DNA from: a virus | Length of the DNA: 38,826 nt | Strand: one strand, 5' to 3' | IMG/VR virus record: IMGVR_UViG_3300029541_000013 | Location: 1 to 38,826 of that record | Position numbers and translations under genes: made by a program | Notes under the pieces: model-generated | The model's input: the letters and a program-made list of their open reading frames with translations, nothing else | Told to the model about the DNA's origin: nothing | Database searches by the model: none | In this document: positions 1 through 38,826 of the stretch, piece after piece | How the letters are laid out: the number at the start of each line of letters is the position of its first letter | Numbering within the stretch: the stretch's first letter is position 1

Positions 1-99
1 ATCCCGAGAAGGAAAGCGAGGTAACCGATGGCTGATAAAGCAATTTCCGACCTCACCCAAGCAACACAGATCACAGGCGAAGACCTTTTTGTCTTGCAG
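1..99. repeat. Terminal overlap copy 1 (identical to 38728..38826)
   Basis: Compared base by base; 99/99 identical. Positions 1-35 are the 3' end of the gene annotated at 38556..38762. Confidence 0.95.
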
Positions 100-1359
100 C
101 AGAACGGCGAGGCAAAGAAGCTGCTTGGTATGACGCTGCTGGATTTTGTCACTCTAAGCGTGGTCAAAGTCACGGTGACGACGCTGCCCGCAGGCTCGGC
201 GGCAACAGCAACATACGACAAGACCACCGGTACGCTGGCGCTCGGTATCCCGCAGGGCGACAAGGGCGCAACCGGTGATACTGGCGCGACGGGGGCAACT
301 GGCCCACAGGGCGAACAAGGCGTGCAAGGCGAGACTGGTGCAACAGGCGCGACCGGTCCGCAAGGCCCCGCAGGCCCCGCAAACGTGCTGACCATCGGCT
401 CGGTCACGTCCGGCAAGGTAGCGAGCGCGACCATTACCGGAGAAGCCCCGAATCAGGTACTCAACCTTGTGCTCGAAAAAGGTGACAAGGGCGAGCCCGG
501 TGAAAAAGGTGCGACGGGCGCAACCGGCCAACAGGGTGAACAGGGCATCCAAGGCCCGCAGGGCAATCCCGGCGCGGATGCACCAACCATCACAGGCATC
601 ACTATCCGGCAGAGCGACTATCACCTTATCGTGACGCTGTCGGACGGTACAAGCTACGACGCGGGCTATTGCCGAGGTGCTTCTGGTGCTGGTACGGGCG
701 ATATGTTGGCAAGCGTGTATGACCCCAACAACAAGCACCAGGACATCTTTGCATACATTGACAATGCCATCAAGGACGTCAAGGTGACTACTGACGTAAC
801 GCCTACGCAAGGCAGCACCAACCCTGTGCAGTCTGGCGGCGTGTACTCGGCTCTCACCAATAAGCTGGATAAGACGGGCGACGGCAGCAACGTCACAGCG
901 GCATTTACGGAGGCAACCACCCGCGCAAATATCACGACGGGCGAAAAGCTCAGTGTGCTGTTTGGAAAAGTCACCAAGTGGTTTTCAGACCTCGGTAGTC
1001 TTGCTTTTAAGAGCACGGTCGCTAAATCCGACCTCGCAAAAGACGTGCAGACGTCCCTCGGCAAGGCTGACAGCGCATTGCAGAGCTATACGGAGAGCGA
1101 CCCGACCGTGCCCGAGTGGGCAAAGGCTCCGACTAAACCGAGTTACACGGCTGCTGAGATAGGCGCGCTCCCAGATACGACGGTCATCCCGACCATCCCC
1201 TCCACCACCTCGCTCCTCAAGGGCAATGGCTCGGGCGGGCTGGTTGCGGCGACGCGCGGCAGCGACTACATTGCGAGCGGCAACATCGTCAAGCAGACGC
1301 TTGTGAACGTTGAGACCACACCGACCGAGAACTACGCCATCAACTGGGTGTACGGCTAA
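28..1359 (+). CDS. Collagen-repeat tail fibre protein
   Basis: ATG with GAGG 6 nt upstream. Two Gly-X-Y runs (GDKGATGDTGATGATGPQGEQGVQGETGATGATGPQGPAGP and GDKGEPGEKGATGATGQQGEQGIQGPQGNPG) are followed by a non-collagen C-terminal domain. The gene follows the tail genes across the circular junction. Confidence 0.9.
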   Translation: MADKAISDLTQATQITGEDLFVLQQNGEAKKLLGMTLLDFVTLSVVKVTVTTLPAGSAATATYDKTTGTLALGIPQGDKGATGDTGATGATGPQGEQGVQGETGATGATGPQGPAGPANVLTIGSVTSGKVASATITGEAPNQVLNLVLEKGDKGEPGEKGATGATGQQGEQGIQGPQGNPGADAPTITGITIRQSDYHLIVTLSDGTSYDAGYCRGASGAGTGDMLASVYDPNNKHQDIFAYIDNAIKDVKVTTDVTPTQGSTNPVQSGGVYSALTNKLDKTGDGSNVTAAFTEATTRANITTGEKLSVLFGKVTKWFSDLGSLAFKSTVAKSDLAKDVQTSLGKADSALQSYTESDPTVPEWAKAPTKPSYTAAEIGALPDTTVIPTIPSTTSLLKGNGSGGLVAATRGSDYIASGNIVKQTLVNVETTPTENYAINWVYG

Positions 1360-1371
1360 GGAGGCGAGAGG

Positions 1372-2787
1372 ATGGCAAACTCGCTTTTAAGCACTAAAGT
1401 CGCGGGTAGCATTATCAAAATCAAGGAGAGTGGAAGTCCTGTTGAGTTTATCGTGTGTAAGCACGACTATGAAAGCGAACTAAATGGGAGTGGTCGCACA
1501 CTGGTGGTCCGCAAGGACTGCTATGACAAACGTCAGTGGCACAGCTCCAATGTCAACGTATACGCTACCAGCGACATTGATGGCTGGTTCAACAGCACCT
1601 ATAAAAACCTACTTGATGCAGAAATCCGTGGGGCCATCGGCACCACGAAATTCAAGTACACCCCCGGCAACGGCAACAACACCGTTAGCACACTGGAACG
1701 TGCTATTTTCTCGTTGTCCGTCACCGAACTTGGCAAAGCCCCAAGCTATGCGAATAAAGAGGGCACCGCACTCTCCATTGCAAGCTCTCTGCAAATTGCT
1801 TACTTGAATGGCTCCGCCGCTGCTCAGTGGACCCGCTCCCCGTTCAGGAATAGCAAAGACTTCGCCTGCCACTTGGTCTCCGATGGAAATGTCGACGCAA
1901 GCTATTGCGCCAGCTCCTACGGCTCCCGCCCCGCTTTCACTCTTCCCTCTAATGCCCTTGTGGACGACAGCGGCAACGTGGTCATCCTTGACCTTACCGC
2001 GCACAAGACCCTCATAAACGGCACGGCCTACACCATCAAGGGCGGCAAGTGCATGGTCAACGGCACGGTGTACAACATCCTCAAGGGCAGGACGCTCATC
2101 AACGGAACGGGGTATGACATTACGTTTAAGCCGAGCTACGACCCCGTATTTGCCAACAACACGTGGGAGCAAATTATCGAGGCATGCCACAATAACGCAG
2201 TGCCGAACACGTGGAAGGTAGCAGACCAGAAGTCCATGACCATCGGCGGCGAGGACTATCTAATCGACATCATCGGAAAAAATCATGATGATTATGCCGA
2301 TGGGTCGGGAAAAGCTCCGCTGACGTTCCAACTGCATGATTGTTATAAGATAGCAAAAGCAATGCACTCCACTGCTGCAAATACCATGGGTTGGACAAAA
2401 TGCTCTATGCGAATAGAGCACTTGCCCATTATTTTGAAGCAGATGCCTGCGGACGTACAGAGCGGCATCCGTGAGGTGAACAAGATTTCCGCGAGCGGCG
2501 GTAGGAGCACCTCGCTCGTAACTACGAAAGATAGTCTATTCTTACTGAGCGAGGGTGAAGTTTTTGGTAGTGCCATTAACTCCCACTCAGGTGAAGGCAC
2601 GCAGTACGACTACTACAAAGCTGGTAACAGCACGGTGAAGGACTTTAACGGCAATGCATACGACTGGTGGGAGCGTTCTCCAACTGCCAATAGCACCAGA
2701 TATTATTGTAATGTCAAAAGCACAGGTAGTGCCGTAAACAGTAGTGCAAATGTTGCCCGTGGTGTGGCCTTCGGCTTTTGTTTCTAA
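1372..2787 (+). CDS. Putative receptor-binding / fibre-tip protein with two W-x-R-S-P ... R-P-A-F type modules
   Basis: RBS AAGGAGG. Repeated module AQWTRSPF...GSRPAFTLPS and YDWWERSP...ARGVAFGFCF, which I recall from lectin-like DUF6273-type domains (unverified). Confidence 0.8.
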   Translation: MANSLLSTKVAGSIIKIKESGSPVEFIVCKHDYESELNGSGRTLVVRKDCYDKRQWHSSNVNVYATSDIDGWFNSTYKNLLDAEIRGAIGTTKFKYTPGNGNNTVSTLERAIFSLSVTELGKAPSYANKEGTALSIASSLQIAYLNGSAAAQWTRSPFRNSKDFACHLVSDGNVDASYCASSYGSRPAFTLPSNALVDDSGNVVILDLTAHKTLINGTAYTIKGGKCMVNGTVYNILKGRTLINGTGYDITFKPSYDPVFANNTWEQIIEACHNNAVPNTWKVADQKSMTIGGEDYLIDIIGKNHDDYADGSGKAPLTFQLHDCYKIAKAMHSTAANTMGWTKCSMRIEHLPIILKQMPADVQSGIREVNKISASGGRSTSLVTTKDSLFLLSEGEVFGSAINSHSGEGTQYDYYKAGNSTVKDFNGNAYDWWERSPTANSTRYYCNVKSTGSAVNSSANVARGVAFGFCF

Positions 2788-2799
2788 AGAAAGGACTGA

Positions 2800-3603
2800 T
2801 TGTTTATGACCTACATTAAAGTTAACAACACCGAATACCCCGCAGAGATCAACGGCAACCCCAAAGACCGCTCGTGGGGCGAGCGCGACACCAAGACCAT
2901 CACACTCACGATGACCGCCGCCGAGGTCGCGGCGCTGCTGCCCGACAACACGCCGTGGAGCATCGTGCAGCGCGAAACGGTGGACAAGCTCGACAACGAC
3001 GGCAATCCAACGGGCGAGACCGAGGAGGTCGTCAACGAGTGGGACAACAGCGCGTACAGCATCGCGGGTGACATCACTGACCACCGCGACGGCACGGTCA
3101 GTATCAAGATGGGCAAGCCAACGGAGACCGAGAATGCCAAAGCGACCGTCACCGCCCTTGCGGGTGAGCCGGTCACGTATGCCCGCGCGGTGGAGCTGCG
3201 CCCCATTATCGAGCAGGCAGCGGTCAGCCTGAGCGACGGCGAGGCGGCGCGCGTGCCGGAACTCATCACAGCATGGGCGTATCCCGTTGCTTACGCGGAG
3301 GGCGACCGCAGGAGCTACGGTGGCAAGGTGTACAAGTGCCGTCAGGCACATACCTCGCAGGCCGATTGGACGCCGGACAAGACGCCCGCGCTGTGGGCGG
3401 GCATCGACGCCGAGCACGCGGGCACGCAGGCAGACCCCATCCCCGCAGCGCGCGGCATGGAGTACGAGTATGGCAAGTACTACCTCGACAGCGAGGACGG
3501 CAAGGTGTACCTCTGTGAGCGCACGGGAGAGGCTGCGGGCGGAAAGATCGTCTTGCAGTATTTGCCGCATGAGCTGGTGGGGAATTATTTTAAGGCTGTG
3601 TAA
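2800..3603 (+). CDS. Tail-associated protein with CBM5/12-like carbohydrate-binding motif
   Basis: Motif GDRRSYGGKVYKCRQAHTSQADWTPDKTPALWAGI fits the chitin-binding type-3 pattern (Y..G..Y.....H.S...W.P.....LW). Start is ambiguous: TTG 2800 or ATG 2806. Confidence 0.75.
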   Translation: MFMTYIKVNNTEYPAEINGNPKDRSWGERDTKTITLTMTAAEVAALLPDNTPWSIVQRETVDKLDNDGNPTGETEEVVNEWDNSAYSIAGDITDHRDGTVSIKMGKPTETENAKATVTALAGEPVTYARAVELRPIIEQAAVSLSDGEAARVPELITAWAYPVAYAEGDRRSYGGKVYKCRQAHTSQADWTPDKTPALWAGIDAEHAGTQADPIPAARGMEYEYGKYYLDSEDGKVYLCERTGEAAGGKIVLQYLPHELVGNYFKAV

Positions 3604-3627
3604 TACGCCGCAGAAAGGGAGCGGGAT

Positions 3628-3930
3628 ATGGATAACGCAAAACACTACGATGACGCGGCGATCGCGCTGATTGAATCGAGGTGCAAGAGCAACACGCACC
3701 GAATCAACGAACTGACGGAACATCAGGTGGCGCTTGACCGGCTGGGAACCTCGGTCGAGGTACTGGCCACGAAGCAGGAGACCGTGGAGGGCGACGTCAA
3801 GGAGATCAAGGAGGATGTGAAAACCATCACGGGCAAGGCGGGCAAGCGGTGGGACGGGCTGGTCGACAAGGCCCTCGCCGTGCTTGCGGGGGCGTTCCTC
3901 GCGTGGCTGCTGTCGGGTGTAGCCTTATGA
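3628..3930 (+). CDS. xhlA: XhlA-type lysis-associated membrane protein
   Basis: RBS AAGGGAG. Coiled-coil N-terminal part plus a C-terminal TM helix (ALAVLAGAFLAWLLSGV), the typical XhlA architecture, at the head of the lysis cassette. Confidence 0.8.
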   Translation: MDNAKHYDDAAIALIESRCKSNTHRINELTEHQVALDRLGTSVEVLATKQETVEGDVKEIKEDVKTITGKAGKRWDGLVDKALAVLAGAFLAWLLSGVAL

Positions 3931-4121
3931 AGAAACTGAGAAAGCGGGATAAGTACGTCATCGCGGCAGTGCTCAACCTCTGCTGGTACTGCATTGCGGT
4001 GCTCGTATTGACCGCGCATGACAAGGTAGTGCCGGACAGCCTGACCGTCGCGTGGTTCGCGGCGTGGACGGCGGAACTCGGCCTGCTGGCGGGAATCAAA
4101 ATCAAGGGAAAGGACGAATGA
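3927..4121 (+). CDS. Small two-TM holin-like protein
   Basis: ATG 3927 overlaps the xhlA stop (ATGA). The 64-aa product MKKLRKRDKYVIAAVLNLCWYCIAVLVL...WFAAWTAELGLLAGI has two hydrophobic helices and a charged tail. Confidence 0.7.
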   Translation: MKKLRKRDKYVIAAVLNLCWYCIAVLVLTAHDKVVPDSLTVAWFAAWTAELGLLAGIKIKGKDE

Positions 4122-4122
4122 C

Positions 4123-4341
4123 ATGAACGAAAGAATCATCAAGAGAATCGCAAACCTGATGAGCGTCAAGAGCATCGTGACGCTGGTGCTGACGGGAGTA
4201 TTTGCGTACATGGCCGTCACGGGCAACATCTCGCAGGACTTTATGACGATCTATGCGGTCATCATCGCGTTCTACTTTGGCACGCAGAGTCAGAAGGTGC
4301 AGGACGCGGTGGGAGGTGACGACAATGTATCACAGCCGTGA
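4123..4341 (+). CDS. Holin
   Basis: 72 aa with two TM helices (SIVTLVLTGVFAYMAV, MTIYAVIIAFYFG) and a polar C-terminus. It lies immediately upstream of the endolysin and overlaps it. Confidence 0.8.
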   Translation: MNERIIKRIANLMSVKSIVTLVLTGVFAYMAVTGNISQDFMTIYAVIIAFYFGTQSQKVQDAVGGDDNVSQP

Positions 4342-4933
4342 CATTGCCGACCTGCGCGCCGACGTGCGAGCAAACTGCGTTATCTTCCTCGACCTCTGCA
4401 AGCAGGCGGGCTTGCCCGTTCTGGTAACGGAGACGGTGCGTGATGACGAGTACCAGCGCTATCTTGCGCGCATGGGCTACGCGGCAAAGACTGCGACGCG
4501 CCCGACGTTCCACGGCGTCAAGGCTGGGCTGGCGTTTGACATCTGCAAAAACGTCAAGGGGCATGAGTACGACGATCCGTCGTTCTTCGCTCGCTGCGGG
4601 CAGATCGGCAAGCAGGTCGGCTTTTCGTGGGGCGGCGACTGGAAGAAATTCCCCGACAAGCCGCACTTCCAGTGGGACGATCATATGCGATACACAGGGA
4701 GCATGATCTTGGCGGGCAAGTATCCGCCGGAAATGGAGGAGTACATGGATCAGGCAACGTTTAACAAGATGATGGACGCTTACCTTGCGCAGCTTGGCAC
4801 CAGGCCCGTCTCTTCGTGGGCGGCAAAAGACTGGGCGGCGGCAAAGGCGGCGGGCATCACGGACGGCAGCGCGCCGCAGAGACTTATCACGCGGCAGGAA
4901 GCCGTGGCGATGATCCAGAGAGCGGCAAAATAA
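4325..4933 (+). CDS. Endolysin, peptidase M15 (VanY-like D-Ala-D-Ala carboxypeptidase fold) with SLH-like C-terminal segment
   Basis: ATG 4325 lies inside the longer track ORF. Motifs VTETVRDDEYQ, H..G.A.D and GGDW...D.PHFQ fit the M15 family. The C-terminal WAAKDWAAAKAAGITDG...ITRQEAVAMI resembles an S-layer-homology repeat. Confidence 0.85.
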   Translation: MYHSRDIADLRADVRANCVIFLDLCKQAGLPVLVTETVRDDEYQRYLARMGYAAKTATRPTFHGVKAGLAFDICKNVKGHEYDDPSFFARCGQIGKQVGFSWGGDWKKFPDKPHFQWDDHMRYTGSMILAGKYPPEMEEYMDQATFNKMMDAYLAQLGTRPVSSWAAKDWAAAKAAGITDGSAPQRLITRQEAVAMIQRAAK

Positions 4934-5250
4934 TGGTGTCCGATTTGGGCACAGGAAGGAGCGGGCGGCGAAAGCCCACGCGCAAGCGCCTCTGCAAGCC
5001 CTACACGGGCATGGACAGTCAGCACAGGTCAATCCGCGCGCAATTATCCTCTATGGCCCCCAAGCGAGCCGTGGCGTATATCTTATCGTTTGAGCTGCCG
5101 CAGGATGAGGCGTACTGCCTTATTGAATGCGATGTGCGCGGGAAGAGCCGCGTCGAAGTCGCGGAGACACTGCACGTCTCACCGGAGTACGTGAAGACGC
5201 GACGACGCCGGGCATACAGCAAAATCGCGGACGGTATCAAAAACACATAA
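4933..5250 (+). CDS. Sigma-70 region-4-like HTH protein (phage transcription regulator)
   Basis: ATG 4933 overlaps the endolysin stop (TAATG); the alternative start is ATG 5011. The C-terminal half RVEVAETLHVSPEYVKTRRRRAYSKI looks like a sigma region-4 HTH. Confidence 0.6.
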   Translation: MVSDLGTGRSGRRKPTRKRLCKPYTGMDSQHRSIRAQLSSMAPKRAVAYILSFELPQDEAYCLIECDVRGKSRVEVAETLHVSPEYVKTRRRRAYSKIADGIKNT

Positions 5251-5251
5251 A

Positions 5252-5302
5252 GAAGAGACCCTACAAAGACCTTTTTCAGGCTCTTTGCGGGGCCTCTTTT
5301 TC
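5252..5302 (+). terminator. Rho-independent terminator
   Basis: Imperfect ~19-bp hairpin (GAAGAGACCCTACAAAGACC / GGCTCTTTGCGGGGCCTCTT) followed by TTTTT. Confidence 0.6.
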
Positions 5303-5335
5303 GTTATCATTGAGACAACAAAAGGAGGTGCGCGC

Positions 5336-5740
5336 ATGGACCAGTTTGCAATCGCCGGATACAGCGGCGGAAACTGCATGATGTGTGTTATCGACAACGG
5401 TGATATTTTCCAGACCGACTATTTCGGCAACCGCCAGCAGCTCATCGGCAAGACCTCTTCGGCATACGCCGAGCTGGAGGCCACCACGCAGCAGTATTAC
5501 GACAAGCTCGTCGAGCTCGGCGTCATTACTCCGCCCAAGACGCAGGAGGAGCTAATGGGCGAAATGCAGTCGGCTATGAGCGACATGGCCGCGGTCATCA
5601 AAAATCTGACCGATCAGGTAAAGGAGCTGAAAGTAAATGGATCTCAAGCAGATCATAGCGGCAGCGTCGAAAATGTTCCCCTCCGCAGACCTGCAAAGCG
5701 CGGCAACGAAAGCGGAACAGGCGATCAGCGGGACGGCTGA
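5336..5740 (+). CDS. Hypothetical protein (cargo cluster gene 1)
   Basis: ATG 5336 preceded by AAAGGAGG. The first ~100 aa look protein-like. The last ~34 codons overlap the next gene and look non-coding in composition. Confidence 0.6.
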   Translation: MDQFAIAGYSGGNCMMCVIDNGDIFQTDYFGNRQQLIGKTSSAYAELEATTQQYYDKLVELGVITPPKTQEELMGEMQSAMSDMAAVIKNLTDQVKELKVNGSQADHSGSVENVPLRRPAKRGNESGTGDQRDG

Positions 5741-5981
5741 CACGCTGGAGGGCGTGCAGAGCGCGGCGCGCAGGCTCGGCATTGATCCAGGCATTGCCGA
5801 CAGCCTCTATGCGCGCTACGGGCGCACAATGCAGGCGAAGGCACTGTGTGGGCTTCTCGGCACGACACCGGAAGCTTTGCGCTCTGACGCCAATAAAATA
5901 CTCGGCGGCGCGCAGAACGCCTCACAGGCCCCACAGAATGGCAAAACGGGGCGCTCAACCAAATTCCCCCGGCTGAAATAG
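5637..5981 (+). CDS. Hypothetical protein (cargo cluster gene 2)
   Basis: ATG 5637 preceded by AAGGAG. Helical, Ala-rich product. It is in the +1 frame relative to the upstream gene. Confidence 0.6.
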   Translation: MDLKQIIAAASKMFPSADLQSAATKAEQAISGTADTLEGVQSAARRLGIDPGIADSLYARYGRTMQAKALCGLLGTTPEALRSDANKILGGAQNASQAPQNGKTGRSTKFPRLK

Positions 5982-6017
5982 CCGTTGGAATAATTTTTGA
6001 GGAAAGGAGAATGCACC

Positions 6018-6560
6018 ATGAACAACGATCAGAGCACCGGCATGAGCTGGCTCGCGGTACTGTTTATCATCATCGTCATCGCGGCGCTGTTTGGCGGCTT
6101 CGGCAACGGCTTTGGCTTTGGCCGCGGCAATATGCCGTATCCCGTCAATGACACCGGCTGCAACCGCGTGAGCAACTGCGAGGTCGAAAAGCAGGGGATC
6201 ATCGACACATCCCGCACGCAGTATCTCATCGAGCAGCAGAGCAACGACACGCGCATGGCGATCAACGCCAGCACCGAGGCGATCACCAGTCAGGCCAGCC
6301 GCATCTACGAGCAGCGCTTGCAGGAGACCATCTTCGACCTCAAGATGGAGAACCAGAACCTCAAGAACGGCATCTTTACCAAGGAGCAGACGGACGCTTT
6401 GGCGGCGAAAATCTCCGACTGCTGCTGCGGCTTTAACCGCCGCCTGGATGCGATCGAAGGCCGCATGCTGACCAAGCCCGCACTGTACGGCGTGGCTTCG
6501 ACCGGCGCGGGCCAGATCATCCCTGCGTCTTGCGGCTGCAACGGCAACGTCAACCTTTAA
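6018..6560 (+). CDS. Membrane-anchored coiled-coil protein with Gly/Phe-rich N-terminus and Cys-rich C-terminus
   Basis: ATG 6018 lies 7 nt after GGAG. TM helix MSWLAVLFIIIVIAALFGGFGNGFGFG, then a heptad-like central region. Cys clusters DCCCG and SCGCNGN occur near the C-terminus. Confidence 0.7.
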   Translation: MNNDQSTGMSWLAVLFIIIVIAALFGGFGNGFGFGRGNMPYPVNDTGCNRVSNCEVEKQGIIDTSRTQYLIEQQSNDTRMAINASTEAITSQASRIYEQRLQETIFDLKMENQNLKNGIFTKEQTDALAAKISDCCCGFNRRLDAIEGRMLTKPALYGVASTGAGQIIPASCGCNGNVNL

Positions 6561-6610
6561 GACCATATTCCCCACTCGGGGAACATGGCAGGCCCCTATG
6601 GCCGGGTAAC

Positions 6611-6639
6611 AGGCGGGGCAATCGTCCCGCCTATTTTTT
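6611..6639 (+). terminator. Rho-independent terminator
   Basis: AGGCGGG (6611-6617) pairs with CCCGCCT (6626-6632), followed by ATTTTTT. Confidence 0.75.
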
Positions 6640-6656
6640 ATGGAAGGAGAATAAAA

Positions 6657-7058
6657 ATGTCTTGTAAATCCGCTCTTTATGCTGCCATGCAGACGCCGAC
6701 TGCGGTTGCCGTCGATGGCGTTATCCCCCTCGGCAGCCTGATCCGTCGCTACGGCTGCGATATTACGCTCAACGGCAATGCCGTCAACATCGTCGGCAAG
6801 GGCTACTACGACGTCGACGCGTCCATCACTGTCGCACCGACGGCAGCTGGCACGGTCACGGCGACGCTCTACAAGGACGGCGTTGCCGTTCCCGGCGCTA
6901 CCGCTTCCGCTGCGGGAGCTGCCGGTGCTCCTGTTGTGCTGGCATTCCCCGCGCTGGTGCGTCATGCGTGCTGCGCGTCCGGCGCTGCGCTGACGCTGGT
7001 GCTGACTGGCGCGGCATCGACCGTCAGCAATGTCGCCCTGCGCGTGCAGCGCATTTGA
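6657..7058 (+). CDS. BclA-C-terminal-domain-like (C1q/TNF-like jelly-roll) protein, no collagen stalk
   Basis: ATG 6657 after GGAAGGAG. The pattern GYYDVDASITVAPTAAGTVTATLYKDGVAVPGATAS...GAPVVLAF...LTLVLTG...SNVALRVQRI parallels the BclA globular domain as I recall it (GFYKITV...GGLTIQVNGVPVPGTGSS...GAPIVIQA...VEVIVTG...SASIIIEKV). Confidence 0.6.
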   Translation: MSCKSALYAAMQTPTAVAVDGVIPLGSLIRRYGCDITLNGNAVNIVGKGYYDVDASITVAPTAAGTVTATLYKDGVAVPGATASAAGAAGAPVVLAFPALVRHACCASGAALTLVLTGAASTVSNVALRVQRI

Positions 7059-7059
7059 T

Positions 7060-7269
7060 ATGCAACCGGACGAGCAAGGGCTTGAATTTCTTGATATCCT
7101 GACGGTCTTATCGTTTGTGCTGCAGCTGCAAAACCAGTCAAAAATATTTGGGTTGCAAGAAGTGCAGAACGACAATAACCGCGTGGCGCAAGAGATACAC
7201 AAGCACCTTGAATCGCAGGACGAAAAAATAGACCGAATATTGGAGGTGTTAGCCCATGAAACTAATTGA
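7060..7269 (+). CDS. Hypothetical small helical protein
   Basis: ATG 7060 lies 1 nt after the upstream TGA. The 69-aa product is MQPDEQGLEFLDILTVLSFVLQLQNQ... Confidence 0.55.
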   Translation: MQPDEQGLEFLDILTVLSFVLQLQNQSKIFGLQEVQNDNNRVAQEIHKHLESQDEKIDRILEVLAHETN

Positions 7270-7564
7270 AAAACTATCCGAGATGATCGAAGAAGAGATC
7301 GAAGATGCTGAGAAGTACGCCAAGTGCGCGCTAAAGTACAAGGATACCGACAGCGCCCTTGCAAAGACATTTTACGACCTGTCGACCGACGAAATGCGGC
7401 ACATGAATCTGCTGCATGATGAAGTCGCGCGCATCATCACCCAGTACCGCAAGGAAAACGGCGAGCCACCTACCGCGATGCTGGCCGTATATGACTATCT
7501 GCATGGAAAGCAGATCGAAAAAGCGAAAGAGGTCAAAGACTATCAGGCGATGTATCGCGGGTGA
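7256..7564 (+). CDS. Ferritin-like / rubrerythrin-like helical protein (half-size)
   Basis: RBS GGAGGTG. EEEIEDAEKY...A followed by DEMRHMNLLHDE resembles an E...ExxH di-iron type helix pair. At 102 aa it is about half the length of a four-helix ferritin-like domain. Confidence 0.6.
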   Translation: MKLIEKLSEMIEEEIEDAEKYAKCALKYKDTDSALAKTFYDLSTDEMRHMNLLHDEVARIITQYRKENGEPPTAMLAVYDYLHGKQIEKAKEVKDYQAMYRG

Positions 7565-7872
7565 CGCCCATGATCGACTTTGACGAGATCGAGAAAGAGA
7601 TCATCAACATGGAAGCAAACCGCGACACGTCTTATGCCACGATGGAACGATTAGCCCCTCTCTATGCCGCTATGATCTACAAGCGGCTCTGTGCCAATCC
7701 GGAAGTGTACGAGCCGCAGGCCGTGTCTGCGGTTGGCGACAGCGCATTTTTGCTCGCCGTCAGCGGCATGGACAGCGTTAAGGCGTGGGCGGTCATGGAT
7801 GAGCTAATGGACAGTCTCAAAGTGGTCAACGAGCGCGTATACAACAGCGTCATGCAGAAGCTTGAAAAATGA
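7561..7872 (+). CDS. Hypothetical protein (last cargo gene)
   Basis: GTG 7561 overlaps the upstream stop; the alternative start is ATG 7570. The gene is followed by a strong terminator. Confidence 0.6.
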   Translation: MTPMIDFDEIEKEIINMEANRDTSYATMERLAPLYAAMIYKRLCANPEVYEPQAVSAVGDSAFLLAVSGMDSVKAWAVMDELMDSLKVVNERVYNSVMQKLEK

Positions 7873-7873
7873 G

Positions 7874-7907
7874 GATACCCCCGTCACAAAGGCGGGGGGT
7901 ATCTTTT
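7874..7907 (+). terminator. Rho-independent terminator (partly bidirectional)
   Basis: GATACCCCC (7874-7882) pairs with GGGGGTATC (7895-7903), followed by TTTT. On the opposite strand a T5 run lies 5 nt past the stem. Confidence 0.8.
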
Positions 7908-7949
7908 AGGCATACTTTACCTTTGCGAACGTGAAAGTAAAATATGCCT
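7908..7949. other. Candidate attP core: 20-bp imperfect inverted repeat around central AA dinucleotide
   Basis: AGGCATACTTTACCTTTGCG (7908-7927), AA (7928-7929), CGTGAAAGTAAAATATGCCT (7930-7949). 16 of 20 positions are complementary. The site abuts the integrase stop codon, and no T-run follows on either strand. Confidence 0.45.
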
Positions 7950-9246
7950 AACGCGGCGTTACAAAAAACGCGCCATCGTTGTCTGCATCAATCCTCCTGA
8001 TGAAGCGCGTCCAGAATTCCTTTTTTTCTTCCCGCGAGTATGTATCATATTCGCCCAGCCCGTTTCTCAAAGCATCAAGGTCTGTCTTTGGCTTTTCTTC
8101 CACGGTCTCAAGGGACTTTTTCAGGCTCGCGTATTCTGCCTTGTAATCGTCCAGCTCGATCAAATCATTTAGATACAGCGTTTTTAGCTTGCTCATTTTC
8201 TTTCGTATCGCGTCCGCGCTTTGCGTGGGCTTTTTTTCTGCCTTTTTGTAATACCTGTTGTTCCGCTCTGTGATTCCTGCAAGCTCGTGCAACAGGTAGT
8301 CTTCCAGCGCGTCTTCCCTGATCCTCTTCATGTGCGGGCAAGCGGAGTTGTCAAGCATCCGCGTCCGGCAACGGTAATATGTATATATCTGTTTTGCGGT
8401 TTCCGACTGCATTGTTCTTCCGCATTCCTTGCAATGCAAAAGCCCCGAGAACAGATACACGCGATCCACATCAACTCCGGCACAGCGCTGTGACCGCTGG
8501 CGGGAAATATCATTTACAAGGTCAAAGTCTTGCTTGCTCACCAACGAAGGGCAAGCGTTTTCGATGCCGTACACCTCGCCAATGTAAAGCCGGTTGTGGA
8601 AATAGTTGACATACTTATTATATGCTCGGTCAATTCCCCATGTGTCGAGCATATATCGTTTTACAGCAAGGACGCTTTTCAGACGAATATATGCGGCAAA
8701 CATATCCCGCGCCGCGTCTGCCGTGTCGTTATCAATTTGGTATTGCCTGTCTTTAATGATATACCCTAAAGGCGCTTTTGAGCCTGCCGGTTGCCCTTTT
8801 GCACGCTTGCCGTCGTTGATAAATTTTATTCGCTCGCTCGTGCGGTCGGCTTCGTCCTGCGCGACGGAAAGCATGATGTTAACCTTTAATCGCCCTGATG
8901 CGGTGCGCGTCTCGTAGTCCTCTTCCGTCGCTTGCCACGTTACGCCGTACCGGTCGAGCTGCGTCTGCACATCGTAATACCCAGCAACATTTCGGAACCA
9001 ACGGTCGAGTTTAATAAACAGGATCGTGTCTACTTTCCCCGCCTTGCAATCGTCCAGCAGCCGCAGGAGCGCCGGGCGTTTTTTATACGGCTTTCTCGCG
9101 GATATGCCTGCATCCTCATATATGCCCACCACGGTCATTTTATTCGCTTTGGCATATCTTGCCAGCGCGTCCCGCTGCTCTTGTAATGATAGACCATGCC
9201 GCGCTTGTTCCTCGCTGGACACGCGTATATACAATGCCGCTCTCAT
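7948..9246 (-). CDS. int: Large serine recombinase (integrase)
   Basis: ATG 9246 after GGAGGGGG. Resolvase-type N-terminus with AALYIRVSSEEQ, a recombinase domain, and a zinc ribbon CKECG...YYRCR...CPH followed by a coiled coil. Confidence 0.92.
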   Translation of the reverse strand: MRAALYIRVSSEEQARHGLSLQEQRDALARYAKANKMTVVGIYEDAGISARKPYKKRPALLRLLDDCKAGKVDTILFIKLDRWFRNVAGYYDVQTQLDRYGVTWQATEEDYETRTASGRLKVNIMLSVAQDEADRTSERIKFINDGKRAKGQPAGSKAPLGYIIKDRQYQIDNDTADAARDMFAAYIRLKSVLAVKRYMLDTWGIDRAYNKYVNYFHNRLYIGEVYGIENACPSLVSKQDFDLVNDISRQRSQRCAGVDVDRVYLFSGLLHCKECGRTMQSETAKQIYTYYRCRTRMLDNSACPHMKRIREDALEDYLLHELAGITERNNRYYKKAEKKPTQSADAIRKKMSKLKTLYLNDLIELDDYKAEYASLKKSLETVEEKPKTDLDALRNGLGEYDTYSREEKKEFWTRFIRRIDADNDGAFFVTPR

Positions 9247-9266
9247 CAAATCCCCCTCCAATCAAT

Positions 9267-9638
9267 CTACAAGCACCATGCAGCCAGTAGAACGATAATG
9301 ACAAACATTATAGCAATTACGCCGTTTCGGATACGGACACCGCGCCGCATAATCTCGATCGTGTCAGCCTTTGCGTCGACGTGGCGTTCCAGCTCATCGT
9401 TTCGCGCCTGCAAGGTTTCCTCGGTCGGCGTCAAGTGTTCGGAAATTCCGAATATTTCATCAAGGGATATGCCGAGCACCTTGCAGATCGGCGCGACGGT
9501 GTAAATGGACGGGGCCTTTGACAATTTCGAGAAAAAGTTCTGCACGGTGGACAGCGGTACGCCGGAAGCGTCGGAAATGTCTTGGTAAGTCAGTTTCAGT
9601 TCTTCTTTACGGATTCTACACAGCTCTTGAATGTTCAT
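9267..9638 (-). CDS. Membrane-tethered XRE-family HTH regulator
   Basis: RBS AAGGTGA. HTH LTYQDISDASGVPLSTVQNF, then a short coiled coil and a C-terminal TM helix GVIAIMFVIIVLLAAWCL. Its stop is 20 nt upstream of the integrase start, in the same orientation. Confidence 0.8.
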   Translation of the reverse strand: MNIQELCRIRKEELKLTYQDISDASGVPLSTVQNFFSKLSKAPSIYTVAPICKVLGISLDEIFGISEHLTPTEETLQARNDELERHVDAKADTIEIMRRGVRIRNGVIAIMFVIIVLLAAWCL

Positions 9639-9806
9639 TTACATCACCTTAACTTTTCCGGTTTCTGCCCGTTTGGGGTGCCAAAAGTGGGTTTGTCGAA
9701 CGCGGTCAAATGCCGTCATGTTGCAAAGTCTTGGTATTGAAGTGGTAAGGTAAAGCGCGATATGGTGAAGACAAGCAGCGGCGACCGCTCCCCGCTGGCT
9801 GCAAAA

Positions 9807-9842
9807 AGGCCCCGCCGTTTGTTGCAGAGGGCGGCGGGGCCT
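9807..9842 (-). terminator. Rho-independent terminator (minus orientation)
   Basis: An 11-bp stem AGGCCCCGCCG (9807-9817) pairs with CGGCGGGGCCT (9832-9842). A5 on the + strand (9803-9807) gives U5 after the stem on the minus-strand transcript. Confidence 0.75.
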
Positions 9843-9927
9843 TTAGTTGGAGATATTGATGCTTACACCGTCTTGTGCGACAATCGACATACAACCCCGT
9901 TGCAAAAATACTTGGAGGGACATAATT

Positions 9928-10065
9928 ATGGACGAACAAACGAGAAAAGCGGCAAAACTTTTTGTCAACCTGACGCCAGAGCAAAAAAATGCTATTCTTG
10001 CGATGGTTGATAACCTTCTATCACAGCAAGCACCGCACTCTTCTGCTGCGGAGACAACCGGCTAA
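9928..10065 (+). CDS. Small hypothetical protein (45 aa), convergent with and overlapping the CI-like gene
   Basis: ATG 9928 lies 7 nt after GGAGGGA. A possible promoter is TTGATG (9856-9861), 17 nt, GACAAT with TG upstream. The product is MDEQTRKAAKLFVNLTPEQKNAILAMVDNLLSQQ... Confidence 0.4.
   Translation: MDEQTRKAAKLFVNLTPEQKNAILAMVDNLLSQQAPHSSAAETTG
9970..10057. repeat. Imperfect 42-nt inverted repeat; each arm encodes the same peptide motif on opposite strands
   Basis: Arm A (9970-10011, + strand) encodes LTPEQKNAILAMVD. Arm B (10016-10057, minus strand) encodes LSPQQKSAVLAVIE. Arms are roughly 60 percent complementary by hand alignment. Confidence 0.6.
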
Positions 10066-10441
10066 ACTTGGCAATAAGCTGCGCAAGCTGCACATCCTCG
10101 CCCTCAATCTTCGAATCGGGGGCTTCCTTTTTCCCCTCGGCCTCGACCAGCTTCCGTACCGCCTCAATATCCTCTAAGCATTTGGCGGTTTCTTCTGGCG
10201 TTCTCCCTTCGTGCAAGAGAATGTCATCCGGCGTGGCATCGAGCGTTAAGCACATTTTTACGGCGAATTCCCGCGATTTCAAATTCATATTTTTGTTTCT
10301 GCGCAAATCAGTTATCCAGCCGTTATTCTTCCCAAATTTTCTTGAAAATGCCGCTTCACTTATATCCTCTTTTTTGCAATAATTGACGATTAGATTTAAG
10401 CAGTTTTTACTAAGATTCACGCTGCCTGATTTTTTTGGCAT
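9992..10441 (-). CDS. CI-like XRE-family HTH protein
   Basis: HTH-like region EAAFSRKFGKNNGWITDLRR followed by an acidic linker. Its start codon lies 2 nt downstream of the nuclease stop, in the same operon. Confidence 0.75.
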   Translation of the reverse strand: MPKKSGSVNLSKNCLNLIVNYCKKEDISEAAFSRKFGKNNGWITDLRRNKNMNLKSREFAVKMCLTLDATPDDILLHEGRTPEETAKCLEDIEAVRKLVEAEGKKEAPDSKIEGEDVQLAQLIAKFSRLSPQQKSAVLAVIEGYQPSQE

Positions 10442-10443
10442 AA

Positions 10444-11256
10444 TTATAATCCCTTACCTTTGGACAATATCGATACATCTTCACAGTCCCATAACACTAC
10501 GTTTAGTTCGTCGGCCAAAATTTTAGCAGCCTTAGTATACACGCTATTTGTAACTACAATAGCAACATGAGCATCGTAATGTTCTTTTGCTGCATAGATT
10601 TGTTGCACAGCCTCAATTCCAACTTGCCCAGAATAGTACTTGCACTGAAACGCATACCGGACATCGTTTTTCTCGGCAAGAATATCTGCTCCAAAATCTT
10701 GCGATTTTTTTGTTACCTCAACTTTGCCGTACCCGTTTTTTGCAAGCAGCTCAGCGACATAGCTTTCAAATTCATAACCGTCAATAGACAATTTGAACTT
10801 TTGAAATTTGTTTGCGTCGGCAAGGATTTCGTCGAAAACTTCATTTTCTTTCTTTTCCATTCTCGAAACCCAGTCGATAATCTTATATTCCGTAGCCATA
10901 AGACCGGCTTTTTCCGCAGACAAGGATTTAATTTCTTTCTGCAATTTTTCGGAATCTGATTTTAACGCCGCCTTTTCTTCCTTTGCCTCTCGCATAACAT
11001 CTTCTTTTACTCGAGCTTTTAGAGTTGCCTCGAACTCATCCAGGTCCTTTTTCCGCTTAGATAGTTCTTCTTCTCTTGCAGAAAGGGAATTATCGCGCTC
11101 GCGCAACTCTTTTTGATAATCTTGCAGCATAATTCTATATTCGCGGCTTTTAGCAAAATGCCGCTGGACAGAGCGCTCGGTTTCTGCGAGCGCTTTTTCT
11201 TTTTCAGAAAAGTTTTCTTCGACGTATTTTTTTATTTGCTTATCAAATAGCGCCAT
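10444..11256 (-). CDS. Coiled-coil protein with C-terminal Mrr-type (PD-(D/E)xK) restriction-endonuclease domain
   Basis: ATG 11256, an internal start of the track ORF. About 130 aa of Glu/Lys-rich heptad sequence are followed by GYEFESYVAELLAKNGYGKVEVTKKSQDFGADILAEK...YAFQCKYY...VAIVVTNSVYTKAA, matching the Mrr_cat pattern (FE...Gy..v.....DgGiD....QcK...vTts.f). The gene is AT-richer than the backbone. Confidence 0.8.
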   Translation of the reverse strand: MALFDKQIKKYVEENFSEKEKALAETERSVQRHFAKSREYRIMLQDYQKELRERDNSLSAREEELSKRKKDLDEFEATLKARVKEDVMREAKEEKAALKSDSEKLQKEIKSLSAEKAGLMATEYKIIDWVSRMEKKENEVFDEILADANKFQKFKLSIDGYEFESYVAELLAKNGYGKVEVTKKSQDFGADILAEKNDVRYAFQCKYYSGQVGIEAVQQIYAAKEHYDAHVAIVVTNSVYTKAAKILADELNVVLWDCEDVSILSKGKGL

Positions 11257-11328
11257 TGACAAACCCTCACAAAGGAGAAAGAAAAAATTGTGCAAAGCGT
11301 AAAATCCGATGTTTCGCCGGATAACCGA

Positions 11329-11357
11329 TTGACAGCCGATAAAACATCGGCTATAAT
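11329..11357 (+). promoter_or_regulatory. Consensus sigma-70-type promoter facing the Cro-like gene
   Basis: TTGACA (11329-11334), 17-nt spacer, TATAAT (11352-11357). Confidence 0.7.
11335..11351. promoter_or_regulatory. Operator-like perfect palindrome GCCGAT-N5-ATCGGC filling the promoter spacer
   Basis: GCCGATAAAACATCGGC. Further CCGAT half sites lie at 11306, 11325 and 11431. Confidence 0.6.
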
Positions 11358-11456
11358 AACCTTACAGAACTTAATTAAGGCAACAAAAAACCAAGCCCCC
11401 AACGGATTTCCCGTTTTTGCGGACTTATAACCGATATTTTGTTGGCTGACACTTAC

Positions 11457-11485
11457 ATAATAGCGGTGTTGGTTGCGTTTGTCAA
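11457..11485 (-). promoter_or_regulatory. Sigma-70-type promoter facing the nuclease/CI-like operon
   Basis: On the minus strand: TTGACA (11485-11480), 17 nt, TATTAT (11462-11457). Confidence 0.6.
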
Positions 11486-11486
11486 T

Positions 11487-11505
11487 ATAAAGTTCTGAAC
11501 TTTAT
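11487..11505. promoter_or_regulatory. Operator-like 19-bp perfect palindrome
   Basis: ATAAAGTTC-T-GAACTTTAT, lying between the minus-strand -35 element and the SD of the Cro-like gene. A related half site CAGAACTTAA is at 11365-11374. Confidence 0.6.
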
Positions 11506-11521
11506 AAGGAGGGGAGAACGC

Positions 11522-11746
11522 TTGGGATTAAAGGCAATCCGAGAGAATGCCGGTTTGCGTCAGGAAGACGTAGCGAAGAAACTCCGCGTAAGAGTTTCCG
11601 CTGTGTCGAACTGGGAACGCGGTGTGAATGGTATCGCAAGCAAGTACATTAGACCGTTGACCAGATTGTACGGAGTGACCGAAGCGGAAATCAGAGCGGC
11701 ATCGGAAGCCGCCCAGACCGAAAGAGCGGGCAAGGAGGGCGCATGA
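11522..11746 (+). CDS. Cro-like XRE-family HTH protein
   Basis: TTG start after AAGGAGGGG. HTH LRQEDVAKKLRVRVSAVSNWERG. It is the first gene of the rightward operon. Confidence 0.8.
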   Translation: MGLKAIRENAGLRQEDVAKKLRVRVSAVSNWERGVNGIASKYIRPLTRLYGVTEAEIRAASEAAQTERAGKEGA

Positions 11747-11946
11747 AGCGAAAACGTCAAGTTGAAATTGTTTTGGATGCGCTTTCTGCATGCGGGGTTG
11801 ATATGACCGATGATATCAAGAATGCAGTCTGTAAAGCCTTAAAACAAATTCGGGCTGAGAAATTTGCCGAAAATCAGCAAAGCAAATGGTCGGTAATGAG
11901 AAAGCGTGCCGACGAGATCAGAGAGGGCAATAAGGTGGGCACATGA
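11743..11946 (+). CDS. Hypothetical protein
   Basis: ATGA overlap with the upstream gene; 67 aa. Confidence 0.6.
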   Translation: MKRKRQVEIVLDALSACGVDMTDDIKNAVCKALKQIRAEKFAENQQSKWSVMRKRADEIREGNKVGT

Positions 11947-12137
11947 AACGATTTATTAAATTGTTTTTGCTTCTCTGTTCATGGGCTCTGGTCGCTATTG
12001 TATCCGCCACTATCTTAATGCTTGTTTCAGCGTGGATTGCAGGATCAACGGAAAGCGTTTTGTTTAACGCTGTTTTTTTGGTCTTGGCCATTTTGGTTTG
12101 CGCTGCGATTTTGTCGATAAGTGGGGCGGACATATGA
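11943..12137 (+). CDS. Small membrane protein (2 TM)
   Basis: ATGA overlap with the upstream gene. Two hydrophobic helices (LFLLLCSWALVAIVSATILMLV, FNAVFLVLAILVCAAILSI). Confidence 0.65.
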   Translation: MKRFIKLFLLLCSWALVAIVSATILMLVSAWIAGSTESVLFNAVFLVLAILVCAAILSISGADI

Positions 12138-12141
12138 AGGC

Positions 12142-12184
12142 AAAAAAATGCCCCGCCCAATGTTGCAGCATCGAGCGGGGCGGG
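12142..12184 (-). terminator. Hairpin with T-run only on the minus strand
   Basis: CCCGCCC (12152-12158) pairs with GGGCGGG (12178-12184). A7 at 12142-12148 on the + strand gives U7 after the stem on a minus-strand transcript. No minus-strand gene is evident to its right. Confidence 0.4.
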
Positions 12185-12250
12185 TGGGACAAATCTCACC
12201 ACAAGATATTGTGTCCGTGCTTATTGTAGCACGGAAGAAAGGAAAAGGCA

Positions 12251-12403
12251 ATGAGTAAAAAGCCGGAGTACAAAATTATTTGGGTCACGCCCCCTGACCC
12301 TGTAAAGCTGGGGACGATCATGGGTGAGATTTACGCCCGAGGCAGAGGCCTTGAGTTTGTCGGCCTTGTGCCGAACGAGAAGAAGGGAGCATCGCATGGC
12401 TAA
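12251..12403 (+). CDS. Hypothetical small protein (50 aa; below ORF-track cut-off)
   Basis: ATG after GGAAAAGG. It reads MSKKPEYKIIWVTPPDPVKLGTIMGEIYARGRGLEFVGLVPNEKKGASHG. Its stop overlaps the next start (ATGGCTAA). Confidence 0.45.
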   Translation: MSKKPEYKIIWVTPPDPVKLGTIMGEIYARGRGLEFVGLVPNEKKGASHG

Positions 12404-12551
12404 CACGCTGTTTTTTGGCGGCATCGCCGCTGCGGTGATCGCGCTGAACGGCTGCGACTTTACCACGAGCCTTGCCGTCATTGGCGCTTGCGCGGTCGGC
12501 AAGGTGCTGTACGAGCTGCTGCCCTACATCGACAGGGGGTGCAGACGATGA
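12396..12551 (+). CDS. Small membrane protein
   Basis: ATG 12396. The product is MANTLFFGGIAAAVIALNGCDFTTSLAVIGACAVGKVLYELL. Confidence 0.5.
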   Translation: MANTLFFGGIAAAVIALNGCDFTTSLAVIGACAVGKVLYELLPYIDRGCRR

Positions 12552-13081
12552 GATGGCACGACAAGCGCACGAGAGAGCAGCGCAAGGCCGATGAATCGGC
12601 GCTGTTTGCGGCGGCGTGTCTTGGCGCGACGGTCATCTTGATCGTGGTCGCCATCTTAGCCACCAGCGTGCAGGCGGTCGAAGCAAGTCCCAAGGAATCC
12701 TCGGAAGTCGCCGAGGAATATGACCCCGCGTGGGATATTCCCGCGATCGAAAGCGCGGTGTGCAACGACGTTTTTCTTGATGAGTTTACGCTCACGGCCT
12801 ATTGCCCCGGGCGCTGCTGCTGCGGCAAGTGGGCGAGCGGCTACACCGCCACCGGCACGCTGGCCACCGAGGGGCGCTCGATCGCGGTCGACCCGAAGGT
12901 GATCCCTTACGGCTCACACGTCCTGCTGATCTGGCCGGACGGCACGCAGCACAGCTATATCGCCGAGGACTGCGGCGGCGGCGTGAACGGCAACCACATC
13001 GACGTGTTTTTCAACGACCATCAGGCGGCGCGCTATTTCGGCGTGCAGAGCGCGATGGCGTATTTGGAGGGAGAGAAATGA
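12548..13081 (+). CDS. Membrane-anchored 3D-domain protein (MltA/YuiC-type double-psi beta-barrel)
   Basis: ATGA overlap with the upstream gene. N-terminal TM helix, then FTLTAYCPGRCCCGKWASGYTATGT...GRSIAVDPKVIPYGSHV...YIAEDCGGGVNGNHIDVFF, matching the 3D-domain pattern. Confidence 0.8.
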   Translation: MRWHDKRTREQRKADESALFAAACLGATVILIVVAILATSVQAVEASPKESSEVAEEYDPAWDIPAIESAVCNDVFLDEFTLTAYCPGRCCCGKWASGYTATGTLATEGRSIAVDPKVIPYGSHVLLIWPDGTQHSYIAEDCGGGVNGNHIDVFFNDHQAARYFGVQSAMAYLEGEK

Positions 13082-13296
13082 TCTATCGCTGCACCTGCTG
13101 CCACCTCATTTTTGACGAGCCGGACATCGTCCTGCATCGCGTGAATCTGGACGGGGAGCGGGGATACCAGACCGAGAAAGAGCTTTTCTGCCCGGACTGC
13201 GGCGCAGAGGAAGCCTATTTCGAAAACTACAGGGGAGACGAAGATGAAGATGCAGAAAATATCGACGCGCGGCATGAGCCGCGAAGAATGGCTTGA
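13078..13296 (+). CDS. Zinc-ribbon protein
   Basis: ATGA overlap with the upstream gene. CTCC...CPDCG pair of CxxC motifs followed by an acidic tail. Confidence 0.6.
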   Translation: MIYRCTCCHLIFDEPDIVLHRVNLDGERGYQTEKELFCPDCGAEEAYFENYRGDEDEDAENIDARHEPRRMA

Positions 13297-14230
13297 AGAG
13301 CGGCGAAAGAGCCTCGGCGGAAGCGACATGGGCGCGGTGCTGGGCCTGAATAAATACCGTTCGCCCTACACGGTATGGGCGGAAAAGACCGGCAGGATCG
13401 GCGAAGAACCGGACAACGAGGCAATGCGCGTCGGGCGAGACCTTGAGCCGTATGTGGCAAGCCGTTTTGAAGAAGTGAGCCGCAAGGCGGTGCGCCGCAT
13501 GAACTACCTGCTGCGCCGTGAGGACTGCCCTCACCTACACGCCAACATCGACCGGCAGATCCTCGGCGAAAGCTCCGGCCTTGAATGCAAAACCGCAAGC
13601 GCGCTGAATCTCAAGCGCTACGAGGGCGGGGACTTCCCCGAAAGCTACTACGCACAGTGCGTGACGTATCTGGCTGTGACCGGCTGGCAGCGGTGGTATC
13701 TCGCTGCGCTGGTGCTTGGCAAGGGCTTTTACTGCTACCAGATCACGACGGTCAAAGACGATGACACGCCGGAATGGTGCGAGAGCAGTGTATACGTCAG
13801 CCCGGAAGAGATCGAGGCCATCAAGCGCTGCGCTGAGGACTTCTGGCGCGACTACATCGAGGCCGACAGCCCGCCGCCGATGGACGGTATGGAGAGCACG
13901 ACGGAGACGATCACGAGCATCTACGAGGGCGGCGGCGGAGAGGTAGAGCTCTTCGGGCGCGAAAGCCTCATCGAGCAGTATCAATACCTGATGAGCCGCA
14001 AAAAGTCCATCGAGAAGGGCGCGGACGCCATCAAGCAGCAGTTGATGACCGACCTCGGTGACAACGAGCGCGGCTACTGTGGGAAATACACGGTCGACTG
14101 GAAGGGGCAGTCGCGGCAGACCTTTGACGCAAAGACGTTTGCCAAGGATCACCCCGAGGTGGACTTGAGCGCTTACTACAAAACGACAAATTTCCGCAAA
14201 TTTGCGGTGAAGGAGGACAAAGAAAGATGA
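13244..14230 (+). CDS. YqaJ-type recombination exonuclease (lambda Exo-like PD-(D/E)xK)
   Basis: EEWLEERRKSLGGSDMGAVLGLNKYRSPYTVWAEKTG and ...ANIDRQI...GLECKTAS motifs. It is followed by RecT. Confidence 0.88.
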   Translation: MKMQKISTRGMSREEWLEERRKSLGGSDMGAVLGLNKYRSPYTVWAEKTGRIGEEPDNEAMRVGRDLEPYVASRFEEVSRKAVRRMNYLLRREDCPHLHANIDRQILGESSGLECKTASALNLKRYEGGDFPESYYAQCVTYLAVTGWQRWYLAALVLGKGFYCYQITTVKDDDTPEWCESSVYVSPEEIEAIKRCAEDFWRDYIEADSPPPMDGMESTTETITSIYEGGGGEVELFGRESLIEQYQYLMSRKKSIEKGADAIKQQLMTDLGDNERGYCGKYTVDWKGQSRQTFDAKTFAKDHPEVDLSAYYKTTNFRKFAVKEDKER

Positions 14231-15045
14231 AGGAAGGATTGATTCAGAACGCGCAGGGTGCACAGGCCGTAAAGAAAGGCAATCCAACGATGCAGCAGTA
14301 CATCAAGCAGATGGAAGGTGAGATCGCCAAGGCACTGCCGAGCGTCATCACGCCGGAGCGCTTCATGCGCATCACGCTTTCTGCTCTGAGCGCAAACAAG
14401 CAGCTCGCGCAGACGACGCCGCAGAGCTTCCTCGGCGCGATGATGACGGCAGCACAGCTCGGCATGGAGCCGAACACGCCGCTTGGGCAGGCGTACCTGA
14501 TTCCGTACCGCAACCACGGTCAACTGGAATGCCAATTCCAACTGGGATACAAGGGGCTCATTGACCTTGCGTACCGCAGCGGTGAGGTCAGCATTATTCA
14601 GGCGCAGGTCGTTTACGAGAACGACGAGTTTGAATATTCCTTCGGCCTTGAGCCGAAGCTCAACCACAAGCCCGCCTGCGGCGAGCGCGGTGATCCGAAA
14701 TTCATCTACGCAATGTTCCGCACGAAAGACGGAGGATTCGGCTACGACGTGATGAGCGTCGAGGACGTGCGCAACCACGCGAAGCGCTTTTCCAAGGCAT
14801 ACAGCAATGGCCCGTGGCAAACGAACTTCGAGGAGATGGCAAAGAAGACTGTGCTCAAGCGCGTGCTCAAGTATGCGCCGCTCAAGAGCGACTTTGTTCG
14901 CGCGGTGGCGCAGGACGAGACCATCAAAACGAAGATCAGCGAGGACATGTATTCCGTGAGCGATGACACGGTCATCGAGGCTGAGAACTTCGCCGTGGAT
15001 GAGACGACCGGCGAGGTCATCGAAAGTGACGGTGACGCACAGTGA
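14227..15045 (+). CDS. recT: RecT-family single-strand annealing protein
   Basis: ATGA overlap with the upstream gene. Conserved core LGQAYLIPYRNHGQLECQFQLGYKGLIDLAYRSG. Confidence 0.9.
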   Translation: MKEGLIQNAQGAQAVKKGNPTMQQYIKQMEGEIAKALPSVITPERFMRITLSALSANKQLAQTTPQSFLGAMMTAAQLGMEPNTPLGQAYLIPYRNHGQLECQFQLGYKGLIDLAYRSGEVSIIQAQVVYENDEFEYSFGLEPKLNHKPACGERGDPKFIYAMFRTKDGGFGYDVMSVEDVRNHAKRFSKAYSNGPWQTNFEEMAKKTVLKRVLKYAPLKSDFVRAVAQDETIKTKISEDMYSVSDDTVIEAENFAVDETTGEVIESDGDAQ

Positions 15046-15047
15046 GC

Positions 15048-15452
15048 ATGAATCGCGTGTGTCTGATGGGCCGCATCGGGCGTGACTTGGAGCTGAAAAA
15101 GACGAACAGCGGCGTATCCGTTGTGTCGTTCCCTCTTGCCGTTGATCGCAACGGCAAAGAGGGCGGCACGGACTGGATCGACGTTGTCGCATGGCGCGGC
15201 ACGGCAGAGGTGCTCTGCAACTGCGCTGATAAAGGTCGCATGATCGGCGTCGAGGGGTGCTTGCAGATGCGCGACTGGACGGACAAGAACGGCAACAAGC
15301 GCAGGAGCTACGAGGTGCAGGCTGACAGCGTGTATTTCGCAGACAACAGGCGCTCGGAGGGTAACAACACCGCCGCACCGCAATACGTCACAGAGAGCGC
15401 CGCAGGAGGCTTTGCAGAGGTTAACGAGGATTGCGGCGAGTTGCCGTTTTAA
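15048..15452 (+). CDS. ssb: Single-stranded DNA-binding protein
   Basis: MNRVCLMGRIGRDLELKKT... OB-fold N-terminus and an acidic C-terminal tip ...DCGELPF. GTG 15042 is an alternative start. Confidence 0.9.
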   Translation: MNRVCLMGRIGRDLELKKTNSGVSVVSFPLAVDRNGKEGGTDWIDVVAWRGTAEVLCNCADKGRMIGVEGCLQMRDWTDKNGNKRRSYEVQADSVYFADNRRSEGNNTAAPQYVTESAAGGFAEVNEDCGELPF

Positions 15453-15463
15453 GGGAGTAGTCT

Positions 15464-16285
15464 ATGGCAAAAAGCGGGATCGATTACTTTCCGCTTGATG
15501 TCACATTGAACGCAAAGTTTGAACTGATAGAAGCAGAATTTGGCTTGACAGGATTTGGTGTAGTCGTTCACTTGCTGCAAGAGATTTACGGTAAGGCGGG
15601 TTACTACATTGAATGGACAGAGGAGGTTGCGCTTTTGTTCGCCCGCAAGGTCGGGTTGGGTGGGAGCGTCGTTTCCGAAATAATAGAGGCTTCTATCAGA
15701 CGAGGGATGTTCGACAAAGAGAAGTATGACAAGTACCACGTATTGACTTCTAAAGGCATACAGGAAAGGTACTTCGAGGCAGTCAGCCGCCGTAAAACTC
15801 TCGAAGTCGATTACAACATCCTTCTGCTTGATGTTGCTCAAATTTTGCCCAATGTTGACATTCAAGCAAAAAATGTAAACATTCTTTCGAAAAATGCTGA
15901 CATCGAGAGACAAAGTAAAGTAGAGAAAAGTAGAGAAGAGGAGAGCAAAGAAGAGTATGGATGCGCGGAGCCGCAAGCGGCTCACACGCCGCCAATCGTC
16001 TCTCTCGTGCTTAACGATGGGTCTTTCTTCGATGTCTTATCTTTCGACGTATCGAAATGGGAAGCGCTATATCCCAATGTCGATGTTAAGCAGCAGCTTA
16101 GAAACATGGCAGGGTGGTGCGATGCGAACCCTACCAAGCGAAAGACGCGCGGAGGGATTAAGCGTTTCATTACTAATTGGCTCGCCGAAGAGCAGAACAA
16201 GGGCGGCAAAGCACCGCAGACGCGTCCGGGCGGCGATGTATTCACCGAGATGTTGGAGGAGGAAAAGAACCGTGGAAAGAGTTGA
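15464..16285 (+). CDS. Replisome organiser / replication initiation protein (DUF4373, Lin1244-like N-terminal domain)
   Basis: YFPLDVTLNAKFELIEAEFGLTGFGVVVHLLQEIYGKAGYY...LTSKGIQERY. The gene carries internal iterons. Confidence 0.85.
   Translation: MAKSGIDYFPLDVTLNAKFELIEAEFGLTGFGVVVHLLQEIYGKAGYYIEWTEEVALLFARKVGLGGSVVSEIIEASIRRGMFDKEKYDKYHVLTSKGIQERYFEAVSRRKTLEVDYNILLLDVAQILPNVDIQAKNVNILSKNADIERQSKVEKSREEESKEEYGCAEPQAAHTPPIVSLVLNDGSFFDVLSFDVSKWEALYPNVDVKQQLRNMAGWCDANPTKRKTRGGIKRFITNWLAEEQNKGGKAPQTRPGGDVFTEMLEEEKNRGKS
15830..15903 (+). repeat. Four 11-bp iterons phased every 21 bp (candidate origin of replication)
   Basis: GATGTTGCTCA (15830), AATGTTGACAT (15851), AATGTAAACAT (15872) and AATGCTGACAT (15893). 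An AT-rich context and tandem AAGTAGAGAA x2 (15918-15937) follow. Confidence 0.65.
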
Positions 16286-16658
16286 CGTCATTAGCCTTTT
16301 AGGGCGATTGAAACGGGCTTATCCGCAGGCATATGCCAAGATGACCCGCGCAGAAGCCGAAGAGCTGGTTTCCCTCTGGTCGGACATGCTGGGCAGTGAA
16401 GACCCTGCCGCGGCAAAGGACGCAGTGGACGCGCTAATCGCCGAGGATACGAAGGGATTCCCCCCAAAGGTGGGCCAAGTGCTGGCAAAAATCAGGGGCG
16501 CCGCTTCCCCGCACGTCTCGGTGGCTTGGATGAAGCCATACATCGAGCAGATAGCTGAACAGGAGGCCTTCATGCCGAGCGTATCGCGTTATGCGAGAGA
16601 GCACGGCATGACGTGGGAAGCGGCGGCTGCCAAAATGGAGGGGAGCAATGGGAATTGA
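16272..16658 (+). CDS. Putative helicase-loader-like protein (G39P N-terminal-domain-like)
   Basis: GTG 16272 lies 9 nt after GGAGGAGG. LLGRLKRAYPQ...AEELVSLWSDMLGSEDPAAAKDAVDALIAE....FPPKVGQV resembles the G39P loader pattern (recalled, unverified). Confidence 0.5.
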   Translation: MERVDVISLLGRLKRAYPQAYAKMTRAEAEELVSLWSDMLGSEDPAAAKDAVDALIAEDTKGFPPKVGQVLAKIRGAASPHVSVAWMKPYIEQIAEQEAFMPSVSRYAREHGMTWEAAAAKMEGSNGN

Positions 16659-17085
16659 TATTTCTCAGCTTGGGAAAGATGCTCAAGCTCAGGTCATGGC
16701 AAAGATGGCCGTGCAGGAAGTCAAGAAGCGCAGCAAATACGGGAACCGCAAGGTCGTGCGCGATGGCATCAAGTTTGATTCCGAGCGCGAGGAGGCGCGG
16801 TTCGGCGAGTTGAAAGTGCTGCATGCGATGGGCAAGATTCGCGATTTGCGGCTGCAAGTGAATTTTACCCTCGTAGAGGGCTACAAGACCATCGAGGGCA
16901 AACGCATCAAGCCGATGGTCTACCGAGCGGACTTTACCTACGAGCGAGCGACCGAGCCGGACTGCAACGGTACGGTGTATTGGCTGCGCGAGGTTGAGGA
17001 CGCGAAGGGTATGAAAACGAAAGACTATCTGCTCAAAAAGAAACTGATGCAGGACAAGTACGGCATCACGATCCGCGAGGTGTGA
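16648..17085 (+). CDS. DUF1064-family protein (putative structure-specific endonuclease)
   Basis: KYGNRKVVRDGIKFDSEREEARFGELKVL...GKIRDLRLQV.F.L......YRADFTY......EDAKG fits the DUF1064 pattern. Confidence 0.8.
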   Translation: MGIDISQLGKDAQAQVMAKMAVQEVKKRSKYGNRKVVRDGIKFDSEREEARFGELKVLHAMGKIRDLRLQVNFTLVEGYKTIEGKRIKPMVYRADFTYERATEPDCNGTVYWLREVEDAKGMKTKDYLLKKKLMQDKYGITIREV

Positions 17086-17086
17086 G

Positions 17087-17281
17087 ATGAGCTTTGAGCA
17101 CTGCCACAGTTGCAAGCCGCCAACGCGGCACGTAGGCTGTCACGGCGATTGCCCGTACTATCAGGCGGATATCGCCAAGTACAACGAGGCAAAGGAAGAA
17201 GAAGCGCGCCAAACGCAGGAACGCGGTGCCTATTGGGGCGCGCGGCAGTTTAAGACGAGGCGCTATCAACGAACGAAATGA
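17087..17281 (+). CDS. Cys/His-rich small protein
   Basis: RBS GAGGTG. HCHSC...HVGCHGDCPYY cluster followed by a basic tail. Confidence 0.6.
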   Translation: MSFEHCHSCKPPTRHVGCHGDCPYYQADIAKYNEAKEEEARQTQERGAYWGARQFKTRRYQRTK

Positions 17282-17295
17282 GGGAGCAAGAAAAG

Positions 17296-17742
17296 ATGTT
17301 GACAGAAAAAGAGTTGGGCGAACGGCTCAAGAATATTCGCGAAGTGCGCCGCATCAGCCAGTTTCGCCTTGGCGAAATGGTGGAATGCGGGCAGGGGCAT
17401 ATCGGGAAGCTGGAAAAGGGTGAGCACTACCCGAAGCTGCCGACGCTGTACAAGATCAGCGAAGCGCTGAATATTTCCGTAAGTGATATTTTGGCGGAAT
17501 CTCCGCCGTCAAAGAATGGGATGCTTTCGCCGGAGGAAGTCGGCGCAAACATCCGCAAATGGCGAACCATGCGGGGGCTTGGTGTGAAGAAGCTGGCGGA
17601 AAAGTCGGGCATATCGCGCAACAGCATCCGAAACCTTGAGACCGGCAAGTGCATGAGCTTCCTGCTGACGTATCAGTACATTGCCGAAGCGCTGGGCGTG
17701 ACCGTCGGGACGCTGCTCGGAGAGACGGGCGGTGCGGAATGA
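17296..17742 (+). CDS. Tandem double XRE-type HTH protein
   Basis: ATG 17296 lies 9 nt after GAGGGAG; ATG 17278 is possible. Two HTH units: ISQFRLGEMVECGQGHIGKLEKG and LGVKKLAEKSGISRNSIRNLETG. Confidence 0.8.
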   Translation: MLTEKELGERLKNIREVRRISQFRLGEMVECGQGHIGKLEKGEHYPKLPTLYKISEALNISVSDILAESPPSKNGMLSPEEVGANIRKWRTMRGLGVKKLAEKSGISRNSIRNLETGKCMSFLLTYQYIAEALGVTVGTLLGETGGAE

Positions 17743-17972
17743 TCTCAAAACGCATTTACATGAAACTCGATTGGAATCACGCAGGGATTCCTGTGTGTGT
17801 GGCAGATTCGCCAAGCGAGTTAGCCCGTCTATGCGGTACGTCGCTTTCCACGGTATCACACGCAGTCGCGAAATCGCAGAAGAAGCCTACCGGGAAGTCT
17901 TGGTATGTTGGCGTTTGGACACGTTGGAGCAACCGAGAATACAAGGAATATTTCGGGGAGGTGCACGCATGA
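17739..17972 (+). CDS. Small HTH-like protein
   Basis: ATGA overlap with the upstream gene. SPSELARLCGTSLSTVSHAV resembles an HTH. Confidence 0.6.
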   Translation: MISKRIYMKLDWNHAGIPVCVADSPSELARLCGTSLSTVSHAVAKSQKKPTGKSWYVGVWTRWSNREYKEYFGEVHA

Positions 17973-18223
17973 GCAAGGTCATGAGACCGAAAACGCCGTT
18001 TGAGTTCTGCACCTATCCGGCGCTGAAAGAAGCACTGGAAAAGACGAACTATAACCAAACCGAACTGGCGCAATCTCTCGGCACGTCGCAGTTTACGGTG
18101 TCGGCGTGGGCGCGCGGCGACCGCGATACAACGGTGCGGCTGTTGCTGGCGCTGGAAGATTTGACGGGGATGACGTTCCGCGAGCTGTTCGGGGAATGCG
18201 AGGGACGCCGTGGAAGGGTATAG
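17969..18223 (+). CDS. XRE-type HTH protein
   Basis: ATGA overlap with the upstream gene. YNQTELAQSLGTSQFTVSAWARG. Confidence 0.7.
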   Translation: MSKVMRPKTPFEFCTYPALKEALEKTNYNQTELAQSLGTSQFTVSAWARGDRDTTVRLLLALEDLTGMTFRELFGECEGRRGRV

Positions 18224-18512
18224 CAATCAGCCGATTCCGAAGGAGGCGGCGAAACAGCTTTTAGCCCTCGATCTGGAAGACAAGGAAATCCTGACATACG
18301 AAAAACTCGACCAGTGGTACACCGCGTGGAACGGAAAGTGCTATGTGTCATTTTCCGGTGGTAAGGATAGCACGGTGCTGGCATACTTGGCGGCGCGTTA
18401 CCTATCGAGTTTCAGGGCGCCGCCGCAGATGTTTGGGCGGCAGTCGGCGAACGCCCCCTTTTCGGACATCATAGCGGCAAAAAATCACAGACCTTTTGGG
18501 GCTGCTTTATGA
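18210..18512 (+). pseudogene. Truncated PAPS-reductase / PP-loop family gene remnant
   Basis: The N-terminal ~65 aa include the PP-loop signature YVSFSGGKDSTVL. The sequence then degenerates and stops after 100 aa, whereas family members I know are several-fold longer. Confidence 0.6.
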
Positions 18513-18610
18513 AATTTGAGGACGCAAACGAGGCGCACCGCTACTTTACGGCGGAGGCGGATATCAATGGGAAGAGGCTCAGAGAGAGCTTTAAATTTTA
18601 GGAGGAAAAG

Positions 18611-18952
18611 ATGGACGCACTGGAATTTTTAAGAGAACGGAAAAGAATGTGCAACTACTATAGTCATTGCGATGGCTGCCCGCTTGACGATAGCAAATGC
18701 GTTATCGAGAGCTCCACCACAGATGAAGATTGCAAGAGAATCGTTGCTGCCGTTGAGCAGTGGTCGAAGGAGAACCCGCGCAAGACGCGGCAGAGCGTGT
18801 TTCTGGAGCAGCATCCTAACTGCATGACGGACGATGCTGGAGTTGTCGGGATATGCCCAAGAAATGTTGACAAGACGTATGTCTGCGACTTGAGACGCCT
18901 TGGTGGGTGCGCGGACTGCCGCCGCAAGTTCTGGATGCAGGAGGTGGAGTGA
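18611..18952 (+). CDS. Cys-rich hypothetical protein
   Basis: RBS AGGAGG. CNYYSHCDGCPL and ICP...C....GGCADCRRKFW motifs. Confidence 0.7.
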   Translation: MDALEFLRERKRMCNYYSHCDGCPLDDSKCVIESSTTDEDCKRIVAAVEQWSKENPRKTRQSVFLEQHPNCMTDDAGVVGICPRNVDKTYVCDLRRLGGCADCRRKFWMQEVE

Positions 18953-19473
18953 TGGAACGACTGACAAAACGCGAAAATGGGCATGCGCATTACCCGAGAT
19001 GCTTTGAAGAACCGTGCGGCGGCATGGGATGCCGCACTGAGGACTGTGAATTTAAGGTCGAAATCTGCGAACGCCTTGCCGCCTACGAGGACACGGGGCT
19101 GACGCCGGAGGAGGTTTTGCCAAAGGATAAGGCGGACGAGATCGCGCTGAAGCTTATGCGACTTGCTGATTTGGAAAGTTTTTGCAACTATACCCGCCTG
19201 CGGGAGCTGGCCGAGGCAAACAAGGACGGGCGCGTGGTGGTGCTGCCGTGCAAGGTGGGCCAGCGGGTATTCGCCTTACTGGACACGGACAAGCATCTAA
19301 GCGAGTGCGAGGTTAAGCAGATCGGATTGGGTAATGAGATTGGCTTTGTTGGCATCGAGCCAATAGGCGCTCGCGGACGGGAATACGGAGTATCGATAAA
19401 TGGCTTCGGCAAGACCGTATTCCTCACCCGCGAGGAGGCGGAGAAAGCATTGGAGGCGATAAAAGATGCATGA
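18952..19473 (+). CDS. Hypothetical protein
   Basis: ATG 18952 shares 1 nt with the upstream stop. Cys-rich N-terminus and an ERLAAYEDTGLTPEEV motif. Confidence 0.7.
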   Translation: MERLTKRENGHAHYPRCFEEPCGGMGCRTEDCEFKVEICERLAAYEDTGLTPEEVLPKDKADEIALKLMRLADLESFCNYTRLRELAEANKDGRVVVLPCKVGQRVFALLDTDKHLSECEVKQIGLGNEIGFVGIEPIGARGREYGVSINGFGKTVFLTREEAEKALEAIKDA

Positions 19474-19642
19474 CCTAAAACCTTGCCCGTTCTGCGGCGG
19501 AGAAGCAATACTTGAAACAGTAGATGGCAACAGCCCAAAAGAGTGCTATATATACTGCCCAGAGTGTGATTTTGAAAGTGGCGTATATAGCGAACCCAAA
19601 TTTATCGTCGAAAAGTGGAACAGGAGGGCTAACAATGGCTGA
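19466..19642 (+). CDS. Lar-family (restriction-alleviation-type) zinc-ribbon protein, 58 aa (below ORF-track cut-off)
   Basis: MHDLKPCPFCGGEAILE...YIYCPECDFES...VEKWNRRANNG fits the Lar pattern (CPFCG...C..C...WNRR). Confidence 0.7.
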   Translation: MHDLKPCPFCGGEAILETVDGNSPKECYIYCPECDFESGVYSEPKFIVEKWNRRANNG

Positions 19643-19913
19643 ATACATTGAGCGAGAAGCGTTACTGCTTCGCATAGATTGTTACGGCACGAATAAATTT
19701 GGTATGCTTGACGAGGATATAAGAGCCTTTGTAAAAGCGCAGCCCGCCGCCGACGTCGCGCCGGTGGTGCGGTGTAAGGACTGCAAGCACCTTGCCGCGG
19801 TCAACGTCAACGGGAAAGGAATTCCCACCTGTCGAGTGAGCGGCATGGAGGTCGCGACAGACGAATTTTGCAGCCGCGGAGAAGCATGGAACAGGAGGGC
19901 TGACAATGGCTAA
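19635..19913 (+). CDS. Mosaic paralogue: MAEYIE/ADVAPVV module fused to Lar-like C-terminus
   Basis: ATGGCTGA stop/start overlap. ...PAADVAPVVRCKDCKH...FCSRGEAWNRRADNG. Confidence 0.7.
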   Translation: MAEYIEREALLLRIDCYGTNKFGMLDEDIRAFVKAQPAADVAPVVRCKDCKHLAAVNVNGKGIPTCRVSGMEVATDEFCSRGEAWNRRADNG

Positions 19914-20232
19914 ATACGTCAAACGTGACGATGCGCTCTGTGCATTAGAGCAAATAAATCCTGTTGACTATGGTGCTATGTGGGACTATGAAGCTCATCA
20001 TTACGCAGGAGAGTGTCTAAGAGACTGCAAAGAGGCGATTGAGAATATCCATGCCGCCGACGTTGCTCCGGTGGTGCATGGGCGGTGGGAGCAAGATGCA
20101 GATGGCGATTGGTATTGTACAAACTGCGATGAAGTTGTTGCTATCTGCGAAAGTGGCAGAGAACGGACTTATCGCAAGCCGTACTGCCCCAACTGCGGTG
20201 CGATGATGGATTTGGAGGTCAAGGATGGCTGA
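19906..20232 (+). CDS. Paralogue with ADVAPVVHGRW motif and C-terminal zinc ribbon
   Basis: ATGGCTAA stop/start overlap. ...HAADVAPVVHGRWEQDADGDWYCTNC...YCPNCG. Confidence 0.7.
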   Translation: MAKYVKRDDALCALEQINPVDYGAMWDYEAHHYAGECLRDCKEAIENIHAADVAPVVHGRWEQDADGDWYCTNCDEVVAICESGRERTYRKPYCPNCGAMMDLEVKDG

Positions 20233-20386
20233 ATACATTGAGCTCGGTGTATTTATCGAGTTGGTGAAAGATATTCCAATGTGGGGCAGCGTGGCGGCTA
20301 TGCTTGCGGATAGCATTCCCGCCGCCGATGTTGCGCCGGTGGTGCATGGGAGATGGGTAGATGGCAAGTGTTCAAGAGGAAGCTGA
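20225..20386 (+). CDS. Truncated paralogue (53 aa) ending just after ADVAPVVHGRW
   Basis: ATGGCTGA overlap. Its first 19 nt are identical to 19635-19653. It lacks the zinc ribbon present in the 19906 paralogue. Confidence 0.5.
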   Translation: MAEYIELGVFIELVKDIPMWGSVAAMLADSIPAADVAPVVHGRWVDGKCSRGS

Positions 20387-20434
20387 GCCGTGAGTAAGTG
20401 GATCGTTATTACCCGCTGTGAGTTAAAACAAAAA

Positions 20435-20443
20435 GGGGGGGGG
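20435..20443 (+). repeat. Poly-G homopolymer (G9) in the RBS region of the 20449 gene
   Basis: AAAAGGGGGGGGGTAAAGATG, read directly. Confidence 0.9.
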
Positions 20444-20448
20444 TAAAG

Positions 20449-20658
20449 ATGGACGCTAAGTGCCTGAACCGTAGCGCAGTTGTATATAAGCAAATTGTGA
20501 TTCACGGGGGAGAGCAAAACGATAGTAGTCTTATTTTGGCAGCAAAAACATATCGAAAACAAGGTGCTGTAAGATATGTAAACCTCGATAGCGAATACAT
20601 AGTTGCAGAAATCGAAGGAGCAAAAGAGGTTTTTCGAGCAGAGAGGATGCGCATATGA
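20449..20658 (+). CDS. Hypothetical small protein
   Basis: 69 aa, with its start 5 nt after the G9 run. Its stop overlaps the start of the following HTH gene. Confidence 0.6.
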   Translation: MDAKCLNRSAVVYKQIVIHGGEQNDSSLILAAKTYRKQGAVRYVNLDSEYIVAEIEGAKEVFRAERMRI

Positions 20659-20873
20659 GCACGTTTCCTGACCGGCTGCGGAGATTGCGCGAGCGCCACC
20701 AACTAAAGCGCTGCGTGCTATCTGAGCTGTGCGGGCTGAACCGCAACACGATCAAGCGGTATGAGATGGGGACACAGAAACCGTCAATGGACGCGCTGAT
20801 AAGCATTGCTGATTATTTCGGCGTGTCGATTGATTATCTGCTCGGTCGATCGGACTACCCGAAAAGTTTATAA
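20655..20873 (+). CDS. XRE-family HTH protein
   Basis: LKRCVLSELCGLNRNTIKRYEMGTQKPSMDALISIADYFGVSIDYLLGRSD is a classical HTH_3 pattern. Confidence 0.85.
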   Translation: MSTFPDRLRRLRERHQLKRCVLSELCGLNRNTIKRYEMGTQKPSMDALISIADYFGVSIDYLLGRSDYPKSL

Positions 20874-20887
20874 AACTTTTTTGCAAA

Positions 20888-20905
20888 ACTCACTTATAAG
20901 TGAGT
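20888..20905. promoter_or_regulatory. 18-bp perfect palindrome
   Basis: ACTCACTTA/TAAGTGAGT, lying 15 nt after the HTH gene stop. Confidence 0.5.
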
Positions 20906-20931
20906 CGGGGGATTGTAATTATGGGAGAATT

Positions 20932-20963
20932 GAACCGCAGAGGTGTAAAAGCCTTTGCGGTTC
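20932..20963 (+). terminator. Strong 12-bp hairpin (possible end of the early operon)
   Basis: GAACCGCAGAGG (20932-20943) pairs with CCTTTGCGGTTC (20952-20963) with one G-T pair and an 8-nt loop. It is followed by a T-rich stretch, TCTCATTTAT. Confidence 0.45.
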
Positions 20964-21144
20964 TCTCATTTATGGCGTTTACCTCCTGCGCCATAGCGGG
21001 GCGCGGTGCTTTTCATCTTTTCACACCGACCCCGCAATATGCCGCACGCACGATGCAGCCCACGATCAGGGCCGAGAGGTCGCACCTCTCATGCGGCACA
21101 GGACCCCGCGCACCTCTCAACGATGTGGCCCAGCGGGGACATAC

Positions 21145-21222
21145 GCAGACGTAGCTCAGGTGGTAGAGCACCGGACTTCGTGAGCCGGTATGTCGTGGGT
21201 CCGAGTCCCACCGTCTGCGCCA
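21145..21222 (+). tRNA. tRNA-like gene with encoded CCA, non-canonical anticodon arm and T-loop; anticodon unassigned (TCG/Arg if read canonically)
   Basis: Acceptor stem GCAGACG/CGTCTGC. D arm GCTC-AGGTGGTA-GAGC. T arm GTGGG-TCCGAGT-CCCAC. Discriminator G plus CCA. The anticodon arm has only 4 clean pairs (CCGG/CCGG) and an 8-nt loop CTTCGTGA. Total length is 78 nt, 2 nt longer than the standard layout. Confidence 0.6.
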
Positions 21223-21660
21223 GTGGTCGGGTAGCTCCCGGACAATGTGAGACCGTTGTCGTCATGGCTCACATGGAAATGACAATGCTCGCTGAAAACT
21301 GCGCCAGAGTTCCGCAACCGGGGCCGATACGCGGCGTGTGACAATCTAAGCGAGAAAGACGACCATATATGCGGCGTGCAGAAGCAGAAGCGAAAGCAAT
21401 GGCTATAGGCAACATTGCGGACGTGTGGCGGCTCAATACCGTCTCGCCGCTCCAAAAGAGGAGAGCCGCTGCCTTTGGCAATGGGCAAAGCGCCCGCCTG
21501 AAAGTGCGGCAAGTGTAGCCCATACGGGCGGGGAAAGACTGCTATGTAAGGCCAAGGGGTGGGGGCTGGTAGCAAAAATAATTTGACAACGCTTATCGGC
21601 GTATCAAAGCGGCAATAGACTGTGACGGGCGGATGAAATTAGACCGCAGCACGACAGCGA

Positions 21661-21710
21661 GCCGCAATTCGCGGCAACCTGCGGCAGATCGCGGCGAGTT
21701 GCGAACGAAG
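21661..21710 (+). repeat. Five 10-bp phased repeats (GCGGCA-type) upstream of terS
   Basis: GCCGCAATTC GCGGCAACCT GCGGCAGATC GCGGCGAGTT GCGAACGAAG, exactly one repeat per 10 bp. Confidence 0.7.
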
Positions 21711-21724
21711 AAAAGAGAAGAAAA

Positions 21725-21760
21725 TCCCCCCTTTCTTCCCCCTCTCTTCTTTTTCCCCTT
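21725..21760 (+). repeat. 36-nt perfect homopyrimidine tract flanked by homopurine tracts
   Basis: TCCCCCCTTTCTTCCCCCTCTCTTCTTTTTCCCCTT. Purine runs lie at 21707-21724 and 21796-21816. The 11-bp pairing 21743-21753 with 21796-21806 is possible. Confidence 0.8.
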
Positions 21761-21831
21761 AAACCCCTTTATTATCTCTCCCCCTATAATCCCCCAAAAG
21801 AAGAGAAAAGAAAAAATAAAAAAGAGAGGTG

Positions 21832-21850
21832 GGGCGCGTCCCACGCGCCC
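21832..21850. other. GC hairpin just upstream of terS
   Basis: GGGCGCG-TCCCA-CGCGCCC. There is no T-run on the + strand. Confidence 0.5.
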
Positions 21851-21888
21851 TTGGAGAGAAAAAACTACGACAAAAGAGGTGGTGACGA

Positions 21889-22260
21889 GTGCCATTAACA
21901 GCAAAACAAGAGAGGTTTGTACAAGAATATCTTGTGGACTTAAATGCCACTCAAGCCGCCGCGAGAGCCGGTTATAAGAACGCTGAGAAAGGTAGGCAGT
22001 TAGTTACGAATGGTAACGTTTCAGCTGCTATCCAGAAAGCAAAGGCAGAAAGACAGAAACGGACGGAAGTAACGCAGGACTATGTTATAGAAAAACTCAA
22101 AGAAATAGCAGACAAGCCTGCGTCTGATTGCACGGAAAGCGATTTGAAATATGCGAATAAACTAAAGGCCCTTGAGATGCTTGCAAAGCATACAGGCGTG
22201 TTTGATAAGCAAGATAATTCCAGCACCGATTCCGTCGTTAAGGTGATTATCGATGTCTGA
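21889..22260 (+). CDS. terS: Terminase small subunit
   Basis: GTG start after AAGAGGTGG. LTAKQERFVQEYLVDLNATQAAARAGYKNAEKGRQL fits the Terminase_2 pattern. Confidence 0.9.
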   Translation: MPLTAKQERFVQEYLVDLNATQAAARAGYKNAEKGRQLVTNGNVSAAIQKAKAERQKRTEVTQDYVIEKLKEIADKPASDCTESDLKYANKLKALEMLAKHTGVFDKQDNSSTDSVVKVIIDV

Positions 22261-23491
22261 TATTTTCCTGTCCGAGAAAATCGGCCCTGCGTTTTATGAC
22301 ATTGCGCATGACATTTTCCATCATGGTCACACGCACTATGATTTTAGCGGCGGGCGCGGCTCGCTGAAATCTTCCACGGTATCAATTATCGTGCCGCTTC
22401 TGCTGGTCGCCAATCCGGGAACACACGCGCTGGTGCTGCGCAAGGTAGCAAACACGATCCGCGATAGCGTCTATGCCCAGTATATCTGGGCAATCGGTGA
22501 ACTGGGTATGGCGGCGTATTGGGAAGCGAAGGTTTCCCCGATGGAGCTGATCTACAAGCCTACCGGCCAAAAAATCATGTTTCGCGGTGCCGATGACCCC
22601 ATGAAAATCAAATCCATCAAAGTGCCGTTTGGGTACATCGCCGTTACACACTTTGAGGAAAAAGACCAGTTTGCCGGACGGGCGGAAATCCGAAACATTT
22701 TGCAGTCCACCATGCGCGGCGGCTCGGTTTTCTGGAACTTTGAGAGCTACAACCCGCCAATCAGCCGCGACAACTGGGCAAACAAGGACAGCTTGGAGGA
22801 ACGCGCTGACCGGCTGTGCCACAAGTCAACATATCTGCAAGCCCCGCCTGAATGGTTGGGCCAGCAGTTTTTAGACGAGGCCGAACATCTGAAAGCTACG
22901 GACGAGCGGGCATACCAGCATGAATATCTGGGTGTGCCTGTTGGCACCGGCGGCAATGTGTTTGAAAACTTGGAGTTGCGGGAGATCACCGACGAGGAAA
23001 TCAGCCACTTCGACAGGATTTATCAGGGCGTGGACTACGGCTGGTTCCCTGACCCGTTTGCATTTATCCGCGTGCATTACGACAAGACGCGGGAAACGAT
23101 CTACCTGATAGACGAAATATATCAAAACAAGCTTTCCAACGAGCAGAGCGCGGGCATGATTAAGGCAAAAGGCTACACCGACGCTTATATCATCTGCGAC
23201 AGCGCGGAGCCTAAAAGCGTTGCGGACTTCCGCGCGATGGGACTACCCGCCAAAGCTGCCGTAAAAGGTCCTGACAGCGTGGCGTACGGAATGAAGTGGC
23301 TACAGCGGAGGAAGATTGTTATTGACCGCAGGCGCACACCACACGCCTATGACGAGTTTGTAAACTATGAGTACGACCGCGACAAAGATGGAGACTTTAT
23401 CAGCGGCTACCCAGACGAGAAAAACCATTTGATAGACGCACTGCGCTATGCAGTTGAGCCGATTAGCCGCAGAATGGGAGTTATCGCATGA
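22253..23491 (+). CDS. terL: Terminase large subunit (PBSX-type)
   Basis: Walker A-like GGRGSLKSS, an ATPase domain and a nuclease domain. The gene overlaps terS and the portal gene. Confidence 0.92.
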   Translation: MSDIFLSEKIGPAFYDIAHDIFHHGHTHYDFSGGRGSLKSSTVSIIVPLLLVANPGTHALVLRKVANTIRDSVYAQYIWAIGELGMAAYWEAKVSPMELIYKPTGQKIMFRGADDPMKIKSIKVPFGYIAVTHFEEKDQFAGRAEIRNILQSTMRGGSVFWNFESYNPPISRDNWANKDSLEERADRLCHKSTYLQAPPEWLGQQFLDEAEHLKATDERAYQHEYLGVPVGTGGNVFENLELREITDEEISHFDRIYQGVDYGWFPDPFAFIRVHYDKTRETIYLIDEIYQNKLSNEQSAGMIKAKGYTDAYIICDSAEPKSVADFRAMGLPAKAAVKGPDSVAYGMKWLQRRKIVIDRRRTPHAYDEFVNYEYDRDKDGDFISGYPDEKNHLIDALRYAVEPISRRMGVIA

Positions 23492-24918
23492 GCAATGAAG
23501 TCATCCTAAAACTAAATGAACTTGGCTATTCCACTATCCCCGAAGAGTTTTACGGTAAGGTGGCGGAATGGAAAAGCTGGTATCAGGGGGACGTGAAAGG
23601 TTTCCACAGTTACCGCGTCCGCAACGGCGAGAGCATGGTTAACTGCAAGCGGTACTCTCTCGGCATGGGGAAGAAGCTGTGCGAGGATTGGGCGAATCTG
23701 TTGATGAACGAGAAAGTCCAGATCACCCTTGAGGGGCAGAAGGAACAGGAATTTATCGACCGTGTTTTGACCGAGAACAATTTCACGGTCAAGGCAAACG
23801 AGATGCAGGAAATGAAATCCGCTCTTGGCACGGTGGCCTATATCCCCCGCGTTATCGGTCAGGAGATCAACGAGGGCGGCGAGATCGTCCCCGGAAATGC
23901 TTCCGGTATCATTCTGGACTATGTGACCATTGAGAACATTTACCCGCTGGCATGGCAGAACGGCCTTATCAGCGAATGCGCGTTTTCTTCTGTGGTTACG
24001 CGCAACGGGCACGATTATTTGTATCTCCAAATCCACCACAAGGACGATAGCGGCAGCTATATCATCGACAATCGCATTTACCGCTATGATAACGAAATGC
24101 TGTCCGACGAGCAGCTTGCCAATGTCAAAGGCTTTGAGAATATCCCGTCTATGGTATATACCGGCAACGACAAGCGGCAGTTTGTCATTGACCGGCTGAA
24201 CATCGCCAACAATTTCAACTATCTCCTGCCGACTGGTATTGCAGTGTATGCGAACGCTATCGATGTGTTGAAGGGCGTGGATATCGCCTATGACAGTTAT
24301 GTGAACGAGTTCCGGCTTGGCAAGAAACGGATCATGGTCAAGCCATCTGCGGCGAAGTACCTTGACGGTGAGCCAGTATTCGACCCGTCCGACGTGGCGT
24401 TTTATGTGCTGCCGGAGGATGTGAGCGACGGCGCGGTCATTACCCCCATTGATATGACTTTACGGACGGCGGAGCACAACACGGGTATTCAAGACCAACT
24501 CAATATTCTATCCAGCAAGTGCGGATTTGGTGAGACCTACTATCGTTTTGACGGCGGCAGCGTGGCAACGGCTACGCAGGTCATCAGTGAGAACAGCACC
24601 ATGTTCCGAACAATCAAGAAGCATGAAATCATTCTTGAAGATGCGCTTGTGGAGCTTTGCCGCATTCTTCTCCGCCTTGGCAACACCGCGATGAACGCTG
24701 GGCTGAATGAGGATGTTGAGATCAGCATTGACTTTGACGATAGTATCATCGAGAGCCGTGAACAGAACGAAGCCCGCATTTATCAAATGCTTAGTGCTGG
24801 ACTAATGAAAGCGGAAGAAGCCCGCTCCATTCTGATGAACGAGGACATTGAAACGGCACGGGCAAATCTTCCGGGGATGGACGACCTCACCACCGAGGAA
24901 CAAGATGAAGTAGAATAA
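23488..24918 (+). CDS. Portal protein (SPP1 gp6-like)
   Basis: 476 aa directly after terL. The N-terminal IPEEFYGKVAEWKSWYQG...RYSLGMGKKLCEDWANLLMNEKV is typical of this portal family. Confidence 0.9.
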   Translation: MSNEVILKLNELGYSTIPEEFYGKVAEWKSWYQGDVKGFHSYRVRNGESMVNCKRYSLGMGKKLCEDWANLLMNEKVQITLEGQKEQEFIDRVLTENNFTVKANEMQEMKSALGTVAYIPRVIGQEINEGGEIVPGNASGIILDYVTIENIYPLAWQNGLISECAFSSVVTRNGHDYLYLQIHHKDDSGSYIIDNRIYRYDNEMLSDEQLANVKGFENIPSMVYTGNDKRQFVIDRLNIANNFNYLLPTGIAVYANAIDVLKGVDIAYDSYVNEFRLGKKRIMVKPSAAKYLDGEPVFDPSDVAFYVLPEDVSDGAVITPIDMTLRTAEHNTGIQDQLNILSSKCGFGETYYRFDGGSVATATQVISENSTMFRTIKKHEIILEDALVELCRILLRLGNTAMNAGLNEDVEISIDFDDSIIESREQNEARIYQMLSAGLMKAEEARSILMNEDIETARANLPGMDDLTTEEQDEVE

Positions 24919-24929
24919 AAGAGCCGGGA

Positions 24930-25100
24930 TTACTCCCGACCCTTTTCCAGAGATTCAAGAAATGCGGCGATAGCCTTATCAAGCAACTTGCTTGTTGGGA
25001 TAGATGTTTCTTCTGAATAGGCCTTTAGTTTTGCCCATAAATCTTTGTCAATAGCAGTAGATATGGCAGTGCGGTTTTTTAGCCCTCTGTTATCTCCCAT
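24930..25100 (-). CDS. Ribbon-helix-helix (CopG/Arc-type) DNA-binding protein
   Basis: ATG 25100 after GGGAGGTGA. NRTAISTAIDKDLWAKLKAYSEETSIPTSKLLDKAIAAFLE fits a beta-strand plus two helices. Confidence 0.75.
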   Translation of the reverse strand: MGDNRGLKNRTAISTAIDKDLWAKLKAYSEETSIPTSKLLDKAIAAFLESLEKGRE

Positions 25101-25119
25101 GCGCTCACCTCCCGCATAC

Positions 25120-25148
25120 AGAATACCACACAATGCAACTACTTGCAA
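25120..25148 (-). promoter_or_regulatory. Candidate promoter for the RHH gene, sharing its -35 hexamer with the opposite promoter
   Basis: On the minus strand: TTGCAA (25148-25143), 17 nt, TATTCT (25125-25120). Confidence 0.45.
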
Positions 25149-25171
25149 TTACTTTTTATGTGTGCTATAAT
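25143..25171 (+). promoter_or_regulatory. Near-consensus sigma-70-type promoter for the endonuclease-like gene
   Basis: TTGCAA (25143-25148), 17 nt, TATAAT (25166-25171). Confidence 0.65.
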
Positions 25172-25208
25172 TGAATGTAGTAAAAAGTAGTTGAAAGGGG
25201 CTGTTGCT

Positions 25209-25853
25209 ATGTGGCGGAAAGCTGATTATACGGGGCGAAAGTTTGGAAGATGGACGGTCATAGGAGCTGCACCAAATCACATTACAAAGAGCGGTTATCC
25301 TGTGTCTATGTGGGATTGCGTTTGCGATTGTGGAACTCGCAGAGCCGTAAGGGGAAATGACTTGCGACTTGGGAAAAGCGTTTCGTGCGGGTGCTATATG
25401 ATAGAAAATCCAACATCTAAAACGCACGGGGCATCAAACAGCCATCTTTACAAGATTTATCATGGGATGAAAGCAAGGTGTTACAACCGCAATAACAAAA
25501 ATTATTCCCACTATGGAGCGCGCGGGATTTCAATTTGCGAAGAATGGAAAGATTATGAATCATTCGCAAAGTGGGCTGTTGAAAATGGATATAAAGATGG
25601 GCTTACTATTGAGAGGAACAATGTTGATGACGGTTATTCCCCGGATAATTGCAGGTGGATTCCCATTGAGGAACAGCAAAAGAACAAGCGGACAAATCGT
25701 GTTATCGCATATGGAGGAGAAACGCATATTGTGGCGGAGTGGGAAAGAATCCTCGGCTTTAAGCACGGAATTATTCAAGGCCGATTGCAACGAGGATATA
25801 GCGAAGAAGAAGCCTTGACAATGCCGATTGGTCAAAGGAGGAAGATGAAATGA
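25209..25853 (+). CDS. Cys-cluster DNA-binding / homing-endonuclease-like protein (function uncertain)
   Basis: ATG 25209 after AAAGGGG. YTGRKFGRWTVIG...WDCVCDCG...SCGC, then HG.S...Y..Y.GMKARC...YGARGISICEEW and LTIERNNVDDGYSPDNCRWIPIEEQQKNKR. I have seen this pattern annotated as HNH-like in phages (recalled). Confidence 0.7.
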   Translation: MWRKADYTGRKFGRWTVIGAAPNHITKSGYPVSMWDCVCDCGTRRAVRGNDLRLGKSVSCGCYMIENPTSKTHGASNSHLYKIYHGMKARCYNRNNKNYSHYGARGISICEEWKDYESFAKWAVENGYKDGLTIERNNVDDGYSPDNCRWIPIEEQQKNKRTNRVIAYGGETHIVAEWERILGFKHGIIQGRLQRGYSEEEALTMPIGQRRKMK

Positions 25854-25930
25854 CAAGTGAAACCGCAAAGGCGGCGCTTCCTAAAATGCAAGACATGACC
25901 GACAACAACGCAGAAACGGAGGTGGAGTAA
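25850..25930 (+). CDS. Possible 26-aa acidic peptide
   Basis: ATG overlaps the upstream stop (ATGA), and its TAA overlaps the next ATG (TAATG). The coupling at both ends is the only evidence. Confidence 0.3.
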   Translation: MTSETAKAALPKMQDMTDNNAETEVE

Positions 25931-26334
25931 TGGGCGGTAGAGGCGGAGCAGGCGGCGGGGCTGGAACTGGTGGTGGATTTAAATTGCCAGCACTAAGCGG
26001 GAGCGAAAAACAAGTTTCTTGGGCAAAAGATATTTTAACGCACCCTTATGATATCATGGGTTCTTGGGCAAAATCTTTCGAAAGACAAGCGGATGCTTTT
26101 GATAAGGGTGGGAAAGGGTATGGAGATGCAGAAAGGCAAACAGCAGATGCATACAAAGCCGCCCAAAAAAGGTATGCGCAGGAAGTAAAAAGCCTGGGGA
26201 AAATGTTCCCGTCCGGAATGAAAGCAAGCCAAGTTATTGACATGAAGCCCAGAATCAACGATATGGCAAATTATATTATCAAAGACGAGTATAAAAAGCG
26301 AAAAATCAATCCGCTTAATGCCCAAAAAGTATAG
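25930..26334 (+). CDS. Hypothetical protein with Gly-rich N-terminus
   Basis: MGGRGGAGGGAGTGGG, then LPALSGSEKQVSWAKDI, followed by a helical Lys-rich body. Confidence 0.65.
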   Translation: MGGRGGAGGGAGTGGGFKLPALSGSEKQVSWAKDILTHPYDIMGSWAKSFERQADAFDKGGKGYGDAERQTADAYKAAQKRYAQEVKSLGKMFPSGMKASQVIDMKPRINDMANYIIKDEYKKRKINPLNAQKV

Positions 26335-26336
26335 CA

Positions 26337-26984
26337 ATGCTTAACTTTGAAAATCTGGACAAGTTCACATTTCCCGGCGTTGGCAAGTACGACATTCCGC
26401 AAATTGAGCCGGTCAAGGCGTATCCGCAGGGTGAGTTTATCCCTGTGAATTACCATTACACAGCGAAAGACACGAAAAGCAAGATCGTGCATTTCTTCGT
26501 GGACGATTACCAATTCATTCGATATTGGAATACGCCTGACAAGTACATTCCGCAACTGTCGCGGTTTGCGGCGGTGTGCGCACCGGACTTTTCTACCTAC
26601 ACAGATATGCCGCTGGCGATGCAGATATACAACCATTACCGTAAGCATTGGTTGGCGGCATACTGGCAGCTCCACGGCATGACAGTTTATCCAACAATCT
26701 CATGGAGCGACGAGCAGAGCTATGATTGGTGCTTTAATGGCGAGCCTGTCGGCGGGATTGTTGCGGTTAGTTCGGTAGGCACACAGCAGAACAAGGAAAG
26801 CAAGCGGCTGTTTCTGCGCGGTTACGAGGAAATGATGAAGCGGCTTTCACCGAAATGGGTGATATTCTACGGAAAAGTGCCGGAGGAATGCGACTGGAAT
26901 GTAATTCGAGTAAAGCCGCACTATGATGAGATTGTGAAACGGAGGAAAGCAAATGAAATATCCGTTTCAGCCGGAAATCATTGA
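26337..26984 (+). CDS. DUF4417-family protein
   Basis: HFFVDDYQFIRYWNTPDKY...VCAPDFSTYTDMPLAMQIYNHYRKHWLAAYWQ.HG..V.PT.SW matches DUF4417 as I recall it. Confidence 0.75.
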   Translation: MLNFENLDKFTFPGVGKYDIPQIEPVKAYPQGEFIPVNYHYTAKDTKSKIVHFFVDDYQFIRYWNTPDKYIPQLSRFAAVCAPDFSTYTDMPLAMQIYNHYRKHWLAAYWQLHGMTVYPTISWSDEQSYDWCFNGEPVGGIVAVSSVGTQQNKESKRLFLRGYEEMMKRLSPKWVIFYGKVPEECDWNVIRVKPHYDEIVKRRKANEISVSAGNH

Positions 26985-28152
26985 CGCGCTGCCGGAAGAA
27001 CTGGCAGAGCTGTACCGCGCCCTTGAAGATACGCTACTTGACGAGATATGCAGCCGCTTGAAGCTGGCAGACCAGCTCAACGAGGTCACAGTACAGGATA
27101 TTCGGGCGCTACGGTCACACGGTATTGACCTAAAGGACATCGAAAAGGCAATCCGCAAGACCACTGGCATCAGCGAAAAGAAACTAAAAGAGCTGCTGGA
27201 CGATGTGGTAGAACGAAACCAGAAGTATTACACCGAACTTATCGACCTTGCTCACATTACGCAGCCGGAAACGCTGGTGAGCGTCGAGGACACATGGGCG
27301 ATATACGAGCAGACGAAGCAGACCATGCGCAACCTTACGCGCTCTATGGGGTTTCTGGTGGACGCTGGGCGGACGATGCTTCCGCCTGCAAAAGCGTATC
27401 AATGGGCGCTTGATAACGCGGTGATGCAGGCGCAGAGCGGCGCGATCAGCTACAATCAGGCTATTAAATCGGCAATGAAGCAGCTTGCAGACAGCGGGCT
27501 AAAGGTAGTGGACTACGAGAGCGGCCGCCGCGACCAGATCGACGTAGCCGCCCGCCGCGCAGTTATGACGGCGGTAAATCAGCTAAACCGTAAATACTCG
27601 GAACAATCTATGGACTTTCTGCAAACCGACCTTGTGCAAGTAGAGGCGCACGCCGGGGCGCGTGATATCGATGGCCCGAATGGGTGGGAAAATCACAAAA
27701 AATGGCAAGGCAAGTTGTATCGATGGGCTGAATTTACAAAGAAATACCCCAACGCATCAAAAGGAGAATATCCCGATTTTGAACGCACGTGCGGAATTGG
27801 GGACGTGACCGGCATCCTTGGAGCAAACTGCCGTCATAGCTGGTCGGCGTTTGTTGAAGGTGTTATGGAGCGCACCTATACCGATAAGCAGCTTGAGCAT
27901 ATCGACGATGGGCTCGGCTGCACTTTTGAGGGGAAAACATACACCGCATACGAAGCAACACAGATGCAACGGCGCGTAGAGCGGACAATCCGTAATCTAA
28001 AGCGCGAGAAAGCCGCTTATAAGGCCGCAGGATTGACGGAAGATGAACAGGCGGTAAACATCCGCCTAAGACGCTTGAACGCCAAATACAAGGCGTTCAG
28101 CGAGGCTGCGGGGCTGCCGGAGCAGTGGGAAAGGACGAAGGTGCAATATTGA
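26953..28152 (+). CDS. Head morphogenesis / minor capsid protein (SPP1 gp7, Mu F-like)
   Basis: RBS GGAGGAAAG. ...VEAHAGARDIDGPNGWENHKKWQGKLY...CGIGDVTGILGANCRHSW. Confidence 0.88.
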   Translation: MKYPFQPEIIDALPEELAELYRALEDTLLDEICSRLKLADQLNEVTVQDIRALRSHGIDLKDIEKAIRKTTGISEKKLKELLDDVVERNQKYYTELIDLAHITQPETLVSVEDTWAIYEQTKQTMRNLTRSMGFLVDAGRTMLPPAKAYQWALDNAVMQAQSGAISYNQAIKSAMKQLADSGLKVVDYESGRRDQIDVAARRAVMTAVNQLNRKYSEQSMDFLQTDLVQVEAHAGARDIDGPNGWENHKKWQGKLYRWAEFTKKYPNASKGEYPDFERTCGIGDVTGILGANCRHSWSAFVEGVMERTYTDKQLEHIDDGLGCTFEGKTYTAYEATQMQRRVERTIRNLKREKAAYKAAGLTEDEQAVNIRLRRLNAKYKAFSEAAGLPEQWERTKVQY

Positions 28153-28280
28153 ACTTTGACGAAGCCATCAAAACCGTGCAAGCTATCCTAAAGCGCGGTA
28201 ATAACGCAGAAATACGACAAAAAGGTGATGGGTACATCGTCTTGGAGGTCAAAAAGACAATCAAATACACTTCCGCGTAA
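28149..28280 (+). CDS. Possible small protein (43 aa, TTG start)
   Basis: TTG overlaps the upstream stop. It reads LNFDEAIKTVQAILKRGNNAEIRQKGDGYIVLEVKKTIKYTSA and ends just before a strong terminator. Confidence 0.4.
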   Translation: MNFDEAIKTVQAILKRGNNAEIRQKGDGYIVLEVKKTIKYTSA

Positions 28281-28303
28281 TTGGGCGCGGGAAAGGGCAA
28301 TAG

Positions 28304-28349
28304 GAGCCAAACAGTACGCAGTTTTTGCGTGTTGTTTGGCTCTTTTTTT
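28304..28349 (+). terminator. Strong rho-independent terminator inside the late region
   Basis: GAGCCAAACA (28304-28313) pairs with TGTTTGGCTC (28333-28342), with an inner ACGCA/TGCGT pairing, followed by T7 (28343-28349). Confidence 0.85.
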
Positions 28350-28464
28350 CGGTAAAAGCCGCAACTGCGGATTTTATACAAATTTGGCTATCTGCAAGCC
28401 TAAAAGTGCAGGCGGGACGGTCACGGCAACGACCTAAAAAGCCTATCCCGTAAGGAGATGCAAC

Positions 28465-29031
28465 ATGAAGAAAGAGGATTTGCTGAACATCGGCCTGACG
28501 GAAGAGCAGGCGGACAAGGTTTTTGCCATGAATGGCAAGGACATTGAGAAGCACAAGAAAGCCGCAGAGGACGCGAAAGCGGACAAGGAATCACTTGAAC
28601 AGCAGGTGGCCGACCGCGATAAGGACATTGCCGAGCTGCAAAAGTCCAGCGGCGACGCTGACAGCGTGCGCAAACAGCTCGAAGAGTTGCAGGGCAAGTA
28701 CGACAAAGAAACCGAAGCGTATAAAGCCCAGCTTGCACAGCGCGATTATCAGTCCGCTATCGACAAGGCAATCTCTGACAGCGGCATTAAGTTCAGTTCC
28801 AAGTCTGCGGAAAAAGCATTCCGCGCTGGTATCGGTGACAGCAAGCTCGAAATGAAGGACGGCGCTTTGAGTGGGTTTGATAAGTACCTCGAAAAAGCAA
28901 AGTCCGATGACCCCAGCGCATTTGTCAAAGCCGGTGCGCGTGTTGACACGCAAGGCTCGCTTGAAGGCGGGCAGCGTGAAAACAAGCCTATGACTTTGGC
29001 GGCTGCGCTCCACGAACAATACGATAAGTAA
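28465..29031 (+). CDS. Scaffolding protein (phage GP20-like)
   Basis: RBS AAGGAG. A highly charged coiled-coil protein immediately upstream of the capsid gene. LNIGLTEEQADKVFAMNGKDIEKHK is typical of the family. Confidence 0.85.
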   Translation: MKKEDLLNIGLTEEQADKVFAMNGKDIEKHKKAAEDAKADKESLEQQVADRDKDIAELQKSSGDADSVRKQLEELQGKYDKETEAYKAQLAQRDYQSAIDKAISDSGIKFSSKSAEKAFRAGIGDSKLEMKDGALSGFDKYLEKAKSDDPSAFVKAGARVDTQGSLEGGQRENKPMTLAAALHEQYDK

Positions 29032-29045
29032 AGGAGAATTTTGAC

Positions 29046-30044
29046 ATGGCTATCACTCTTGCGGAAGCAAAGGTCGGCATGGCAAATCATGTCGATCAGA
29101 TGATCGTTGACGAGTTCCGCCGCAGCTCCCTGCTGTTGGACAGACTGGTGTTTGATAACGCCATCTCTCCGGGCACTGGCGGCTCGACCCTGACCTATGG
29201 CTATATCCAGCTCAAGACCCCTTCGACCGCTGCGATCCGCGCTATCAACAGCGAGTACACCGCTGGCGAGGCCAAGCGCGAGGAAAAGTTCGCAAAGGCC
29301 GTTATTATGGGCGGCTCCTTCGAGGTCGACCGTGTTCTTCAGAACACCTCTGGCGCTGTGGATGAACTGGCATTCCAGGCACAGCAGAAGATCAAAGCGA
29401 CCAGCAACTATTTCCACAACCTCGTCATCAACGGCACTTCCGCCGCCAGCGGCACCGGTTTTGTGACCAATACCTTTGACGGCCTGCGCAAGCTGCTGAC
29501 CGGCACGTCCAACGCGCTGACCACGGACATTGACCTGTCCTCTGCCGCAAAGCTGGACAGCAACAGCAACGCCTTCATCGATCAGCTCGACCAGCTCGTC
29601 CACGCCATCGACGGCGAGACCTCTATGCTGCTCATGAACGGCGATATGCTGATGAAAGTCCGCGCCGCTGCTCGCCGCGCTGGTTACTACGAGCGCACGA
29701 AGGATGACTTTGGCCGCGTTGTTGAGACCTTCGCCGGTATCCCCCTGATGGATGCGGGCAAGTATTACAACGGCACCAATTCCGTTGACGTTATCGGCAC
29801 TTCCGCCGCCACGCAGAGCGCCAATGGCACGACCAGCATTTACGCTGTCAGCATTGGTCTTGACGGCTTTCACGGTATCTCCCCGACCGGCAACAGCGTC
29901 ATTTCCAGCTATATGCCAGATATGACCGCTCCCGGCGCGGTGAAGAAGGGAGAAGTCGAGCTCGTGGCCGGTGTCGTCCTCAAGAACACCCTCAAGGCGG
30001 CTGTTCTGGACGGCATCGTCATGTCCCCCAAGACTGGCTCTTAA
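29046..30044 (+). CDS. Major capsid protein
   Basis: RBS AAAGGAG. 332 aa, positioned after the scaffold gene. Strongly biased codon use and high expression signals. Confidence 0.88.
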   Translation: MAITLAEAKVGMANHVDQMIVDEFRRSSLLLDRLVFDNAISPGTGGSTLTYGYIQLKTPSTAAIRAINSEYTAGEAKREEKFAKAVIMGGSFEVDRVLQNTSGAVDELAFQAQQKIKATSNYFHNLVINGTSAASGTGFVTNTFDGLRKLLTGTSNALTTDIDLSSAAKLDSNSNAFIDQLDQLVHAIDGETSMLLMNGDMLMKVRAAARRAGYYERTKDDFGRVVETFAGIPLMDAGKYYNGTNSVDVIGTSAATQSANGTTSIYAVSIGLDGFHGISPTGNSVISSYMPDMTAPGAVKKGEVELVAGVVLKNTLKAAVLDGIVMSPKTGS

Positions 30045-30064
30045 TTTGAAAGGAGTAAGCCCGC

Positions 30065-30499
30065 ATGGTCTACGCTGATTATACATACTACTCCGGCACC
30101 TATATGGGAGCCGTGAGCGAGGAAGATTTTCCGCGACTGGCCGTGCGGGCCAGTTCCTTCCTCGACTACTACACCCGTAACAGGGCGGCGGATAACGCCG
30201 AGCTGGACGCGGTGAAGATGTGCTGCTGTGCCCTTGTGGACAAGTACGCGGTCATTGAAGCGGCACAGGCGTTGGCGCAGAAGAACCTTGCTAACGCTGC
30301 CGCCAATGACGCGGAGATCAAGAGCGAAACAGTAGGCGGCTACTCCCGCGCCCTTGCGACCGGCGGAGAATCTGCCTTGTCTGCGCTAAATGCGACAGAC
30401 GGCGCGAAGAAGCTGCTGGCGGCGGTGTGCAATGAGTATCTTGCGCACACTGGCTTGCTCTACAGAGGAGGTTGCCCATGTACGCACCCCACACTGTAA
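30065..30499 (+). CDS. Head-tail connector protein (gp6-like adaptor)
   Basis: RBS AAAGGAG. Position plus the YADYTYY...FPRL...ASSFLDYYT pattern. Confidence 0.7.
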   Translation: MVYADYTYYSGTYMGAVSEEDFPRLAVRASSFLDYYTRNRAADNAELDAVKMCCCALVDKYAVIEAAQALAQKNLANAAANDAEIKSETVGGYSRALATGGESALSALNATDGAKKLLAAVCNEYLAHTGLLYRGGCPCTHPTL

Positions 30500-30927
30500 C
30501 GGTCTACAACAGCGCCAAGGAAACCGACCTGACCACCTTTGAGGAAGTTACCCGTCTGTATGTCACTATCCTGCGCGGCGTCATGCTGCAAGCGTCAAAG
30601 GGCGTCAACGTGCGCGAGAGCGGCCTTGAAGGGGCGGACGCGGTTAACCTGTATATCCCGTTTGGCGTGGAAGCGATAGACGGCACGACAGGAGAGCCTA
30701 AGACTTATATCGGGCCACAGGCGTTTTACAACGCGGCGGATAAGTCCGGCTTGTGGACGCTCTCAGTCAATGGAGACGGCGGCACGACCTTTTTTGTAAA
30801 GGGCGAGTTTGTCACCGATAACGAGACTGTGGCGCTGTCGCATGATGACTGCTACAACCTCACCAAAGTCGATATGAAAGACTTCGGAAGCCCGGATATG
30901 CAGCATTTCGAGTGCGGAGGGGTCTGA
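30478..30927 (+). CDS. Head closure / minor capsid protein
   Basis: ATG 30478 lies 7 nt after GAGGAGG. Assigned by position in the connector module. Confidence 0.7.
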   Translation: MYAPHTVTVYNSAKETDLTTFEEVTRLYVTILRGVMLQASKGVNVRESGLEGADAVNLYIPFGVEAIDGTTGEPKTYIGPQAFYNAADKSGLWTLSVNGDGGTTFFVKGEFVTDNETVALSHDDCYNLTKVDMKDFGSPDMQHFECGGV

Positions 30928-30928
30928 T

Positions 30929-31354
30929 ATGGCGCTGAAATTCACGGTGCATACCGAGGGTATGGACGCGCTTGAATACATCATCGCGCAGGCCTGTACA
31001 AAGGCAGAACACGAAGTTGCGGTACAGGTGGAGACAGACACGCGTCTATTTGTGCCGTCCTCTGGGGCTGCCGCAGGGCTTATGAACAGGACGAGAGTTA
31101 TCGGAAACAGCATTGTATATCCTGGGCCTTATGCCCGATACCTCTATAACGGAAAGCTGATGGTAGACCCTGAAACCGGCAGCTCTTGGGTGCGAAAAGG
31201 CGAACACAAGGTAGTGACAGATCGGAATTTGGTGTTCAGGACAGATGTTAATCCACAAGCACAAGCGCATTGGTTTGAAGCGTCTAAGGCGCAAAACCTT
31301 GATAAGTGGGTGCGTGTAGCAGATAAGGCGGTGAAGAAGTACGGAACAGATTAA
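30929..31354 (+). CDS. Minor capsid / tail-completion protein (Minor_capsid_1-like)
   Basis: RBS GGAGGGG. ...PGPYARYLYNGKLMVDPETGS... Confidence 0.75.
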   Translation: MALKFTVHTEGMDALEYIIAQACTKAEHEVAVQVETDTRLFVPSSGAAAGLMNRTRVIGNSIVYPGPYARYLYNGKLMVDPETGSSWVRKGEHKVVTDRNLVFRTDVNPQAQAHWFEASKAQNLDKWVRVADKAVKKYGTD

Positions 31355-31808
31355 AAAGACGGTTTCGGCGGCGGAAGAAGATCAGGTCTCCCGCAAGCTG
31401 CTTGCGTGGCTGAACACATTCCCCGATAAGCCGGTTGATTTGATTCGATTCGAATTCCTTCCCGCTGATACTGCGGCGATGGCGCTGTCTACGATTCAGG
31501 CGGCGTATATCGTCAAGAAATACATTCTCGGCGGGTATCAGGCGGAATACCAATTCAAGGTCATCTACCGCATGAAACCGGGGAATAGCAACGACAAGCG
31601 GCTCAAAGCCGATGAAATGCTCAATGCTCTTGGAGACTGGGCAGAATTATTCGGAGGCGTGAACAATGACCCATTTATTGGCAAAGGAAAGCGCGTCATT
31701 CGCATTGAGCCTACAACGCGATCCTCGCTTTTTGCCGTTTATGAAAACGGCGACGAGGATCATCAAATCCTTATGAAAATGAACTACGAGGTGATTAAAA
31801 ATGGCTGA
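31350..31808 (+). CDS. Minor capsid / tail terminator-like protein; start codon unresolved (ATT 31350 proposed, TTG 31440 is the first canonical start)
   Basis: The frame is open from 31335. Codons before TTG 31440 read KKTVSAAEEDQVSRKLLAWLNTFPDKPVD, which looks like a genuine N-terminus of this family. There is no ATG/GTG/TTG in that stretch. Confidence 0.6.
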   Translation: MKKTVSAAEEDQVSRKLLAWLNTFPDKPVDLIRFEFLPADTAAMALSTIQAAYIVKKYILGGYQAEYQFKVIYRMKPGNSNDKRLKADEMLNALGDWAELFGGVNNDPFIGKGKRVIRIEPTTRSSLFAVYENGDEDHQILMKMNYEVIKNG

Positions 31809-32322
31809 TACGACCTTTAACACCACGGCAGGCCAGACCGTAGACCGCGAACTTCTGATCGTGTATCTGAATACGGGCGAATCTGGCACGCCCACATGGT
31901 CGCCCTTCGGTACGCGCGTTACGGATTCCAGCATGGAATACGACTGGCAGGAGGATTCCTCGAAGGATATTCTCGGCACGACGCGCACGACCATGAAGAA
32001 ACCCATCATCACGCAGACCTTTGACCCGTCCAATCTCGATGCTGGCGACCCTGCCATCGTCAAGGTGTGGAATCTCGCGGTCAAGGAGCAGAACGCGGCG
32101 GCGCTCGCCAATCAGGACGTGTTGATCGTCCACGCTTATGCAGGCACGGCAAAAACCGCAGTATTTGCGGAGCGCTATTCGTCCTGCATGGTTAAGCCCT
32201 CTTCCCTCGGCGGCGAGGGCGGCGGCTTTATCGGTATGCCCATCGACGTGACGCTTGGCGGCACGCGCAAGACGGGCACTGCGGCCATTTCCGGCGGCAC
32301 TGTCACGTTTACAGAGGACTAA
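31801..32322 (+). CDS. Major tail protein
   Basis: ATGGCTGA overlap with the upstream gene. 173 aa. Position and composition are typical of siphovirus tail tube proteins. Confidence 0.85.
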   Translation: MADTTFNTTAGQTVDRELLIVYLNTGESGTPTWSPFGTRVTDSSMEYDWQEDSSKDILGTTRTTMKKPIITQTFDPSNLDAGDPAIVKVWNLAVKEQNAAALANQDVLIVHAYAGTAKTAVFAERYSSCMVKPSSLGGEGGGFIGMPIDVTLGGTRKTGTAAISGGTVTFTED

Positions 32323-32367
32323 ATTAAAGAGGGCTGGCGTTTGTCAGCCCTCATTTCGGAGGTAAGT

Positions 32368-32793
32368 ATGGAACTCAGTTTTGATTCTGGCGTAAAAGAA
32401 TACACCATTCGAGGTGTAAACGGTATTGTGACCGTGTATTTCAATCCTGCGGACGTAAATTTCGCAAAGAAAGCGTACCGCGTATTCAATGATCTGCGAA
32501 AAAAGCAGGAGGAAAGAGCGGCAAAACTCGATGTAACCGAGCCGGGCGACGAGCTCTTTGACATGGTGGATTCCATCGACAGGGAAATGCGCGATATCAT
32601 CAATGATCTGTTCGGGCAGGATATCGCGGATACGCTTTTCGGGTCGGTGAACGCTTATTCCGCAGCAAACGGCGCCCCGGTATGGCAGAACTTTATGAAT
32701 GCCATTATTGACCAGTTTGACGAAGCGACCAAGCGGGAGCAGGCACTTGCAGACGAAAAAATCCGCAAGTATACGCAGAAGTACAAAAAATGA
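32368..32793 (+). CDS. Tail assembly chaperone
   Basis: ATG 32368 after GGAGGT. An acidic helical protein located between the tail tube and tape measure genes. Confidence 0.75.
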   Translation: MELSFDSGVKEYTIRGVNGIVTVYFNPADVNFAKKAYRVFNDLRKKQEERAAKLDVTEPGDELFDMVDSIDREMRDIINDLFGQDIADTLFGSVNAYSAANGAPVWQNFMNAIIDQFDEATKREQALADEKIRKYTQKYKK

Positions 32794-33359
32794 TGTACGA
32801 ACTTCCAACGTCGCTGAACGTCTGCGGTGTTGAGTATGCTATCCGCTCGGACTATCGCGCGGCACTGGACGTGCTGTCGGTATTTGCTGCGGTTGATCTG
32901 ACCAACGAGCAAAAAGTGATTGCGGCGCTGGATATCTTTTATCCGGGCTTCTTAAAAATGCCGGATGAGCACATTCCAGAAGCCGTAAAGCAAATGACTT
33001 GGTTTCTCGACTGCGGTGACGACGGCGACAACAGAAAGCGCCCAAAACTGATGGACTGGGAACAAGATTTCCAATACATTGTGGCTCCTATCAACCGCGT
33101 TGTGGGACAGGAAGTGCGCGCAATGCCTTATTTCCACTGGTGGTCATTTGTATCTGCGTACTACGAAATCGGGGATTGCCTGTTTGCAAACATCGTGCGG
33201 ATTCGCAGTTTGAAAGCAAAGGGGAAAACGCTTGACAAATCGGATCGAGAATTTTACCGCGAAAACAGACGGCTCGTTGATCTGAAAAAGCCGATGACGG
33301 AAGAAGAAAACGACACGATCAATGCGTGGTTGGGCAAAAAAACGCCCGACGCAAAATAG
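32790..33359 (+). CDS. Phage Gp15-family tail assembly protein
   Basis: ELPTSLNVCGVEYAIRSDYRAALDVLSVF..DL...QK...ALDIFY fits the Gp15 family. The gene is in the -1 frame relative to the chaperone. Confidence 0.8.
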   Translation: MMYELPTSLNVCGVEYAIRSDYRAALDVLSVFAAVDLTNEQKVIAALDIFYPGFLKMPDEHIPEAVKQMTWFLDCGDDGDNRKRPKLMDWEQDFQYIVAPINRVVGQEVRAMPYFHWWSFVSAYYEIGDCLFANIVRIRSLKAKGKTLDKSDREFYRENRRLVDLKKPMTEEENDTINAWLGKKTPDAK

Positions 33360-33368
33360 CATCGGGCG
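33335..33368 (-). terminator. Rho-independent terminator of the DUF4352 moron
   Basis: CGCCCGA (33343-33349) pairs with TCGGGCG (33362-33368). The A-run 33336-33342 on the + strand gives a U-run after the stem on the minus-strand transcript. Confidence 0.8.
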
Positions 33369-33375
33369 AGGTGGG

Positions 33376-33954
33376 TTACTTGTCTGCAATGAATGTAATT
33401 TCGTTTCCAGACCAAAAGTCGGGAGTAAAGCGAATTTCAATTTCTTTCCAGTCTTTGGGGACTTCGTATCCGACAACGCCGGTCATTTTCTTACCGGCAG
33501 CAATAGCTCCGTCCAACTGAGTTTTATCGGTTGCGATGGTGGCTGAAATGCTTAGATTTGTCGAGTAGTCATCAACATAGGCGTTGAACGATGCGATAGA
33601 ACTAACGGCAATATCTTTATCCGACTGGTTATCAATGGAGAATTCGCAAAGCAGAAACACATTACCATCATCAGGCGTGTTGAACTGCGATCCATTGCTT
33701 TCGGTGCAGGAATCAAACTTTACACTGATCCCATTTAACTCGGCGGTTTCTCCAACGCCAAACGTTTGGCGCTCTGAGCCAGAATCATCGCCCGTGCCGT
33801 TTAATGCGGCGGCGATCAGGCAAATGCCGAAAATAGCAATGATGATCCCCAACACTGGGTGGCGCTTTTTCTGCTTTGCTCCGCATTGAGGGCACGTTGA
33901 TGCGGATTTCGCAATAGACGCGCCGCACACTTTACAAATAGTCATCTTATCCAT
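33376..33954 (-). CDS. Zinc-ribbon / TM / DUF4352-domain surface protein (moron)
   Basis: ATG 33954 lies 6 nt after GGAGGA. CKVCG...CPQCG, a TM helix VLGIIIAIFGICLIAAAL, then an Ig-like DUF4352 pattern (VKFDSC...NVFLLCEFSIDNQSDKDI...GYEVPKDWKEIEIRF). Confidence 0.85.
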   Translation of the reverse strand: MDKMTICKVCGASIAKSASTCPQCGAKQKKRHPVLGIIIAIFGICLIAAALNGTGDDSGSERQTFGVGETAELNGISVKFDSCTESNGSQFNTPDDGNVFLLCEFSIDNQSDKDIAVSSIASFNAYVDDYSTNLSISATIATDKTQLDGAIAAGKKMTGVVGYEVPKDWKEIEIRFTPDFWSGNEITFIADK

Positions 33955-33992
33955 ATTCATTCCTCCTATAGCCACGTTTTGTGGATATATTG

Positions 33993-34021
33993 ATGATACC
34001 ATGCGAAAAAACAAATAGCAA
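33993..34021 (-). promoter_or_regulatory. Promoter of the DUF4352 moron (extended -10)
   Basis: On the minus strand: TTGCTA (34021-34016), 17 nt, TATCAT (33998-33993), preceded by TGG. Confidence 0.6.
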
Positions 34022-34034
34022 GTAGGTGATAGCT

Positions 34035-35999
34035 TTGGCAGATGGTGAAATCGTAATTGACGCTACAATCAGCGACAAAAAACTACACTCTGACCTGAAC
34101 AAGGTTAAGTCAAATATTGCATCTTTGCAGAAGGAGTTCAACAAGCTCGGAAGTCAAAAAACGCCGATGGAAGAGCAACTTCGCACCATTGGCGCTGAGC
34201 TTGACAACGCAAAAGCGATCCTTGCGGAAATGCGGAGCGCCCCCAAAGGCACATACGAAAAAACGGACGTATCCGAACAGGCAGAGCGCGTGAGGCTGCT
34301 CCAAAGTGAATTCAACAAGACCGCAAGTGAGGTTGAAAAGCTGAATAGTAAGCTCACTAACACGAGTGAAAAAATCTCAGATGCAAAGACGCAGGCAGCA
34401 GACCTCGCGCAGCAGATTGAGGGCCGCAATAAAGGCGCTGGCATCCGTGCAGCGACAGAAGCAGCTTCAAAGAGCATGGACAACTTTGGAAAACGCATTA
34501 GCTCAGTCGTTCGCAGCGCTCTTGTATTTACTGCTATCACTCAGGCGCTTGCCAAAGTGCGAGAGTGGGTGAAAAGCGTTGTGATGACCAACTCGGAAGC
34601 GAGGGAATCTATTGCACAGATGAAAGGCGCGTTGCTGACATTGGCGCAGCCGCTTGTAAGTGTTGTGGTTCCTGCATTTACAATGCTTGTGCGCGTAATC
34701 ACGGCGGTCATCAATCAAATCTCCCGCCTTGTGGCGCTTATCTCCGGTAAAAGCGTCAAGGCATCTGCGAACGCTGCAAAGTCTTTAAACAAGGAGACCA
34801 AGGCCCTGAAAGGGACTGGCGGCGCTGCAAAAAAGGCAGCAAGCGACCTTGCGGCCTTCGATGAGATCAACCAGTTATCCGGTGATACCGCAGACAGCGC
34901 GGGCGGCGGTGGCGTAAGCGCAGATGATATCACCCCTGATTTCAGCTACATGGACGATATCAGCGACAGGCTCAAAAAGATTGCTGATGCGGTCTTGCTG
35001 ATCGCTGCGGGCCTTGCCTTGTGGAAAGTGGCAAGCGGGCTTCCCGGCGCGCTCGGCTCTATCCTTACAAAACTCAGCGGCATCCTTATTGCCGTTGGCG
35101 GACTTATTCTCTTGTGGGATGGCTTATCGGATGCGTGGAACAACGGCGTGAACTGGAAGAATCTTCTTGAATCCCTCGCGGGCGTTGTTGCCCTTGCAGG
35201 TGGACTTGCAATCACATTTGGTAAGGTTGGCGCGGGCATCGGGCTTGTTGTGTCCGGCGCGGCGCTGATTATTACGGCGTTCAAGGATATTGTTACCAAT
35301 GGCGCAAATCTGCAAAATACCTTGATGTTGATTGCGGGCATTCTGGCGACTGGAATCGGATTCACATTTTTAACAAAAAGCGTTCTTCCTCTTGCGATTG
35401 CCGGAATTGCAGCCATTCTCGTGGCAATGATGAAACTGACCGGGAATTTGGAAGAGTTTGCGAAAAATCTAAAAGATAACATCCTCGGCGGAATCATTCA
35501 GTTTATTAAAGGCGTATTTACTGGTGATCTCAAGATGGCTCTTGATGGGGTGAAAAAAGTGGCAAAGGGGATCGTCAACGGCATTCTGATTATTGTTGAA
35601 AGTTTTATCAACAATATTATCCGAGGGTTGAATTGGCTTATCGCAAAAATCAATTCTATTAGCCTCAAAGTTCCGGACTGGGTTCCGGGAGTTGGCGGAA
35701 AGGGCTGGTCACCTCATATTGGGCAAATGCCCAGCATTACTTTGCCGCGTTTGGCGACCGGAGCGGTTATCCCTCCCAACAAAGAATTTCTCGCTGTACT
35801 GGGCGACCAGAAGAGCGGAACGAACATCGAAACGCCGCTTGCAACGATGGTCGAAGCATTTAAGCAGGCTATGGCGGAATCGGGCGGCGGTGCAACTACG
35901 GTGGTATTGCAGCTCGACGGCAAGGAGATCGCACGCAGCACCGTGAAGAATATCAACAACATGACGCGCGCGGCGGGTAAGCCCGTGCTGCTGTACTAA
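34035..35999 (+). CDS. Tape measure protein
   Basis: TTG 34035 lies 6 nt after AGGTGA and gives MADGEIVID...; GTG 34026 is an alternative start. A long coiled-coil N-terminal half and multiple hydrophobic helices in the centre. The longest gene in the tail module. Confidence 0.9.
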   Translation: MADGEIVIDATISDKKLHSDLNKVKSNIASLQKEFNKLGSQKTPMEEQLRTIGAELDNAKAILAEMRSAPKGTYEKTDVSEQAERVRLLQSEFNKTASEVEKLNSKLTNTSEKISDAKTQAADLAQQIEGRNKGAGIRAATEAASKSMDNFGKRISSVVRSALVFTAITQALAKVREWVKSVVMTNSEARESIAQMKGALLTLAQPLVSVVVPAFTMLVRVITAVINQISRLVALISGKSVKASANAAKSLNKETKALKGTGGAAKKAASDLAAFDEINQLSGDTADSAGGGGVSADDITPDFSYMDDISDRLKKIADAVLLIAAGLALWKVASGLPGALGSILTKLSGILIAVGGLILLWDGLSDAWNNGVNWKNLLESLAGVVALAGGLAITFGKVGAGIGLVVSGAALIITAFKDIVTNGANLQNTLMLIAGILATGIGFTFLTKSVLPLAIAGIAAILVAMMKLTGNLEEFAKNLKDNILGGIIQFIKGVFTGDLKMALDGVKKVAKGIVNGILIIVESFINNIIRGLNWLIAKINSISLKVPDWVPGVGGKGWSPHIGQMPSITLPRLATGAVIPPNKEFLAVLGDQKSGTNIETPLATMVEAFKQAMAESGGGATTVVLQLDGKEIARSTVKNINNMTRAAGKPVLLY

Positions 36000-36011
36000 G
36001 GAGGGGCAAAC

Positions 36012-36371
36012 ATGGAAGTCCTTATTATCAACGGCACGGATTATTCGTCCGCAATCGCAACAAAAGGGTACGGGTGGAGCAGAAACGACCTTGACAGCGA
36101 CAAGACCACCCGTACCAAAGACGGCAAAATGCGGCGCGACAAGATCACCACCAAGCGGAAACTGAGTTATACAACGCGCTCCGTCAAACGTGACGTGCTG
36201 GCAAAACTCGATGACGATCTGAACAAAACCACATGCACCGTCCAATACCTTGACCTGCATGGCGTCAGAACCAGCACGTTTTACTGCTCGTCGATGGAAT
36301 GCACGCTTGAAGAAGCGGCAGACGATAACGAGGTGTGGGGCGGCGCGACGTTTAATTTGATTGAGGTGTGA
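36012..36371 (+). CDS. Small distal-tail-like protein
   Basis: RBS AAGGAGGGG. Located directly after the tape measure gene. Confidence 0.7.
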   Translation: MEVLIINGTDYSSAIATKGYGWSRNDLDSDKTTRTKDGKMRRDKITTKRKLSYTTRSVKRDVLAKLDDDLNKTTCTVQYLDLHGVRTSTFYCSSMECTLEEAADDNEVWGGATFNLIEV

Positions 36372-36372
36372 T

Positions 36373-37050
36373 ATGGGGCAGACAACAAGTGCACTGTGGC
36401 GCGAGCTGCTCCACGCCCCCGGCACAGAACGAGAGTACAAATTTGACGTTGCGGGCACGGAATATGGCAAAGATGCGGAAGTGTCGCATTCTGTCGAATC
36501 GCAGTTGTTTGAAGAATTCGGCATCGGAAACGCCTGCTGCGCAACATTAAAACTGGCACTGTATGCGGACAACGTACCGCGCGCCGCGACGATCAAGCGG
36601 TATCTCCGGCTCGTCAACGGCGATTTAGTGACGGAATGGATTCCCAAAGGCGTATTTTTCACGAACCGCCGCTCGTGCGATGGCGATTACTGGGAGATCG
36701 AGGCTTACGACGCAATGCGCAAGGCCGATACGGTATGGGAGCCAGATCAATCGCTGAATTTCCCCATGACAATGCCAGCGGCAGTAAACATCTTTTGCCC
36801 GTTAATGGGAGTCGAGATTGACAGCAGGACAACGCTGAATAGCTCATACACCATCGACTATCCTGCAAACGACTACACTATCCGCAATGAGCTGTGTTTT
36901 ATCGCAGCGGCGCACGGCGGGAACTGGATTATCACCGATGCAGGGAAACTATTGCTTATTCCTCTGTTGTCTATGCCTACCGAGACAAACTATCTCATTA
37001 CAGAAGCGGGCAACGCTATTACGTTTGGAGGGGTGAGGATTCTTGTCTGA
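36373..37050 (+). CDS. Tail / baseplate protein
   Basis: ATG 36373 after GAGGTG. Assigned by position only. Confidence 0.7.
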   Translation: MGQTTSALWRELLHAPGTEREYKFDVAGTEYGKDAEVSHSVESQLFEEFGIGNACCATLKLALYADNVPRAATIKRYLRLVNGDLVTEWIPKGVFFTNRRSCDGDYWEIEAYDAMRKADTVWEPDQSLNFPMTMPAAVNIFCPLMGVEIDSRTTLNSSYTIDYPANDYTIRNELCFIAAAHGGNWIITDAGKLLLIPLLSMPTETNYLITEAGNAITFGGVRILV

Positions 37051-38110
37051 TAAATATTACGTCGGCGGCGACATTACAAGCTTTGCCGACAATGGCAAGT
37101 ATAAGCCTATTTCCCGTGTGACGCTGCTTGTGGACGACGAAAATAGCCTGACAGCGGGCGATGATACCGGCATGGAAGTTATCGCAAGTTGCCCTCACGC
37201 CACACAGCCAATGGTAAACGCTTTATTGCAAACCATGAAAGGCTACCAGTATCAGGCATACGAAGCAGGCGCGGCAAACATCGATCCAGCGGCAGAGCTG
37301 GGCGACGGCGTGACGGTTGGTGGCATTTATTCGCCGCTGTCTAAACTTTCTGATGATGGGCGCGGATACGCGGGTATTTCTTCCCCCGGAGAAGCAGAGA
37401 TGGAAGACGAATACCCGGCTGAGGGGTACATCACACAGGAGTTCAACCGCAAGATTGCCGAAACACGCTCAACTATCACCAAGACCAGCGAGGAGATCAT
37501 GCTCAAGGTCGAGGGCATCGACGGCAAATACACCGAGGTCAAAACCACGCTGGACGGCCTGACGGTGACGGATGCGAGCGGCACGACCAAAATCAACGGC
37601 AGCAGTATCAAGACGGACAATTTGTACGTTGCTGCGGCAAATATCAAGGGTACGCTGACGGCTGACCAAATCCAGACCGGCAGCATCCGCGTCGGCGATC
37701 TCAAGGACGGCTCGAACTACGCAACGAAAACCTATGTCGACAACAACGCGGGCCTGAGCGCAAGCGAGGTCGACAGCGCTATTGAGACGTACATTGACGA
37801 GACGAGCATCACGGCGGAAAAGCTGCGCGGGCGCACAGTCGAATTGTTGGCAAGCAGCAATCAATCCATCGGCAGTATCGAGCTTGCTTACACAACGACC
37901 GGTTACGGCATTGCCATCAATACGACGTATGGCGGCATTCAGCTTAATTCTGGAGGCAAGATTTACCTTTCTGCCTATGACGGCGCATTTATTACGCTAA
38001 GCGATGTTGTATCTCTTGGCGGCGGGCCGCTGCTGGTAGGTTCGAAAATGTACGGCTCAAAGCTCCCAAGCAACCCACAGTACGGTCAACTGTTCTTCCT
38101 TTTGCAGTGA
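37043..38110 (+). CDS. Tail fibre / minor structural protein
   Basis: TTG start after GGAGGGGTGAGG. A central coiled coil and a beta-rich C-terminus. Confidence 0.75.
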   Translation: MSDKYYVGGDITSFADNGKYKPISRVTLLVDDENSLTAGDDTGMEVIASCPHATQPMVNALLQTMKGYQYQAYEAGAANIDPAAELGDGVTVGGIYSPLSKLSDDGRGYAGISSPGEAEMEDEYPAEGYITQEFNRKIAETRSTITKTSEEIMLKVEGIDGKYTEVKTTLDGLTVTDASGTTKINGSSIKTDNLYVAAANIKGTLTADQIQTGSIRVGDLKDGSNYATKTYVDNNAGLSASEVDSAIETYIDETSITAEKLRGRTVELLASSNQSIGSIELAYTTTGYGIAINTTYGGIQLNSGGKIYLSAYDGAFITLSDVVSLGGGPLLVGSKMYGSKLPSNPQYGQLFFLLQ

Positions 38111-38118
38111 GGTGACGC

Positions 38119-38544
38119 ATGGCACGATTTTACTGCACGCTCTCACCGGTGGATGGAGACGGAACGAAGCTCGAAGTCTATGCCAAATTCACGGGAGGCG
38201 CAGATGATTACAGCTATAAGCGCTCTATTGACGTGCGCGTCATCGGCGTTGGAACATTTGAGTTTACGTCAGCGGAAACGGGCGGCGGCACGAGTACGTT
38301 TTCGGGCTATATCACAGGGCTTTCCCCCGGCGAGCAGTACGAGTGGGTCTGCAATCTCTTCTACTGGAACGGCGATTGGACAGTCTCCGATTACAGCGAC
38401 GAGGGCACAGCTACGACGTATAGCGACAGCTCAAGCACTGCCGTATACATCAACAATCAAGCATACACCCCATACATTTACACCAACGGCTGGGACGCAT
38501 ACGACGCATACGTCTATACCGGCAGTTGGAACGTATCAGGATAG
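38119..38544 (+). CDS. Hypothetical tail-associated protein (beta-sandwich-like)
   Basis: RBS GAGGTGA. Tyr/Trp/Gly-rich beta-type sequence. Confidence 0.7.
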   Translation: MARFYCTLSPVDGDGTKLEVYAKFTGGADDYSYKRSIDVRVIGVGTFEFTSAETGGGTSTFSGYITGLSPGEQYEWVCNLFYWNGDWTVSDYSDEGTATTYSDSSSTAVYINNQAYTPYIYTNGWDAYDAYVYTGSWNVSG

Positions 38545-38555
38545 GAGTGATAGTG

Positions 38556-38762
38556 ATGGACAAAAACAAACTGCGGGAGCAGATCAACAGTGCATATGCC
38601 ATGATTACCGGCATCTATGTTAAGGGCAGCGAGGCTAAGCGCATGGCAATGGCGATGCAGAACCTCGAAAATGCCTTTGCCGAGTTGGACAAGCCGGACA
38701 AGCCGCCCGCCAAAGGGGGCAAGACGAATCCCGAGAAGGAAAGCGAGGTAACCGATGGCTGA
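38556..38762 (+). CDS. Small coiled-coil protein spanning the circular junction
   Basis: ATG 38556 after AGGAGTGA. Its last 35 nt are the same sequence as window positions 1-35. Its stop overlaps the fibre gene start (ATGGCTGA). Confidence 0.65.
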   Translation: MDKNKLREQINSAYAMITGIYVKGSEAKRMAMAMQNLENAFAELDKPDKPPAKGGKTNPEKESEVTDG

Positions 38763-38826
38763 TAAAGCAATTTCCGACCTCACCCAAGCAACACAGATCA
38801 CAGGCGAAGACCTTTTTGTCTTGCAG
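38728..38826. repeat. Terminal overlap copy 2 (identical to 1..99)
   Basis: Exact 99-nt repeat of the window start. It includes the first 72 nt of the collagen-like fibre gene. Confidence 0.95.

Follow-up and report, generated by a model that had tools for sequence, protein, structure and literature searches.

Mrr_cat is an established defence effector domain, and rexA/rexB of phage lambda, co-transcribed with cI, and sieB of P22 are exclusion genes of lysogeny operons. Epona, a single protein encoded in Vibrio chromosomal-integron cassettes, combines Mrr_cat with two transmembrane (TM) helices and has reported anti-phage activity (bioRxiv 10.1101/2024.07.02.601686). In another system, which is anti-phage in E. 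coli, a membrane anchor and a DUF4041 coiled coil precede a C-terminal nuclease (Vassallo et al. 2022, PMC9519451). Here we analyse a gene in which an Mrr_cat nuclease follows a long predicted coiled coil. It lies in the virus record IMGVR_UViG_3300029541_000013, of which the whole stretch of 38,826 nucleotides is called the window. We propose, with a probability of roughly 0.55, that this cargo gene encodes a prophage defence or exclusion nuclease, carried as an accessory ('moron') gene by a temperate siphovirus that infects gut Clostridia, probably Oscillospiraceae. Very few experiments have addressed the defence genes that prophages carry in these strict anaerobes of the gut.

A variable slot beside the lysogeny switch

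The features of the locus are collected in Table 1. The cargo gene starts at an ATG; an in-frame TTG at 11295 would lengthen the protein by 13 aa, and the 270-aa form is the one used by gene callers on public contigs. A preliminary description of this DNA had given the gene the same position and size and had made it the first gene of the lysogeny-side transcript. Both points hold, the gene being the first ORF behind the leftward promoter, which is the sole strong promoter found upstream of it in a promoter scan. This promoter sits in the part of the switch that is conserved across all cassette types (93-99% identical in 45 related loci), and the distant phage L010 has the same leftward-promoter architecture. 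Judging from consensus scans and this conservation, the leftward switch promoter most likely drives the cargo gene in the lysogen. The rightward and leftward promoters face each other, with a predicted transcript overlap of about 85 nt, and the left edge of the conserved switch, at or just past the rightward promoter, is the start of the variable cassette. The cargo stop codon and the start of the 149-aa gene are 2 nt apart (TAA-TT-ATG). The terminator has a 10-bp G+C core (13 bp including A-U pairs, 9808-9841) followed by UUUUU, and a free energy of -26.8 kcal/mol (z=-4.1); the short gap and the strong terminator had likewise been described correctly. In an operator search, two palindromes of the region (11486-11506 and 11335-11351) occurred no more often in the rest of the window than chance would give, and conservation of the one at 11335-11351 does not extend to sister cassettes or to L010. 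At the DNA level, the immunity region has almost no similarity to deposited phage genomes.

Table 1. Coordinates of the features of the locus in the window
Feature	Position	Strand	Evidence
270-aa coiled-coil and Mrr_cat nuclease gene (cargo gene)	10444-11256	-	ORF, Pfam Mrr_cat, dN/dS
Stalk, N-terminal residues 1-156	10789-11256	-	AF2 helix, heptad Leu, alignment conservation
Mrr_cat PD-(D/E)xK nuclease domain, residues 157-260	10477-10788	-	Pfam, alignment, Foldseek
Catalytic codon E164	10765-10767	-	
Catalytic codon D187	10696-10698	-	
Catalytic codon D191	10684-10686	-	
Catalytic codon Q204	10645-10647	-	
Catalytic codon K206	10639-10641	-	
Shine-Dalgarno GAGGG, 7 nt 5' of the cargo ATG	11264-11268	-	Read in sequence
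Leftward promoter TTGACA-17-TATTAT, 11/12 consensus	11457-11485	-	Promoter scan, conservation
Rightward promoter TTGACA-17-TATAAT, 12/12 consensus, towards cro	11329-11357	+	Promoter scan
149-aa XRE-like HTH gene (transitive assignment), 2 nt 3' of the cargo gene	9992-10441	-	
Intrinsic terminator closing the leftward two-gene transcript	9803-9841	-	Fold, UUUUU
Cro-like 74-aa HTH_3 gene, divergent from the cargo operon	11522-11746	+	Pfam HTH_3 1e-11
Second lysogeny-side HTH_3 gene, 123 aa, hydrophobic C-terminal tail	9267-9638	-	Pfam HTH_3 3e-8
Large serine integrase	7948-9261	-	Pfam Resolvase and Zn_ribbon_recom

The 45 related loci, all from IMG/VR, belong to sister phages that share a cro about 90% identical, the switch and a second HTH gene, the 123-aa HTH_3 gene, which is kept at 80-91% in all cassette classes. 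Their slot is occupied by the gene described here in 13 loci, by a 187-aa gene in 14, by a 272-aa gene in 10 and by a 221-aa gene in 8. The three alternative cargos are unrelated, AT-rich and directly upstream of the HTH gene. The cargo gene is a slot filler, bordered by the switch and the XRE-type HTH gene, that is exchanged among near-identical phages; the identical 270-aa protein was found in 86 blocks of the collection. None of the 45 sister loci has an empty slot, so the slot occupant could serve something other than defence. The 221-, 272- and 187-aa cargos yielded no informative match in Pfam, PADLOC or PHROGs. Since these three match no characterised family, the slot is a 'defence hotspot' by analogy only.

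Purifying selection acts on the cargo gene: dN/dS against five relatives is 0.05-0.08 in both halves, so this is a real gene and not a chance ORF. Its composition is atypical of the phage backbone, as the preliminary description had noticed when it suggested horizontal acquisition from AT-richness: G+C is 40.0%, against 53.0% in the window, and GC3 is 0.38 in each half, against 0.53-0.78 in the backbone genes measured, with lower values (0.44-0.54) in three short or early backbone genes. Because GC3 is low in both halves, the AT-richness is more than a matter of Lys/Glu codons. The three alternative cargos have a GC3 of 0.30-0.42, which is also the range of all four cargo genes together.

The 149-aa protein had been labelled an HTH protein. 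It has no direct match in Pfam, PHROGs, NCBIfam or PADLOC, and a PDB profile search and Foldseek on a low-confidence model gave nothing significant. An XRE-like HTH is supported transitively, by a BLASTP match (5e-12) to the 130-aa partner of the nuclease in L010, which exceeds the Pfam HTH_31 and HTH_3 cut-offs. Some relatives of the 149-aa protein are named 'XRE-family HTH' by JGI, and the low-confidence model has five short helices in residues 12-75. The N-terminal DNA-binding domain is a mosaic and the C-terminal 65 aa are conserved. A role of this protein as the repressor is not supported, as three variants of its DNA-binding domain exist alongside a conserved cro and switch, and the second HTH_3 gene is conserved in all sister phages. 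The 123-aa protein, encoded directly upstream of the integrase and with a weak NCBIfam RstR match, is an alternative candidate for the maintenance repressor.

The nuclease domain, its stalk and its relatives

The preliminary description had assigned the C-terminal part of the 270-aa protein to Mrr_cat. Profile searches bear this out: Pfam Mrr_cat (PF04471) matches residues 157-260 with E=3.2e-28 and 98.6 bits, against a cut-off of 21, and the motifs FE, GYGKVEV, DFGADI, FQCKYY and VVTNSVYT, on which the assignment was based, are all present. The AlphaFold (AF2) model has the core order alpha-beta-beta-beta-alpha-beta in the nuclease domain. Foldseek with this model, a check proposed at the time, matched Mrr-type nucleases, retrieving AF1548, MspJI, AspBHI, EndoMS, the Avs4 nuclease and Hjc (probability 1.00 for 1y88, 4f0p, 4oc8, 5gke and 8dgf). 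The fold thus matches those of modification-dependent restriction enzymes and of the Avs4 effector. E164, D187, D191 and Q204-C-K206 show no variation among 32 aligned relatives, and the D-x-G-x-D...Q-x-K motif is retained in 69 of 70 full-length relatives. The protein has an Mrr_cat nuclease fold with its active-site residues intact, from which catalytic competence is predicted.

A coiled coil had also been claimed, and the N-terminal 156 aa have its properties. Glu and Lys make up 33% of this stalk, Leu recurs every 7 residues (L44, 51, 58, 65, 72 and 79), and residues 3-153 form a single continuous helix in the AF2 model, with a mean pLDDT of 86.6 and block means of 90 or more over residues 41-150. 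Two stalk motifs are kept across the family, KSREYRIMLQxYQxEL (residues 36-51) and TEYxIIDWxxRxEKKE (residues 122-137), and the middle between them is length-variable. No Pfam match lies N-terminal of residue 157, where Mrr_N, SRA and other modified-base readers are lacking, and the window protein has no TM segment. A search for the stalk fused to other effector domains turned up only the same family and fragments. The 270-aa protein has no recognisable sensor or DNA-reader domain, and we found no methyltransferase or immunity partner that would account for the sparing of self-DNA. N-terminal TM segments, called as hydrophobic segments passing a simple hydropathy cut-off, are found in 24 of the 70 full-length relatives, which have one to four of them and nearly always two or more.

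We read the genomic contexts of 14 full-length relatives. All 14 are temperate-phage lysogeny modules in Clostridia, and relatives at only 40-50% identity keep to the lysogeny module in every context read. The preliminary description had asked whether homologues always stay in prophage immunity regions and are always paired with the HTH gene; the first is what we observed, the second is not. In one type of context the nuclease gene comes after cro and precedes an integrase, of the serine type in some carriers and of the tyrosine type in others. In L161 its immediate upstream neighbour is an S24-type CI gene, an MNT/HEPN-like pair lying two genes further on, and in L081 it follows an Xre/ImmA-like pair. 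It follows a 111-aa HTH in L015-L017 and precedes a TM2 protein in L160, while L010 and L018 have a homologous HTH directly downstream. Two specific roles were rejected on these contexts. A substitute for an ImmA-type anti-repressor protease does not fit L081, where an ImmA-like HExxH gene stands beside the relative, as it likewise does in Roseburia phage Jekyll, and a recombination directionality factor does not fit a gene that occurs with both serine and tyrosine integrases.

Possible roles of the cargo gene

The cargo gene is most likely not part of the switch but an anti-phage or exclusion gene. We envisage an accessory gene that fills the variable slot flanked by the switch and the XRE-type HTH gene and that the lysogen would express from the leftward switch promoter. 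This gene is predicted to encode a catalytically competent Mrr-type PD-(D/E)xK nuclease on a helical stalk of about 150 residues, which may oligomerise the enzyme and position or gate the nuclease; in about one third of the relatives, N-terminal TM segments would tether the stalk to the membrane. The enzyme would then attack the DNA of superinfecting phages, or trigger abortive infection, and either outcome would benefit the lysogen.

The coupling of the cargo and HTH genes across 2 nt could also indicate an addiction system, with the nuclease as toxin and the 149-aa HTH protein as antitoxin and autoregulator, stabilising the prophage or acting as an abortive-infection switch. The HTH N-terminal domain switches together with some cargo types, L010 and L018 retain the homologous HTH, and HigBA and MqsRA are known cases in which the toxin gene comes first and the antitoxin is of the XRE type. 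However, the same HTH variant is also found behind the unrelated 221-aa cargo, the HTH has three other cargos as partners in all, and its family is about ten times larger than that of the nuclease (771 against 76 matches). In L015, L081, L160 and L161 the nuclease occurs without that HTH directly downstream, so the association by which a toxin-antitoxin pair would be recognised is not conserved across relatives, and we think this explanation unlikely. Since the downstream HTH is not always present, the gene is a single-gene cargo and not half of an obligate pair. The defence or exclusion module of the preliminary description stands in this respect as a prophage accessory candidate, given the variable slot and the lysogeny-module contexts, but not as a two-gene module. 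A phage-intrinsic function is not likely either. A structure-specific nuclease or regulator, involved for instance in the lysis-lysogeny decision, in excision or recombination intermediates or in host DNA degradation, would agree with a slot filled in 45 of 45 sister loci, with the constant location of the gene in the lysogeny/integration module and with a fold that is also like Hjc resolvases and EndoMS/NucS. Against it, sisters swap in unrelated non-nuclease genes and keep the switch, cro, the second HTH gene and the integrase; the GC3 is foreign, and the gene is found with serine and tyrosine integrases alike and co-occurs with an ImmA-like protease, so it is not the stand-in of the latter.

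Concerning the enzyme itself, public annotation of the protein as 'restriction endonuclease' or 'restriction system protein' would make it an ordinary phage-borne type IV (modification-dependent) restriction enzyme of the Mrr kind, cutting methylated or modified incoming DNA. The Mrr_cat catalytic domain and best structural matches that include MspJI and AspBHI agree with this. It is nonetheless rather improbable for a protein whose N-terminus is a plain helix in place of a reader and whose PADLOC match to mREase_IV is weak (4e-5) and limited to the nuclease region; circumstantially, several carrier phages (L009, L027 and L031) also encode an N6/N4 DNA methyltransferase. Pfam NA-iREase1 also matches the protein above its own cut-off (2e-10), as expected if the domain were catalytically dead and served only for binding or as a sensor. 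Mrr_cat scores far better (98.6 against 41.1 bits) and the five active-site residues are those kept in the alignments described above, which makes a dead domain very improbable.

Returning to a defence or exclusion nuclease, it is tempting to go further, although we hold this extension as tentative. The switch-to-HTH interval would be a dedicated defence hotspot of a very common human-gut Oscillospiraceae phage lineage, receiving at least four AT-rich unrelated cargos, three of which match no known family, with some exchanges also swapping the DNA-binding half of the downstream HTH. The nuclease would be a new single-protein system whose stalk holds the enzyme close to the membrane, where it cuts entering DNA, the stalk being anchored by its own TM segments in one third of the relatives, the soluble forms needing a partner.

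The locus offers a compact single-gene candidate, and its active site gives a clear mutational test. The mapped exchange slot also offers three further cargo genes of no matched family, in a lineage present in many human-gut metagenomes. If protective, the family would extend the known single-protein defences by an Mrr nuclease that is carried on a coiled coil or tethered to the membrane, and would account for some of the exclusion between phages in abundant gut commensals. If no protection is conferred, a slot that is always filled suggests that the lysogeny module has a component not yet recognised.

Comparison with described defence systems

The preliminary description had not recognised this architecture as a named system, and PADLOC, which it had proposed to run, agrees: no model gave a clear match over the full length of the protein. 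Its matches to ZorD (1.6e-14) and PDC-S02 (5e-9) fall on the nuclease region. In the case of Zorya, only positions 916-1056 of the 1071 of the ZorD profile align with the window protein, and the SWI2/SNF2 helicase fused to the ZorD nuclease and the zorABC neighbours are both missing from the window locus. Lamassu pairs LmuA-Mrr with LmuB, whereas the neighbours of the window nuclease are the HTH gene and the switch, with no SMC/ATPase LmuB gene beside it; LmuB matches (1e-3) fall on the coiled coil of the window protein itself and seem compositional. PDC-S02 is an unvalidated single-gene candidate of PADLOC, for which our literature search found tool-output listings and no description or test. 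Its models have 324-390 positions, a similar size, and a C-terminal Mrr-like nuclease. The window protein aligns over residues 103-245 only, leaving the conserved N-terminal motifs outside, and matches PDC-S02 no better than the ZorD nuclease domain. The alignments of three relatives (P0332, P0334 and P0277) to the model PDLC04796 extend into the stalk region, and TM-bearing relatives reach 4e-18, mostly in the nuclease domain.

Mrr, MspJI and AspBHI have the same catalytic fold as the window protein and the same D...(Q/E)xK motif, but carry an N-terminal modified-DNA reader (Mrr_N or SRA-like) where the latter has a coiled coil, which gives no indication of modification dependence. The temperate Roseburia phage Jekyll has been cultured and can be induced with mitomycin. 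The Mrr_cat domain of its 'putative restriction endonuclease' (LR596902.1, 42230-43072) shares about 50% identity with that of the window protein, and the gene lies in the same module position, after an Xre/ImmA-like pair and before the integrase. The N-terminus of the Jekyll protein consists of a Zn-ribbon, a low-complexity linker and TM2, and not of a coiled coil. The proteins of rexAB and sieB are unrelated to the window protein, and the cargo gene lies upstream of the HTH gene, between it and the promoter. The logic would be shared, that of an accessory gene expressed with the prophage immunity region, and the L161 relative lies directly 3' of its CI gene, as rexAB does.

Epona, compared by its description and at the domain level, is like the window protein a small single protein in which Mrr_cat is the sole recognisable enzymatic part, next to a non-enzymatic accessory region. 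Its two TM helices resemble those of about one third of the full-length relatives, unlike the window protein; a coiled-coil stalk of 150 residues is not described for it, and it resides in Vibrio integron cassettes, not in a phage lysogeny operon of Clostridia. The DUF4041 system of Vassallo and colleagues is built from other coiled-coil and nuclease families, and the window protein has neither a DUF4041 match in Pfam nor an anchor. Nevertheless, its anchor, coiled coil and C-terminal DNA-cleavage domain follow each other in the same layout as in the TM-bearing relatives of the window protein.

Architecture and conservation of the nuclease

The preliminary description had read the 270-aa protein as a Glu/Lys heptad coiled coil followed by a C-terminal Mrr_cat-type domain, and both the coordinates of the ORF and this architecture proved correct. 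Residues 157-260 match Mrr_cat (Pfam, E=3.2e-28), while Glu and Lys make up 33% of the N-terminal 156 residues, with Leu at each seventh residue from L44 to L79. An AlphaFold2 model built on a 32-sequence alignment (mean pLDDT 86.6) shows residues 3-153 as a single unbroken helix, followed by an alpha-beta-beta-beta-alpha-beta nuclease core. Foldseek, run with this model against the PDB, matched AF1548, MspJI, AspBHI, EndoMS/NucS, the nuclease domain of Avs4, Can2 and Hjc. Residues invariant in 32 aligned full-length relatives include E164, D187, G189, D191 and Q204-C205-K206, the canonical active-site set of Mrr. Compared with five relatives, dN/dS is 0.05-0.08 in both halves of the gene.

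The stalk carries two conserved motifs, KSREYRIMLQxYQxEL and TEYxIIDWxxRxEKKE, on either side of a middle of variable length. A stalk-only profile matched just the nuclease family; thus, the stalk is no sensor module in wide use among other proteins. About 25,000 Mrr_cat proteins came out of an exhaustive profile search; of the 150 top-ranking cluster representatives, a few dozen (~50 by match coordinates) align from inside the stalk through the nuclease domain. The catalytic motif is kept in 69 of 70 full-length relatives, and 24 of the 70 have one to four N-terminal hydrophobic segments (nearly all at least two), as called by a simple hydropathy cut-off. The wider architecture is thus an optional membrane anchor, a coiled-coil stalk and Mrr_cat, of which the window protein is the soluble form. 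Full-length relatives in genome assemblies belong to Oscillospiraceae throughout, and a 93%-identical virome protein is already in UniProt as 'restriction endonuclease' (A0A8S5QLE7). One integrated copy (contig L029) encodes only 183 aa, the stalk being gone; its cro side is replaced and its HTH gene intact. This copy may represent a prophage in decay or a variant that arose by deletion.

The gene is indeed AT-richer than the phage backbone (40% G+C vs 53% for the window). The stalk half and the nuclease half each have a GC3 of 0.38, against 0.53-0.78 in most measured backbone genes. Since both halves are low, the AT-richness is synonymous and not a side effect of Lys/Glu codons.

Features of the window and of related loci
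Feature	Position	Strand	Remark
Terminal direct overlap	1-99 and 38728-38826		exact, 99 bases
123-aa HTH_3 gene	9267-9638	-	5 nt before integrase ORF
Terminator	9803-9841		10-bp G+C stem + U5; fold -26.8 kcal/mol, z=-4.1
45-aa ORF	9928-10065	+	strong GGAGGG ribosome-binding site
149-aa HTH gene (mosaic family)	9992-10441	-	other members: L054 3908-4357; L064 3830-4198
270-aa nuclease ORF	10444-11256	-	GAGGG 7 nt upstream of ATG
Rightward promoter, TTGACA-17-TATAAT	11329-11357		consensus match
GCCGAT-N5-ATCGGC	11335-11351		not kept in sister cassettes
Leftward promoter, TTGACA-17-TATTAT	11485-11457		near-consensus match
Perfect palindrome, TATAAAGTTC-T-GAACTTTATA	11486-11506		adjoins leftward -35 hexamer
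cro-like gene	11522-11746	+	
3D-domain protein gene, early operon	12488-13081	+	
45-aa gene of distant phage L010	L010 6121-6258		same antisense position
Shortened nuclease gene	L029 3447-3998		183 aa
155-aa protein	L079 3283-3750		resembles ToxN/AbiQ, judged by eye
Nucleotidyltransferase + NTase_sub_bind pair	L161 5432-6089		two genes downstream of nuclease
Jekyll Zn-ribbon-TM2-Mrr_cat gene	LR596902.1 42230-43072; L162 3509-4351		

The lysogeny switch and its variable slot

The terminal overlap identifies the window as a circularly closed assembly, that is, a complete phage genome of ~38.7 kb. It encodes terminase, an SPP1-type portal, minor capsid protein 2, major capsid protein, tail-fibre-like proteins (collagen repeats, DUF6273, CBM5/12), an M15 endolysin, a large serine integrase with a lysogeny module, and an early operon of 3D-domain protein, YqaJ, RecT and SSB. 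Two metagenome contigs (L005, L008) show the same phage integrated beside spo0A, spoIVB and ftsZ, which makes the host a member of Clostridia. Phages with identical switch, cargo and HTH gene types carry a large serine or a tyrosine integrase (L007, L009, L022-L024 and L027-L031 compared with window 7948-9261); the serine-integrase prophage adjoins spo0A (L005, L008) and the tyrosine-integrase prophage smpB (L028, L029). The integration module is exchanged as one unit. In the 3D-domain protein, an N-terminal hydrophobic segment precedes the 3D domain (a cell-wall-hydrolase-like fold); its position, unusual for a wall-active domain, is kept in all relatives.

Cargo and cro-like genes are separated by 265 bp, in which two near-perfect sigma-70-type promoters stand face to face; their transcripts are predicted to overlap by ~85 nt, reminiscent of P2/186-type switches. 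The same promoter layout, with conserved sequence blocks, is found in L010, whose nuclease is only ~50% identical. This layout places the nuclease gene first among the ORFs of the leftward transcript, in line with the proposal, and the strong terminator behind the 149-aa gene was also recovered. On the model of the face-to-face switches of P2 and 186, we infer that the leftward transcript is the lysogenic one. The GCCGAT repeat occupies the spacer of the rightward promoter, and the 196-nt leader (fold z=-2.9) has its Shine-Dalgarno region paired in the predicted structure.

The HTH family is larger than that of the nuclease (771 vs 76 matches). In 45 IMG/VR loci encoding an HTH relative, the gene just upstream of it belongs to one of four unrelated classes: the coiled-coil Mrr nuclease (270 aa, 13 loci, GC3 0.41) or unknown proteins of 221 aa (8 loci, GC3 0.30), 272 aa (10 loci, GC3 0.31) and 187 aa (14 loci, GC3 0.42). 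GC3 is low in all four. The last three had no match in Pfam or PADLOC and no informative PHROG, and no empty slot was seen among the 45 loci. Across classes, identity is ~90% for cro, 93-99% over 170-200 bp of the switch and 80-91% for the second HTH gene; homology ends at the rightward promoter or at most ~30 bp past it, and the promoter hexamers are retained in every class. Conserved surroundings with unrelated, low-GC3 occupants typify a position at which cargo genes are exchanged.

The 149-aa gene does begin 2 nt past the nuclease stop codon. Its description as an HTH protein stands through a relative: no profile library picks up an HTH directly, and the protein aligns at 5e-12 with a distant relative's 130-aa partner, which exceeds the Pfam cut-offs for HTH_31 and HTH_3. 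Several relatives are named XRE-family regulators by JGI, and a low-confidence model gives residues 12-75 a five-helix pattern. The family is mosaic: its members have the C-terminal ~65 aa in common (...GEDxQLAQLIAxFSRLSPQQKSAVLAVIEGYQPSQE) and differ in the N-terminal HTH domain, of which there are three, the first accompanying the 270- and 221-aa cargos, the second (GTG start) the 272-aa and the third the 187-aa cargo. As the N-terminus changes while cro and switch are conserved, the 149-aa protein is only a candidate for the maintenance repressor. The 123-aa HTH_3 protein, encoded downstream of the terminator and kept in all cassette classes, ends in a hydrophobic tail (...GVIAIMFVIIVLLAAWCL) and may be a membrane-tethered regulator or the true repressor. 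The 45-aa ORF (MDEQTRKAAKLFVNLTPEQKNAILAMVDNLLSQQ...) is convergent to the 149-aa HTH gene, overlaps its last 74 nt in antisense, and is intact, with none but conservative changes, in 59 of 59 related loci checked (four cassette classes). Both 45-aa proteins, in the window and in L010, share the motif L-T-x-E-x-K-x-x-I-L with the HTH protein ends. The ORF of the window may mimic the regulator's C-terminal tail or act as an antisense regulator.

Genomic surroundings and rival readings

We read 14 contexts of full-length (stalk and nuclease) relatives, some from several contigs, and all 14 are lysogeny modules. The proposed link to prophage immunity regions was therefore upheld; the constant pairing with the HTH was not.

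Gene order around full-length relatives
Loci	Order
L001-L009, L027-L031 (window type)	cro / nuclease, HTH, then HTH_3 + serine or tyrosine integrase
L010-L014	nuclease, HTH, DUF4352 protein, HTH_3, tyrosine integrase
L015-L017	cro / 111-aa HTH, nuclease, 142-aa protein, tyrosine integrase
L018-L020	cro / nuclease, 163-aa HTH homologue, serine integrase
L159, L160	tyrosine-integrase phages; L160 nuclease adjoins TM2-domain protein
L161	cro / HTH_3 + Peptidase_S24 CI, nuclease, Zn-ribbon protein, nucleotidyltransferase + NTase_sub_bind pair (MNT/HEPN-like)
L081 (Oscillibacter ruminantium)	Xre, ImmA-like HExxH protein, nuclease; tyrosine integrase further along
L079, L080	prophage regions with antirepressors

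The nuclease is constant in these modules, but what stands next to it, and on which side of the repressor-like gene it lies, differs between them, which favours an autonomous single-gene cargo over an obligate two-gene system. Some neighbours of the relatives resemble defence or toxin genes, namely the 155-aa protein in L079 and the MNT/HEPN-like pair in L161. Nuclease and HTH are thus not a two-gene module, contrary to the preliminary description, whose interpretation is partly supported overall. A toxin-antitoxin pair of nuclease and HTH, which the 2-nt coupling and toxin-first order would fit, fails this pairing test, and the HTH also stands behind unrelated cargos. A role intrinsic to the phage would explain a slot that is never empty and a resolvase-like fold; however, it is hard to reconcile with sister phages carrying unrelated genes instead and with a foreign GC3. 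The invariant active site contradicts a dead nuclease. An ordinary type IV restriction enzyme is unlikely, since the protein lacks a reader domain; a DNA methyltransferase is also encoded by several of the carrier phages.

We consider the gene a credible candidate for prophage defence or exclusion, most likely a prophage nuclease acting on superinfecting phage DNA. It would be co-expressed with the lysogeny-side transcript and act by direct exclusion or abortive infection. Double-strand breaks by PD-(D/E)xK enzymes generally take two active sites, and thus the stalk may serve to dimerise the enzyme. In anchored relatives it would set a fixed distance between nuclease and membrane, suited to attacking DNA on entry. 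The locus has no methyltransferase partner, and the protein no reader domain, by which the cell's own DNA would be spared.

Comparison with known systems

As the preliminary description had suspected, no named system in PADLOC matches the protein over its full length. PADLOC matches are confined to the nuclease region (ZorD 1.6e-14, PDC-S02 5e-9, mREase_IV 4e-5); transmembrane relatives reach 4e-18 against PDC-S02, mostly over the nuclease. For PDC-S02, an unvalidated candidate, we found no description or test in the literature. In logic, the cargo gene is analogous to exclusion genes of immunity regions such as lambda rexAB. The cultured, temperate Roseburia phage Jekyll has its Zn-ribbon-TM2-Mrr_cat gene at the same module position, and so adds a further case of a lysogeny module that encodes a membrane-anchored Mrr_cat protein. 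The gene lies after an Xre/ImmA-like pair, labelled antitoxin and toxin by the depositors, and before the integrase. Two validated systems are architectural analogues of the family: Epona, Mrr_cat with two TM segments from a Vibrio integron cassette (bioRxiv 10.1101/2024.07.02.601686), and the system of Vassallo et al., with membrane anchor, DUF4041 coiled coil and nuclease (PMC9519451). The candidate gene of the window is best described as a coiled-coil stalk, optional-anchor variant among the single-protein Mrr-nuclease defence genes of prophage immunity regions.

Follow-up and report, generated by a model that had tools for sequence, protein, structure and literature searches.

The locus between the regulator gene and terS

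The window analysed here comprises the 38,826 nucleotides of IMG/VR virus record IMGVR_UViG_3300029541_000013. At positions 20874–21888 it holds about 1 kb that is flanked by an XRE-type helix-turn-helix (HTH) gene (20655–20873, encoding 72 aa) and by terS (Terminase_2; 21889–22260, plus strand), the first late gene, considered here for context only. The terL gene (22253–23491) follows directly, the portal gene also lies downstream, and a serine recombinase gene is found on the minus strand at 7948–9261. The source phage belongs to a temperate gut siphophage family whose sole cultured relative is Flavonifractor phage Castelnaud, and the region occupies the early/late junction of this temperate Bacillota phage. 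The initial annotation had described the setting as a Bacillota prophage with an adjacent tRNA, which is borne out by the recombinase gene and by a tRNA at 21145–21222. IMG/VR contig ends cluster just upstream of terS, possibly as a result of assembly breaks or provirus trimming.

The region had been described as lacking credible open reading frames (ORFs), and indeed no ORF there is conserved and none has Pfam or PHROG support. That it encodes small proteins, such as an 84-aa product with a lipoprotein-like N-terminus (ORF 20900–21154) or a 49-aa product (ORF 21369–21518), is suggested by an ATG at 20922 that, by eye, follows GGGGGA at a distance of 8 nt and opens a signal-peptide-like sequence, and by the three small CDSs that PHANOTATE called in the homologous region of Castelnaud. 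Among relatives, however, the short ORFs are disrupted by indels of 1–2 nt, in-frame stops (for example, ATG AGA TAA) and lost starts (ATG to ACG), they match neither Pfam nor PHROG families, and they run across modules that assort independently. Frames 20900–21154, 21369–21518, 21156–21575 (minus), 21593–21904 (minus) and 21633–21977 were all rejected on these grounds. Because the frames are not conserved, we regard the small-protein reading as refuted and give it almost no credence.

Comparison of about 280 related gut-phage loci divides the region into about 12 modules, each of which is independently present, absent or replaced. Their order and strand are constant: the XRE regulator gene is followed by a palindrome, a three-hairpin leader, a mini-cloverleaf, a variable slot, an internal-loop motif, an 84-nt tRNA-shaped RNA with a CCA end, the near-invariant element of 60 nt, a purine/pyrimidine leader that is optional, and terS. 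More than 80 architectures occur. The window carries the maximal module set; every module is missing in some relative, the presence of cassettes differs even where the phages compared share over 90% identity, and the HTH-to-terS start distance ranges from 581 to 1234 nt. Module boundaries fall at tRNA ends, and the tRNA and tRNA-like units lie without exception on the gene strand. Castelnaud, an inducible prophage of Flavonifractor plautii YL31, has m61-like units together with DE and iv84 (all described below), where they are annotated as hypothetical proteins. Since it is made of small, independently swappable RNA cassettes, the locus is probably a hotspot of accessory RNAs. Literature searches on comparable tRNA-like RNAs of phages returned nothing specific.

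The initial annotation had read the whole kilobase as a candidate large structured RNA, akin to GOLLD or ROOL, with an embedded tRNA. All 12 helices that it had paired by hand are exactly complementary, and the region contains 14 Watson–Crick helices of at least 7 bp (span up to 70 nt), compared with 4.1 ± 2.0 (maximum 8) in 36 other 1-kb blocks of the window. Helix density per kb is 22 in 20873–21140, 4.5 in 21140–21580 and 16 in the purine/pyrimidine part (21580–21888). The high helix count thus stands, but excess folding energy, measured in 120-nt windows against dinucleotide shuffles, is confined to 20861–21100 (z −4.5 to −6.9; window background −0.5 ± 1.3), z ranging from +0.9 to −2.9 across 21100–21880. 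We scanned all 4227 Rfam families at E ≤ 10 against both strands of 20700–22000, and the whole window at the gathering threshold. Besides tRNA, only sub-threshold chance matches were obtained in 20700–22000, with no match to GOLLD, ROOL or any other large-RNA family; neither ARAGORN nor Rfam detected a tmRNA (a tRNA-like domain with a tag reading frame), and skipping-rope RNA (RF02924) has no match in the window.

Like GOLLD and ROOL, the region is non-coding, lies in a Bacillota prophage and adjoins a tRNA (PMC5737381); large phage ncRNAs adjoin tRNAs possibly owing to co-transcription (PMC5737381). Membership of these classes is not defined by such a context alone, and the region differs from them in matching no covariance model and in lacking a single conserved multi-domain architecture, being built instead of separable units of about 60–120 nt each. 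In homologues, base pairs co-vary in the tRNA scaffold, in iv84 and in the DE motif; helices bridging modules are not conserved. Of the hand-paired helices, 21288–21293/21349–21354 turns out to be the closing stem of the covariation-supported DE motif, whereas 21428–21434/21463–21469 and 21493–21498/21527–21532 bridge separately inherited modules, the former in conflict with a stem that covariation supports. One ornate RNA of this size, whether GOLLD, ROOL or a new class, is therefore very improbable, being refuted in practice by the absent model match and the independence of the modules.

Palindrome, leaders and core element

A perfect 18-bp palindrome, ACTCACTTATAAGTGAGT (20888–20905), lies 15 nt past the stop codon of the HTH gene. 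It occurs once in the window and is unchanged in all loci with this HTH allele; locus L042, with another HTH allele, has a variant palindrome, CCACTTAAAAGTGG, in the same place, overlapped by promoter-like sites. We interpret the palindrome as a candidate operator of the XRE-type regulator, or as a hairpin. A possible extended −10 element, TGTAATTAT, was noticed by eye after it, at 20915–20923. A search for a sigma-70 promoter of the array gave one weak minus-strand match, which does not exceed shuffle expectation, and such a promoter was rejected as the driver of the array.

The conserved three-hairpin leader (20919–21039, plus strand) consists of H1 (20921–20969, core 20932–20963 followed by UCUCAUUUAU), H2 (20971–20995, loop UUUACCUCCUG) and H3 (20996–21035, with a 15-nt U-rich loop). 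Its minimum free energy (MFE) is −57.6 kcal/mol (z −7.05; none of 200 shuffles equally stable), and the minus strand reaches z −5.07. The leader is found behind two different upstream contexts. In the alignment, 99.5% of 1854 cells are paired; one-sided variation affects 21 pairs, which are kept by G–U, and double changes are absent. These substitutions fit pairing of the plus-strand RNA only, because a G–U pair would become A·C on the other strand. H1 passes a simple terminator scan, with the weak tail UCUCAUUUAU, and such sites are as numerous in shuffles; in L042 the homologous position is taken by a canonical strong terminator. As a query against genomes, the leader matched a single 42.7-kb contig; this contig is binned in a ‘Bacteroidales’ MAG but may be phage DNA placed there in error.

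At the other end of the region, a near-invariant ‘core’ element of about 60 nt (21518–21577, plus strand) stands where the late gene block begins. It comprises a GCCC-NNNN-GGGC hairpin (cUUCGg in most relatives) and a G-rich tract ending in GGUAGCAAAA. We found it in 183 loci with 100 unique flanks, where any upstream module may precede it and where the first gene downstream varies (Terminase_2 terS, GP3_package terS, a DNA methylase or an HNH endonuclease). Its folding z of +0.29 is not thermodynamically unusual, and it was discarded as a structured RNA. A role as pac site or TerS recognition site was likewise rejected: the core does not co-vary with the terS family, and the variety of genes that it precedes (terS of two families, a methylase, an HNH endonuclease) rules out a pac site specific to TerS. 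The core may act as a promoter, leader or antitermination signal.

A subset of loci has, in addition, an optional leader module of about 280 nt (21578–21858, plus strand). It contains a conserved 5′ block (TTGACA...), GCGGCA repeats about every 10–11 nt, purine, pyrimidine and again purine tracts, an invariant TATAAT (21785–21790) and a GC hairpin (21831–21850), with inverted repeats I6–I10 and z of −2.4 to −2.9. Frame-breaking indels in 22 variants mark it as non-coding. Most relatives do without this module, so that the core abuts the terS ribosome-binding site.

These elements raise the alternative that the conserved pieces act as DNA, for example as operator and late promoter, as pac or TerS-binding repeats, or as a replication or packaging signal, with the hairpins as incidental palindromes. 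The palindrome adjoins the HTH gene and has an allele-specific variant in L042, the core is near-invariant while having no thermodynamic structure, the optional leader combines GCGGCA-type repeats (about 10–11 bp apart) with the invariant TATAAT, and the three-hairpin leader is stable on both strands. Against this, the core fronts unrelated first genes, the repeat-bearing module is missing in most relatives, the leader substitutions keep pairing only as plus-strand RNA, and iv84, the DE motif and the tRNA scaffold show RNA-type covariation (see below). As an account of the whole array we consider a DNA-level role improbable; late control, which the initial annotation had offered as a fallback, may be the role of the palindrome, of the leader and of the 60-nt element before terS.

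tRNA-shaped units and the DE motif

The first tRNA-shaped unit, m61 (21040–21100, plus strand), forms a mini-cloverleaf in its MFE fold, with a 7-bp acceptor-like stem (21040–21046/21092–21098), stems of 3 bp and 4 bp, the latter bearing a 7-nt loop, and a second 7-bp stem (21074–21080/21084–21090). The last of these shows a compensatory change from GAGAGG/CCUCUC to GGAGGG/CCCUCC in locus L209 and phage Castelnaud. In the window, as in most copies, m61 has no CCA end; 61-nt copies ending in ACCA occur in L193, L129 and L047, and in L050 the unit stands alone. The neighbouring B2 spacer hairpin (21101–21144, plus strand; stem 21104–21109/21133–21138) partially duplicates the 3′ portion of m61, as seen from the direct repeat CGCACCTCTCA at 21081 and 21109, and is conserved jointly with it. 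B2 ends in ACAUAC immediately before the tRNA, and this ACAUAY end is the junction at which differing downstream cassettes attach.

In the window, the variable slot is occupied by T78 (21145–21222, plus strand), a gene resembling tRNA-Thr(CGU) whose CCA is encoded. The cloverleaf of the initial annotation is here a genuine match to the tRNA model, identified by ARAGORN and scoring 50 bits with Rfam tRNA (RF00005; gathering score 29), and the acceptor (7 bp), D and T stems are canonical. A canonical decoding loop has 7 nt, U33, a purine at position 37 (A37 in tRNAs reading ANN codons) and a Watson–Crick 31–39 pair. The 18-nt anticodon arm of T78, CCGG-ACUUCGUGAG-CCGG, instead has an 8-nt loop closed by A·G and G at position 37, Infernal flagging an insertion after position 32 and a non-canonical A31·G39. 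Its T loop, UCCGAGU in all T78 copies, has C at position 55 and departs from the canonical U54-U55-C56-R57-A58. T78 thus breaks the rules for decoders in four ways: the 8-nt loop, the A·G closing pair, G37 and C55. The same odd anticodon arm is present throughout its 23 copies, which comprise five sequence variants and include a compensatory A5–U68 to G5–C68 change in the acceptor stem. A version of this scaffold with a 7-nt loop is found neither in IMG/VR (only unrelated Phe and Lys tRNAs) nor among 241 million metagenome records (0 matches), and the idea that T78 is a recent mutant of a canonical tRNA was dropped for want of this counterpart.

In relatives, the slot holds tRNA-Gln, tRNA-Trp, tRNA-like units or skipping-rope RNA. 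At least eight of the tRNA-like units share the T78 scaffold and have non-homologous ‘anticodon’ domains. Across this family (26 unique sequences), every pair of the acceptor and T stems is intact, the D stem has one mismatch and compensatory changes are present; the middle domain that separates the D stem from the T stem (anticodon arm and variable region) measures 19–40 nt and is non-homologous between types. One type carries a conserved GGAGG in the replaced loop domain. Skipping-rope RNA (RF02924) occupies the slot in 5 of the 17 relatives scanned (47–51 bits, gathering score 36.7); relatives in which it reaches the gathering score there are L086, L104, L134, L137, L156 and L186. The spacer D5′ (21223–21287, plus strand; hairpins 21228–21240 and 21245–21251/21268–21274) follows Thr-, Gln- or Trp-type units, depending on the locus, and the folding of 21223–21306 is unexceptional (z −1.07).

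The DE motif (21288–21354, plus strand) is an internal-loop RNA with P1 (21288–21293/21349–21354), J1/2 GAAAACU (21294–21300), P2 (21301–21305/21333–21337) and J2/1 GUGACAAUCUA (21338–21348). P2 is capped by a hypervariable distal domain of 27 nt; in relatives, the P2 stem and cap together span 12–82 nt. Among 124 copies, with 45 unique variants that include Castelnaud's, 88.7% of cells are paired, as opposed to 28–54% in slid controls, and two-sided changes affect 5 of the 11 pairs. Depending on lineage, P2 consists of wholly different yet complementary sequences, and its first pair is G·U, A·C, A–U or G–C. No Rfam family matches the motif at E ≤ 10 in the window or at E ≤ 1 in relatives, and inspection of the loop by eye revealed no signature of a k-turn, hammerhead, loop E or 11-nt receptor.

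The 84-nt RNA iv84 (21371–21454, plus strand) is tRNA-shaped, has the 5′ flank AUAU and ends in UCCA. An acceptor-like stem (21371–21376/21445–21450) encloses a 3-bp D-like hairpin, a long arm (21396–21401/21413–21418) with an 11-nt loop and a T-like arm (21427–21431/21439–21443) with a 7-nt loop. At least 119 IMG/VR contigs carry it, and the loci collected contain 139 copies (55 unique sequences) with sharp edges at AUAU|G and CCA|, the AUAU|G junction being invariant and the NCCA nearly so. In these, 99.2% of cells are paired (33–63% in slid controls), RNAalifold returns a cloverleaf, and five pairs change on both sides; drawn from few lineages, these changes represent few independent events. 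The iv84 covariance model scores 113.8 bits on itself, and its third-best plus-strand match is m61, at a non-significant 10.7 bits (E 0.44). ARAGORN makes no tRNA call for iv84, and no Rfam family, tRNA included, matches it at E ≤ 10; what it has in common with tRNA is limited to a cloverleaf topology, the AUAU junction on its 5′ side and an NCCA end. Since its T-like loop, CUCAAUA with a variable position 5, is not a canonical T loop, three-dimensional tRNA mimicry by iv84 is only putative. The 49-aa ORF over iv84 is unconserved, and in Castelnaud iv84 is annotated as a 50-aa hypothetical CDS. The spacer G (21455–21517, plus strand), present in only some relatives, folds ordinarily (z −0.12). 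Judged from sequence comparison, iv84 and the DE motif are new, covariation-supported RNA motifs that belong to no Rfam family.

Part of the array may be recombination debris, since m61 mostly has no CCA and several pieces resemble tRNA fragments, among them CTGCGCCA at both 21299–21306 and 20986–20993. Extended to most of the array, this view would have acquired tRNAs recombine at their conserved ends and leave functionless, decaying pseudo-tRNAs and fragments, with only the flanking control signals of importance. The dispersed tRNA 3′-end fragments, the coincidence of module boundaries with tRNA ends, the dispensability of every cassette in some relative, the aberrant anticodon loops and the loss of CCA from most m61 copies would all be expected from it. 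What it accommodates poorly is that compensatory changes preserve stems while loops drift, that iv84 and the DE motif are conserved and sharply delimited in phage lineages with just 68% terS identity, and again in Castelnaud, and that the odd arm of T78 is identical in 23 copies though its acceptor stem co-varies. We therefore consider it unlikely that the array is mostly debris.

Proposed function and relation to known systems

The reading that we favour, with a probability of about 0.6, is that the region is a hypervariable cargo locus of small ncRNAs, a rightward array matured by tRNA enzymes that delivers accessory tRNA mimics, decoys or specialised tRNAs. The array would be transcribed rightward, together with the late genes or just ahead of them. 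Host RNase P and 3′ trimming would then cut out the tRNA-shaped units at the AUAU|G 5′ junction and the encoded NCCA, which would also free the interspersed hairpin RNAs and determine the 5′ terminus of the terS mRNA. The RNAs set free in this way would be accessory. T78 and its scaffold relatives keep the features through which a tRNA is recognised by maturation enzymes, by the CCA-adding enzyme and by some synthetases, and are most likely mimics, decoys or specialised tRNAs in phage–host conflict rather than ordinary decoders. Such a role is proposed because the parts recognised in tRNA are kept while the normal decoding loop is lost, and we infer a tRNA-mimic or counter-defence function for the array RNAs. 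Searching the phage for complements to the loops of iv84, T78, m61 and the leader gave only two-mismatch chance matches, and a guide-RNA role was rejected.

A bolder proposal, which we advance only tentatively, is that the array represents an undescribed class of phage tRNA mimics, made up of the CCA scaffold with swappable non-decoding middles together with iv84 and the DE motif, that act as decoys, sponges or inhibitors of tRNA-recognising host enzymes. The middles in question are the 8-nt loop, the GGAGG-bearing stub and pseudoknot-like inserts; conceivable targets are anticodon or acceptor-end nucleases, CCA-modifying toxins, and translation or processing factors.

Several known systems resemble the cargo locus in part. 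The mascRNA at the 3′ end of MALAT1 is a tRNA-like processing signal in eukaryotes. By analogy, a tRNA-shaped element that follows a structured RNA would enable RNase P to set the ends of its neighbours, and the hairpin modules here end in AUAU or AUAC immediately before a tRNA-shaped unit; mascRNA differs in being eukaryotic, and processing is only predicted for the array. The tRNA region of T4 reportedly also encodes stable RNAs besides tRNAs. Such phage tRNA clusters with small stable RNAs share with the array a single strand, variability between related phages and presumed maturation by host tRNA enzymes. They differ in that most units here are non-decoders, with a common acceptor/D/T scaffold around non-homologous middles, accompanied by mini-cloverleafs and a D-arm-reduced 84-nt RNA, and in that the array lies directly upstream of terS in a window of about 39 kb.

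Phage tRNAs with altered anticodon loops can escape tRNA-targeting defences (PMC10264068, PMC11464382, PMC11555353). The published cases (anticodon-loop variants, PMC10264068; T5 tRNA against PARIS, PMC11464382; tRNAs against retron effectors, PMC11555353) resemble the array in their unusual anticodon loops, and also in being accessory, turning over fast and differing in identity between close relatives. They are, however, functional decoders with point changes, whereas the loops here are expanded, shrunken or replaced (19–40 nt); we draw the link by analogy. Skipping-rope RNA (PMC5737381) is a structured sRNA that uses exactly the same slot, the interval from B2 to the D spacer, in relatives. 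In this window T78 takes its place, and its model matches neither the DE motif nor iv84.

The analysis yields two motifs absent from Rfam, iv84 and the DE motif, and a tRNA-shaped family with a replaced decoding domain. It also carries two warnings: in the output of gene callers these RNAs end up as small ‘hypothetical proteins’, and the anticodons that tRNA finders assign to the scaffold family are meaningless. Skipping-rope RNA shares its exchangeable slot with tRNA-like units, which gives a common context for testing the role of such RNAs, and a cultured system is at hand in F. plautii YL31 with its inducible prophage Castelnaud. Accessory (‘moron’) loci of phages are usually studied as protein genes; this locus varies between phages as they do, yet its cargo consists entirely of small structured RNA. 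If the tRNA-mimic class is real, the cassette swaps between near-identical phages would record an arms race fought in RNA rather than in protein.

Modular organization of the region between the HTH gene and terS

The region at 20874-21888 is a non-coding, modular array of units on one strand, with conserved junctions and at least three conserved RNA structures. It is bordered by the gene for a 72-aa XRE-family HTH protein (20655-20873) and by terS (Terminase_2, 21889-22260), which is followed by the packaging genes terL (Terminase_3, 22253-23491) and portal (23488-24918); a large serine recombinase is encoded on the minus strand (7948-9261), and the genome is therefore of the temperate siphophage type. 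Related loci were collected from IMG/VR, 160 via terS and the HTH protein and about 120 further ones via DNA pattern. The sole cultured relative found was Flavonifractor phage Castelnaud (ON453903), a prophage induced from F. plautii YL31 (PMC10197239), which shares the layout regulator, gap, (HNH), terS, terL.

BLAST comparison with these loci splits the region at fixed points into modules, each of which is present, absent or replaced independently. The order is HTH, leader (20919-21039), (m61, 21040-21100, and B2, 21101-21144), a slot (21145-21222), (D, 21223-21287), (E), (iv84, 21371-21454), (G, 21455-21517), core (21518-21577), (Ins, 21578-21858) and first late gene. More than 80 architectures occur, always in this order and on this strand, with the maximal set in the window and 581 to 1234 nt between the starts of the HTH gene and terS. 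As the parts are each dispensable, the reading of the region as a single giant RNA is rejected. Nor did a search with 4227 Rfam families (E<=10, both strands of 20700-22000) retrieve GOLLD or ROOL, the giant ornate RNAs suspected in the initial annotation; it gave tRNA and chance matches, mostly miRNA models over a purine/pyrimidine tract. At gathering thresholds, the whole window yielded tRNA and a GP20-b motif elsewhere, and nothing more.

What had led to that interpretation was largely observed correctly. All 12 helices paired by hand are perfectly complementary, and the region holds 14 helices of at least 7 bp, where the remaining 1-kb blocks of the window have 4.1 ± 2.0. The excess in folding energy is confined to one part: when 120-nt windows are compared with dinucleotide shuffles, 20861-21100 alone is exceptional (z = -4.5 to -6.9; background -0.5 ± 1.3), and 21100-21880 is ordinary.

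The short ORFs had rightly been considered implausible, as none matches Pfam or PHROG and their frames are broken in relatives. The best-looking one, with an ATG at 20922 and a lipoprotein-like start, suffers 1-2 nt indels and in-frame stops (e.g. ATG AGA TAA); a 49-aa ORF (21369-21518) has its ATG changed to ACG or gains stops, and frame-breaking indels rule out a coding role for 21578-21858. In Castelnaud (L164), three small 'hypothetical protein' CDSs at 2111-2611 overlie homologues of a leader-like hairpin, m61, DE and iv84, and are probably gene-caller artefacts.

Two further observations concern the surroundings. Of 80 IMG/VR contigs, 8 end in the 300 nt upstream of terS, with about 1 expected (L013, L038, L069, L070, L072, L075, L077 and L078); the mosaic region may have broken the assemblies, proviruses may have been trimmed at tRNAs, or the genomes may truly end there. 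The GP20-b RNA (RF03003), a known cis-regulatory candidate motif, lies at 28386-28445 on the plus strand (57.3 bits; gathering threshold 36.2), just upstream of an ORF at 28465-29031 in the head-gene region.

Conserved structures iv84 and DE

Comparison of homologues, by which the proposed helices were to be judged, reveals covarying pairs in the tRNA scaffold of the slot, in iv84 and in DE, but not a single double change in the leader. The 84-nt iv84 is kept well outside close relatives, in phages with a terS just 68% identical as well as in Castelnaud, the record of which lists a 50-aa hypothetical protein in its place; by pattern scan, at least 119 viral contigs carry it. Its conservation has sharp edges, beginning at AUAU/G and ending right after UCCA, with unrelated flanks. 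In the three main stems, 99.2% of alignment cells form pairs, against 33-63% with slid partners. Five pairs are altered on both sides (e.g. GCGGCG/CGCCGC to GCCGAG/CUCGGC, and GCAAUG/CAUUGC to GCGGCG/CGCCGC), although these double changes distinguish few clades and so represent few independent events. With the 3-bp D-like hairpin and the long-arm extension predicted by RNAalifold, the fold is a cloverleaf, the 7-nt loop of which differs from a canonical T loop. There is no Rfam match for iv84; under a covariance model built on iv84 itself, the window copy reaches 113.8 bits, and the next-best plus-strand matches in the window, the slot unit and m61, a non-significant 11 bits. In locus L042 (~3640-3740), another CCA-ending tRNA-shaped cassette of ~97 nt (GCGGCAU...AUGCCGU-A-CCA) replaces iv84.

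In many divergent phages the DE motif (21288-21354) immediately precedes iv84, and each is also found without the other adjoining. One of the hand-paired helices, 21288-21293 with 21349-21354, is its closing stem P1, which covaries at three positions. Two joining strands, GAAAACU and GUGACAAUCUA, are almost invariant, and the second stem, P2, is topped by a hypervariable distal domain, so that P2 plus cap measures 12 to 82 nt; the caps are unrelated hairpins in different lineages. P2 sequences differ while their complementarity is constant (CGCC/GGCG, CGCU/AGCG, CCCU/AGGG, CCGG/CUGG, CGUCUGU/ACAGGCG, CCGU/ACGG), with G.U, A.C, A-U and G-C as first pairs. In a trimmed alignment, 88.7% of cells are paired, against 28-54% in slid controls, and 5 of 11 pairs are altered on both sides. 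DE has no matching Rfam family, and no fit to a known motif class was found.

tRNA-shaped occupants of the slot

The cloverleaf at 21145-21222 proved real, being recognized by ARAGORN as tRNA-Thr(CGU) and by the Rfam tRNA model at 50 bits. Its anticodon arm, however, has 18 nt, with a base inserted after position 32 and A31.G39 flagged by Infernal; G occupies position 37, and C55 lies in the T loop. This arm is the same in 23 copies, comprising five sequence variants, while their acceptor stems co-vary, and neither IMG/VR nor 241 million metagenome records contain a version with a normal 7-nt loop.

ARAGORN and a structural scan found very different genes in the slot among loci, including normal-looking tRNA-Gln(UUG) and tRNA-Trp(CCA). 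Many units share a scaffold of acceptor stem GCAGACG/CGUCUGC, D arm, T arm and encoded NCCA, around mutually non-homologous middle domains of 19, 22-23, 25, 29, 33 or 40 nt; additional variants measure 79, 81 and 115 nt. Across 26 unique sequences, pairing is complete in the acceptor and T stems and shows one mismatch in the D stem; compensatory changes affect positions 3, 5 and 7 of the acceptor stem, 2 and 3 of the T stem, and 1 of the D stem. Judged from their sequences, the remaining members appear no better as decoders than the window's unit: in one type position 33 is A and position 34 varies freely, and a 72-nt type (e.g. L020 3231-3302; L044 3015-3086) has no anticodon stem and a conserved, Shine-Dalgarno-like GGAGG(U). 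A complementarity of 8-9 nt links this 72-nt type to the ACCUCCUG loop in the second hairpin of the leader (20981-20988), a predicted pairing. In 93-nt variants (L012 2890-2982; L039 2984-3076), an inserted stem co-varies between both versions (AAUGG/CCAUU to AAGGG/CCCUU) and is interleaved with a second stem, AUCGC/GCGAU, which suggests a pseudoknot replacing the anticodon arm.

Skipping-rope RNA (RF02924) occupies the slot in 5 of 17 relatives scanned (47-51 bits; gathering threshold 36.7); its positions among relatives are L086 1603-1697, L156 4568-4662, L137 2958-3052, L104 4569-4663, L134 4570-4664 and L186 3667-3761. This motif has been described as likely having a sophisticated, unknown function (PMC5737381), and the shared slot ties it to exchangeable tRNA-like cassettes.

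Flanking elements and proposed role

The leader forms three hairpins (-57.6 kcal/mol, z = -7.05) and is present behind two unrelated upstream contexts. Of its 35 pairs, 21 vary on one side yet remain paired, mostly via G-U, which makes up about one-sixth of all cells and on the minus strand would give A.C mismatches; this favours action as a plus-strand RNA. Hairpin 1 passes a terminator scan weakly. L042, which has a different HTH allele, carries a canonical terminator at this place, preceded by a variant palindrome, CCACTTAAAAGTGG, with overlapping promoter-like sites (3520-3600). We therefore infer that the palindrome (20888-20905) and leader form an early/late transcription control point. 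GGGGGATTGTA at the leader start (20907-20917) is complementary at 10 of 11 positions to TATAATCCCCC in the optional module (21785-21795), 867 nt away, probably by chance, as relatives do not keep the left arm. The predicted fold of m61 is a miniature cloverleaf; L209 and Castelnaud show compensatory changes in its 7-bp arm, and a few relatives have a 3' ACCA; B2 is its partial duplicate. Immediately before a tRNA-shaped unit, the hairpin modules all end in AAUAU, ACAUAC or CCAUAU.

The core is near-invariant in 183 loci regardless of the preceding module. Its folding is not thermodynamically unusual, and most copies contain a cUUCGg hairpin. Since the genes behind it are varied (Terminase_2 or GP3_package terS, DNA methylase, HNH endonuclease or unknown genes), we read it as a putative start signal of the late block rather than as a terS-specific pac site. 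The optional module that may follow has purine/pyrimidine tracts and short repeats spaced by ~10-11 nt, together with an invariant TATAAT.

The array would be transcribed rightward, and RNase P and 3' trimming would excise the CCA-ending cloverleaf units, thereby releasing the structured RNAs between them. Like the phage tRNAs known to counter defences directed at tRNAs (PMC10264068, PMC11464382, PMC11555353), the released RNAs may have an accessory role, here as tRNA mimics, decoys or specialised tRNAs. Cassettes turn over fast between phages more than 90% identical elsewhere, as expected for conflict loci and equally for a recombination hotspot in which debris builds up; we consider the debris reading improbable. 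We read the array as a cluster of the same kind as the known tRNA-associated non-coding RNA clusters of phages, set apart by its apparently non-decoding tRNA-shaped RNAs and by two motifs absent from Rfam, iv84 and DE.
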